Assembly (NCBI GenBank): GCA_950097015.1
Contig: CATNEN010000012.1
Span: 2,046,001-2,110,000, forward strand
Source of the DNA: Macrostomum hystrix
Lineage: Eukaryota > Animalia > Platyhelminthes
Reading direction: 5' to 3'
DNA: 64,000 nt
Shown here: positions 1 to 64,000 of the stretch, in pieces
Position numbering within the stretch: position 1 is the first letter of the stretch
Layout of the letters: every line of letters starts with the position of its first letter
Position numbers and translations under genes: made by a program
The notes under the pieces: generated by a model
Told to the model about the DNA's origin: nothing
The model's database searches: none
What the model saw: only the letters and a program-made list of their open reading frames with translations

Positions 1-600
1 TGAGTTCTCACAACTCTGAGTATCTGATTTGAGTTCTCACACATCTGAGTATCTGATTTGAGTTCTCACAACTCTGAGTATCTGATTTGAGTTCTCACAC
101 ATCTGAGTATCTGATTTGAGTGCTCACAACTCTGAGTGTCTGATTTGAGTTCTCACACAAATTCTGAGTGTCTGATTTGAGTTCTCACACATCTGAGTAT
201 CTGATTTGAGTTCTCACAACTCTGAGTATCTGATTTGAGTTCTCACACATCTGAGTATCTGATTTGAGTGCTCACAACTCTGAGTGTCTGATTTGAGTTC
301 TCACACAAATTCTGAGTGTCTGATTTGAGTTCTCACACATCTGAGTATCTGATTTGAGTTCTCACAACTCTGAGTATCTGATTTGAGTTCTCACAACTCT
401 GAGTATCTGATTTGAGTTCTCACAACTCTGAGTATCTGATTTGAGTTCTCACAACTCTGAGTATCTGGTTTAAGTTCTCACAACTCTGAGTGTCTGATTT
501 GAGTTCTCACAACTCGTCTCAGATTTAAGCTCTCACACCTCAACTATAGAATCAGATTTAAGTACTCACACCCATACTAGAGAATCTGATTTGAGTACTG
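1..600. repeat. 29-bp minisatellite (TGAGTTCTCACAACTCTGAGTATCTGATT) in SDA1 intron 6
   Basis: About 20 copies with recurring variants; degenerates near 540-600. Confidence 0.95.
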
Positions 601-654
601 ACATCTCTGCTAAAGAAGAGGCACATAAATTATTCAAATGCTAGATAGACTCAC

Positions 655-1122
655 CTGCGCGGCATTAGGCCTACCCCGGTCGCGTTTATGCAGCAAAGCC
701 GGATTGGCCTCTCTAAACAGCTGCACCAGACTCTTAGCCGCGCTGGTGACATTCTTATCCCTATAGGAGCGGTACTGAACCAGGTCGCCCAGCAGTTCCT
801 CGGTCACAGCGTAGGGCGCCCTGGCGCAGATTTCCCTGATAGAATTCAGGCCCACAGCGATGGCCTCGGCGCTAGCCCGGTCGGTGACAAAATTGTCGGC
901 TATTGTGCGCACCAGCGGCTCCAAGCAGTCGGGCGGAGCCAAACTATGCGACGCCTGGGCTGCGAATAGCAACAGGCGAGTGACCTCCGGTTGCCTTGGC
1001 GACAGATAACGCTGCAGCAACGGATAGAGGCCAAGCACCTGAAGTTTGTGCACGCCAACTAGGCGCGAGCACAGGTCCAGCATTAGCAGGCGTATTTCGA
1101 ATGGCTCACTGGTGGTTTCAAC
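655..1122 (-). CDS. SDAD1: SDA1 coding exon 6
   Basis: 468 nt; CTCAG acceptor and GTGAGT donor; extends ORF 634..1083 upstream. Confidence 0.92.
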
Positions 1123-4100
1123 CTGAGCAATTTCGGTGAGGTTGGGGGATTAAAATAAAAATAAACTAGTTTACGAATAAAAAACTTATGGTGCCACTCA
1201 AAGTAGCGTATATAGGACAGCATCACCAACAATCGAATTATTAATATAAATATATCAAGTATCTTCCCTTTACTGCCGCTATTAGTAGAGTAGGTAGGTC
1301 GGACCTTCAAGGGCTACAATAGCTGGAAATAGGCCACTATGGACATCCTGACGCGAATTTCTCCTATTTCACTAGGACACCATCGCCTAGTCTGTCAACC
1401 AATCAGTCTCCACCCAACGCTGTTAGCATTCGGGCGCTGCCAAAAATGTTCAGGGCCCCCACTATGTATAGAAACTGGCTGCAAAATGGCTTGGTAGTCC
1501 AACTGTTAATGTTGTCCCATCAATTGAATTTGGTTTCCTTGTCCAATTACCTTGTTATATTTTCCCTATGCTTTGAAACACCCATTTTTATCCCATAGTT
1601 TGAAGCCAGTGAACTCAAGCCACTCCAATATGATCTTCAATGAAGAAATCAATCTCACCTGTTTCAGCAGTCGTTCAGCGAAAGTCTGCGGATCGTGCAG
1701 CAAGTGCAGCGCGGCAGTGTCGAAGGCATCGACACGGCGCTTCTTTTTCTTGTGCTTCTTCAGGGCCTGCAATTGTCGCTCCAGCCTCTTCTTGCGCTTG
1801 TTAGTCTTCGGGCCGACTCGGTGGGCCAGCATGGCGCTCTTCGACTCGCGCTTGTAGGTCTCGTCGTCGATGTCAGAGTCGTCATCCGAGCTGTCCTTGT
1901 CGCCACCACCTTCGCCGGTAGCGGATGAGCAGAAGAATCTCAGGCCGGTGACAAGAATTTTAGTAACCTTCGAGAAGCAGCACATGCCGATGAAGTTAAC
2001 AGTTTTTGTGTCACGCCAAACGCCGCGTCGATAAAGTTCGACCATGATTTCGGCGCACTTTTTCGACGCGATGCTGTCCTCTTGGATCACGGTTAGCATG
2101 TGATTCTGTAGGCTCTGCAATGGCACATAGACTTGTTTGGTCTAGAACATTCTGCAATGCTTCAGTTCATCCAAACTGAACATTCTGCAATGCTTCAGTT
2201 CATCCAAACTGAACATTCTGCAATGCTTCAGTTCATCCAAACTGAACATTCTGCAATGCTTCAGTTCATCCAAACTGAACATTCTGCAATGCTTCAGTTC
2301 ATCCAAACTGAACATTCTGCAATGCTTCAGTTCATCCAAACTGAACATTCTGCAATGCTTCAGTTCATCCAAACTGAACATTCTGCAATGCTTCAGTTCA
2401 TCCAAACTGAACATTCTGCAATGCTTCAGTTCATCCAAACTGAACATTCTCCAATGCTTCAGTTCATCCAAACTGAACATTCTGCAATGCTTCAGTTCAT
2501 CCAAACTGAACATTCTCCTTTGCCTCAGTTCATCCAAACTGAACATTCTGCAATGCTTCAGTTCATCCAAACTGAACATTCTGCAATGCTTCAGTTCATC
2601 CAAACTGAACATTCTGCAATGCTTCAGTTCATCCAAACTGAACATTCTCCAATGCTTCAGTTCATCCAAACTGAACATTCTGCAATGCTTCAGTTCATCC
2701 AAACTGAACATTCTCCAATGCTTCAGTTCATCCAAACTGAACATTCTCCAATGCTTCAGTTCATCCAAACTGAACATTCTGCAATGCTTCAGTTCATCCA
2801 AACTGAACATTCTCCAATGCTTCAGTTCATCCAAACTGAACATTCTGCAATGCTTCAGTTCATCCAAACTGAACATTCTCCTTTGCCTCAGTTCATCCAA
2901 ACTGAACATTCTGCAATGCTTCAGTTCATCCAAACTGAACATTCTGCAATGCTTCAGTTCATCCAAACTGAACATTCTGCAATGCTTCAGTTCATCCAAA
3001 CTGAACATTCTGCAATGCTTCAGTTCATCCAAACTGAACATTCTGCAATGCTTCAGTTCATCCAAACTGAACATTCTGCAATGCTTCAGTTCATCCAAAC
3101 TGAACATTCTCCAATGCTTCAGTTCATCCAAACTGAACATTCTGCAATGCTTCAGTTCATCCAAACTGAACATTCTGCAATGCTTCAGTTCATCCAAACT
3201 GAACATTCTGCAATGCTTCAGTTCATCCAAACTGAACATTCTGCAATGCTTCAGTTCATCCAAACTGAACATTCTGCAATGCTTCAGTTCATCCAAACTG
3301 AACATTCTGCAATGCTTCAGTTCATCCAAACTGAACATTCTCCAATGCTTCAGTTCATCCAAACTGAACATTCTCCAATGCTTCAGTTCATCCAAACTGA
3401 ACATTCTGCAATGCTTCAGTTCATCCAAACTGAACATTCTCCTTTGCCTCAGTTCATCCAAACTGAACATTCTGCAATGCTTCAGTTCATCCAAACTGAA
3501 CATTCTGCAATGCTTCAGTTCATCCAAACTGAACATTCTGCAATGCTTCAGTTCATCCAAACTGAACATTCTCCAATGCTTCAGTTCATCCAAACTGAAC
3601 ATTCTCCAATGCTTCAGTTCATCCAAACTGAACATTCTCCAATGCTTCAGTTCATCCAAACTGAACATTCTCCTTTGCCTCAGTTCATCCAAACTGAACA
3701 TTCTGCTTTGCCTCAGTTCATCCAAACTGAACATTCTCCTTTGCCTCAGTTCATCCAAACTGAACATTCTCCTTTGCCTCAGTTCATCCAAACTGAACAT
3801 TCTCCTTTGCCTCAGTTCATCCAAACTGAACATTCTCCTTTGCCTCAGTTCATCCAAACTGAACATTCTGCAATGCTTCAGTTCATCCAAACTGAACATT
3901 CTCCAATGCTTCAGTTCATCCAAACTGAACATTCTCCTTTGCCTCAGTTCATCCAAACTGAACATTCTCCTTTGCCTCAGTTCATCCAAACTGAACATTC
4001 TCCAATGCTTCAGTTCATCCAAACTGAACATTCTCCTTTGCCTCAGTTCATCCAAACTGAACATTCTCCTTTGCCTCAGTTCATCCAAACTGAACATTCT

Positions 4101-7100
4101 CCAATGCTTCAGTTCATCCAAACTGAACATTCTCCTTTGCCTCAGTTCATCCAAACTGAACATTCTCCTTTGCCTCAGTTCATCCAAACTGAACATTCTC
4201 CTTTGCCTCAGTTCATCCAAACTGAACATTCTCCTTTGCCTCAGTTCATCCAAACTGAACATTCTCCTTTGCCTCAGTTCATCCAAACTGAACATTCTGC
4301 TTTGCCTCAGTTCATCCAAACTGAACATTCTCCTTTGCCTCAGTTCATCCAAACTGAACATTCTCCTTTGCCTCAGTTCATCCAAACTGAACATTCTCCT
4401 TTGCCTCAGTTCATCCAAACTGAACATTCTCCAATGCTTCAGTTCATCCAAACTGAACATTCTGCAATGCTTCAGTTCATCCAAACTGAACATTCTCCAA
4501 TGCTTCAGTTCATCCAAACTGAACATTCTGCAATGCTTCAGTTCATCCAAACTGAACATTCTGCAATGCTTCAGTTCATCCAAACTGAACATTCTGCAAT
4601 GCTTCAGTTCATCCAAACTGAACATTCTGCAATGCTTCAGTTCATCCAAACTGAACATTCTGCAATGCTTCAGTTCATCCAAACTGAACATTCTGCAATG
4701 CTTCAGTTCATCCAAACTGAACATTCTCCAATGCTTCAGTTCATCCAAACTGAACATTCTCCAATGCTTCAGTTCATCCAAACTGAACATTCTGCAATGC
4801 TTCAGTTCATCCAAACTGAACATTCTCCTTTGCCTCAGTTCATCCAAACTGAACATTCTGCAATGCTTCAGTTCATCCAAACTGAACATTCTGCAATGCT
4901 TCAGTTCATCCAAACTGAACATTCTGCAATGCTTCAGTTCATCCAAACTGAACATTCTCCAATGCTTCAGTTCATCCAAACTGAACATTCTGCAATGCTT
5001 CAGTTCATCCAAACTGAACATTCTGCAATGCTTCAGTTCATCCAAACTGAACATTCTCCAATGCTTCAGTTCATCCAAACTGAACATTCTCCTTTGCCTC
5101 AGTTCATCCAAACTGAACATTCTCCAATGCTTCAGTTCATCCAAACTGAACATTCTCCTTTGCCTCAGTTCATCCAAACTGAACATTCTCCTTTGCCTCA
5201 GTTCATCCAAACTGAACATTCTCCTTTGCCTCAGTTCATCCAAACTGAACATTCTCCAATGCTTCAGTTCATCCAAACTGAACATTCTCCTTTGCCTCAG
5301 TTCATCCAAACTGAACATTCTCCTTTGCCTCAGTTCATCCAAACTGAACATTCTCCTTTGCCTCAGTTCATCCAAACTGAACATTCTCCTTTGCCTCAGT
5401 TCATCCAAACTGAACATTCTCCTTTGCCTCAGTTCATCCAAACTGAACATTCTGCTTTGCCTCAGTTCATCCAAACTGAACATTCTCCTTTGCCTCAGTT
5501 CATCCAAACTGAACATTCTCCTTTGCCTCAGTTCATCCAAACTGAACATTCTCCTTTGCCTCAGTTCATCCAAACTGAACATTCTCCTTTGCCTCAGTTC
5601 ATCCAAACTGAACATTCTGCTTTGCCTCAGTTCATCCAAACTGAACATTGTCCTTTGCCTCAGTTCATGCAAAGATCTAAATTACACAAATCAAACTAAT
5701 TCTCTAGACAATTGTGACTTAACAAACCTATACTTTGATTTAGAGGGCTTCATGATAGAAATCTGATAGGGCTAATGCGTACAAGCTCGTAGCTGTGATG
5801 TGGCCTATAATTTAGACACGTATGCTCTTTTCACATTGGTTGCATGTATGCCTAAGCAAGCGAAAACTAGGACAGAAAAATAAAAAGCCAAAATTACTGT
5901 CAGCACAGCTTAGAACATTAGTCAAGCAAATAAAAAAATCAATATATACGTTAAAATAATAAAGATAAAGAAATAACACCAAAATCCAGTTCAACCATAT
6001 GTACAGCCTGAGTCACAGCGGCATCATTTTGCCAAAACATACACTACATAATTCGGAAAATTTTAATAGTGCTTTCAGAAGACTCACCGAATTAAGTTTG
6101 GCATTTTTATGCTTGGCGTTGACATTTTTAACGTCTTGCACAATGTAGCCGGAGAGTGTCCGACGAAGCAGCTTGTCGGGACATTTGAATAGGCGACAAA
6201 ATAGTTGCATAATGTCCAGAGGAGACACTATGCTCTTGTTGCGCATCAGAATTAGGGCCTTGCAGAATGCCTTTGACAATTTGAGGATTAAATTACAATA
6301 CAAACATAGGACAGTAAGGGCTAATGGTTAACCTAATAAACTGGTAAACACAAATTACACAGAGAATGTGAATGAGTGACACAAATTACACAGAGAATGT
6401 GAATGAGTGACACATTTGACACAGAGAATGTGAATGGATGACACATTTTACACAGAGAATGTGAATGGATGACACGTTTTACACAGAGAATGTGAATGGG
6501 TGACACATTTTACACAGATAATGTGAATGAATGACACATTTTACACACAGAATGTGAATGAGTGACACAAATTACACACTGAATGTGAATGGGTGACACA
6601 TTTTACACAGAGAATGTGAATGAATGACACAAATTACACACAGAATGTGAATGAGTGACACAAATTACACACTGAATGTGAATGGGTGACACATTTTACA
6701 CAGAGAATGTGAATGAATGACACAAATTACACACAGAATGTGAATGGGTGACACAAATTACACACAGAATGTGAATGGGTGAAACAAATAACGCAGAGAC
6801 GTGCAATGACTGATAAAACAGCAACTCACCATTCTCATTTCTGAGTCCATAAGGCTGCCACTTTGTTTTAGCAGCGACATCAGCATCGGCGGAAAATCAG
6901 TCAACTTGTCACGATAACAATGCGACACCTAGGCAAGCAGGTAAATAGTATGCAGTCAATTCAACAATGGATTGAAATCATTGAATTGAAGCTAATTCAG
7001 AATTAAATTAAGCTTATAAATTGTGCCATATAATAACTTTTTCTTACTTGAGATATAAACATGATCTGTTCGGCCAATTCGCGATCATACTTTGTTGGCG

Positions 7101-9125
7101 AAATTTTAAAGGCATCGAATAGGCTTTTGAAGAAATCATATGCTGTCTCGAACTAAAATAAAGGAACAATAAAGGTCAAATTAGAAGTCAATATTTTACC
7201 GCTGTAATAAATGAGACTAAGCTAATATTTACTATGATGATAGCAAAAATACTTATTTGTCTCTCTTCTCTTTATCTTTAAGGAAAGGAAACAAGAAGCT
7301 TGACAATGGTATTAAAGTCAACTAGTTTCTGTGGACAGCTTTTCAGTCTGTGGACTGGGGGCAGCCAAAACTGCTCAAAATTCTTTCTTAGGAGCACCAT
7401 TTTAATGCTCTTTCTCTGCTACATATCTTTACTTAAAAAGAGCATGGCATATAAAAAGTTGGTTAATTTTTTCTTGACATTATAAAATCCTTTACTCAAG
7501 ATAAACACTTATTGCTTTTAAAACAATGTCTAACATTTTTATATTAGTGGCTTTTTTATTTCTAGTTTGTTTAACCACTAAACACAATGGAATCCTGTAA
7601 AATATGCATTATCCCAAAACTAACTTTTTAAAATAAAAAACATTGATGTTTGAGCAAAGATTACAGATTAAAGAATTAAGTTCAAAAATATTTTTAAAGT
7701 TATAATTAATAATTGACATGAATGGTAGGCCTATTACCACATTCAAAGTTTACCTAAGCCATTATTAGCAATTAATAACAGGCTATTTTAGGACATAGTA
7801 GAGCATTGCTAAAAGGCCTTTAAAAATTCCAGAATTTTTAGCTTCCTGTGTCAACTTATTTTTTTATGCTTCTGTACATTTAGAGCCTATCCTAAGTAGC
7901 TTATTTTAGCTGCTTAATGTCATATACAAAAAAGAAGCAAGGCTTAAATATATATTGTAAGTACAAAAAAGTAATACAAATAAAATGTATATATATTAAC
8001 TTATAGACAATTATATATTGATACAATACCAAATTCATATGGGTATGCAAAAATATTATGAAACAGTTTCCTTGATACAATAAAAAAATGGGATACTTTT
8101 ATATCTACTTTGTATATATATGATCTATATATTTTCAGTATCTACTTGGAATGTTTGTGATCAAACAAAATCACACAATTGGACAACATAGCTAAATTTA
8201 TCACTTATTATAGCTAAAGAATCTAAACATACCAATATTTTTCAGAATAAAATGTATTACACCCAAGACCTACAAATACTCCTGTATATAATTTGCTAAG
8301 AATATAATACAGAAAAAAGTAAATATTCATACCGTGCTTTCTCTATTTGTATGGTGTGTATAATCAAATGTATCTTAGTGTCTTTACTAAAATATAAAAA
8401 CATAAGTGAAACTAATAAAATAGATAAATAAATTGTATATTAGATTACTCTGCTACTGAATATTACTTAAATACTGCATAATCATTTCAAACCCCAACTC
8501 TGAACACTAATGGGCTAAGCTGGTATAAATACACTTAGTCGTAATTAGCTGCCAATTAGACATTTAAATTAGACAATTTAATAGACAATTAGACAGGCTA
8601 CCTTATTTGACTGAGCTTTAAATGGTGACTCAATTTCATTCAAATTTATTTGTAAGTGGCCACAGAAACATGCAAAAAGGATACCAGAATTTTAGAATTT
8701 GTAACTTTGGTTTATGAATTTATAGTTGGCATAACTCAAACAAAAAAGCCACACATGAGAATCACAAATGTTTGTGTCTCTAAAAGATTTCCTTCTGTAC
8801 ATAAAAGCATTTTATGACTATTAGGAAGTATTAAAAGTAGTCAAAAGTATTCAAATCCGTCTAAACGTCACGATTTACAATTATTAATCAATGAAGCGCA
8901 GGGATGCAGGAAATTAGATTTTTCTGTTAGAAAAACAGTAGCATCACTAAAATTCTGAAACAAAATACAAATTTTCATGAATATCAAGCTATATGGCTAA
9001 ATATAAGCACGTTAACTAAATTTGTTACATGATTTTTTGCTGAATTAACTTACTTCTTGAACATATGATTGTGGATCACGTTTGACAAGATTTTGAAGAT
9101 TAAGTAAGTTTTTTTGCTTCTGCAT
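655..9125 (-). CDS. SDAD1: SDA1/SDAD1 homolog (60S ribosome biogenesis), 5' part; exons (minus) 9125-9054, 7152-7048, 6928-6830, 6270-6088, 2114-1659, 1122-655; gene continues beyond window start
   Basis: Manual splicing gives a continuous 461-aa frame with all GT-AG phase-0 junctions: MQKQKNLLNLQNLVKRDPQSYVQE|FETAY...IMFISQ|VSHCY...SEMRM|AFCKALILMRNK...KLNS|SLQNHM...MVELYRRGVWRDTKTVN...HDPQTFAERLLKQ|VETTSEPFEIRLLMLDLCSRLVGVH...NFVTDR...GRPNAAQ. These match SDA1-family motifs as I recall them (LQNLIKRDP, FCKALILLRNK, ELYRRNIWND, HDPQ.FAE, NFVT). Confidence 0.95.
1659..2114 (-). CDS. SDAD1: SDA1 coding exon 5
   Basis: 456 nt within ORF 1566..2126; CATTGCAG acceptor and GTGAGA donor; acidic stretch followed by a basic NLS-like KKHKKKKRR. 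Confidence 0.93.
2145..5668. repeat. 33-bp satellite (GAACATTCTGCAATGCTTCAGTTCATCCAAACT), about 107 copies, in SDA1 intron 4
   Basis: Exact 33-bp period with four variant classes; source of the 1188-aa and 1176-aa ORFs. Confidence 0.99.
6088..6270 (-). CDS. SDAD1: SDA1 coding exon 4
   Basis: 183 nt within ORF 6013..6303; AAG acceptor and GTGAGT donor. Confidence 0.9.
6345..6795. repeat. 31-33-bp minisatellite (GACACAAATTACACAGAGAATGTGAATGAGT) in SDA1 intron 3
   Basis: About 14 imperfect copies. Confidence 0.93.
6830..6928 (-). CDS. SDAD1: SDA1 coding exon 3
   Basis: 99 nt, CTAG acceptor and GTGAGT donor; VSHCYRDKLTDFP...MDSEMRM. Confidence 0.88.
7048..7152 (-). CDS. SDAD1: SDA1 coding exon 2
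   Basis: 105 nt, TTTTAG acceptor and GTAAGA donor; FETAYDFF...ELAEQIMFISQ. Confidence 0.88.
9054..9125 (-). CDS. SDAD1: SDA1 coding exon 1
   Basis: 72 nt, MQKQKNLLNLQNLVKRDPQSYVQE, followed by GTAAGT donor. Confidence 0.9.
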
Positions 9126-10481
9126 TTATTTAATCAGATCAGATTTTTGGTTTTAACAAAGTGAAAATACTATGGCTTTCCCACAAAATTCGTAAGATTT
9201 AAACAAACAATAAGCAACAGTGGGCTTCGCAAGGAAACCAATTCTTTGAATGCTCAGGTGCAAAATTTACAGGAAATCATTTTCGATACTTAAGATATCT
9301 TAAAGTAAACATTTTTTATCGTAAACATACTTGTTAACTATTCATAAAGAAGAATACAAAAATGATATTTATTTACCGTGGTAATGAAACTACATTGTTA
9401 TATCGCTCAATTTTGCGAAAAACTTGTCTTTACAAAAGAATATTTTTAATAAATTCGATTAAGAATATTAAAAGAGTAACTTTTATTTGTCTAAAAAAGT
9501 TTTCTGCATTATTTGTTGTCGTTGACAGGTAAGCATTTGTTTTACTTTGTCGTTAATGTAAATGCTTCATTTCAATCTTAGCATATTTCAAGCAACTTTA
9601 AAAGCTAAGCGCCGCTTTATAGCGATACTTTATATTAACCCACAAGCGAGTGATTTATGCAATATATTTGTAAATATTGAAAGTTTAGTTTGATATATGC
9701 TTCTATTTTGTCAGTTTGTGTAATATTTTGTTTTGTTCCGCCCATAATAGGGTCATATATAAATATTGCTTTTTACCTTTTGACTTTAAGGACGCTTTAT
9801 GCTACGGCGTTACGCATGATTTTATGATATCGTATGTATATTTTGTATGATATGAAAATTAACAAGAAATTATTATTTTGAGAATTAAGTATTCGATGGG
9901 AGGTTGCAGTTTGATATTGACGGTAAATTTTCAGCATAATGTAATAGCTTTTAGTGTTTTAATCAAGGATTGATCTGAGTAAAAAAGTTACTTCTAGATA
10001 ACTTTTCTAGTCAACAAACTCTGATTAATTTAGTTAGTTAGCTATGAAGTCATTCGAAACATTAATTTGTCACTTAAACGTTTTAATCCAGTCATTAGTC
10101 ATTCTTTACTGATTTGGTAAGTTTAGTTTAGTAAACTAGCCTAATTACTAATACTATTTTTACTTTTGGCTATCAGTGAAAATCAATCACTACAAAGCTT
10201 CATAGCATTGCTGCTGTACAGGCTTTTTGTATGTATTATCATGCTACAGAAGGCAAAAAATATTGAGATTGTAGGAATGAACTCCAATTACGTAAGAAAC
10301 AATCATTCCAAAGAATTAAACCATTTTGTCAGATTTTTTTATCTACCACTTGTTAGCCAACTTATAAGTGTTTAGGTAAGTGTTAAAGTGTTCGGCAGGT
10401 TTTTAATTTTCAGCTACTGATGATGCCTTACTACTAGCTAACCGCCAGTCAATGTTAATAATCTATCACGTCTAAGCAAAA
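9126..10481. promoter_or_regulatory. AT-rich spacer between divergent SDA1 and LRRIQ1-like start codons (probable shared promoter and 5' UTR region)
   Basis: Position only: 1356 bp between the two divergent ATGs; no specific motif identified. Confidence 0.5.
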
Positions 10482-13400
10482 ATGTACGAGGAGCTCTCCG
10501 AGGATGTTGAAAAAGAGATCGAGCAGCAGCTGCAGTTAATCGATGATGCTTCGCTGAGCGATACCTTCGAGGAATCCAATGATGACTTGCTAGCCGATCC
10601 TGAGACTGCAGACGCTACCGAGGTAAGTGCGATTGAGATTCGTGTTATTAAAAAGCAGATTTTTTAAAGAGTTTTTATAATATAGTACCTGTAAAACTCG
10701 TAAGATAGAAGATGGATACGGCACCAACAGCCCGTGGCATTGCAGCAGCCAGTCCTTACACGCAGTCCATATTCCAAACACTGTGTACAGTCGATTAGTC
10801 CATGGACCTCGGGCACCGCCGCACCCTTTCAAATTTATACCCCAGTTAAACATATGCTGAAAACGAAACTGAAGCAAGCGGGAATTTAATGTCTCAATGA
10901 TAAAAAATGTTTCATCTTAGCTAAGAAACTCCAGACTTTCTGGTCAGAAATCCAGAATTTTTCATCACTGAACTTTTTAATAGTAATAATATTTGCAGGA
11001 GGGCTGCGGACATTGGACCCGTGGACCAAAAGGAGGAGGCAATTCTGTCCATTCCGCTGACTCCTGAGCACACACGCACGCAGATACTGTACGCAGGCAC
11101 ACACAAATGTGTACATCTGCCCAAACTTTCTCCTCGTCAGGCAGTGTACATTCTACGTCGTACATTCTACTGTGCCTTGGAGGTTGGCCCTCAAGGGCGT
11201 AAATTGCACGAAAAGCCCCCTGGCCTCCTCTCCGCGGCTGAGCCCCAAATGAATGTGGCCTCGCCGCGGAATCGAGCTCACGGACCTTGATGCTTTAGAT
11301 CGCCACTCACCCTCCACTAAAGTATTTATGAACACGTGATGTCCCGTTATCCTTAAAAAATTTTCCACGCAGGCTGCCGACGATTGGACAGCCGCGCTGG
11401 ACAGTCGATTCGGCGAATACTACAGCCGGCTGCAGACTGAGCTGGACACCGGCGTCCCGACAGCAGCTGTGGCACCCGCCGGCCAGGCCGGTTTGCCGCC
11501 GGGCTTCCTGGCGCAGCTGGAGGCGGAGGCCGCAGCCGAGGAGGAGGCCGAAGCTCAAGCTGATGCGGCAGCTCCAGTGCCGCCGTTGGACCTGACGGCT
11601 GGCGGCACACCGGCGCCGTCGGTCGATGAACAACTCGACGAAGGCCTTCGATCTGGCCGGTCGTCTATAATGACGGTGCGCCGGCTGGAGTCGAGCAATC
11701 CGGATAAGCGAATCATCGAGGCCTGGATGGAGACGGAAGAGGAGTTGATTCTGCTCAAGACTGAGGTTTGAAAGGCCGCCCCTTCTGGCCTGGGCACCCG
11801 AATCAGGGGACTGGGAAAACCCGAATAGAAAAAATTATCCGATCAAATTATCTCGCTATTAGAAGAGAATAATACTCAGATCTCCAAATTTATGAGATGT
11901 TCTGCTCAAATAAAAAACCTACCCATCAGCGCTGGCGCCTGTACAGCGACTTGACCAAGGCCAGCCACAAGCGCAAAGCTTCTGAAGAGGACAAGCCTGA
12001 GGAGCCGCAGCCACCGAAACCATCGCTGGCTGTCGCTGATGATGAAGCCGAGAAGCTGCTAGCCGAAGAAGAGAAGGTGAGCTTGTCCTACGGACTAATG
12101 AAGCAAGGATGATGCTAGGCTACTCAGAAGGACTCCTGCTTATCTTAGTAGAGGTTGGGGTTGCTAGGCTACTCAGAAGGACTCCTGCTTATCTTAGTAG
12201 AGGTTGGGGTTGCTAGGCTACTCAGAAGGACTCCTGTTTATCTTAGTAGAGGTTGGGGTTGCTAGGCTACTCAGAAGGACTCCTGTTTATCTTAGTAGAG
12301 GTTTGGGTTGCTAGGCTACTCAGAAGGACTCCTGCTTATCTTAGTAGAGGTTGGGGTTGCTAGGCTACTCAGAAGAACTCCTGCTTATCTTAGTAGAGGT
12401 TGGGGTTGCTAGGCTACTCAGAAGGACTCCTGCTTATCTTAGTAGAGGTTGGGGTTGCTAGGCTACTCAGAAGGACTCCTGCTTATCTTAGTAGAGGTTG
12501 GGGTTGCTAGGCTACTCAGAAGGACTCCTGCTTATCTTAGTAGAGGTTGGGGTTGCTAGGCTACTCAGAAGGACTCCTGTTTATCTTAGTAGAGGTTGGG
12601 GTTGCTAGGCTACTCAGAAGGACTCCTGTTTATCTTAGTAGAGGTTTGGGTTGCTAGGCTACTCAGAAGGACTCCTGCTTATCTTAGTAGAGGTTGGGGT
12701 TGCTAGGCTACTCAGAAGGACTCCTGCTTATCTTAGTAGAGGTTGGGGTTGCTAGGCTACTCAGAAGGACTCCTGCTTATCTTAGTAGAGGTTTGGGTTG
12801 CTAGGCTACTCAGAAGGACTCCTGTTTATCTTAGTAGAGGTTTGGGTTGCTAGGCTACTCAGAAGGACTCCTGCTTATCTTAGTAGAGGTTGGGGTTGCT
12901 AGGCTACTCAGAAGGACTCCTGTTTATCTTAGTAGAGGTTGGGGTTGCTAGGCTACTCAGAAGGACTCCTGTTTATCTTAGTAGAGGTTGGGGTTGCTAG
13001 GCTACTCAGAAGGACTCCTGTTTATCTTAGTAGAGGTTGGGGTTGCTAGGCTACTCAGAAGGACTCCTGTTTATCTTAGTAGAGGTTGGGGTTGCTAGGC
13101 TACTCAGAAGGACTCCTGCTTATCTTAGTAGAGGTTGGGGTTGCTAGGCTACTCAGAAGGACTCCTGCTTATCTTAGTAGAGGTTGGGGTTGCTAGGCTA
13201 CTCAGAAGGACTCCTGCTTATCTTAGTAGAGGTTGGGGTTGCTAGGCTACTCAGAAGGACTCCTGTTTATCTTAGTAGAGGTTGGGGTTGCTAGGCTACT
13301 CAGAAGGACTCCTGCTTATCTTAGTAGAGGTTGGGGTTGCTAGGCTACTCAGAAGGACTCCTGCTTATCTTAGTAGAGGTTGGGGTTGCTAGGCTACTCA

Positions 13401-15661
13401 GAAGGACTCCTGCTTATCTTAGTAGAGGTTGGGGTTGCTAGGCTACTCAGAAGGACTCCTGCTTATCTTAGTAGAGGTTGGGGTTGCTAGGCTACTCAGA
13501 AGGACTCCTGTTTATCTTAGTAGAGGTTGGGGTTGCTAGGCTACTCAGAAGGACTCCTGCTTATCTTTGTAGAGGTTGGGGTTGCTAGGCTACTCAGAAG
13601 GACTCCTGTTTATCTTAGTAGAGGTTGGGGTTGCTAGGCTACTCAGAAGGACTCCTGCTTATCTTAGTAGAGGTTGGGGTTGCTAGGCTACTCAGAAGGA
13701 CTCCTGCTTATCTTAGTAGAGGTTGGGGTTGCTAGGCTACTCAGAAGGACTCCTGCTTATCTTAGTAGAGGTTGGGGTTGCTAGGCTACTCAGAAGGACT
13801 CCTGTTTATCTTAGTAGAGGTTGGGGTTGCTAGGCTACTCAGAAGGACTCCTGTTTATCTTAGTAGAGGTTGGGGTTGCTAGGCTACTCAGAAGGACTCC
13901 TGTTTATCTTAGTAGAGGTTGGGGTTGCTAGGCTACTCAGAAGGACTCCTGCTTATCTTAGTAGAGGTTGGGGTTGCTAGGCTACTCAGAAGGACTCCTG
14001 CTTATCTTAGTAGAGGTTGGGGTTGCTAGGCTACTCAGAAGGACTCCTGCTTATCTTAGTAGAGGTTGGGGTTGCTAGGCTACTCAGAAGGACTCCTGTT
14101 TATCTTAGTAGAGGTTGGGGTTGCTAGGCTACTCAGAAGGACTCCTGCTTATCTTAGTAGAGGTTGGGGTTGCTAGGCTACTCAGAAGGACTCCTGCTTA
14201 TCTTAGTAGAGGTTGGGGTTGCTAGGCTACTCAGAAGGACTCCTGCTTATCTTAGTAGAGGTTGGGGTTGCTAGGCTACTCAGAAGGACTCCTGCTTATC
14301 TTAGTAGAGGTTGGGGTTGCTAGGCTACTCAGAAGGACTCCTGCTTATCTTAGTAGAGGTTGGGGTTGCTAGGCTACTCAGAAGGACTCCTGCTTATCTT
14401 AGTAGAGGTTGGGGTTGCTAGGCTACTCAGAAGGACTCCTGCTTATCTTAGTAGAGGTTGGGGTTGCTAGGCTACTCAGAAGGACTCCTGTTTATCTTAG
14501 TAGAGGTTGGGGTTGCTAGGCTACTCAGAAGGACTCCTGCTTATCTTAGTAGAGGTTGGGGTTTCTAGGCTACTCAGAAGGACTCCTGCTTATCTTTGTA
14601 GAGGTTGGGGTTGCTAGGCTACTCAGAAGGACTCCTGTTTATCTTAGTAGAGGTTGGGGTTGCTAGGCTACTCAGAAGGACTCCTGTTTATCTGAGTGTT
14701 TAATCCAAGTTTTGAATTCAATTGTTCAGTTTCCTCAAATCGTCCTATCAGAAGCAGTTGGAATCTTTTGACGCCCTGCTGGCCGAGGAACGTCGCCGCA
14801 ATGATGAGCTGCGGCAGCTGAGCGACTCGGTCAACGCCAGCCGGCTGCGCGCCGCTGCGGTGGCCATTCAGCGAAGATTTCGCGGCTACCGCATCCGGAA
14901 TCGCATCGGCGAGGATATTCAGCGACAGCTCGAACGGGCCAGGCGGAAGGTTTTCAATGATAAGGTGAGAAACAAAGTCTCACTGTGCTACTGTTTAGCA
15001 GCCGATCAGTAAGTAGTGTGCAAGTGTTAGGTTTTTTCCCTAATTATTGACAAGATTTTCGGGTCACTGACGGGATGGTCAGGTCTCTGACAGGATTGTT
15101 GGGTCACTGACAGGATGGCCAGGTCTCTGACAGGATTGTTGGGCCACTGACGGGATGGCCAGGTCTCTGACAGGATTGTTGGGTCACTGACAGGATAGCC
15201 AGGTCACTGACGAGATTGTTAGGTCTCTGACAGGATTGTTGGGTCACTGACAGGATTGTTGGGTCACTGACAGGATGGCCAGATCACTGACAGGAATGTT
15301 GAAATGTCCCACCAAATCGCTGCAGGTGATCCGGCTAGAAAAGGAACGGGAGCGGCAGAAGGCCCTCGAGCATCACCGACGCCGGCAGGAGGGCGAGAGT
15401 CGCCTCAGCTCGTCGCGCACCAGTTCCAGAAGCTCCAGCCGAGTCACTTCGGCATCTTCAGTTGCTGACGCCTCCCGTCCAGCCAAGCCGCCGCTAACTG
15501 AAGTGCCAGAGGAGGCTGCGGCGGTGGAAGACGACAGCAAGGCTGCGGAAGGTCGAGGGGCCAGCACATATGTTCTGCCGGATCAGCGATTCCCGCCGCT
15601 GTCAGAGGTCAGGGATCCAAACTACGCACCCGGTCCGCTGCCAGTTAAGAAGGCTCAGCAA

Positions 15662-15692
<31 letters not shown>

Positions 15693-18600
15693 AATCCGGC
15701 CAGAGTTCTTCGTCTGACTCGCCGAAAAAGAAGATGACTGGATCAGCAGCGGCCGAAAATTTGCCAGCGGATCAGAAACGCCCGACTAGCGCAAGGGCTG
15801 CGTCGCGTAAATCGCCAAAATCGTCGGAAAAACAATTGACCCTTGCTGCAATTAGTGACGGTGCGACCAAAAACCTCAGTGAAGATACAGCAACGCCCAA
15901 TGAAAAATGCTCAGAGTTAGTCGACCAGGTGGACACCAAACTCGCTGGAAACAAAGACTCAAAATCAGCCGATCATGTGAACACCGAACTGGCCGGAAAC
16001 AAAGACTCAAAATCAATCGATCAGGTGGAATCTGAACTTTCCGAAAACAAAGACTCAAAGTTAGTCAACCAGGTAGACACCGAACTGGCCGGAAACAAAG
16101 ACTCAAAACCTGCCGATCATGTGGAATTTGAACTTACCGGAAACAAAGAATCAAAGTCAGCCGATCATGTGAAATCTGAACTTTCCGGAAAGAAAGACTC
16201 CAAGTCAGTCGATCATGTGGAATCTGAACTATCCGCAAACAAAGACTCAAAGTTAGTCGACCAGGTGGAGACCAAGCTGGCCGAAAAAAAAGATTTAAAA
16301 TCGACTGACCGTGAAGACACACAACAGCGAGAATTAAAAAACCAAAAGAAGAAGAATGAGGAGTTGTGTATAGATAATTCCTCAAAGAATATAGTTAAAG
16401 AAACAGACTCGAAGTTAGCTAGTCAATCCAATTCTGATTCGGTGAATCAAAAATTAGACAACGAAGCAGACGAGAAAGACAGGAAGGCAACGGAGAGGAA
16501 AGCATTGCCTTCACTTGACGACAAGGGCACACCAACGGACAAGAATTTACCTGCCAAAAAAATGTCTGAATCTGCAGGAGCGCAGATTTCAAAGCAGGAA
16601 GCTGAAAAAGTTAAAAATTCGGAATCGATGGCAGAGCCGTCAAGTGTTACGGTGAAAATAAAACCAAGCAATGGGAACAAAACTCAGCCCAGTGATTCAG
16701 CACCTGAGGCCACAGCAGTAGCTGCTCAAACTGCAGTTAAATCGCTGGCAAAACAGAACTCGAAACCTCCGAGTCATCCGATTTCAAAAACTGCTAAGCC
16801 CGAGAAGCCGGTAGCAGCAGCACCAGCGGTCAAAGCAGCAGCACCGGTGGCCGTTCAGGAACCTGCAGCGTCCTCCGTTCCGCAGCCCGAGCAGTCCGCC
16901 ACTTTTGACTCCGGCCCGGCTCTGGAGCGAACCACCGACCACATGGGCGACCTGGGCCAGGCCCTGTTCATTGCCAGACTGGCCTGGCTGAAGTCGCAGC
17001 CGACTTACTCGGCAGTCACTTCAGCGGCGGCCGCGGCCGCATCCGCCCCGAGTCCCAAGCGTCGGCCCAGACGGCATCACCAAAATGCGTCGGCGACTGA
17101 AACTACGCCGGAGGCGGCGTCGGCGGCGCAGGCGCGTCTCCTGGCCAGCTCAGTTGACCAGGACGGTGCCGCCAATGTCGCTCAACCTGGCGAAGCTGCC
17201 GCTCTCAGCTTGGCATCGCCACCGACGCCCCTTCCAGCCGGGGTTGTCGCCGACTATCTCGGCCGCTGCGTCGCTTTGCGGGCTCTTAGACTGTCCGGCT
17301 GCGGCTTGGCCCAGTTGCCGGAGCTGTCGGCGAGCTGCCCGCAGTTGCAGCTGCTCGATGTGTCGGTGAGTTCAGACGGAGGCCAGTTATAATCTTGTTA
17401 GGGATGAAAGATTTATAGATCCTCATCATGCATTGTTAGTGGGTGAGTGGCAGAGCAGTTTACGCGTTTGCCTCTCGCACCAAGGTCCATGAGTTCGATT
17501 CCGCGGCGAGGCCATATTTAATTTGGGGCGCAGCCACGGAGAGAAGGCTTGGTGGCTTGTCGTGCAATTTACGCCCTTGAGACACAATGAGAGTGTACAC
17601 TGCCCCGACGATGAGAAAGTCAGGGCAGATGTACACACCTGTGTGAGCGTGTACCTGCGTACGGTATCTGTGTGCGTGTGTGCTCAGAATTGCCTCCTCG
17701 CTGGCTGCGGGTCTAGTGTCAGCAAATGGTGCGCCGTTGTCCGCAGCCCTCCTGAGTCATTAATTTTATCATGAATTGTTTAATACTGCGCATTTCGATC
17801 CGCAGAGCAACTCCCTACCGCATGTTGACGTATCCGGCCTGGATCAGCTGTACTATTTGGACGCCTCGCGCAACCGACTCACAGCTGTGCTCGGCCTGGA
17901 TACTGCCAAACGGCTGGCGCACCTGGATGTCAGCGAGAATCGCTTGACTCGACTCGGTGAGAAATCAGTCTGAGAGATTTCACTTATGAGATTTCACTCC
18001 GCAATCGAGTAGATTTAGAAAATTCTCCAAATTTCCAAAAATATTTATTAACGTAAAAAGCGAGACACTTGACATGTCCATGCAGGTTTTATTATGAACT
18101 TCTAGTCGAGCTAAGCTGAATAAAATCCCAAAAACAAACTATGGGATTACTAGAACTTCATTAGTACTTTAAATTTAACTAGTACTCTAAAAGTACATTT
18201 ATTATCGAATTAAAGTACACGCTCTCCCTAACTAAAACTAATGTAGCGAATCGGACAATGCAATCTCCTTGCGCAGAGTTCGGAGTCCTCCTGCCTCGCC
18301 TGCTGCGCCTGAACGCCAGCCGCAACCAGCTGACCGAGGCTTCGTCCTCGGCCATCCAGCTGCTGCCCTCCGCCGTCTGGCTGGATCTCAGCGGCAATCA
18401 CATTGGCGCGTTCGACTCGGCCGGCGGCATGCCCTGCCTAGCCGACTTGGATTTGAGCGGAAACGACCTTTCAATGGTGAGATTCCTGTTGTTTATAGCA
18501 TTTAAGCTAAGCTGGTCAAAGTAGACTTTCACATTGATCGCGAGTTGTTCTTTTCTATTTCTACTTGCGGTCCTCTGTTTGTAAGTGCAACAACCTCCTT

Positions 18601-21600
18601 CGTCTGCTTAGTTCCCAAACCTGAGCAACAGTCCGCTGCTAGTGCGCCTGAACCTAGCTGAAAACTCTCTGAAGACTTATCCCGCGACACCTGGCAGCAG
18701 CGGGCCGCCTCTTTGGCTGCCCTGCCTCAGAGACTGCAGCCTGGCAGCCAATCAGCTGGGAGCGGCCGGCTCTCCGGGCTCCCTGGCCGGACTTCTCGCC
18801 CGCTGTCCGCTGCTCCGCCGATTGGACCTGTCGGCTAACTGCCTGTCAGTCGACGACTGCCTCTCGGCGGTGACAGAATCGACGTCAGGGTTGTCCAGCG
18901 CAGTCGAGCTGCTTCAGCTGGGCCAGAACCCCGGCGCCGGTTTGGCACTTCATCGCCGACTAGCAGAAGAGCGAAAATCGGATTGTCGACGTCAGTTCGA
19001 CGCCGGGAGTGACAGCGGCGACATCCGGCTCGAAGAGATGACGCTTCCTTTCTCGCAGTTTCTTAGAAAATGCTTGGAATTTTCAACCCAGCTGGCCGAG
19101 AAGGAGGCGAGCTTCGCGCGCCAGTCGTCCAACCCGCCGCTGACTCTACTTCGCCGATGTCGACGTTTCTATGGCGACTGTTTCACCGCGGCTAAACGAC
19201 ACCGCTGCTACCAAGAGTATGAGCACTATCTGGATGTCAGACAAACAGATCTCCTCAAGTACGATGGTTTAGAGGACAGTCTGGGAGGCGGTGCCGGCGC
19301 TAGTACTCACCCGGCTGTTCTTCAGACTGCGAGGCCAAATTCTACATTAAAATCGGAGTTCAAATCAGCGCCAAGCCAAGAACCTGCAACCAGCCAATCA
19401 GCAGACGAACGAGCCGCAGCAGCCGCAGTGAAAATTCAAGCAGCCTATCGCGGCTACGCCTTTCGTAGACGCATGAACGAAAGTTTGAGTCGGTTAGAGT
19501 TGGCCGCGGCGAAAATCCAGGCGAGTGTTTTATTATGCGCTGAAGCTCGATGGGGAGGCAGATCTTCCACTCCTTGTTGTTAAAATTAACAGTTTTTTCT
19601 TCATTCTATAGGCCACGTGGCGGGGTCACCAGGTGCGCCAGTGGATTAGGGCCGCCCTGGCCGCTGTCAAGGACGACGATGAAACTGGCGGCGACAGCGA
19701 GGATCGGGGCATTCTGTCTGATGAAGAGGATATGGACGAGACGGTTATTAATATTGAAGAGGTTTGTAAACTGGGATAAAATGATCGCTTCTAGAGACAG
19801 TGACAAGAAGAAAGTGATGGAGTGGGCACATTGACGGTGGGAAATTAGGTCGTGGGTGTAGCGACGGGTGTAGAGAAGACAGGGTGGTGGATTTAGTGAG
19901 GGACGGAGAGAAAATGAGGTGATGGCTTTAGTGATGGGGGAGAGAAAATAAGGTGGTAGGTTTAGCGAAGGGGAAGAGAAAATGGGGTGGTGGGTTTAGT
20001 GACGGAAAAGAGAAAATGAGGTGGTGGGTTTAGTGACGGGAGAGAAAATGGGGGTGGGTTTAGTGACGGTGGAGAGAAAATGAGGTGGTGGGTTTAGTGA
20101 CGGTGGAGAGAAAATGAGGTGGTTGTAGTGACGGATGAGAAAATGGGGTGGTGGGTTTAGTGACGGTTGGAGAGAAAATGAGGTGGTTATAGTGACGGGA
20201 GAGAAAATGGGGTGGTGGGTTTAGTGACGGTTGGAGAGAAAATGAGATGGTTATAGTGACGGGAGAGAAAATGGGGTGGTGGGTGCGGGTACAGAGTAGG
20301 GTACAGAAAAAGAAGTGGTTCGTGTTGTGACTGGAGAGAGGTGGTCAGTACAGTGACATGGCATAAAGAAATAAGGTGGGTGCAATATCAGAACGTTGCG
20401 AATATTTTTCCTTACAACAAAAATTTTTAGTTGGATGTGGACGCCATGTTTGACAACATTGAATTACCTAACTCACCTCGACTGGATTCCGCAAGGTGTG
20501 TAAAGCTAAGCTAAGATTTTTTCGCTTTTCGTTTATTTAGCTTGACTTAGCCGAAATGCACTTAATTTCCGATCTTTCGTTTTCAGACGCATCAGACAAG
20601 GAGCTCTGCCACCGAAAGACGCCTGGATCAGTTCGCCCACAACTGGCGGCAGGTTCACCCCACTGGGCCGGCTGGATTTGAGTGAGTGTCCCAATTTGTC
20701 TACTTCAAGTAGGCATGTTTAGAAAATTACGCAAATTTTTATTCTTAAACCACTAATTACACCAGAGGGCAGTCTGCAAGTGGTAACGCATCGGTCAGAT
20801 TCGACAGCGGGCGGCGGAGCTGAAATTTCCGAACAGTCGGGTCGGAACGCTAGCCAATCGACGCATAGGTCTAAAAAAATTGATCAAATCAGAGAAGACT
20901 GGTACGTGTTCTTCGTTAGAATTTCCATATTGTTCGTAAAAGAGGCTTCAGTTTTCACACCTCCGACTTCGTTGCTAAAATTCAGGGGCTTTCACGACGA
21001 GCGCAGCGCTCAAGTGATGCTGGAGCGGGCCAAAAAGATGAAGCTGAACTCAGACAAGAGGAAACGGTTGAGCAAAATGGGTAAGTTTAGTTTTGTCTTC
21101 TGCGTGAAGTGGAGATGAAGAATTGTGTCATTTTTGCGTACGATGTTAAAAAAACTCTATTATACTTTTTATTCGATTGACCACGCAGAGAAAATTGAAC
21201 GCGGAATGAAGTTAGGTAAAATTTCTAATCGAATTATTTGCCTATCAACTTCATAGCTTATCAATTACAGCTCACATTTTCGTCTGCACAAGCTCGGTAG
21301 TTTGTAATTTTTCGAGTTCTTATCGTCAAAGTTTTGGGGTTCGCCGGATTAGGGTTGATACTGCAGATTCCAAAACGCTACTCCGAGCTGACCCCACCCC
21401 ATTCCTGGGCCGAAGACACCCACCCCACTCCTCTGCCGCTGACCCCCACCCCATTCCTGCGCCGTGGACACCCACCCCATTCCTGCGCCACAGACACCCA
21501 CCCCACTCCTCTGTCGCTGACCCCCGCCCCATTTCTGCGCGTCAGACAACCACCCCTACCCGGTCAGCCAATCAGTAATTTATGCAAAAAATGGTACCAT

Positions 21601-22494
21601 TCTCGTGCTACCGTTCTGTTTCATTCTTAGCTTTATTTACAGATTGCAGCCTTAACATATACCTTTTTCTGTAATTAAATTCATATGTTTATTTTTAGTT
21701 TATTCTTATCTATTGACGCAATTTCAGCTTTAATTTATGCGCACTTGAAGCTTTACAGTTTGTAACATGTTTGTACGAAGCACCAGTGAACATTCCCGCC
21801 TGATTCTTCCCAGATCCTGAGCAGCGCTATTACCTGTTCAAGAAGCTGGAGGCTAGCGCAAGGCCAGCTTTGGCTGCAACAGATCAGTCCAAAGGCCAGC
21901 ATCATCGAGTTGAGTACTTTAGAGGTACGTGAGATTCCGATTCCTTCAAAATCTCAAATCTTTGAAAACTAGGTCCTGAAAATCCCATTGCAATGGGTTT
22001 AGTTTTGGTATCCTAAAGCCTATCCTATCTAATCATATCTACTGCTAAGCTACAGTGAGATTGTACACTGCTTGACTTACTCGAAGGCTGAAGGTCCTCT
22101 GTCGGTAAATTAAAGAATCGAAAAATCCCTAGATAGGTGCGATTTAGAGCCTTAAAACTGTCTTCAAACAGTATTCAAACTTAATTTTACGATAAATCCT
22201 CAATCATAATCGCATTTCCCATCAACCCAAAAAATCTGGCTCCACCCAGCCAAGGAGCTGGAGCGTGCCCAGGCGGAGCATTCAAGGCGGCCCGAGTCCG
22301 GCCCGAGAGACGAGCGAACCTACGAATGGATTTTCAACACGCCCGTCACGGAGACAGCTGGCGGCGCCCCAGACACCTCTTCCAGCAAGCGTCCGAGATC
22401 GCACGAGCTTTCTGTAGCTGGTCGGCAGCAGCAGCAGCAGCAGCAGCAGCATTTCCTGCCGCAGATTAGCAGCGGTCGATCAAATTCTTTGGTT
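10482..22494 (+). CDS. LRRIQ1: LRRIQ1-like leucine-rich repeat and IQ motif protein; exons 10482-10622, 11373-11765, 11930-12076, 14752-14964, 15326-17365, 17806-17956, 18277-18476, 18612-19520, 19612-19761, 20431-20495, 20587-20681, 20766-20901, 20986-21080, (21189-21215 optional), 21814-21924, 22250-22494; 3' end unresolved
   Basis: Phase-consistent splicing gives about 1697 aa. It has three IQ motifs (AIQRRFRGYRIR, KIQAAYRGYAFR, KIQ|ATWRGHQVR) and about 9-10 LRRs (LxxLDxSxNxL). The C-terminal REDWGFHDERSAQVMLERAKKMK...DPEQRYYLF...RTYEW resembles the LRRIQ1 C-terminus as I recall it. The last exon either reads through to TAA at 22528-22530 or splices at GTAAGT 22495. Confidence 0.85.
10983..11317 (-). 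mobile_element. tRNA-derived SINE copy 1 (head partly deleted), LRRIQ1 intron 1, antisense
   Basis: Aligns by eye with copies at 17.4, 24.0 and 55.5 kb; B-box variant GCTCGATTCC; (ATT)-rich tail. Confidence 0.85.
12113..14693. repeat. 49-bp satellite (GCTAGGCTACTCAGAAGGACTCCTGCTTATCTTAGTAGAGGTTGGGGTT), about 52 copies, in LRRIQ1 intron 3
   Basis: Period 49 (12121 to 12170); nearly homogeneous with one frequent C/T variant. Confidence 0.99.
15056..15295. repeat. 20/40-bp minisatellite (GACAGGATTGTTGGGTCACT-like) in LRRIQ1 intron 4
   Basis: About 12 related 20-mers alternating between two types. Confidence 0.9.
15326..17365 (+). CDS. LRRIQ1: LRRIQ1-like exon 5 (2040 nt; coiled-coil, polyQ, 16-aa repeats, first LRR)
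   Basis: Within ORF 15275..17392; TGCAG acceptor and GTGAGT donor, phase 0/0. Confidence 0.88.
15923..16306 (+). repeat. Coding 48-bp (16-aa) repeat x8, DxVxxELxxNKDSKxx
   Basis: Units start in frame at 15923, 15971, 16019, 16067, 16115, 16163, 16211 and 16259. Confidence 0.9.
17439..17767 (+). mobile_element. tRNA-derived SINE copy 2, LRRIQ1 intron 5, sense
   Basis: A box TGGCAGAGCAG, B box GTTCGATTCC; 13-bp TSD ATCATG(C/A)ATTGTT at 17425-17437 and 17768-17780. Confidence 0.88.
18612..19520 (+). CDS. LRRIQ1: LRRIQ1-like exon 8 (LRRs plus IQ)
   Basis: Overlaps ORF 18642..19583 in frame; CTTAG acceptor; ends at non-canonical GCGAGT donor. Confidence 0.85.
19880..20290. repeat. About 30-bp purine-rich imperfect repeat (GGGTTTAGTGACGGAGAGAAAATGAGGTGGT) in an LRRIQ1 intron
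   Basis: About 13 imperfect copies. Confidence 0.88.
21372..21545. repeat. C-rich repeat with about 26-bp subunits (CCCACCCCATTCCTGCGCC...) in an LRRIQ1 intron
   Basis: Recurring CCCACCCCA(T/C)TCCT units. Confidence 0.8.
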
Positions 22495-22599
22495 GTAAGT
22501 TTAAAAAAGAACTCGTATAAAAGTTCTTAAAAAATTAGCAACATTTTTATATCGAAATTTACTGATGGTCTTTTATACACTTCAAGGCGAGCTAGTTGG

Positions 22600-23218
22600 C
22601 TAAAACTTAAGTTAGCCAATAGGAAGATTATATGGATTGCTAGACTAGCCAGTAGGAAGATTATATGGATTGCTAGACTAGCCAATAGGAAGATTATATG
22701 GATTGCTAGACTAGCCAATAGGAAGATTATATGGATTGCTAGACTAGCCAATAGGAAGATTATATGGATTGCTAGACTAGCCAATAGGAAGATTATATGG
22801 ATTGCTAGACTAGCCGATAGGAAGATTATATGGATTGCTAGACTAGCCAATAGGAAGATTATATGGATTGCTAGACTAGCCAGTAGGAAGATTATATGGA
22901 TTGCTAGACTAGCCAATAGGAAGATTATATGGATTGCTAGACTAGCCAATAGGAAGATTATATGGATTGCTAGACTAGCCAATAGGAAGATTATATGGAT
23001 TGCTAGACTAGCCAATAGGAAGATTATATGGATTGCTAGACTAGCCAATAGGAAGATTATATGGATTGCTAGACTAGCCAATAGGAAGATTATATGGATT
23101 GCTAGACTAGCCATAGGAAAGTGGTTTACATGGATTGCTAGTCTAGCCAATGGAAAGCAATTTAAATGGATTGCTAGTCTAGCCAATTGAAAAAAAATTA
23201 TGGATTGCTAGACTAGCT
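22600..23218. repeat. 33-bp minisatellite (GCTAGACTAGCCAATAGGAAGATTATATGGATT)
   Basis: About 15 near-perfect copies plus degenerate flanks; source of ORF 22527..23186. Confidence 0.97.
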
Positions 23219-23889
23219 ATTAAGAAAATAGTTTTCAACTTCAGATACTTTACTGCTAATTTTGTTCCTCACTAGTTTTATTTATTCTTACATTTGCCGT
23301 TTACTAACAATGACGATCGATGGAAATTTCTCTGAGAAAAAAGCCTGCACTAATAATTTGCATCCTTGGCTCGTACTCGTACATATTTACTTATTAGTAG
23401 AGTGTTAGAGATACATGGCATATTTTAGGTTTTTTCGTGCTACACTTTTATGACTGTCAGAAGAAAAACTGCGGAATGCCTTCAGCTGTTGGAACAGTCG
23501 GGTTCTCGCTAATATCAATAATTTGTGTTCTTTGTTTGTTTACTTTAAATTATGGAGTTTGCAATTCCGTCCAAAGTATGCCTTGCTTTCAACAAATTAG
23601 GGGACACCTGTTGAGTCTGGGTGCTTTCGCTCAAGCCATTTCGTTGTCTTGTTTGCTACTGCGAAGATAAAAGTTTTTATCTTCGCGTGGGTTAAACCTT
23701 ACTCTGTTTAGCGAACGGTATCTAAAACCCAAACTTTAGATAGTGTTTTAGCTACTTTTTTAAAAATAATGTTCACCTTAAGTATTACATTTGCAACTTC
23801 GAGTCGTACATGGAGTTTAAAATAGCTATCATCTTAATTTGAGATGTAAAAATTCATATTTTTTTAAGAACTTTAATTATCGCTTAGAT

Positions 23890-24610
23890 TAGGGATCTTA
23901 AGTTTAGGGACCATAAAGTTTAGGGATCATGAAGTTTAGCGATCGGACGTTTAGCGCCCATGAAGTTTTGGGATCATGAAGTTTAATAATGATAATAATT
24001 GCAGGAGGGCTGCGGGCAGTGGCACATCATTTGGTGACACTAGACCTGCAGCCAGCGAGGAGGCAATTCTGCCCATTTCGCTGACTCCTGAGCACACACG
24101 CACACAGATACTGTACGCAGGCATACGCTCACACAGGTGTGTACATCTGCCCTGACTTTCTCATCGTCAGGCAGTGTACACTTCACTGTGCCTTGGAGGT
24201 TGGCCCTCAAGGGCGTAAATTGCACGACAAGCCCCCCAGCCTTCTCTCCGCGGCTGCGCCCCAAATAAATGTGGCCTCGCCGTGGAATCGAACTTAGGCA
24301 CCGTGGTGCGAGAGGCAAACGCGATAACCGCTCTGCCACCGACCCCCCGATCATCAAGTTTAGGGATCATCAAGTTTAGGGATCATCAAGTTTATGGATC
24401 ATCAAGTTTAGGGATCATCAAGTTTAGGGATCAAGAAGTTTAGGGATCATCAAGTTTAAGGATCAAGAAGTTTAGGGATCATCAAGTTTAGGGATCATCA
24501 AGTTTAGGGATCATCAAGTTTAGGGATCATCAAGTTTAGGGATCATCAAGTTTAGGGATCATCAAGTTTAAGGATCATCAAGTTTAGGGATCATCAAGTT
24601 TACGATCATG
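23890..24610. repeat. 16-bp minisatellite (TTTAGGGATCATCAAG), one TTAGGG per unit, interrupted by SINE copy 3
   Basis: Degenerate copies at 23890-23984 and about 16 copies at 24349-24610. Confidence 0.93.
23985..24348 (-). mobile_element. tRNA-derived SINE copy 3, inserted in a 16-bp minisatellite
   Basis: A box TGGCAGAGCGG, B box GTTCGATTCC, (ATT)n tail; flanked by GATCAT(G/C)AAGTTT on both sides. Confidence 0.9.
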
Positions 24611-24899
24611 AACTTCGCATATGGGTATCGGTTTTGAGTTATGATGATAATAACATGATCAAAGCACAGTTAAGTCGAACCCATTCATGTAAAAGCTATA
24701 GATTATTTTCCTCCAACGAAAATTTGTTTGCAGCTTTTTGCTTCAATGGATTTTTGGTTCGGTAGCATCGGTAGTGAATGCAAATAGAGAATGCTCTTTA
24801 CATCTCATTTTTAACCCCTGAGCACCTACTCATCTTCTAACACCGTAACACATAACTCATAAAATCCTTAACACATTAATCTCCGAACCTCTAGCCTCT

Positions 24900-25255
24900 C
24901 CCCTCTCACCCCTAACATGTTAACACTAGCCCTGACCCCTAACCTCTTACCCTTAACCGCTAACCATTAACCCCTGACCCTAACCACTAACCCCTGACCC
25001 TAACCACTAACCCCTGACCCTAACCACTAACCCCTGACCCTAACCACTAACCCCTGACCCTAACCACTAACCACTAACCCCTGACCCTAACCACTAACCC
25101 CTGACCCTAACCACTAACCCCTGACCCTAACCACTAACCCCTGACCCCTAACCCCCTAACCTGACCCATCACTAACCTGACCCACCCTGACCCTAGGGAC
25201 ACCTAACCTCTAACCCCTAACCCTAACCCCTGACCCATAACCTCTTACCCCTAGT
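24900..25255. repeat. Degenerate telomere-like C-rich array (CCCTAA variants; 20-bp CTAACCACTAACCCCTGACC core)
   Basis: CCCTAA, CACTAA and CCCTGA hexamer variants. Confidence 0.9.
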
Positions 25256-25576
25256 GAGAGTTCAATGCGAGCACAGAACTGCTAAAAGTTTTCTATTTAG
25301 CGCAATTTTTATGAAAAATGGAGTCCTCTAAACTGCAAGAGTTTCATAGTTCAAGCTGCTTGATATTACCTCACAATCAACACAATTAAATCCTTCCAAG
25401 CGTTGGGCTTTGCTAATTTGCATAGGTTAGTTTAGCTCGAAGTATATACACCCTGAGCCAAATAATGTGATCGAATGTTACACTGAATAAGCAGGTCTGG
25501 TTTTGTTAGAATGTAACTGAGCTTGCTGTAACTATGTAATACTCATTAGGAAAACTAATATGTTTATGTGCAATGC

Positions 25577-25577
<1 letters not shown>

Positions 25578-25633
<56 letters not shown>
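25578..25633. repeat. (CTG)18 microsatellite
   Basis: Perfect triplet run. Confidence 0.98.
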
Positions 25634-26716
25634 ATTGCTTGCAAACCTTTGTGGATCAGATTTCGACGAATTAAATATTTAGCTGGCTATAAACTATTAC
25701 AATTTTTTCGCGTGGTTCGCCGAATTCCCGACTTGTTATGTTTCAGAGGCTCTATCGCTAAGTTTTCCATTGGCAAACAAGAACAAAAAAATAGCTATTT
25801 CTTTATTTATTTTTTTATTTTTTCTGAGTTGTTCAAAATTCAAAATTCGTAAAATTTTAGTTTCATTACTTTGAAGAATTGTTTAATTCAAGGACCGTTA
25901 AATTCCGCATTCGTTTAATAACAGATTTCTGGAATTTTAGAATCGTTAAATTTGCAGATTTGTTATGAAAATTCAATTAGTTATTAGAAACCGTTAAGCA
26001 GATTCTATTGTATGTGTGAGTAGTTATAATGCTAATAGGCAACATGCTAATTACCAAGACCAATAATCACAGGTCTGATCCTATAAATTATGCATATAAT
26101 ATAGCTCCTCAGTCGCCTTAGGGCAATTAAATGGAATTCTTTAAGGACAGGGCGGCTTTGTTAATAGGGCCGATACTGCCCTATTAACTGCCGAACACTT
26201 TCGGCAGTGAGCGTGGCAGTGTGTGCCTGTGTGTGTGTGTTTGTCCGTAGCTCAACCAGTTGCCCAGATGCACTTAAATGTCTACAAGATCAACGCGAGA
26301 CACTCTGCCTGTACTGCATGGGAGCGGACTCAGAGGTGGGGACGAGAGCTAGATGGGGCTATAGGTGGTATTTTGAGCACAGTGTGTTATGTTTATTTAG
26401 CCATGCCAACTCATCTCAGTATAGCAGCTGTATATGTGCTTTACACTTCAGAACGGAGAGTATGTGAGCTTCACGTTAGATTTTTTTGACGCCCCACAGT
26501 ATGTGCGTCCAGATAGATGCATCTTAATTAATGCGATTGAGTATCTAACTAAACTAACATAGGCCCTGTTATTCATTGCCACTCGTTTGGGTAAACTTTC
26601 TTATATGTAGGAAAGTCTAGAAACTTTAAACTAGGGGTCGAAAAACTCTGCTCCGCCCACCTGATAAGGCCGGGAAAGCTACTGTGGAGCCCTCTGGCAC
26701 CTTCCAGCACCTCCGC

Positions 26717-27316
26717 TGTCTCCCGCGTCTCATCTCTACCCTGTCTCATCTCTCCCGCGTCTCATCTCTACCCTGTCTCATCTCTCCCGCGTCTCATCTC
26801 TACCCTGTCTCATCTCTCCCGCGTCTCATCTCTACCCTGTCTCATCTCTCCCGCGTCTCATCTCTACCCTGTCTCATCTCTCCCGCGTCTCATCTCTACC
26901 CTGTCTCATCTCTCCCGCGTCTCATCTCTACCCTGTCTCATCTCTCCCGCGTCTCATCTCTACCCTGTCTCATCTCTCCCGCGTCTCATCTCTACCCTGT
27001 CTCATCTCTCCCGCGTCTCATCTCTACCCTGTCTCATCTCTCCCGCGTCTCATCTCTACCCTGTCTCATCTCTCCCGCGTCTCATCTCTACCCTGTCTCA
27101 TCTCTCCCCTATCTCATCTCTCCCGCGTCTCATCTCTACCCTGTCTCATCTCTCTCGCGTCTCATCTCTCCCGCGTCTCATCTCTCCCCTATCTCATCTC
27201 TCCCGCGTCTCATCTCTCCCGCGTCTCATCTCTGCCGTGTCTTATCTCTCCCAAGTCTGATCTCTACCCTGTCTCATCTCTCCTCTGTCTCATCTCTACC
27301 CTGTCTCATCTCTCCC
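26717..27316. repeat. 16/32-bp pyrimidine-rich minisatellite (CTCATCTCTACCCTGT CTCATCTCTCCCGCGT)
   Basis: Alternating 16-mers, about 37 subunits; source of ORF 26684..27358. Confidence 0.96.
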
Positions 27317-28183
27317 CTGTCAATAACCTGTGAACAAAGTACCGCTTGTTCTTTGTAAATGTACTTTTATTTGAATGAATGGTTTTAAAATGTTGCTTGT
27401 TGACGCCGTTGTGTGCCTGGTGGTATATTCGCCGTAATGTGGAATTCAGTGGTTAACCTAACCTATATGTGCTTCTATCTCTATGTGTTTATGCTAAGTT
27501 TGCATTTTTACGCTCTTAATAATGCACTTTCTTTGTTCCTAAGCCGAGACGGCAACGGAAGCTATTTTTCGCGTTCAGTTGCTAAGGGAGGAGGAAAGAA
27601 AGGTCTTATAGAAAGCTGGAGGATGATTAGATGGTCTTGGACTAAAAGCGAGGCACGTACAGCACACAGTGGCTAGAAATGTATGAGGGATATCTCTCCG
27701 CTTCTTCATCCTCTACCAAATATATATATTTCCCCACTGACATCCAGGCTGCCCCTCACTGAGTGACCAGATCCCAGATACTCGGTTCTTCGTCCCTCTT
27801 GAACGGATGAAGTACTTTACGCTGATTTTGATGTTCGCCCAACAGCACAACACGCCGCGAGGTTGTGCAGTGTTTAGGCCAGAATTGGAACAAAACGGTG
27901 CACTTTAGCCTTATAGCACATTATCCACGTACAGTATCCCCGTGTCTTCCCTAGAAGCGATCAAACTTAATCAACACAGCAATAGTAACAGATCACATTT
28001 TCTTCTTCATCTCCCAAATATTCAACAAATATTTGGAAAATATTTGAAAATATTTTCCACATGAAAAATCCAGAAAACGGGCTAGAATATTCCGCTCCAT
28101 GAGGTGAAACAACTTCTAGAACAAAAAACATCAGCATTACTCCTGACATTCGATTTTCGTCGAATATTCCGCTTCATGCGATG

Positions 28184-28234
28184 AGGGTTAGGGTTAGGGT
28201 TAGGGTTAGGGTTAGGGTTAGGCTATGGTTAGGG
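28184..28234 (+). repeat. Interstitial telomeric tract (TTAGGG)5 plus variants
   Basis: AGGG(TTAGGG)5TTAGGCTATGGTTAGGG. Confidence 0.92.
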
Positions 28235-29204
28235 CAAAAACCACCAATTTTTTCTGCTCACAAAATGTCATGATGTAACCATGTCAGCTATTATGATCGA
28301 TTATATATTATACTTATATTAAACTTATCTTCTTACTATATTCTTGAATCAATATTGATTTAGGTTTTGGTTTCGAGGTCAATAGTGTTTTTGACAAGTT
28401 TTCGAATATCTCGTCTCGGACGGCTTTGAAAGTAAGTTCATTGTAAAGGGCTGAAAAAGTTTAAAACAAATGGTTGACTTTCAGGACAATTTGTCATTCG
28501 GTTTGGGAGCTATTGTGAAGTAGGCAGTGGGTATTTGAAATACCCCGTGGTCTCTTCCCAAGGGGGATAATAGCGTGGTGTTCCAGCTGTTTATTTATGC
28601 CTGTCTCAAGGCAATATTGACCCAGATTTTGTCAGTTGAACCAGATTTGGACAGCCAGCTCCTCAACCAACTCTTGAGTCAACATCTGAGTTCTGCTGAT
28701 GAAGCTCAAACAGATAAATGAACGTTGAGTTTTATCCCGCTTATCACAACTCGACAGCTGCCAATCTGCAAGGAGCTCAGCAGTATAGCATAGCGTTATG
28801 AATTATGAACTATTAAGTACAGATTTGCTCAAATCTTAAAAAATGGAATTTATAGTATAACATATGGCCGGACTCGATTTTTGTTAATTTCAGCAGGCAG
28901 ATTAACTAGGAATAAAATTACATTCTAGCAAGTAAGATTCATTATTACCTAAATGGGACATTTTCCAGCTGCCTCATCAATAATTTGCATCCAAATAAGT
29001 GTGACTCATCAGTTTATAGTATTAGGATAGGCAGAAAGAGTCCTGAGTATAGGCTCATTAAAATTAGTTTGAGCTGCTCTCAAAATCCTCTAAACATGTG
29101 CATGCATATGGCAACCAGCTAAAGTCTTCGTGGAGCCGTGGCGAAGCCGGGATATTTTTGAGAGGGCCGTCACCTAGTGTTTTTCGTTGGGAATAACTTT
29201 CATT

Positions 29205-31835
29205 CGGGGGACTGCCTTGGGATTGTGGGTGGATAGCCTTGGATTTGTGGGTGGACTGCATTGGATTTGTGGGTGGATAGCCTTGGATTTGTGGGTGGAT
29301 TGCCTTGGATTTGTGGGTGGATAGCCTTGGGTTTGTGGGTGAATTGCCTTGGATTTGTGGGTGGACTGCCTTGGATTTGTGGGTGGATTGCCTTGGATTT
29401 GTGGGTGGATTGCCTTGGATTTGTGGGTGGATTGCCTTGGATTTGTGGGTGGACTGCATTGGATTTGTGGGTGGATTGCCTTGGATTTGTGGGTGGATAG
29501 CCTTGGATTTGTGGGTGGATAGCCTTGGGTTTGTGGGTAAATTGCCTTGGATTTGTGGGTGGATAGCCTTGGATTTGTGGGTGGATTGCCTTGGATTTGT
29601 GGGTGGACTGCATTGGATTTGTGGGTGGATAGCCTTGGATTTGTGGGTGGATAGCCTTGGATTTGTGGGTGGATAGCCTTGGGTTTGTGGGTGAATTGCC
29701 TTGGATTTGTGGGTGGACTGCATTGGATTTGTGGGTGGATAGCCTTGGATTTGTGGGTGGATAGCCTTGGATTTGTGGGTGGATAGCCTTGGGTTTGTGG
29801 GTGAATTGCCTTGGATTTGTGGGTGGACTGCCTTGGATTTGTGGGTGGATTGCCTTGGATTTGTGGGTGGATTGCCTTGGATTTGTGGGTGGATTGCCTT
29901 GGATTTGTGGGTGGACTGCATTGGATTTGTGGGTGGATTGCCTTGGATTTGTGGGTGGATAGCCTTGGATTTGTGGGTGGATAGCCTTGGGTTTGTGGGT
30001 GAATTGCCTTGGATTTGTGGGTGGATAGCCTTGGATTTGTGGGTGGATTGCCTTGGATTTGTGGGTGGATAGCCTTGGATTTGTGGGTGGACTGCATTGG
30101 ATTTGTGGGTAGATAGCCTTGGATTTGTGGGTGGACTGCATTGGATTTGTGGGTGGATTGCCTTGGATTTGTGCGTGGACTGCTTTGGATTTGTGGGTGA
30201 ATTGCCTTGGATTTGTGGGTGGATTGCCTTGGATTTGTGGGTGGATAGCCTTGGATTTGTGGGTGGATAGCCTTGGATTTGTGGGTGGATAGCCTTGGAT
30301 CTGTGGGTGGATTGCCTTGGATTTGTGGGTGAATAGCCTTGGATTTGTGGGTGGACTGCATTGGATTTGTGGGTGGATAGCCTTGGATTTGTGGGTGGAT
30401 AGCCTTGGATTTGTGGGTGGATTGCCTTGGATTTGTGGGTGGATAGCCTTGGATTTGTGGGTGGATAGCCTTGGATCTGTGGGTGGATAGCCTTGGATTT
30501 GTGGGTGGACTGCATTGGATTTGTGGGTGGATTGCATTGGATTTGTGGGTGGATAGCCTTGGATTTGTGGGTGGATAGCCTTGGATCTGTGGGTGGATTG
30601 CCTTGGATTTGTGGGTGGACTGCATTGGATTTGTGGGTGGACTGCATTGGATTTGTGGGTGGACTGCATTGGATTTGTGGGGATTGCCTTGGATTTGTGG
30701 GTGGATAGCCTTGGATCTGTGGGTGGATAGCCTTGGATTTGTGGGTGGATAGCCTTGGATTTGTGGGTGGATTGCCTTGGATTTGTGGGTGGATAGCCTT
30801 GGATTTGTGGGTGGATTGCATTGGATTTGTGGGTGGATAGCCTTGGATTTGTGGGTGAATAGCCTTGGATTTGTGGGTGGACTGCATTGGATTTGTGGGT
30901 GGATTGCCTTGGATTTGTGGGTGGATAGCCTTGGATTTGTGGGTGGATAGCCTTGGATTTGTGGGTGGATAGCCTTGGGTTTGTGGGTGAATTGCCTTGG
31001 ATTTGTGGGTGGATAGCCTTGGATTTGTGGGTGGATTGCCTTGGATTTGTGGGTGGATAGCCTTGGATTTGTGGGTGAATTGCCTTGGATTTGTGGGTGG
31101 ATAGCCTTGGATTTGTGGGTGGATTGCCTTGGATTTGTGGGTGGATAGCCTTGGATTTGTGGGTGGATAGCCTTGGATTTGTGGGTGGATTGCCTTGGAT
31201 TTGTGGGTGGATAGCCTTGGATTTGTGGATGGACTGCATTGGATTTGTGGGTGGATTGCCTTGGATTTGTGGGTGGACTGCATTGGATTTGTGGGTAGAT
31301 AGCCTTGGATTTGTGGGTGGACTGCATTGGATTTGTGGGTAGATAGCCTTGGATTTGTGGGTGGACTGCATTGGATTTGTGGGTGGATTGCCTTGGATTT
31401 GTGCGTGGACTGCTTTGGATTTGTGGGTGAATTGCCTTGGATTTGTGGGTGGATTGCCTTGGATTTGTGGGTGGATAGCCTTGGATTTGTGGGTGGACTG
31501 CATTGGATTTGTGGGTGGACTGCCTTGGATTTGTAGGTGGATAGCCTTGGATTTGTGGGTGGATTGCCTTGGATTTGTGGGTGGATTGCCTTGGATTTGT
31601 GCGTGGACTGCTTTGGATTTGTGGGTGAATTGCCTTGGATTTGTGGGTGGATTGCCTTGGATTTGTGGGTGGATAGCCTTGGATTTGTGGGTGGATTGCC
31701 TTGGATTTTTTGGTGGATTGCCTTGCATTTGGATTTGTGGGTGGATTGCCTTGGATTTGTGGGTGGACTGCTTTGGATTTGTGGGTGGATAGCCTTGGAT
31801 TTGTGCGTGGACTGCTTTGGATTTGTGGGTGAATT
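29205..31835. repeat. 22-bp satellite (GCCTTGGATTTGTGGGTGGATA/T), about 120 copies
   Basis: Period 22 with several variant classes; source of the overlapping ORFs at 29064-31912. Confidence 0.99.
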
Positions 31836-32612
31836 GCTAGATCAGGGGAGACGCTCCTTCGATACATTTTTTTTCTGCCAAACTGCGTACAACTAATATA
31901 TTGATGTATCAATAATTCGTTCCAGTCTGATCTAGTTTTCTGTCACGCCTGAACTGCATGAATGATTAACTGCATATGCACTAAATAATGTTTATATAAA
32001 AAGATAAGATTATATATCTGGGGATGAGGAACTGTGAAAACAAGATGTGTTGAAAATAACCGAGCGTACTATATTGTTGTCTCATATTCACAATGCGTGT
32101 GCTGCAGCTTGATAACATTTCATATAAGGTAGATTTTTTGGGTGGACCTGTGCACTTCCTTAGTGCTTCGCCCATTAGCTTAAACTAATGTAAATGTAGC
32201 TCGTATATATCGAATTACAACTGGGTTCATTTCCACAGTTTCTACGGTTCTATTAAAAAGTTTTCCGCTTTGAATAACAGTTGTCGCTGTCTGGTCTATA
32301 ATGTATGCAAGTTAGTATAAACGTTGGTTAGTATGCTTTTTATTTGATTAAATTAACGCTTTTGTGACCCACTTTTTGCAAGATTGTGTGGGGCCCTATA
32401 AATGCGGCATAAATCATATTTTGGTACCAGGTCGGAAAGAGACTTATAAAAGCGCGTGCTATCAAGTTTCTGATAAATTGGTAAGAGATGAGAGAGGCAA
32501 TGGACAGGGTAGAGAGGCATTGGTGAGGGGAGTGGGATGAGGAGAAAGAGGAATGAGAGCGGAGACAGGTATTGTGTTAAATATAAATTGCGAGTTACCA
32601 CGAGTTACCACG

Positions 32613-33525
32613 GTGTTAACTGTGGTAGGTTGCAGTGATAACTGTGGTAGGTTGCAGTGGTAACTGGTAGGTTGCAGTGGTAACTGTGGTAGGTTGCAGT
32701 GGTAACTGTGGTAGGTTGCAGTGGTAACTGGTAGGTTGCAGTGGTAACTGTGGTAGGTTGCAGTGGTAACTGTGGTAGGTTGCAGTGGTAACTGTGGTAG
32801 GTTGCAGTGGTAACTGGTAGGTTGCAGTGGTAACTGTGGTAGGTTGCAGTGGTAACTGTGGTAGGTTGCAGTGGTAACTGGTAGGTTGCAGTGGTAACTG
32901 TGGTAGGTTGCAGTGGTAACTGGTAGGTTGCAGTGGTAACTGTGGTAGGTTGCAGTGGTAACTGTGGTAGGTTGCAGTGGTAACTGGTAGGTTGCAGTGG
33001 TAACTGTGGTAGGTTGCAGTGGTAACTGGTAGGTTGCAGTGGTAACTGGTAGGTTGCAGTGGTAACTGTGGTAGGTTGCAGTGGTAACTGTGGTAGGTTG
33101 CAGTGGTAACTGTGGTAGGTTGCAGTGGTAACTGTGGTAGGTTGCAGTGGTAACTGTGGTAGGTTGCAGTGGTAACTGGTAGGTTGCAGTGGTAACTGTG
33201 GTAGGTTGCAGTGGTAACTGTGGTAGGTTGCAGTGGTAACTGGTAGGTTGCAGTGGTAACTGTGGTAGGTTGCAGTGGTAACTGGTAGGTTGCAGTGGTA
33301 ACTGGTAGGTTGCAGTGGTAACTGTGGTAGGTTGCAGTGGTAACTGTGGTAGGTTGCAGTGGTAACTGGTAGGTTGCAGTGGTAACTGTGGTAGGTTGCA
33401 GTGGTAACTGTGGTAGGTTGCAGTGGTAACTGGTAGGTTGCAGTGGTAACTGTGGTAGGTTGCAGTGGTAACTGGTAGGTTGCAGTGGTAACTGTGGTAG
33501 GTTGCAGTGGTAACTGTGGTAGGTA
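32613..33525. repeat. 19/22-bp minisatellite (GTAGGTTGCAGTGGTAACT[GTG])
   Basis: Two unit lengths differing by GTG, about 43 copies. Confidence 0.98.
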
Positions 33526-35128
33526 TTGCATTTAATAGTATAGCTCATAGATCTGGCGACACAACATTGCTGCGAGCGAAAATGTGGCTCTGCGTTTGCT
33601 CGTAGTCCCATAGGACTAAAATTACGATTACAATGAGTTGAAAATGATCGAACACACCGGAACTAGAGTGGTATATCGAATCTGCCGATGCTGTTAAATT
33701 CTGTCAACTACAGGAGATTCAGACAGTCTGTGAGAGAGAGCATTGCTTGAAAATTGCTAGCCTCTGATAGATTTAAGCGACACTTCAAAATTTGTACTTT
33801 TATTATTGTTGCCTGCGGCTGCAGACAAGCAGAGCTGCAAGCTCGTTTCGGGCAATTTTGTGTTGATTTTCATATTTGTTCTTGGCGCAAGTTTCAACAT
33901 AGACTTGGGGACTGTCAGCAAGAAGTGGTCCAACTGCCACAGGCGGGCCTCGGCCTGCAAGCGGGGGGGCCATTGTTCTTAATTGGTTATTATTTTAGTT
34001 TCTTAAACTAAATGCAGCAGAGAGTTGAGACAGAGAGACAACTGTGCTGCAACTGCTATGAGTTTTTTTACTGCTTCAGACAGCATTTTTCTTCATTTCT
34101 TGTTTTTCTTGCTTTTTGCAGTTTATCTAAGCTGAGAGGGTGACACACCCTGGATACAGGCCATGTCTGGGGTTGGGGACTATATTAGTTGTTTGAGAGC
34201 ACGGCCATAAAGCTCATAAGGGTTTGAGAAGGAGGGAGGGAGGGCTGTATCAGGGTTAGCCGAGGACATGGCAGCCTCAACTACACACACGCATGCATGC
34301 GATGTGGACAAATACTGGCTTGTAGGAAAGACAGACACAGGAGGGTGAGAAAGAAGGAAATACACTTGGGGAATAGCTTTCTTTTTGTGCTAGAAAGGTG
34401 GACAGACAGACTAAAGAGGAAATGAGGGAGCGAAGACATAATCATGGTTATATATTGGCCACCTCTCTTTGTTCCGTATAGGAAAAAAGCCACCCTTGAT
34501 TAATAGTCGGGGAGATTCTAGGTCGCTTGATCTCTTCTTCACGTTCCCCCGGGCTCTGCCTCCCCTTTCTCTTACTCTCTGGCCTTCATGTACTTTGGCT
34601 TGGCTTCAGAATTCAATGCGTTCACTGAGGAGCGAGTGAGTGTGTGCGAGAGAGAGAGAGGGAGAGTTCACACTGAGAAGACTGGCGCCTCCCCTCCCTC
34701 AGAGTTGCGGCCCCGCCATTGGCCTCAGATCGGTTTGGACGCCTTTGTAGGCAGTCAGTTTAGTCCCTTCCCTTCATATTGCTGTTCCCATTCTATGTCT
34801 GTTCCGCCTCTCTGTCTCTCTCTCTCTCAGCCTAAAACTCCCCTCTTTGCCTTTCAAAGCTTTGGCGCCTTCTCATTGGCTGTGGCTGCACACTGTATTA
34901 ACAACAGTTAAGAAACTAAAGTAATATTTCAGTCTGGGCTAGATTGTACATGCCCGATGCAAGCGAGCTAGCCAGAGACAGGCGCAGAGAAAGTCAGAAA
35001 GAGAAATAAACAACTGTAAGCGGAACTCGTCGGAACTGACTAAATAGCGATCCCCAGTTCCTATTCAGAATACGAATTCCTAAATTAGAATGAGGAAACC
35101 TCACTGACTTCCGATTCGAGCTGAGACT

Positions 35129-38100
35129 ATGAATTTGAAGCTGCTGCTGCTGCTGCTGCAGCAGCTTCTGTGCCGACCAGCCGTTGGCTTGTTCCTGCAC
35201 ACCACCTCGGCGATTGTTCGAAGTCCGCCAACAATGCCAACTGAACCGTCTGTAAGATCATTGTTTGGCTATCGAGTCGCTGTAGTTCGCGACAATGACA
35301 GCGGTAAATTCTACCTGCTGGTGACGGATCCCGCTGGCTATCATTCGGACACCAAATTAGCCTCGGGAACGGCGCACCGATGCATCATCAGCTCGGCCGA
35401 CTTCAATTCCAGCGCAGAAATATGCGGCGGCTCCGGCTTGCCGTTCAGCTTCGCGCCACCGCAGTCTGAAGCGCAGAGCGGCTTCGTGAAGTTCTCCCAG
35501 TTTGGCGCCAGCCTGGCCAGCCTGTCAGACGGTCAGTTTGTCGTGTGCGCTCCAGGCTACAATTTCGCCAGTCCAACTTTCAACCTGACGGCTACGCCGG
35601 GCCTATGCGGCTACTGGCGCTCGCCCAGCTCAGAGCCGGTGTGGCTGCACAAATTCTTCCCCTACTTGACCGGCTCCAGGGACGAGAGAGCGTTCGCAAA
35701 CTGCCTCGGTGGCTTCCAGGCTACGCTAACGAGCACTGGCGGCGGCACCCAGCTGACAGTTTCCGGTCCGTTCTGCATGCTTCAGCGCCTCGCCCTTGTT
35801 GTCGACATCGACGCTTCTAACAATGGCAGTGTCGCTTCTAGCACTACATGGAATGTAAATAATTCTTCAAAGCTGGCCAGGCACAAAACTATTCAGAAAA
35901 ACTATCTGGGCTACTCGATGGCTGCCGATGCAGACAGCGGCAACATCTACGCTACGTCACCATTCATTCATGCTGGCTCGTCTCATGCTCACTTGCTGGC
36001 TCGTCTCAGATCCGGCGAACTTGATGCCGATTCCATCGACGCGCAAATCGGCATGCCATTTTATAACCACCTGAATCGCGCATTTAACTACATAGGCTAC
36101 TCCAGCGCCGTGATTAACAGCCCGTTGAAGCAGATAAAAAAGGCACTACTGCTCGGCGCCCCGTTCCAATCGGACGGCATCGGTGCAGATGGCCTAGACC
36201 GCGGCTGTGTTTTCGTCCTGCCACTAGAAGACCACAGAGGGAACCCTATCAACTTGGTGTCTGCGACGCCAGTCCGCTACTGCGGCACGGAGCCAGGCGG
36301 TCGTCTCGGCACTGACGTGCTGGGCATCGGCGACATTAACTACGACGGCATTGAAGACTTCGCGGTCGGCTGTCCCGGCTGTGGCGTCAACGGCAGTGGT
36401 TCGGTCTACCTGTTCCTCGGATTGTCGAACTACGCGAATCCGACTACTCAACTTGTGCCATTCGAGATTGTCGCAGCCGCCGATCTAAAAGGCCTCGCTC
36501 CGAAGCTCAGCGGTTTTGGCTGGAGTCTGGCGCTGGCTCCAGACATGGATGGCAACACCGTCAGTGAGCTAGTGGTCGGCGCCGTGACAAGCCATCACGC
36601 TGTCGTGTTGCCCGGCCGCCTGCTGCTTGTCACGGAGATTGACTACAGCTACGAAAATGCTAAATCTAAAGTCAATTTTAATCCGGACATTCCGATTGAC
36701 TTGTTCATCGAGCAACTTGTCAAACCAGTGGTGGCAACCATCCGCATGCACACGCGGCCTGGTGTGGACCTGTCCAATTACAGTTTCAACCTGCGAGTCC
36801 GGCCGGAGGAACTGGTGAGCACTGAGCAGCAGCGTAGATTTTTAATTCAGCTGACCGACTGTCCGACAGCGTCGAAGCCAGATTCCGACGGCTGGTGCCA
36901 GCTGACAAGAGCACCCGGGCCAACAGCGAACGTGATTCATTTTTCGCTGACTTTCCGCCTGCGTCCACTGCTAAATGGTCTGCGCCACTCTTCGCCCGAG
37001 GACATGCTGCGCGACATCAGCTTGCTCATGCGCTGGAACATCACCGACCGGTCTATCTCGGCTGGCCGACCCGGTGGTCTCTTTCCTGCTGTACTGCACG
37101 GTGGGCGCGTCTTCCCCGGCTACGAGGACGCTTTCTTGACAACGCTGTACCGCTTCAAGACCGGCGTCTGCGCCAAAAACTTTGAATGCGATCCTAGCGG
37201 AAATATTCACATTGAGCTGCTCAGCAGCCCCTCGGTGATGTTGAACACTTACGAGCAGCTGAATGTGAAGCTGCTAATTAATAAGGGCAGCCATTTTCCA
37301 TTCTATGGTGGTACGGCAATTCGACTGATGCCAAGCGACGGTGTACATGTCCTGGACAGTGTAACACTGCGAGAGAAAAATCCCGGCAAGAACGACACAG
37401 TTAGCAAAGCCCGCTACTGGAGCCAGCACGATGAGATCCTGCTGACGGAGCCCTTCCCTGATCCTCCGGACGTCATGACTCGAAAAGGCAGCGGCAAGCT
37501 TGAGGTCACATTGCGACTCAAGTTCGACAGTCGACGCACAGCCTACCGGGTCGGATTTCGCCTGCTGAATCTGCTGGGCGACATCGGCGGCTTCCAAGAT
37601 TTCGTCACCCGCGACAAGAATACATTAGACAACTGGGCTGAGCTGGTTGTCAACTTCAACACCAGCATCAACCTTCGGCTTCTGTCAGCCACCGACGAAT
37701 CTGCAGTTGCGGACGCGCGCCAATCAGCGAGGGAGTCTGACCTGCTGGGCCTTAGAGGCACTACCGCCGCCTCCGTGATCGGGCCGGGCCTGCAGCACAC
37801 TTTTGAGCTATTAGCATCAATGCGGCCGGCGGCGTCTATTCGCGGTATCGGCATCACCGTCCGCGTACCGTTAGTAACGGACCGGGGCCACTTATTGCTT
37901 TACTTTCCCAAGAACTCCATGGCCTGGTCGCATGCCACGGAGACTGGCAGAGCGACCAGCCAGAGCCAGTACCTGCCTGGCCTTCCATTTACTTCGGACG
38001 ATGAAGAAGGCTTCGTTGGGAATTTGGGTCGCGAGTGTCTGCCTTCAGAGCTAGACCTGGCGTTGATGATGTCCCGGCCTCCGCTGACGCTGCTGGAAAG

Positions 38101-38737
38101 CCAGCACGAGGTCAATATGTTCAACAGCTACAGCGTCAAGACATCCAGCGAAAACGCAACGTCAAGTGGGAGCCACGGCGCTCGGCATCGTCGCAACTCA
38201 CCAGATGACACTTCGCCGACGTCCCAAGCGTCTACTTCTACGTCACCAACGCCGCCATCCGAGCCGACATTCGACTGCGACCGACCTGAGCTGGCACCTC
38301 TGCCGTTCCGCTGTGTCACTTTCAACTGTCCAGTGCGCGAGCTCGGCCGCAATGGCATCAGAGTCGTCGACCGCGTCTTTCTGCACGTGCATGCGCGCCT
38401 CTGGTCGCCAACCTTCTTCCGGCATCACCTCGGTCGATTCAACATAAGGTCGAGCGTCAGGCTGACACTGCCGCCAACTGAGATGTCAGCCTTTCGTCAC
38501 GTTGTTGTCGCTGGAAATTCCAGCGTCCTGCAGACTTTCCTGTTTCTGAACATCCGGCCGCCCATCGTCGATCGAGTACCCTGGGGCTACATCATCCTTG
38601 CCATCTTCCTGGGCATCTGGTTGCTTCTGCTGCTAATACTGCTGCTCTGGTATTGCAATTTCTTTCGGCGAAAGACGCCACAGGACTACAATTCTGTGCC
38701 GCAGAAGGACGCCAACGATGACGACTTTTATCGATGA
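35129..38737 (+). CDS. Integrin alpha subunit, single exon, 1202 aa (no alpha-I domain)
   Basis: Leu-rich signal peptide; seven FG-GAP-like blades (LFGYRV, QFGASL..VVCAPG, CLGGFQ, YLGYSM, YIGYS..LLGAP, LGTDV..DINYDGIEDFAVGCP, FGWSL..DMDGNTVSELVVGA); furin-type RHRR; TM helix; cytoplasmic NFFRR (GFFKR-like) and a short tail. Confidence 0.95.
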   Translation: MNLKLLLLLLQQLLCRPAVGLFLHTTSAIVRSPPTMPTEPSVRSLFGYRVAVVRDNDSGKFYLLVTDPAGYHSDTKLASGTAHRCIISSADFNSSAEICGGSGLPFSFAPPQSEAQSGFVKFSQFGASLASLSDGQFVVCAPGYNFASPTFNLTATPGLCGYWRSPSSEPVWLHKFFPYLTGSRDERAFANCLGGFQATLTSTGGGTQLTVSGPFCMLQRLALVVDIDASNNGSVASSTTWNVNNSSKLARHKTIQKNYLGYSMAADADSGNIYATSPFIHAGSSHAHLLARLRSGELDADSIDAQIGMPFYNHLNRAFNYIGYSSAVINSPLKQIKKALLLGAPFQSDGIGADGLDRGCVFVLPLEDHRGNPINLVSATPVRYCGTEPGGRLGTDVLGIGDINYDGIEDFAVGCPGCGVNGSGSVYLFLGLSNYANPTTQLVPFEIVAAADLKGLAPKLSGFGWSLALAPDMDGNTVSELVVGAVTSHHAVVLPGRLLLVTEIDYSYENAKSKVNFNPDIPIDLFIEQLVKPVVATIRMHTRPGVDLSNYSFNLRVRPEELVSTEQQRRFLIQLTDCPTASKPDSDGWCQLTRAPGPTANVIHFSLTFRLRPLLNGLRHSSPEDMLRDISLLMRWNITDRSISAGRPGGLFPAVLHGGRVFPGYEDAFLTTLYRFKTGVCAKNFECDPSGNIHIELLSSPSVMLNTYEQLNVKLLINKGSHFPFYGGTAIRLMPSDGVHVLDSVTLREKNPGKNDTVSKARYWSQHDEILLTEPFPDPPDVMTRKGSGKLEVTLRLKFDSRRTAYRVGFRLLNLLGDIGGFQDFVTRDKNTLDNWAELVVNFNTSINLRLLSATDESAVADARQSARESDLLGLRGTTAASVIGPGLQHTFELLASMRPAASIRGIGITVRVPLVTDRGHLLLYFPKNSMAWSHATETGRATSQSQYLPGLPFTSDDEEGFVGNLGRECLPSELDLALMMSRPPLTLLESQHEVNMFNSYSVKTSSENATSSGSHGARHRRNSPDDTSPTSQASTSTSPTPPSEPTFDCDRPELAPLPFRCVTFNCPVRELGRNGIRVVDRVFLHVHARLWSPTFFRHHLGRFNIRSSVRLTLPPTEMSAFRHVVVAGNSSVLQTFLFLNIRPPIVDRVPWGYIILAIFLGIWLLLLLILLLWYCNFFRRKTPQDYNSVPQKDANDDDFYR

Positions 38738-41204
38738 TCATGGCGCAGCTACTAAAACTGCTCCTGGTCTACCAGATGTTTTCTTATTGTTTAATTTAAT
38801 CAGTTATAGATAAGCCTTGCGTCCCTGGAGAGGTGACTTTACAAAGAAATTTCCAATCTTTGAAAAGTTGCAATTAATTACTTTTGGGATTTTTGGAGGG
38901 GAGTTAATCTGAAGTTGTGAATTTGGCATGACAGTAAGTTTGCGGTGTTAAGAAGCAGGACTGAGAAATCCTTATCTCTAGCTGTTGCCTCTCCAGACTG
39001 TCTTCCCAAAGTCTTTGTAATTCTAGGGTTAAAGTGTTCCACTTTTTGCATCATTCTGCTAGCAACAATTCTCTTTGTTGATATTGTTTGACACCTATCT
39101 TGCATTCAGAATTATATTTTACTAATTGTAGGCTAGTAGCTTTGGGTCGCCGACCTCCCTCGAGACTGCTTATTCTACAAACTTTGCCATTGCTTTTGCA
39201 TGCTTGTGCAATTAGCTTGCTACACTACTGTTTTAGTAGCATTATTCGGTCATGTTATTCAGTGTGGCTACAATAGCTTATTCGATAATCTACTTTACCG
39301 TTCTAATTTTCAAATCAATAATAGTTAATACTAAGCAAATTATGGGCCAGAATAATGCCTCCATACCTTACTTTTAAGTTACTTTTGAGTCATTTCTAGT
39401 TTTTTACATAATGCGCTTGCTTTGATCGCTAGTTTTCACGATGCCTCTTTAATAAGTTTTCTCGTTTCTCAGAATAGTTCTAACTTTCTGTTCGCTATTT
39501 GCTTGCCAGTCAGTAATAGGACACACTACATTTGATCGATCTCTGAACTGAATTTTTAACGGCATATATTTTATATAGAGTTAAGTCGCGAACATTTTTC
39601 TCTATCATTTCTCGCGATGATTAGTTGCTTTAGGCATTAAGCCACAATGCTATCAATATAACTACATATATTTGCAGCAAAGCATTCATTTATTTGTAAT
39701 TATTGATATTTCTTACCTAAACTAGCCATTATGCAAATATAAAACATTTTCCCTCCTCCATTAACAAAATCGCTTGGTATATTCTTATCTTATATAAATA
39801 TCTGAAAATAAGACGTAGATAAACATATAATAAAGACTTTAAATATGACAATTTTCACTTACCAAACTAAACTGTATACCCAGTTGTTGAAGTTACTATT
39901 TATAAAAAATTACTGTTATTTTAATCAAACTTACACGAGGTTCAAAAAGTGAAAAATGAAGCTATTTCTATAATTTCTAGGACTAGGTTAAATTTGAAAT
40001 CCAAAAAATTTAAATTTTGCTTGCTTCTTGTGCAATCACTATCTACGAGTATTCTAAAAATTTTCCCGCTAGAAAACAATAGAAAACGCGGCTGATAAAT
40101 TCATAAATGATAATTTTCGATATGGGCTGGCAAGACTTCCCATGGTAGAGAAACCGAAGGAATAAACTTTAAAATGTTTCCTAAAGCATTTTCTAGGCAT
40201 AACTTACTTTGAGTTAAGTAACACGACGTGACACGACGAAATATATATGTTATTAAAAACGAATTTTAATTATTTTAACACATTGAAGCAAAGAAATTTG
40301 CACATTTTTTAAAACAAAACAATTATTAATAACAGGGTATTTAGTTTTGCATAGGCCACAATTCACAAAATAAAAAAACTATTAATAAGCAAAACAAAAG
40401 ACAATACAAAAATTACAGCTGAAAATACTCGCTCTATAGACTACTGACACCCTAGTAGTCAGATTTGACTGCGTATTAAACAAAAAATCAATGAGCGAGA
40501 AATCAAGAATGAAAATCTAAATCAATAATAATTTAGAACAGACGGAAGGAAGGTGTAGCAGCAATCTTAGCGGCCAAACAGACAGTTGTAGAATAATACT
40601 TGTAATCGGATGCAGAATAACATTTGTAAGTAGAACTATTTGGTAGATCATAAATTGCATAGACAGCATATACGGGTGGATGTCTGTAGCTTTGTAGAAG
40701 CTGAAATCACTGTAAACCTAATCCAAGCAAATATAGTACGATTTTCTTCACATAAGCTATTGCCTTGCATTTTCCTTCTAAAAGTGGCTGCACCTCTGCG
40801 CACAATTCAGTGGCCTGACAATTTTAAGTTGGACAAAACAGCCGTTTCCTGCCCTCTACTAATTACCCTGCACCTTTGCACTTCCTATACTTATTGAGGT
40901 CTTGCTAAAGTAGGAAATTCTCAACAGTCTTGTGGATGATTCTGAGCTTATGACATTGCTACGTGCTCGTATGTGTGATGTGATACTAATACTAAAATGC
41001 AATTAAAGATCAGTCTTCCTGGAAGCGCTTCATAAACCCGTAGCACAGGGAACTATAGGTAACACAAGAAGCCTGATGATACAAGGAATCAGGTAACATA
41101 TGGAAACGTGTAAGACGGGGGTGCCTTGTAACAGTGTAGCAGAGTAAAACCTATAAATTCTGGGATCAACCCTGAACAAACTGATGCATTCCCGTATTCG
41201 AGCA

Positions 41205-43381
41205 TCAAAGCTGCACCGGTTTGTCAACAAACCAGCGTCTTCGTTGAAAGAATCCGCAACGATAAAGGCAGGTGATTATGACCGCCAGTAGCAGCAGCCC
41301 AACAAGTACGGCCACCAGAACGGCCACGAGCGGCACACGATAGGCCGGACGAGCTGTGACGCCGCGGAAGAAGAAAAACTGTTCAACACTGGCCGAGGCT
41401 GGCGGCTCCGAAGACCCTGGCGTTTGCGATAGAGACGATAGCCCGTAGGGCGCAGGCCCCACAGCGACGGCTGCCAAGCTCGAGCGCATTTGCACCTCGG
41501 GCACCCGGAAGCGGAACAGGGTGTCCGCCCACAGTAGGCCGTCAAAAACCACTCGGGCACCCTCCGTGGCGTTTATTCGGGGAATTCGGCATTGGATGAC
41601 GGCGCATCTGATGGTGCCGAAAGCGTCCGAGTTGCGGCCGGCGCACTCAACCGGTTCCAGCGGTGCCCGACCGCTCCCGCTGCCGCCGCCACCAAACAAT
41701 GAAGAGCGCTCCTTCATCTGCTGCTGCCTTTCAGCCGCTTCCAGCTTTGCCTCCGCTGACGGAGATGCCACTACCGCTCGGCGTTGCCTACCTGACGGAG
41801 TCGGCGGCGAACTGGTCGACGGAGTACCTTTCATGGCGATCTCAGCCTCGCGCCACAGCGTCAGGTTCAGCGGATTCAGCAGCTGGGTATAGCTGCAGAA
41901 GGCGCCAGTCAACGGCCTGTCCGAGGTCGCCTCGAGAACCCTCGGCCCGGCGGCGAGCAGTTCCCATTGCCGCTCTGCAGTAGCCAGCGACAGCTTGTCC
42001 AGCAGGTAGACCAGCGTGTCGCCAGACTCAGTTTGAATTGGAACAGTCAGATTAACCTCGATGTTGTGCATCGGTGATGGCCCGGCGTTAAACAGCTCAT
42101 AGCTGTGATTGAAATGCGCTCCCAGTGTTTCTAGCCGATAGCGCCGTCGGGCCAGTGGCGGCACCGCTTCCGTGCGCGTGTCGATTACCACGTCACGGCT
42201 GGCAACTGCCGCTGTCAGGCGCAGTTGGGCCTTGCTGAATATGGCGAAGCTTATCGACGCTGAGCTGCGCGCTCCTCCGGCTTCTTCACCCGCCTCCGTT
42301 AATGCAGCCTCCTGGCATGTGACTTCAGCCTGGACGGTGAAGTTTGACTCGCCACCGGCATCCAGATGATCGCCTAGAGACAGGTCTGCCGTGACGACTA
42401 GCGGACTGCCGTAGGGAGCCAGCTGACGGCCCAGAGAGCAGGCCAGGATTCGATCACGCACAACAGCATCTTCGGCAGACTCGCTGCAACTGATCTCGTC
42501 GGCAAAGGCGCGATCATCTGTCTGCCACTGGACTCCTACACGAGCCGGCAGGCGAAATCGCAGCAGCGGCTCGTGCGCCGCCTCTCCATCGTTAGTAACA
42601 ATGGCCTTCAGCCGCAACCGGGTGCCGCGCTCCCCACCGTAGACTACGATTCCTTCTCCGGTGGTATCGTCTCCGTCCAAGTCGCCGAGGCTACTTCGCT
42701 GGAGCTGCAGGCCGAGCCGCGGCCGGCAGACATTGTCCGGTCCGCACTCCGGCCGCAGTGGCTGCATCTGGGGAAAGTCTGTCACAGTATCTGAGGCCGG
42801 ATGCAGCGCCGGACGCATTGCCGAGGCATTTTTACCGGACTGCGGCGGCCAGTCACTGAACTGCCAGGCAGGCGTGAGCCGCAGCTGAGCTACGATTTGG
42901 GTGACAATGTCGGCCCGCACTGCCGTCGGCACAATGTCGGCGACCTCCAGAAACACGAAGCTTTTGTTACAGGCGATGCTCACTCTGCGGAGGACGATAC
43001 CACTGCTGCCGTTGCTGTTGGTCGCGTTGCTCGAGGCCGAGCGCAGGCGCTTCCTGGCAGCCAGGCGGCTGTCTAGGTCTAGCTGCATCTCCACTTCCAA
43101 CTGTCGGCCGGCGAGGTCGACCCGACTGCCGCAGACCAGCTTGAACTCTCCCTCAAGTCGAATTTGACAGTCGTCAGAGGCGGTTGCCGCGGCCAAGCCG
43201 CCGCATTTTCGAACGTCAATAAGCGCTGGCGCGCGCAGACTGCCTGCGTCGACACTGAGCCTCACAGCCGGCCTTGTCTTGTACAGGGTGATGGCGCCGC
43301 TGCTGTGCGAACCGACCAGCACATCTGTATAGCCGTTGCCGTCAAAGTCGACGCCGCCGCTAATGGACCAGCCGAATTGTT
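41205..43381 (-). CDS. Integrin alpha (minus) exon 2: blade 7, thigh/calf domains, TM and tail
   Basis: ORF 41205..43424 trimmed to the CCGCAG acceptor. Confidence 0.93.
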
Positions 43382-46300
43382 CTGCGGAGGTTTGAGAATG
43401 GAATGATGTCATAGTGCTGTTCATATGGGCTAGAAATGGTGACAGTTTATTTTACCGTGTTGTTTTTCCACCAGCAAAAAAAACCTCTCTTGGTTATAGC
43501 TCGTAATTAGCTCACAGTTGGCATTGCACTGCAGTAAATCTGGTGCCAACTCAATAAACACTGCACCGGATTAGGAAATTATCACATGAGCGATAAAATG
43601 GCATTGCTATAGTAGACACAAGGAGTACTGCTGCACTTTTTCAATTTGGCGGCTGATGCGCAAGCTGAGAATGTTTCTATTGCATCGCAGCTTTTATTAA
43701 TTATTTCCTACTATCTGAAATAGTGTTGCTTCACACTTCCGTTTATGTCTCTCCTAATTTTGTGCCGACAGCATCAATTGCTGACTTTTTTGTCAATCAT
43801 TCTTGGAAAGCTAACTTAAAAGATATACCCACTGTTATAGTTTAATTATAGGGTATATGTTTACTACATAGATCCCCTACCTCCCATGTCTGTCCCTCCC
43901 CTTCCCTGTCCGTCCATCTTCCTCCCTGTCTGTCCATCTTTCTTCCGTGTCTGTCCATCTTCCTTCCCTGTCTGTCCATCTTTCTTCCGTGTCTGTCCAT
44001 CTTCCTTCCCTGTCTGTCCATATTTCTTCCCTGTCTGTCCATATTTCCTCCCTATCTGTCCATCTTCCTTCCTGTCTGTCCATCCTTCTTCCCTATCTGT
44101 CCATCTTCCTTCCCTGTCTGTCCATCTTCCTCCCTGTCTGTCCATCTTCCTCCCTATCTGTCCATCTTCCTCCCTGTCTGTCCATCTTCCTTCCCTATCT
44201 GTCCATCTTCCTTCCCTGTCTATCCATCTTCCTCCCTGTCCGTTCATCTTCCTCCCTGTCTGTCCATCTTTCTTCCCTGTCTGTCCATCTTCCTCCCTGT
44301 CTGTCCATCTTTCTTCCCTGTCTGTCCATCTTCCTCCCTGTCTGTCCATCTTTCTTCACTGTCTGTCCATCTTCCTCCCTGTCTTTCCATTTTAGCAGTC
44401 TACTATGCAATGCTTCTACCTCCCATGACTTTCTCTCCTGTTCCTGGCTCTTCCTCTGCAAGCATAAATATCAAGACGCTCTTGGCTACTGCAAGCTCAC
44501 TCACTGTTCAACTGAGCGCAAATTCGCAAGCCTACTTACTAGAAAAAAAGCCAAATAATCGTATTTGTCGACTCAAACTAAACTCGTTCAGGGCTGCTAC
44601 TCAGGACTGTGGGATCAGCAAGACCAATCGACGCGATTTCCCTCGACCACTACTCAAACACTGGGGTGTATTCTGGATGGATTTTCTGGAACAGGGCCCG
44701 CTGATGGAAGTTGGGATTTCACGGAATAGATGAAATAGCAAGAAAGAGGACGCGTAGCAAGTTCTTTCTGTGCGTAATTAGATCCCGGTTCGAATGCACG
44801 AAAGCTCTATGCATAATGCGCACTGCAGTCTTTGATGCTTAAATGCACTGATTGATAAAATGCCATTAATTTGCGCAATGAACAATAAAATAATTATTAT
44901 TTGTCGCGAAGAAATGATGGAAAAAAATTGACTGTTAGCTGATCCTGGAGTCCCATGGCAGACCTTGTTAGAAGTTTCGCGTCTTCTTCTTGAAGATCCG
45001 CCTACAGTCGCCATCTTTCGGGTCCATCTTTCATAAAAGTTTTTTGTCAACCCGGCCAAATGGAATAATCAAGTAAAAATCTAAAGCAGACAAGAGGAGC
45101 CCCTACTGCTTTGTGTACGAATGAAGTGGTATGGAGCCAATCCCCTCAGGAAAATACGTGATCGGATCTTGGCCAACTAAGCAGAGGCCCCGGTGGGACT
45201 GTCGAAGATTGAACTTTGCGGCGAGGCCCACTTTTTTGTCTCCTTTCGCCTTCCGTAGCCGAAGGCCCTAAAAAGGGCTTGTTCAAGCTGAACTTTCGAT
45301 CGCATTACATATGGCTTTGACCCGCTTGCTTAATATACCTACACTCGCAATCCCCTTGGTGTATTTCTTAGTCCTCCACTGAAAGCCTGCTTGGTGGCAT
45401 TTGCTAGCGCGCGTGTCCTTTTATATTTAGCATTTAGCATAACCCCTGGCAACTTTTGCTTATGACTTGTGACTTCACACACAGCTCCACACCATAGCCT
45501 TACCTGTCTGTCTATCTCACCCTCAGTAGACTTTGGCTTTGATCTATCTCTCTACGTTTTTTTCTATATCTGCCTCACTCTTCATCTCTCTTCCCTCTCA
45601 TCTCCCTTCTCTCTACCTCTATCTATCCACCGTATCCATATCCTTTCCCAGCTCCCTTCTCTCCCTTCTTTATAAAGTTAGACTGCATGAAGGTGTTCAT
45701 AATCATCCGAAATGACTACACCTTTTTGTGTGGCCTGGTCCTGGTCTGGTCTTGCGACTCTCTCAGGCCCAACTGTTCATGCCTCCCTGTTAGACACCGC
45801 TTAGCGAAACTATAAGTCAAAGCATTTTAGCCTCGCCAGCTGTCAGGCTTGAATCTGCCGCAGCCTATATTCTACAATAGGAAGCCGCGATTGTCAGTAC
45901 AGCATTCGCAAACAACCCAGTCGCAATGGCATCAACCACTACGGCTGGAATTCCTTCATGGGAGGGAGAGAGAGGCAGAGACAGATGCAGAAAGATTTGT
46001 TTGGTCCGCGTTCACATACGTTATTTCCATTTTCAAACGCCGAAGAACCCTAAAACAAGTTTCATAAGCAACTGTTGTTTTTCACATATACCTTTGTCCG
46101 CCTATTGAACAGAGTTACCTTTACTTCAGGGCTTTTGTTCAATTATCTGTCTGTTCCAGATCGCTGTACACTTATTTCCAATGATTTCTGCGTATCATAT
46201 CTGGCGATTTCAATTTGAAAACTAAGCGAGTATTGTGGCTAGCAGGAAAGAATATAGCGAGATGTGAAGGGAGATCTAGTGAAAGACAGACAGACAGAGA

Positions 46301-49232
46301 GAGAAGAGGCTGCAGTACTGGAAGTGCCAACACTGACTGACCAAATGCTTTTGCGCCAATAAGCTGCACACACACACACTGCATTTGCAACGCATCAGTT
46401 CCCTTCTTCACCTCCCTGATTCCCCCTTTCTCCCCCCCACTAGCCTCCTCCCCCCGCCCCTAGCAGCAACAGCAGCAGCAGCGGCGTCAGAAGGCCTTCC
46501 TTCACATCTCCCGCGACGTCGAGACAGAATCTTCGAATCGAGCCTCCGAATCTACCCAGATCCCCATCATTCCGACTGGCCGCTCCCCTCCTCCATTTTC
46601 CCCTCGCTTCCCCACACGCGTTAACAAGGTCGGGATTCTTGGGGTCTGCGAAACAGCAGTGTTGGAATCTAGGGAGTTGGGGATACACAAGTTGTGAGCC
46701 TGCATTTGGTCAGCGCACGAACTGTCTGGATATGGAATATAACAAAAATGCGCATTTACTAAATCCTTCAACCTCCCAATGATCGAATCAGCCATGAATT
46801 GCTTATTAATTGATCGTAATTTTATCGTTTTTCCCTCAAAATTTAACTTTCGCATTCCTAGCATTCTGGAGCCGTATTTATTACGCATTTTAGGGCTTAG
46901 TTGCTGGATCCTAAAAAACCTCTCGAATTTGCATTCTTGCCTCCAATTTTGTTCCGTATTTTTGTTGCTGCCACCAAGTTGCAGCGCAGTTAAAAACTTC
47001 TAGAATCGCTATTTTCAATTGCAGTGCAGGCACCAGCAGTATCAAGTTTAGGTTTAAAAAAACTTTTCTCTGTCACTCAACTAAACCAATAAAATTTGTT
47101 TACAAGTTTCTGTTAACAACAGTGATAACGAGAGCAACTTTGAATGTACATAAGAGCTATTCCACGAGTATAGTCAGAATGTACATACTAGACACAAACC
47201 CCTGAGGCAATGTACACATGCTCTCCCGCCTGTGCTGGGGAATGAGTTAAGGGGCATTGTACACATGCTCTCCCGCCTGTGCTGGGGAATGAGTTAAGGG
47301 GGCAATGTACACATGCTCTCCCGCCTGTGCTGGGGAATGACTTAAGGGGCAATGTACACATGCTCTCCCGCCTGTGCTGGGGAATGAGTTAAGGGGGCAA
47401 TGTACACATGCTCTCCTGCATGTGCTGGGGAATGAGTTAAGGGGGCAATGTACACATGCTCTCCCGCATGTGCTGGGGAATGAGTTAAGCGGGCAATGTA
47501 CTCATGGTCTTCCGCCTGTGCTGGGGAATGAGTTAAGCGGGCAATGTACTCATGGTCTTCCGCCTGTGCTGGGGAATGAGTTAAGCGGGCAATGTACTCA
47601 TGGTCTTCCGCCTGTGCTGGGGAATGGGGGCAATTTAGTTTTATTCCGAAGACAATTCGAGCAAATTATTGCGCCCCTCAAATCTATAAAAAGTGAGAGC
47701 GCTCCTCAAAACTGCTCACTCAGCACTGTTCCATCGTCCAGTAAGTGACTCTCCGCTCGCAGCACCTGATGCGGCTTCAGGCTAACCGGCCGTCCGCGAC
47801 GTCCCAGGTAAACGTGCACCTCGCCGTTGCCAGCGGGGCCGCAGTACGGACAGCCAACCGCCAGGTCGTCCAGTCCGTCGTCATCCAGATCGCCCACATT
47901 TGCCACAGAGTGTCCGAATCGTCCAACTTTCCAGTCGGCGGCCTCCAGCACCGTGGGCACGGGGTCTACAGAATAGGTTCCGTCGACTTGACGACTGCTG
48001 ACGGAGCCGAGGCCGTCACCTCCACCGCCGTAGAAAATGTAAACCCGACCGGCGTTCACGCGTGACGCGCTGCTGTTTGAGTGATAAGGCGCTCCAATCG
48101 CAATGTCACTATAGCCATCGCCGTTGAGATCTCCCGTCGCCAAGCTGTAGCCGAAGCCATCACCAACTCGGCCAAGAGTGTCTTTGACGTGCAACTCGCC
48201 GGCCATGAAGACATCCATCACCGACACGGCACCCTTCCAGTTGGCGTCAGCCCACATCGACCTGCTGGCTAGCAGGTGCGGCGGACGTCGGCGTCGGGAA
48301 TGTCCATCTCCACCAGCGCTGCCACCAGCTGGTCGTAGCAGCTCGGCCAGCCGCACCGATTGTCCGAGATAGAGCGATCGGCCTTTGCCCGCCAGCAAAT
48401 CTTCGATGCCCGACTGTCGCCTGTAGGTCCAGCCGCCTGTGAAGTTGCGATTAACAAACCGGCCAACGTACAGTTCACCGTTGCTGTCGTGGCAGCCTGG
48501 CAGGCCGGCAGCGAAGTAGAGAATGGAGTCGTTGCCTTCTTTGTAGCCCAGCAAGCTGGTGCTGAAGCCACTCAGACACTGGCCGAGGTCCGTCACCGCT
48601 GAGGCTGGCGCTGAGGATGTGTTGCACGGACTGATCACGTGATAGGGATAACTCAGTCCCGGATAGACCAGGCACTCGCCGATAGCCGACCAGGCCTCAC
48701 CAACGCCGGCTTTGCTGACGAAGCGTGGTGCGCAGGCGCTAAAATAGCCGTCCCGATCGACGCTTGTGGCGGCCACCGCCGCCCCCATCCACTGGCCGGC
48801 CCGGAAGCCGGGTTCCACGTGGCCGATGGCCCGGTAGTCGGCCAGATTCGACCAGCGCGACGCGGATGGCGTCCGCTCGCAGGACCAGCCGGCAGCCGAC
48901 CGGAACTCGCACCGGTAGGCCCTGCCAATGCGCTTATCGTCTGGTGTCTCGCCGCCCCAGCTGCTGACATAGTCCAGCGGAGCACCCACTATGGCGTAGG
49001 GAATGCCCTGGTCTGAGTAAGCGGCTATTGAGTAGCCGAAGTAGCTGCCTTGCCGATGATGAACGAAGGTCGAAGCCGTGGCGCTCCCGGCTGCCGCTGA
49101 TTCTAGAAGCTCCAGTCTTGCAGGCCCATCGTCGGATTCGGAGGCCGGGCTCCCAGCCGGTGCTAAGGCTGGTGCTGGCGAAGCCTGAATCAGAAGCAGC
49201 AGCAGCAGCAGGGCAGCAGTTCCCGGAAGCAT
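41205..49232 (-). CDS. Integrin alpha subunit, two exons 49232-47720 and 43381-41205, 1229 aa (no alpha-I domain)
   Basis: Phase-1 junction CTGA|GTGAGC ... CCGCAG|AACAATTC joins GTVL-K-QFGWSISGG. Signal peptide; FG-GAP blades with DLNGDGYSD, DLDDDGLDD and DFDGNGYTD Ca2+ loops; RQRR cleavage site; TM helix; GFFQR motif. Confidence 0.95.
43889..44385. repeat. 20-21-bp pyrimidine-rich minisatellite (CTGTCTGTCCATCTTCCTCC) in the integrin intron
   Basis: About 24 imperfect copies. Confidence 0.95.
47205..47630. repeat. 47-48-bp minisatellite (CAATGTACACATGCTCTCCCGCCTGTGCTGGGGAATGAGTTAAGGGG) near the donor end of the integrin intron
   Basis: About 9 copies in two variant blocks. Confidence 0.96.
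47720..49232 (-). CDS. Integrin alpha (minus) exon 1: signal peptide and propeller blades 1-6
   Basis: ORF 47706..49232 truncated at the GTGAGC donor. Confidence 0.93.
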
Positions 49233-50391
49233 GCCGATGGAAGCTGCGAAGCGGCAGCCAGTTGTTTGTGCTGTCTGGCGCTAAATGGCCTGTCGGATCT
49301 TTATTATCTCTGTTGCGGCTCAGCTACTGGAAATGACTCTTCACCTTCCAAATCGGGAGATTATCCGTGACCTATCGATCACGCGGCTTCTAACTCTCTC
49401 GTTCTCGTGACCACCCCTCGGCCGCCCTCCTCCATAGGCTGCCCAGCAGTTACAACCAAAAAAGCGTTTCACTTTCAAAATCCTAGGCACTAGACCCTCC
49501 TCACCCAGCGAGGCAACCAATGGTAAGTGTTTCTAGGCCTGCTTTTGCCTGTCTGTGTCTGGCCTGCATGGTCATTTCTTCCAGTCCATCTAAGCGGTGC
49601 GCATATGAGGTCAGTTCCAGAAATCGATTACTTTCTAGTGTTACCTGGCCATGCTTTAATTTACAACTGTTTTAGACAAGGCCCTAGCACGGATTCTATC
49701 ACCTGCCAATCGAACTTTAATGCGCGCACCGATGTTTTTATGGCCTCTGGTTGCTGGCTCATTTATACGAGTATTCTTGTTCGCTGGAGTCCTTCTAAAC
49801 ATTATTAATACTTTTTTGTTAAGATGATGTAACTATTAAATGATGAAAGTATTTTAAATGAATAAAAACTGATTATGGATACAGGATATACGGAAAAGAT
49901 ACTCGATAATATTCAAAAGATAAAGGGAAAAAACCAATAGGATAATACTGAAAATACTGGGAAGTGACTAAAGATACAGAGAAGGCGCAAATGGTAAAGG
50001 GAAAAATCAGAAAGATGTAGGGAAGAAACTGGGAAGTACAGGGAGGTATTTCACTCTCTCCGATCAAATTACTGGTTTCGTACATAATTGATCGATAAAT
50101 GCTTTCGAAGTTGACCGAATGAGACTTTACGCATACCCGGCGGACCTGTACATCGAGTGCACTATTAGCGAATACGAATAGCGACGCGCTTTCGACCATT
50201 CGAAATTTTCTTAGTTTTATTCGGTAAATACCCGCGCCTTTGGTATAAACAGCTGAAGTGCAGAGGAAGGGGCTCCTAATGACGATTCCCCATCTATCCA
50301 AAAGTGGATGGATCTGGCCTCTACTTTTATCGCCACATTTACTTCCCCTTAATTCTCTCCACAGATGTATCGTCCACTCTAACTGAAACTC

Positions 50392-52189
50392 CCCTCTACC
50401 TGAATCTCCCCCTCTCTCAGAATCTTCCCCTCTCACTGAATCTTCCCCTCTCCTAGAATCTTCCCCTCTCCCTGAATCTTTGCCTCTCCCTGAATCTTCC
50501 CCTCTCCCAGAATCTTCCCCTCTCCTTGAATCTTCCCCTCTCCCAGAATCTTCCCCTCTCCTTGAATCTTCCCCTCTCCCAGAATCTTCACCTCTCCCTG
50601 AATCTTCCCCTCTCCTAGAATCTTCCCCTCTCCTTGAATCTTCCCCTCTCCCAGAATCTTCACCTCTCCCTGAATCTTCCCCTCTCCTAGAATCTTCCCC
50701 TCTCCTTGAATCTTCCCCTCTCCTAGAATCTTCCCCTCTCCTTGAATCTTCCCCTCTCCCAGAATCTTCCCCTCTCCTAGAATCTTCCCCTCTCCCTGAA
50801 TCTTTCCCTCTCCTTGAATCTTCCCCTCTCCTTGAATCTTCCCCTCTCCTTGAATCTTCCCTCTCATATAATCTTCCCCTCTCCTAGAATCTTCCCCTCT
50901 CCCTGAATCTTTCCCTCTCCCTGAATCTTTCCCTCTCCCTGAATCTTCCCCTCTCCCTGAATCTTCCCCTCTCCTAGAATCTTCCCCTCTCCCTGAATCT
51001 TCCCCTCTCCTAGAATCTTCCCCTCTCCTTGAATCTTCCCCTCTCCTTGAATCTTCCCCTCTCCTTGAATCTTCCCCTCTCCCTGAATCTTCCCCTCTCC
51101 TAGAATCTTCCCCTCTCCCTGAATCTTCCCCTCTCCTAGAATCTTCCCCTCTCCTAGAATCTTCCCCTCTCCTAGAATCTTCCCCTCTCCTAGAATCTTC
51201 CCCTCTCCTTGAATCTTCCCCTCTCCCAGAATATTCACCTCTCCTATAATCATCCCCTCTCCTAGAATCTTCCCCTCTCCCTGAATCTTCCCCTCTCACA
51301 GAATCTTCCCCTCTCCTATAATCTTCCCCTCTCCCAGAATATTCACCTCTCTTAGAATCTTCCCCTCTCCCTGAATCTTTCCCTCTCCCTGAATCTTTCC
51401 CTCTCCCTGAATCTTTCCCTCTCCCTGAATCTTCCCCTCTCACAGAATCTTCCCCTCTCCTATAATCTTCCCCTCTCCCAGAATATTCACCTCTCCTATA
51501 ATCATCCCCTCTCCTAGAATCTTCCCCTCTCCTTGAATCTTCCCTCTCATATAATCTTCCCCTCTCCTAGAATCTTCCCCTCTCCCTGAATCTTCTCCTC
51601 TCCCTGAATCTTCCCCTCTCCCTGAATCTTCCCCTCTCCCTGAATCTTCCCCTCTCCCTGAATCTTCCCCTCTCCCTGAATCTTCCCCTCTCACAGAATC
51701 TTCCCCTCTCCTATAATCTTCCCCTCTCCCAGAATATTCACCTCTCTTAGAATCTTCCCCTCTCCCTGAATCTTCCCCTCTCCCTGAATCTTCCCCTCTC
51801 CCTGAATCTTCCCCTCTCCCTGAATCTTCCCCTCTCACAGAATCTTCCCCTCTCCTATAATCTTCCCCTCTCCCAGAATATTCACCTCTCTTAGAATCTT
51901 CCCCTCTCCCTGAATCTTCCCCTCTCCCTGAATCTTCCCCTCTCCCTGAATCTTCCCCTCTCACAGAATCTTCCCCTCTCCTATAATCTTCCCCTCTCCC
52001 AGAATATTCACCTCTCTTAGAATCTTCCCCTCTCCCTGAATCTTCCCCTCTCACAGAATCTTCCCCTCTCCTATAATCTTCCCCTCTCCCAGAATATTCA
52101 CCTCTCTTAGAATCTTCCCCTCTCCCTGAATCTTTCCCTCTCCCTGAATCTTTCCCTCTCCCTGAATCTTTCCCTCTCCCTGAATCTTT
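50392..52189. repeat. 18-bp pyrimidine-rich satellite (GAATCTTCCCCTCTCCCT), about 100 copies
   Basis: Period 18 with occasional 17-bp units; source of the GRGEDS/ESSPL ORFs. Confidence 0.99.
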
Positions 52190-53727
52190 GAAAAATCTAG
52201 TTTCCTTCATTCTAGCCCCAGTCTCCTACTTGTCAAAAGTCAGCAAAGAAGGCATTTAGCTAGCTGGCCTGGTCCAGGACTCGTACAAGTCGAGCATGAT
52301 CGATCGCAAGCACAGATCTATATAACTAGTGAATTTTATGACTACTGCAATTTAGTTAAGTATGGCCCCATTTCCAATCAAATAAGCTGGCAGATGATGA
52401 AAAATGACATGATAAATGAAAGGACAGCTGATTAATAGTCATTCAGCGCCCAGACGGGATATTGAAAGCCTGCGCTAGAGTCCTGAGGAAAGTTTGTCTA
52501 TCGAGCAGTTACGTCACAGCCGATCTCTAATACCATGCAGCTGTTGGATGTTGACATAACATCTCAGTACCAACCCATCACTCGCTACACTGTCGAGTGA
52601 TATCGATCTACCAATAGACTCAGCTTAGTTTCTGCATAAACACTTTTTTTCTGCCTATCTCCTTCTCTTCTGCAACGATCTATCTACTCCCCTCATCCTA
52701 TAATTCTTCCCAGATCCCGTCATTTTTTACTGATCCCGTCATCCTTCTTTAATTCAACTTTTCTCTGACCCCACTATTATTCCAAGATCCCATCATTCTT
52801 CTTCCCTGATCCCACCATTCTTCTTCCCTGATCCCATTATTTTTACCTTATCGCATATTTCTGCATCTCTGACCCCTTCTCTTTCACTTGTTTCATCCGA
52901 CAACCTCACGTCCTTGATTCTTCTCCTCCCCCTCTCCTTTTCTTCTTTTCTTCTTCCTTTTCTTCCTTGTCGTTCTGCGTCAGTCTCCTAAAGATTCCTT
53001 CCAGCACCCTCTGCCTGATTCGGTTCTGTTCTTCTCCGCTGGCCGACAGTCAGTTTCGCCAGGCAGTCGGCACCGAATTAAATTGTACCCCCTTGTTTAA
53101 CAAAAAATTCCGCATTCAATTTTGGGGAGAAATTGCGGTCACAAAGTTGGCTACACTAATTTCCATGGCCGATCGGGGACACACCACACACACACACACA
53201 CACACAATCCCAAGCTCCCGCATCTGGCTCTCAATTTGTTGCAGGCAGCACTGGAACACACACAGCTGAGGCCAGCGACTGAAGCCCGGCTGATTTGGGC
53301 CAAAGAAATAGAACGAGTGCCCATATTTCTTTTTTACAATCGGCTACCAAAATCGCAGTCCCAGCCATCTTTTAAGAGGCTGATTACAATTGATAGCGAA
53401 GTGCGGAGACAGTGCTGTAGAGTGGCGCGGAATCCCAAAATTGGTGCTGAATAGAAGCTCTTTATATCCCCGCATCCAGTTCATGATCCCATCAGGATCA
53501 GATTCCGATTTGATTCCCCAATCGGAACTAAATTACGAGCAAATTGCTACAATAATACCCTACAGCAATGCTTGAAGCATTTGTATTTGGTTAAAAAAAT
53601 TATTGCATTGTTAGGCCTGGTAAATGGTAGATGATGATTGACAGGCAGAAGGCAGAACCATTGAATATCTCGACGGTCTGAAGAGCTAGCGACTTGGTTC
53701 TTGTTTCAGAAAATGCGCAACAAAAAG

Positions 53728-53885
53728 TTGTCCCGTGTTCTTGTGTCCCGTGTTCTTGTGTCCCGTGTTCTTGTGTCCCGCGTTCTTGTGTCCCGTGTTA
53801 TTGTGTCCCGTGTTCTTGTGTCCCGTGTTCTTGTGTCCCGTGTTCTTGTGTCCCGTGTTCTTGTGTCCCGTGTTCTTGTGTCCCT
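53728..53885. repeat. 15-bp minisatellite (TTGTGTCCCGTGTTC) x about 10
   Basis: Direct inspection. Confidence 0.96.
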
Positions 53886-54171
53886 ATTTTCCGCTAATTT
53901 TCCTCCGTTTAGTTTACTATAAGATCAGCTAGCTTCTCGATTGTCCACTCATTGTATATGTTTAAGGGTTTGGTCGCTTGTTCAGTCACATTCGCATGAC
54001 TTTTTTCTGTTGCATTCCAGCAACCAGCCGGCTGTGCTAAATATGATTTACTGACCGGCGCTTTGTTGCCGGGGGCGTTGGTTTTTAAGGGGCGCAATTC
54101 TTAAAGGGGTTCAAGAGGACCGACTGGACTGCTCCGCAATTCGTCCTCGAGAAGAGCCAATATATTTGCGG

Positions 54172-54845
54172 ATAACCCCAATTCTCCCAAATCCTCATCC
54201 ACCCGCCCCAATTCTCCCACATCCTCATCCAGCCGCCCCAATTCTCACAAATCCTCATCCACCCGCCCCAATTCTCACACATCCTCATCCACCCGCCCCA
54301 ATTCTCACACATCCTTATCCACCTGCTCCAATTCTCCCACATCCTCATCCACCCGCCCCAATTCTCACACATCCTCATCCACCCGCCCCAATTCTCACAC
54401 ATCCTTATACACCTGCTCCAATTCTCCCACATCCTCATCCACCCGCCCCAATTCTCACACATCCTTATCCACCTGCTCCAATTGTCACACATCCTCATCC
54501 ACCCGCCCCAATTCTCCCAAATCTTCAACCACCCGCCCCAATTCTCACACATCCTCATCCACCCGCCCCAATTCTCCCAAATCCTTATCCACCTGCTCCA
54601 ATTCTCCCACATCCTTATCCACCTGCTCCAATTGTCCCACATCCTCATCCACCCGCCCCGATTCTCCCAAATCTTCAACCACCCGCCCCAATTCTCACAA
54701 ATCCTCATCCACCCGCCCCAATTCTCCCACATCCTCATCCACCCACCCCAATTCTCACACATCCTCATCCACCCGCCCCAATTCTCACACATCCTTATCC
54801 ACCTGCTCCAATTCTGCCACATCCTCATCCAGCCGCGCCAAATCT
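54172..54845. repeat. 30-bp minisatellite (CCCAATTCTCACACATCCTCATCCACCCGC) x about 22
   Basis: Direct inspection; source of the HPHPPAPIL ORF. Confidence 0.97.
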
Positions 54846-55500
54846 TCCCCTATCATCACCCACCGCCGTAAGCCCTTAAAAGTAACGACATCATAGGAAT
54901 ATTTCGCTGGCCAAAGAGGTAAACTGTGCCATATTTGTGAGTCACCGATGTCTGCCAACCGCAGGAAGTTATCACTGAATACCGATGACACCAGTATGGC
55001 TCGGTTCCACTTTCATGGGCTGGCTATTCACAATATCCTTAAAGTTTTTTTCAGCCATAGTAATTTCAGAATTCCTTGACTTGGCCGTAAAGAATCCACA
55101 AAACAGTATTGACCTCGCAGTATTCAGTTCTCCCTACGGGCTTTTGCAGCCCACATCTTCCAGGTCCTCATTAGTCAATTGGGAAGCCTTAGGAAGCCTC
55201 TTCTCCTTCAGGGAAAGCTAGCGCGGACGCCATAAAGAAAGTCAAATGGCCAATAATAATGCAAGACAAACTTGTCGAAGCTACCGGGCTGACCCGATCT
55301 TGCCAGGCAAAAACAGTCCCCTGTTGCTAGGTTGCTGCAGACATACTGTTTCCCCCCGTTTTTTTAGGAAGACCGGGTAGTCAGGTAAGGTAGAAATCAA
55401 AAGACTGATTGCTGTGCATTAAAAACTCGGAGTGAGTTTCCCCATAGAATTTGGAGAGACAATGCCACGAAAAAAGAACAGATTGGCTGCCTGTTCTACG

Positions 55501-55833
55501 TAAATAATAGTAATTGCAGGAGGGCTGAGGGCAATGGCACATCATTTGGTGACAGTAGACCCGCAGCCACCGAGGAGACAATTCTGCCCATTTCGCTGAC
55601 TCCTGAGCACACGGTCACACAGGTGTATACATCTGGCCTGACTTTCTCATCGTCAGGCAGTGTACACTTTCACTGTGCCTTGGAGGTTGGCCCTCAAGGG
55701 CGCAAATTGGACGCATGCCCCAAGCCTTCATTCCACGGCTGCGCTCCAAATGAACGTGGCCTCGCTGTGGAATCGAGCCCAAGGACCTTGGTGCGAGAGG
55801 CAAACGCGTTAACCCGCTCTGCCACTCAACCCC
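55501..55833 (-). mobile_element. tRNA-derived SINE copy 4
   Basis: A box TGGCAGAGCGG, B-box variant GCTCGATTCC; same body and tail as the other copies. Confidence 0.88.
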
Positions 55834-55847
55834 GCCTCCGTGCGTAA

Positions 55848-55965
55848 TGTGTGTGTGCATGCGTGTTCAGCGGAATGGGCAGAATTGCCTACTCAATGGC
55901 TGTGGATCTACTGTGTCACCAAATGATGTGTCAGTGTCCGCAGCTCTCCTGCAAATATATAATAA
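55848..55965 (+). mobile_element. 5'-truncated SINE 3' fragment, inverted relative to copy 4
   Basis: GCGGAATGGGCAGAATTGCC...GTCACCAAATGATGTG...GTCCGCAGCTCTCCTGCAAATATATAATAA matches the SINE 3' end. Confidence 0.8.
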
Positions 55966-58232
55966 CTTTGTTTATTCCCAATCTCTTCAGTGGAACAGCC
56001 ATTATGGTTTTCAGGGGGTTGTATCTCCATTAAATTGATTTTTTAAACTTCGAAGTGAATATTTTTCATCTTTCAAACCCAGATTCAGCTTCTTCTCTGT
56101 AGAAGGTGTATTTCAATTGGTTTTTCTATATTATCTGCGGCTTTAAATGATGCACATTATTGCTATAGCAGGCAGTAGCAGCCGCCACACTTGGTCGCTT
56201 TGTTCCCGTATCGCTGCACGATTCCTAAATGATAGATGCCTCGGCGTTTTCCACACTCCATTATCCCAGACTTGGCCCTTCGATTCCATTAAATTCTTCC
56301 CTTTTCAGTGGGATATCTAGCGAATAGCTGCGGGGGATAAGGCATTGAAGATTGCAAACTTACTGACTGCTGACTCACCTTGAAAGTTGGATCAGGTTTT
56401 TGTTATAATTATCTGCATTTTAAGCTTCTTGGCATGGAATTCTTGCCAAACAATGACGTTCTAGACCTTAAAACTGGGACGTATTTGCAAAGCCGAGTAC
56501 AGTTAAGGCAGCTATGATAATGTGAAACTTAAATTCCCTTTCCCAGAGCTAAATTAAACTCCTCATAATTCAGGTAATCGGTCCATACAATAAGCCTAGA
56601 ATTCAATGGATAAAGTCTCTAGGAAATCCACATATACTGTTTATAAAGCTAATTTGTATTATTGTAATATTGTAATATTATTGTACGAGCGTATTGTAAT
56701 AATGTATTATTGTAAGTGTAACATTGTATATGCATGAATAGCTTAGGCATGTTAAAATCAAGCTTCACACGAATATGTACACGCAAATGAGAATCACATT
56801 GACCTCTGAAGTCGTAGCAAATAGAATGAAATACCTATCCTACAATTGTTTGGCAATTTCACATTACACACCACACTCTAGGTTACTACTAATTGCAACT
56901 CAATTTAGTGCCAGGTGGAAAAACAAAACGGCAAATTATTCGAGTTAATTATCTTGAGCGGCATTAAGCCACTTCATTGTAAACACCTTTTAATTTACGG
57001 AAACAAAATATTTCCCTAACACTGCTGACCTACATGAGTACCTGTCTGGTCTCGTACTTCCCAACTTTGTGCCCGGCTATTCCTGCATTCAAACCGGCCT
57101 ACCAACAAGCAATTTACTCCCCACAAAACATGGCACCTACTAGAAGTCTAGTTTGCAGTAAAGCTCACTTGTTAAACCTTTGCGTGCTTTCAATCATGAG
57201 TTGCAGAATATTTTTGGGCCACAAATGGTAGACAGTTTCGAAGCTTTATACTTGTACTACAAGTGTACTAACCATTTCCACTTAGGCCAATTCAACTGGG
57301 AAAGACAATTCAACAACCCATTTTTCTCTCGTCCCAAACTCTAATGGATGGGGATATTTGGTATTATACTAATAATGTTGGATGGGGCCAAGCCGGGAGA
57401 ACAGCTGACAGAGCTAACTACTATAAATAAGTTGGTGCTGAGCCTCCACCGCCACAGATGGCACTGAACTGTCAGCTGGACAGCTCGCAGCATGCGGTGG
57501 AATGCGAAAGTTTATTTCGCTTTTGGGGCGCATATATTGAAGCCAGTTTGCACAGCAAAGCTGTTGAAAATGCACGCATTCCGACTTGGTCAGGCACATT
57601 ACTATAAATCCTACGAGGTGGGATTTCATTACAGTACCAACTGATTTGAATTGTATAGCAAAAGTTCTAGTTATTCTTTTTAGAATGCCACCCTATTGGA
57701 TGGTATAAACAGCATAATAGAAATTGATTTAACATTAAAAATTAACTCGCACAACGCTACAATTAACATTGTAAAATGGCGAATATCATCAGTCAAATGG
57801 ATAGTATATATTGCTGATGGCTTATTTAAACTCATTTCCGGTACCAACGCCCTCCCGAAGCCTTTTCACTTATATCCTCGCCCACTCCGCCATGTCAGTT
57901 TGGTTGATCAAAGTTAAAAGTGGCGATTTTAGGGATGGCTATCGTTCACTGCCTGGGTGAACTAACTCCACAATTTTATTGTATAAAGCTGGTGCTGCCG
58001 ATTCACGCTGTTTAGAGAGGCCAACACTTGGACTAACATGCGGCCATTGAACGAATTCTTTCAGATCCGGCCTCCGTATATATAGGGGTTGAGTCCTGTA
58101 GCCAGTGGCCTATGCATAGGAATTGAAAGAATTAATTGAGTTCTGAGACTCAACATTCCACAAGTATCTATAGTAAAAGTTGCAGCAACAGCTCAGAGTT
58201 AGTTACAAGGAACTAAACAAGGACGTGGACTT

Positions 58233-61200
58233 GTTCTATTAATCTATAGGGTGTGTTCTATTAATCTATAGGGTGTGTTCTATGAATCTATAGGGTGTGT
58301 TCTATTTATCTATAGGGTGTGTTCTATTAATCTATAGGGTGTGTTCTATTAATCTATAGGGTGTGTTCTATTAATCTATAGGGTGTGTTCTATTAATCTA
58401 TAGGGTGTGTTCTATTAATCTATAGGGTGTGTTCTATTAATCTATAGGGTGTGTTCTATTAATCTATAGGGTGTGTTCTATTAATCTATAGGGTGTGTTC
58501 TATTAGTCTATAGGGTGTGTTCTATTAATCAATAGGGTGTGTTCTATTAATCTATAGGGTGTGTTCTATTAATCTATAGGGTGTGTTCTATTAATCTATA
58601 GGGTGTGTTCTATTAATCCGGCCTCCGTATATATAGGGGTTGAGTCCTGTAGCCAGTGGCCTATGCATAGGAATTGAAAGAATTAATTGAGTTCTGAGAC
58701 TCAACATTCCACAAGTATCTATAGTAAAAGTTGCAGCAACAGCTCAGAGTTAGTTACAAGGAACTAAACAAGGACGTGGACTTGTTCTATTAATCTATAG
58801 GGTGTGTTCTATTAATCTATAGGGTGTGTTCTATGAATCTATAGGGTGTGTTCTATTTATCTATAGGGTGTGTTCTATTAATCTATAGGGTGTGTTCTAT
58901 TAATCTATAGGGTGTGTTCTATTAATCTATAGAGTGTGTTCTATTAATCTATAGGGTGTGTTCTATTAATCTATAGGGTGTGTTCTATTAATCTATAGGG
59001 TGTGTTCTATTAATCTATAGGGTGTGTTCTATTAATCTATAGGGTGTGTTCTATTAATCTATAGGGTGTGTTCTATTAATCTATAGGGTGTGTTCTATTA
59101 ATCTATAGGGTGTGTTCTATTAATCTATAGGGTGTGTTCTATTAATCTATAGGGTGTGTTCTATTAATCAATAGGGTGTGTTCTATTAATCTATAGGGTG
59201 TGTTCTATTAATCTATAGGGTGTGTTCTATTAATCTATAGGGTGTGTTCTATTAATCTATAGGGTGTGTTCTATTAATCAATAGGGTGTGTTCTATTAAT
59301 CTATAGAGTGTGTTCTATTAATCAATAGGGTGTGTTCTATTAATCTATAGCGTGTGTTCTATTAATCTATAGGGTGTGTTCTATTAATCTATAGGGTGTG
59401 TTCTATTAATCTATAGGGTGTGTTCTATTAATCTATAGAGTGTGTTCTATTAATCTATAGGGTGTGTTCTATTAATCTATAGCGTGTGTTCTATTAATCT
59501 ATAGGGTGTGTTCTATTAATCTATAGGGTGTGTTCTATTAATCTATAGGGTGTGTTCTATTAATCTATAGGGTGTGTTCTATTAATCTATAGGGTGTGTT
59601 CTATTAATCTATAGAGTGTGTTCTATTAATCTATAGGGTGTGTTCTATTAATCTATAGGGTGTGTTCTATTAATCTATAGGGTGTGTTCTATTAATCTAT
59701 AGGGTGTGTTCTATTAATCTATAGCGTGTGTTCTATTAATCTATAGGGTGTGTTTCTATTAATCTATAGCGTGTGTTCTATTAATCTATAGGGTGTGTTC
59801 TATTAATCTATAGCGTGTGTTCTATTAATCTATAGGGTGTGTTCTATTAATCTATAGCGTGTGTTCTATTAATCTATAGGGTGTGTTCTATTAATCTATA
59901 GCGTGTGTTCTATTAATCTATAGGGTGTGTTCTATTAATCTATAGAGTGTGTTCTATTAATCTATAGGGTGTGTTCTATTAATCTATAGAGTGTGTTCTA
60001 TTAATCTATAGGGTGTGTTCTATTAATCTATAGGGTGTGTTCTATTAATCTATAGGGTGTGTTCTATTAATCTATAGGGTGTGTTCTATTAATCTATAGG
60101 GTGTGTTCTATTAATCTATAGGGTGTGTTCTATTAATCTATAGAGTGTGTTCTATTAATCTATAGGGTGTGTTCTATTAATCTATAGGGTGTGTTCTATT
60201 AATCTATAGGGTGTGTTCTATTAATCTATAGGGTGTGTTCTATTAATCTATAGGGTGTGTTCTATTAATCTATAGAGTGTGTTCTATTAATCTATAGAGG
60301 TATGTTCTATTAATCTATAGGGTGTGTTCTATTAATCTATAGGGTGTGTTCTATTAATCTATAGGGTGTGTTCTATTAATCTATAGGGTGTGTTCTATTA
60401 ATCTATAGGGTGTGTTCTATTAATCTATAGGGTGTGTTCTATTAATCAATAGGGTGTGTTATATTAATCTATAGGGTGTGTTCTATTAATCTATAGGGTG
60501 TGTTCTATTAATCTATAGGGTGTGTTCTATTAATCTATAGGGTGTGTTCTATTAATCTATAGGGTGTGTTCTATTAATCTATAGGGTGTGTTCTATTAAT
60601 CTATAGGGTGTGTTCTATTAATCTATAGGGTGTGTTCTATTAATCTATAGGGTGTGTTCTATTAATCTATAGGGTGTGTTCTATTAATCTATAGAGTGTG
60701 TTCTATTAATCAATAGGGTGTGTTCTATTAATCTATAGCGTGTGTTCTATTAATCTATAGGGTGTGTTCTATTAATCTATAGGGTGTGTTCTATTAATCT
60801 ATAGGGTGTGTTCTATTAATCTATAGAGTGTGTTCTATTAATCTATAGGGTGTGTTCTATTAATCTATAGCGTGTGTTCTATTAATCTATAGGGTGTGTT
60901 CTATTAATCTATAGGGTGTGTTCTATTAATCTATAGGGTGTGTTCTATTAATCTATAGGGTGTGTTCTATTAATCTATAGGGTGTGTTCTATTAATCTAT
61001 AGGGTGTGTTCTATTAATCTATAGGGTGTGTTCTATTAATCTATAGGGTGTGTTCTATTAATCTATAGGGTGTGTTCTATTAATCTATAGGGTGTGTTCT
61101 ATTAATCTATAGGGTGTGTTCTATTAATCTATAGGGTGTGTTCTATTAATCTATAGGGTGTGTTCTATTAATCTATAGAGTGTGTTCTATTAATCTATAG

Positions 61201-62508
61201 GATGTGTTCTATTAATCTATAGGGTGTGTTCTATTAATCTATAGGGTGTGTTCTATTAATCTATAGGGTGTGTTCTATTAATCTATAGGGTGTGTTCTAT
61301 TAATCTATAGGGTGTGTTCTATTAATCTATAGGATGTGTTCTATTAATCTATAGGATGTGTTCTATTAATCTATAGAGTGTGTTCTATTAATCTATAGGA
61401 TGTGTTCTATTAATCTATAGAGTGTGTTCTATTAATCTATAGGGTGTGTTCTATTAATCTATAGGGTGTGTTCTATTAATCAATAGGGTGTGTTCTATTA
61501 ATCTATAGGGTGTGTTCTATTAATCTATAGAGTGTGTTCTATTAATCTATAGGGTGTGTTCTATTAATCTATAGGGTGTGTTCTATTAATCTATAGAGTG
61601 TGTTCTATTAATCTATAGGGTGTGTTCTATTAATCTATAGGGTGTGTTCTATTAATCTATAGGGTGTGTTCTATTAATCTATAGGGTGTGTTCTATTCAT
61701 CTATAGAGTGTGTTCTATTAATCTATAGGGTGTGTTCTATTAATCTATAGGGTGTGTTCTATTAATCTATAGGGTGTGTTCTATTCATCTATAGGGTGTG
61801 TTCTATTAATCTATAGGGTGTGTTCTATTAATCTATAGGGTGTGTTCTATTAATCTATAGGGTGTGTTCTATTAATCTATAGGGTGTGTTCTATTAATCT
61901 ATAGGGTGTGTTCTATTAATCTATAGGGTGTGTTCTATTAATCTATAGGGTGTGTTCTATATATCTATAGGGTGTGTTCTATTAATCTATAGGGTGTGTT
62001 CTATTAATCTATAGGGTGTGTTCTATTAATCTATAGGGTGTGTTCTATTAATCTATAGGGTGTGTTCTATTAATCTATAGGGTGTGTTCTATTAATCTAA
62101 TAGGGTGTGTTCTATTAATCTATAGGGTGTGTTCTATTAATCTATAGGGTGTGTTCTATTAATCTATAGGGTGTGTTCTATTAATCTATAGGGTGTGTTC
62201 TATTAATCTATAGGGTGTGTTCTATTAATCTATAGGGTGTGTTCTATTAATCTATAGGGTGTGTTCTATTAATCTATAGGGTGTGTTCTATTAATCTATA
62301 GGGTGTGTTCTATTAATCTATAGGGTGTGTTCTATTAATCTATAGGGTGTGTTCTATTAATCTATAGGGTGTGTTCTATTAATCTATAGGGTGTGTTCTA
62401 TTAATCTATAGGGTGTGTTCTATTAATCTATAGGGTGTGTTCTATTAATCTATAGGGTGTGTTCTATTAATCTATAGGGTGTGTTCTATTAATCTATAGG
62501 GTGTGTTC
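58233..62508. repeat. 22-bp satellite (GTTCTATTAATCTATAGGGTGT), about 185 copies, interrupted at 58617-58783 by a duplicate of its left flank
   Basis: Period 22, very homogeneous. Confidence 0.99.
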
Positions 62509-64000
62509 GACGCATTCAGTAGACCTTAAAGTTTCAATAGGACCCATTGTCTGAAGAGAGCATAATTTTTTTCGTAATATAATTCTCGGCCCCTCATTAT
62601 TCCTCCGATGCTAATCCTCATTATCTATCTCGTCCTTTCTGTTCTAGCCCACTGAAGGCTGTCTAACTTGTCCACGCAATCGCATCCTCGTATTTATCGA
62701 TTTTTTCCGTCTCCATTCGCGCTAATCCCCTTAAGTCTGGATGGCTCAATCCTCGAAATTCTCTTACCCTCTTATTTTCGATCGATCGTTTTTTCACGTT
62801 CGCTACTCTCTCAAGGTCACCCAACCCGTTCACACCTCCTCTCCACCTACAGTTGTTTTTTGTATGCTAAATAAAAAATAAACTTACTTTATCTTGGCCG
62901 ATGACATCAGCTGAAGCTTAACGTAACTGATGTTAAGGTAGACAGGTATTTTAAACTCCCATTTGGAATTAAACAGCCCCAAAAAGTTGTATCCGTAAAA
63001 ATCATGATCATTTGTTTACACTGCACAACCTGAAACACTTCAAACACACCCCCTGCGCAGAGCCAAACTTCCATGGTGGACCGGACCGCCCTGTCATCCG
63101 CCGGCACTTCAGCCTCAGCCGCAGCCAGTACAGGCATTCAGCATCAACAGCTGCCGCCAATCAAACGAAAGAAATGAGCTTTTCACTAACTGTGCTACTT
63201 GTGCGCATTCCAACGTGTACCATGCGTTGGTGAATATTGAACGAGTCAAAATTAGTTTTTGATCATGCATCGTCAACCCCCTTTCTAAAGGAGTGATTTT
63301 AAGTTTCTTAAAGTTTCTCAAAGCTTTCGGTAATTACTCACAGGGCACACTCACAAGAGTGTAATAAACTTTTTTGTAGACGTACAACATTGTGTTGAAG
63401 GCTTCGCAATGAATTCTCGATTAACAAAACAACAAGGAATTGAGAGAGAAACCATTTGTTTCTTGAAATGCTAGTAGAATCCTAATGGGAAACTGATCCT
63501 GTTGTTGCGTTATGCTGCCACGTGTAATGATTTCTTTTTTAATTTAGACGTCCACTTACTTCAATATTTCTTAAACTACTGTGCTTTTAGTCTTTTAATT
63601 TGCCTCTCTTAGTTTTTTAAAGCACAATAAAATATGGAGTATATACAAGTATAAAACATAAAGGTTTCTGTGACCTTGAAAAAATAAACTTGAAAATACA
63701 TTTGCTTGCCTTTTTGTCTACTTTAAGTAGAACAGTGCGCAAAATGTACCAATATTTAGTATTTCAAAAATATCTTTTATTTAAAATAAATCCTGAAGCC
63801 TGACCATAGACAAATCAAGTGACAAACAGCAAGGCAGCTTCAAGAAACATCTGCCACGCATACCAAACGTTTTTTTTAATTTGTTGTCGTACGAAAAGCC
63901 AAGACCGAGAGAAGCCCTCAATTCGCAAATGGACAAATCTCCAAATGACACGAATTTGGTGCCGAAAAGTTGCGGCGCAGAGCAGAATGACCAGTATGAT

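Follow-up and report, generated by a model that had tools for sequence, protein, structure and literature searches.

A CPxC cysteine pair in propeller blade 6 of flatworm integrin alpha subunits: most likely a small structural disulfide

Introduction

The cysteines of the vertebrate integrin alpha propeller are found in blades 1–3 only, and the review that describes them mentions no blade-6 cysteine (PMC12383024). In the canonical RGD-type subunits alphaIIb, alphaV and alpha5 (3fcs, 1jv2 and 7nxd), blade 6 has a common spacing, namely a Ca2+-binding loop, four residues, the tetrapeptide x-P-x-x, a Gly-rich loop and strand 3. The two Macrostomum hystrix proteins described here share this spacing, with the same fold and the same Ca2+ hairpin in this blade, but differ from the RGD-type subunits in having a pair of cysteines where those have Ala and Gly. 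Among flatworms, Beckmann et al. (2012) named a "platyhelminth-specific alpha-integrin" group (PMC3531407), and the alpha1 family, with S. mansoni alpha-Int1 and its C. sinensis 'alpha-5' relative, is known from the same work. That paper contains no mention of FG-GAP cysteines or of the motif, and Macrostomum is absent from its sampling.

A CXXC within an integrin ectodomain with a proposed redox function is also known from the PSI domain of beta3, as part of the proposed endogenous thiol-isomerase activity of alphaIIbbeta3, although this is another subunit, another domain and another fold. In the beta3 PSI domain's crystal structure the cysteines of each CXXC are not linked to one another (PMC12383024), so that a CXXC by itself is no proof of an intramotif bond. 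Outside the integrins, G-C-x-x-C stands at the corresponding place behind the Ca2+ loop in P0060, a secreted FG-GAP protein from a prokaryote (ENA metagenome contig, L002). Every one of the 14 blades in its two propellers contains the pair, which accounts for 28 of the 32 cysteines. Unlike the Macrostomum proteins, P0060 does not conserve the Pro, is no integrin and is evolutionarily independent.

Results

Two integrin alpha genes

The window analysed here is a 64,000-nucleotide stretch of M. hystrix contig CATNEN010000012.1, to which all coordinates refer. It holds two integrin alpha genes arranged tail to tail, and no integrin beta gene was found within it. Both encode genuine integrin alpha subunits without an I-domain. 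The plus-strand gene (35129–38737, +) is a single unbroken ORF of 1202 residues in the ORF list, comprising a signal peptide, the propeller, Ig-like leg domains, a TM segment and a CNFFRRK tail. The protein matches the Pfam families Integrin_A_Ig_3 and FG-GAP, and by HMMER the alphaIIb, alphaV and alpha5 chains of the PDB, with its TM segment and tail aligning to alphaIIb. The AF2 model of the propeller has a pTM of 0.88, and the top 50 Foldseek matches to it are all integrin alpha chains, with TM scores of 0.67–0.75. Ca2+ hairpins of the form DxDxDGxxD are present in blades 6 and 7 only. The M. lignano orthologue, P0001, is 67% identical.

The minus-strand gene is split into two exons. Exon 1 (47720–49232, −), delimited by its ORF, the donor CTGA/GTGAGC and spliced contigs, encodes the signal peptide and blades 1–6, and exon 2 (41205–43381, −) encodes blade 7, the thigh and calf domains, the TM segment, a CGFFQRR tail and the stop codon. 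The intervening intron of 4338 nt (43382–47719, −) has GT..AG ends on that strand, abounds in simple repeats and contains repetitive ORFs at 43864–44558. Three public runs (X2, X3 and X5) yield spliced contigs with exactly this splice junction (43381/47720). Across the two window proteins the leg domains match Integrin_A_Ig_2 and Integrin_A_Ig_3, and the tails conform to the GFFKR-like membrane-proximal motif. Ca2+ hairpins are found in blades 5, 6 and 7 of the minus gene, and its M. lignano orthologue, P0232, is 65% identical.

The blade-6 cysteine pair

In the plus protein the blade-6 Ca2+-binding loop DINYDGIED (aa 402–410; 36332–36358, +) is followed by CPGC (aa 415–418; 36371–36382, +) in place of the canonical A-P-x-G of this FG-GAP blade, as established by translation, HMMER and the MAFFT alignment. 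In the minus protein the loop DLDDDGLDD (aa 448–456; 47865–47891, −) is followed by CPYC (aa 461–464; 47841–47852, −, read from 47852 to 47841) in place of A-P-Y-G, as established by translation, HMMER and transcript contigs. These contigs show the CPYC in four runs, and the sole variant near it is a synonymous Ala change at 47859. Both Ca2+ loops align to alphaIIb D365–D373, the third Ca2+ loop of that subunit, and in HMMER comparisons with solved alphaIIb chains both tetrapeptides align gap-free to A378-P379-Y380-G381, which follows immediately. The cysteines therefore occupy the Ala position and the second Gly position of the canonical blade-6 G-A-P-[YF]-G.

These results confirm the initial annotation on the positions of the two motifs, which follow from translation, and on their assignment to blade 6, which follows from the gapless alignment and the place of the motif after the third Ca2+ loop. 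The two proteins had also been called very divergent, and this too is the case, as the best BLASTP segment between them, centred on blade 6, shows 34% identity over 116 residues. The motif was further said to follow the Ca2+ loop directly. This holds in sequence but not in space, for a full β-strand lies between the blade-6 motif and the Ca2+ site, and the latter belongs to the propeller's opposite (bottom) face (PMC12383024).

In the AF2 models the two cysteines, spaced i/i+3, are located at the end of β-strand 2 and in the turn that follows, with pLDDT values of 95–97. In the plus protein strand 2 ends with C415, and C418 falls in the next turn (local pLDDT about 95). The model of P0232, the orthologue of the minus protein (pTM 0.87), likewise places the first cysteine at the end of strand 2 and the second in the loop, with a pLDDT of about 97. 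Both motif Cys codons of the plus gene differ from those of M. lignano by a silent change (TGT vs TGC), synonymous changes abound around them, and the synonymous difference at both codons points to purifying selection.

Other cysteines of the ectodomains

The 18 cysteines of the plus ectodomain can all be placed in plausible pairs in the Cys-column table, with 415–418 as one of them, and the other cysteines specific to the plus clade also come in pairs (C192/C216 and C360/C385). Among the 22 cysteines of the minus ectodomain the canonical pairs are intact, 461 and 464 are left as neighbours, and C247 and C860, both lineage-specific, have no obvious partner except each other. The extra blade-3 cysteine claimed for both proteins was found by the same table as C216 in GPFC (35774–35776, +), specific to the plus clade, and as C247 in GLPGC (48492–48494, −), specific to the minus clade. 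C216 is likely to be a new partner of C192, whose canonical partner (at the position of alphaIIb C146) is missing from the plus protein. Cysteine at the blade-3 position is confined to the Macrostomum clades, Ser takes its place in the neodermatan relatives, and blades 3 and 6 are on opposite sides of the propeller; a single system shared by the blade-3 and blade-6 cysteines is thereby ruled out.

Distribution among integrin alpha subunits

Alignment with MAFFT of 69 integrin alpha sequences, 16 from flatworms and 53 from other animals ranging from sponge to mammal, places Cys in both motif columns of 15 of the 16 flatworm rows. Elsewhere the first column is Cys in one row of 53, a pipefish alpha5-like protein that lacks the second, and the second column in none, so that the full CPxC motif is absent from all 53 non-flatworm sequences. 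The two cysteines occur together in all 15 motif-bearing rows, and also in every further motif-bearing flatworm sequence retrieved, a monogenean among them. The motif is present in the M. lignano orthologues and one further paralogue, and in 15 neodermatan sequences, from cestodes, trematodes and a monogenean, that belong to the alpha1 family, the type of schistosome alpha-Int1. The middle residues vary by group, the plus type having CPGC, the minus type and the flukes CPYC, and the cestodes CPFC. The one flatworm exception, Dicrocoelium P0193, has GAP; since it manages with this, the motif must be dispensable in at least one paralogue. The retrieved set is without a planarian sequence or a clear member of the alpha2 or alpha3 family, and the alpha2, alpha3 and alpha4 families are barely sampled in it.

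Searches with the plus protein reached less far. A word-based search matched M. lignano only, and an exhaustive search gave three Macrostomum matches and otherwise mostly bacterial FG-GAP proteins. A single CXXC in a protein of 1200 residues with 20 cysteines is not rare, about 0.3 being expected, but its presence in the same column of 15 of 16 flatworm rows and in flatworm sequences outside the alignment rules out chance. The neodermatan matches likewise rule out a motif private to the genome or the genus. The initial annotation had proposed a lineage-specific subfamily, which is correct in that the motif is confined to flatworms among the integrin alphas aligned, although the lineage is far wider than one genome, taking in M. 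lignano, cestodes, trematodes and a monogenean. The suggestion that the motif had gone undescribed agrees with the literature searched, in which no description of it in integrins was found.

Phylogeny and origin of the motif

The flatworm subunits group separately from the PS1, PS2 and vertebrate clades, as was reported for the PS1 and PS2 types (PMC3531407). A branch supported by SH-aLRT values of 95 in the 69-row tree and 94 in a 29-row tree has all 16 flatworm rows on one side, a grouping that may in part be a long-branch artefact. The window genes are assigned to the platyhelminth-specific alpha-integrin group. The minus gene groups with, and may be sister to, a neodermatan clade that matches the alpha1 family (SH-aLRT 85–86, with the alpha2, alpha3 and alpha4 families thinly represented), and every member of this clade retrieved has [GS]CP[YF]C in blade 6.

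We suggest that flatworms gained the motif early in their evolution, that both window paralogues would have inherited it, and that it was probably lost in at least one neodermatan paralogue, that of Dicrocoelium. Because the motif occurs within the platyhelminth-specific group, shared ancestry is sufficient to account for its presence in both paralogues, and because the flatworm subunits are all on one side of a well-supported branch, inheritance with one loss is sufficient to account for its distribution. On the other hand, the CPxC label requires two changes on the tree, and a constraint placing all CPxC rows in one clade without the GAP-bearing Dicrocoelium protein was rejected (p-AU 0.008, 29-row set). 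Two separate gains, in the plus-type and the minus-type lineages, would fit the tree equally well, being as parsimonious as one gain and one loss, and the prokaryotic protein did evolve the same pair independently. A double origin would imply a strong and recurring selective advantage at this position. We consider it rather unlikely, given that the sampled flatworm subunits share one side of the branch and that the branch of Dicrocoelium P0193 is very long and is flagged by the software as a possible long-branch artefact.

Discussion

We infer that the blade-6 pair is most likely a small structural disulfide and not a glutaredoxin-like redox centre. The two cysteines would form an intramotif (i, i+3) bond while the protein folds in the ER. 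The first ends β-strand 2, which runs up from the Ca2+ hairpin, and the second lies three residues on, past the Pro-containing turn. A bond between them would be a constitutive structural element, stapling the turn by which strand 2 passes into loop 2-3 of blade 6. Several observations are consistent with this. The strict co-occurrence of the two cysteines is what a bonded pair predicts, the cysteine counts of the window proteins accommodate the pair, the motif has persisted across Macrostomorpha, Cestoda, Trematoda and Monogenea, and the prokaryotic P0060 shows it recurring independently. In addition, x-Pro-Gly-x and x-Pro-aromatic-x are classical sequences of β-turns, in which Cα(i) and Cα(i+3) are close enough for a disulfide. 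Taken as a whole, an intramotif structural disulfide in integrin alpha subunits of the platyhelminth group is the best explanation of the data, and we hold it with moderate confidence. That the bond is constitutive is an assumption.

Neodermatan alpha1 proteins differ from the Macrostomum proteins in having insertions in their loops and a third conserved cysteine, located in the loop between blades 6 and 7, together with an odd number of ectodomain cysteines. This observation counts against the favoured reading, as other pairings would be possible in that lineage.

The pair might instead be a redox-labile disulfide, in line with the redox switch offered in the initial annotation, either opened by extracellular reductants or thiol isomerases or exchanging with a nearby thiol, which would alter the top-face loop of blade 6 and thus the contact with the beta subunit or the affinity for ligand. 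CXXC is the motif of catalytic disulfides; strain is usual in i/i+3 disulfides, and those of CXXC motifs are often both strained and reducible. In the AF2 models, read with the propeller topology, the motif appears to be at the upper end of strand 2, toward the beta-subunit and ligand face. A third conserved cysteine in the adjoining 4-1 loop and an odd cysteine count, as in neodermatan alpha1, are as expected for thiol-disulfide exchange, but the window genes have no such third cysteine. That integrins are redox-regulated through particular disulfides at other sites is well established (PMC12383024), and the blade-6 motif is at none of those mapped (C177–C184 of the beta A-domain, the PSI/EGF domains and the alpha hinge). 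A thioredoxin fold is moreover lacking, as is a helix dipole that could activate the N-terminal cysteine, the middle residues are merely the ancestral P-[YFG], and the prokaryotic protein with a pair in every blade looks structural. On balance a labile bond seems improbable. In its fullest form, the disulfide would be competent for exchange and would sit on the head face of the flatworm subunits, with the third cysteine of the adjacent loop as its partner in neodermatan parasites, and its thiol-disulfide chemistry would control the function of the heterodimer or the ligand; this we regard as distinctly speculative.

Very unlikely is an arrangement in which the cysteines are free thiols or a ligand pair for Zn2+ or Cu+. 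CXXC pairs are common as metal ligands, but two thiolates alone make a poor site, the Macrostomum proteins have no conserved His or Cys partner in the neighbouring columns, and the ectodomain folds in the oxidising ER, with an even cysteine count that fits pairing. The glutaredoxin analogy drawn in the initial annotation is weakened, since of the two window genes only the minus gene has the identical tetrapeptide, and the middle residue varies in the plus gene and in the relatives with CPFC; replacing the Ala and the Gly of the canonical G-A-P-[YF]-G by Cys gives CP[YF]C automatically, which makes the CPYC a by-product of the ancestral P-[YF]. A glutaredoxin-like domain is itself ruled out, with no Pfam match to glutaredoxin or thioredoxin and a motif in the wrong secondary structure, at the end of a β-strand and not at the N-terminus of a helix.

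The strictly conserved blade-6 cysteine pair allows part of the platyhelminth-specific alpha-integrin group, from the free-living Macrostomum to tapeworms, flukes and a monogenean, to be recognised simply from sequence. If the bond serves only as a structural staple, the same solution was reached independently in a prokaryotic FG-GAP propeller. If instead it is competent for exchange, it would give the alpha propeller a point of redox control specific to the phylum, at a place where vertebrate integrins have no cysteines. The cysteines of the vertebrate alpha propeller are treated as purely structural, and the flatworm pair offers a site at which to ask about stabilisation or redox tuning in these animals as compared with their hosts. 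A schistosome member of the alpha1 clade has been linked to oocyte development (PMC3531407), and for this reason a headpiece feature found only in flatworms may be of some practical interest.

Gene structure and integrin identity

The plus-strand gene spans 35129–38737 as one uninterrupted ORF of 1202 aa in a single 3.6-kb exon, with CPGC at residues 415–418 (36371–36382) on translation. The minus-strand gene starts at 49232 with a long first ORF that encodes CPYC at residues 461–464 (47852–47841) and continues into an intron. A donor (CTGA/GTGAGC, phase 1, last exon base 47720) and an acceptor (CCGCAG/AA, first exon base 43381) were predicted on the minus strand, giving a protein of 1229 aa. 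In three small public runs from a single 2020 study, spliced contigs at least 99% identical to the window join 43381 exactly to 47720 with GT..AG on the minus strand, which shows the gene to be transcribed and its model to be correct. The single variant near CPYC was a C>A change at 47859 in one run (X5), which leaves an Ala codon four codons upstream synonymous. Simple and tandem repeats (43864–44558, 32605–33611, 50433–51443 and 47374–47748) lie inside the minus-gene intron and flank both integrin genes, and produce spurious repeat-peptide ORFs; some of the intronic repeats are matched by short contigs from the RNA runs.

Both genes encode genuine integrin alpha subunits lacking an I-domain. 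Pfam identifies FG-GAP repeats and integrin alpha Ig-like domains 2 and 3, HMMER searches against solved structures match both proteins to alphaIIb, alphaV and alpha5, and each carries a signal peptide, a single TM segment and a tail resembling GFFKR (CNFFRRK in the plus protein, CGFFQRR in the minus protein). When the plus propeller was modelled with AlphaFold2 (pTM 0.88), the PDB structures that it matched were exclusively integrin alpha propellers, at TM scores of up to 0.75. The nearest relatives are both from M. lignano, namely P0001 for the plus gene (67%) and P0232 for the minus gene (65% over exon 2); Macrostomum relatives also include a second plus-type paralogue (P0008/P0157). The tail-to-tail order of the two genes is kept between the window (35129–49232) and M. 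lignano contig NIVC01000371.1 (L001:10001–23612), with about 2.5 kb between the stop codons in the window and about 3.3 kb between the called genes in M. lignano. From these relatives, the window is assigned to a macrostomid flatworm other than M. lignano. The plus-gene alpha is highly derived: its blades 4 and 5 no longer have Ca2+ loops, the canonical Cys corresponding to alphaIIb C146 is gone, and its FG-GAP repeats are barely recognised by Pfam (one match, 23 bits).

Position of the cysteine pair in blade 6

Translation of both stretches reproduced the CPGC and CPYC strings and their coordinates exactly, and their assignment to blade 6 is borne out by a HMMER alignment that is gapless around the motif in both proteins: the Ca2+ loop aligns to alphaIIb D365–D373 and CPxC to A378-P379-Y380-G381. 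Cys has thus replaced the Ala and the Gly, and the Pro and aromatic residue between them are still the ancestral ones, which by itself accounts for the CPYC of the minus gene. The resemblance to the glutaredoxin active site drawn in the initial annotation is superficial, as CPYC results from two substitutions in the canonical GAP[YF]G and not from the borrowing of a glutaredoxin site; CPGC stands in the sister gene and CPFC in cestodes. AF2 models were made of two propellers, that of the plus protein and the minus-type one of M. lignano (local pLDDT 95–97); in both, the first Cys is the final residue of β-strand 2 and the second lies three residues later, in the turn preceding strand 3. The motif does directly follow the Ca2+ loop in sequence, as originally described, but from the topology it would sit at the opposite end of strand 2, spatially apart from the loop. 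On the same topology, tuning of the Ca2+ site by the motif is unlikely.

Distribution of the motif

An exhaustive HMMER search returned just three close relatives, each a Macrostomum protein with CPGC; bacterial FG-GAP proteins mixed with true integrins ranked below them. An integrin of the tapeworm Schistocephalus has SCPFC at the same site, and with this protein as query a clade was recovered from Spirometra, Taenia, Hymenolepis, Rodentolepis, Mesocestoides, Echinococcus, Opisthorchis, four Schistosoma species and the monogenean Cichlidogyrus, in which every member covering blade 6 carries [GS]CP[YF]C. Its size and closest relatives identify this clade as the platyhelminth alpha1 family (Beckmann et al. 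2012, PMC3531407), which includes schistosome alpha-Int1 and C. sinensis 'alpha-5'; the motif goes unmentioned in that paper. In a 69-sequence alignment, Cys occupies both columns in 15 of the 16 flatworm rows, and a single Cys of the pair was never seen in flatworms. The 53 other alphas, which include sponge, cnidarian, nematode, arthropod, mollusc, annelid, brachiopod, nemertean, echinoderm, hemichordate, amphioxus and vertebrate sequences, have Cys once in the first column and never in the second (0/53). The one exception, a pipefish integrin alpha-5-like protein (P0085, GCPYGG), is the sole sampled non-flatworm alpha with Cys at the blade-6 GAP Ala position. An oyster alpha6-like protein (P0037) has GCP in blade 5.

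A similar pair recurs in P0060, a secreted 2046-aa FG-GAP protein on a prokaryote-like ENA metagenome contig (L002:1621–7761), whose gene follows a GerE/sigma-70 region 4 HTH gene. Two of its propellers, each seven-bladed, read G-C-x-x-C-D-G after the Ca2+ loop, so that all 14 blades carry G-C-x-x-C where the integrin repeat has its pair, and 28 of the 32 Cys are in these pairs; between them lies a third propeller, which is free of Cys.

State of the two cysteines

The two Cys probably, though by no means certainly, form a constitutive structural disulfide within the motif, in which the bond would link residues i and i+3 across the Pro-containing turn. Turns of this kind bring the two Cα atoms within disulfide range. 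Beyond this spacing, the bond is suggested by the strict co-occurrence of the two residues, by their recurrence in P0060, and by Cys bookkeeping. All 18 ectodomain Cys of the plus protein have plausible pairs, counting two putative pairs specific to the plus clade (C192–C216, which replaces a lost canonical partner, and C360–C385), while in the minus protein all canonical pairs are kept and 461 and 464 remain, adjacent to one another. The window and M. lignano use different, synonymous codons for both Cys, so the residues are under purifying selection, which also argues for the bond. Minus-type proteins of both Macrostomum species have two further Cys, C247 (48492–48494, blade 3) and C860 (exon 2, leg region); once canonical pairs are assigned, each has only the other left as a candidate partner.

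Against an intramotif bond stand the CXXC motifs of the integrin β3 PSI domain, whose two Cys are documented to bond elsewhere (PMC12383024). Neodermatan alpha1 proteins (P0158, P0179, P0181–P0186, P0189 and P0191) also have a third conserved Cys in a blade 6-to-7 loop insertion, which the Macrostomum genes lack, and most have an odd number of ectodomain Cys (19), implying a putative free thiol or intermolecular bond near the CXXC. Both features also count against an intramotif bond, since other pairings, or exchange, could occur in that lineage. A redox-labile disulfide, the switch that the initial annotation raised as one of two options, is doubtful, and free thiols or a metal site are quite improbable.

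Phylogeny and origin of the motif

In PMSF maximum likelihood trees inferred without the motif columns, a single branch separates all flatworm rows from the rest (SH-aLRT 95 with 69 rows, 94 with 29 rows). The neodermatan alpha1 clade is the probable sister of the pair formed by the minus gene and its M. lignano orthologue (85–86), and a Dicrocoelium protein on a long branch, with an ordinary GAP (P0193), joins the plus clade. Constraining all CPxC rows together without P0193 was rejected (p-AU 0.008), with a software warning that long branches meet. The CPxC label therefore needs two changes on the tree, and two separate gains would cost as many as an early gain followed by a loss. The latter is tentatively favoured, given that the flatworms together form a monophyletic group on this tree, with other flatworm families thinly sampled. 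The interpretation in the initial annotation is supported in part: the feature is lineage-specific, and no description of it was found in the searchable library, but the lineage is far wider than this genome. The pair is not a quirk of two paralogues but a deep flatworm signature, which makes the observation stronger than first thought.
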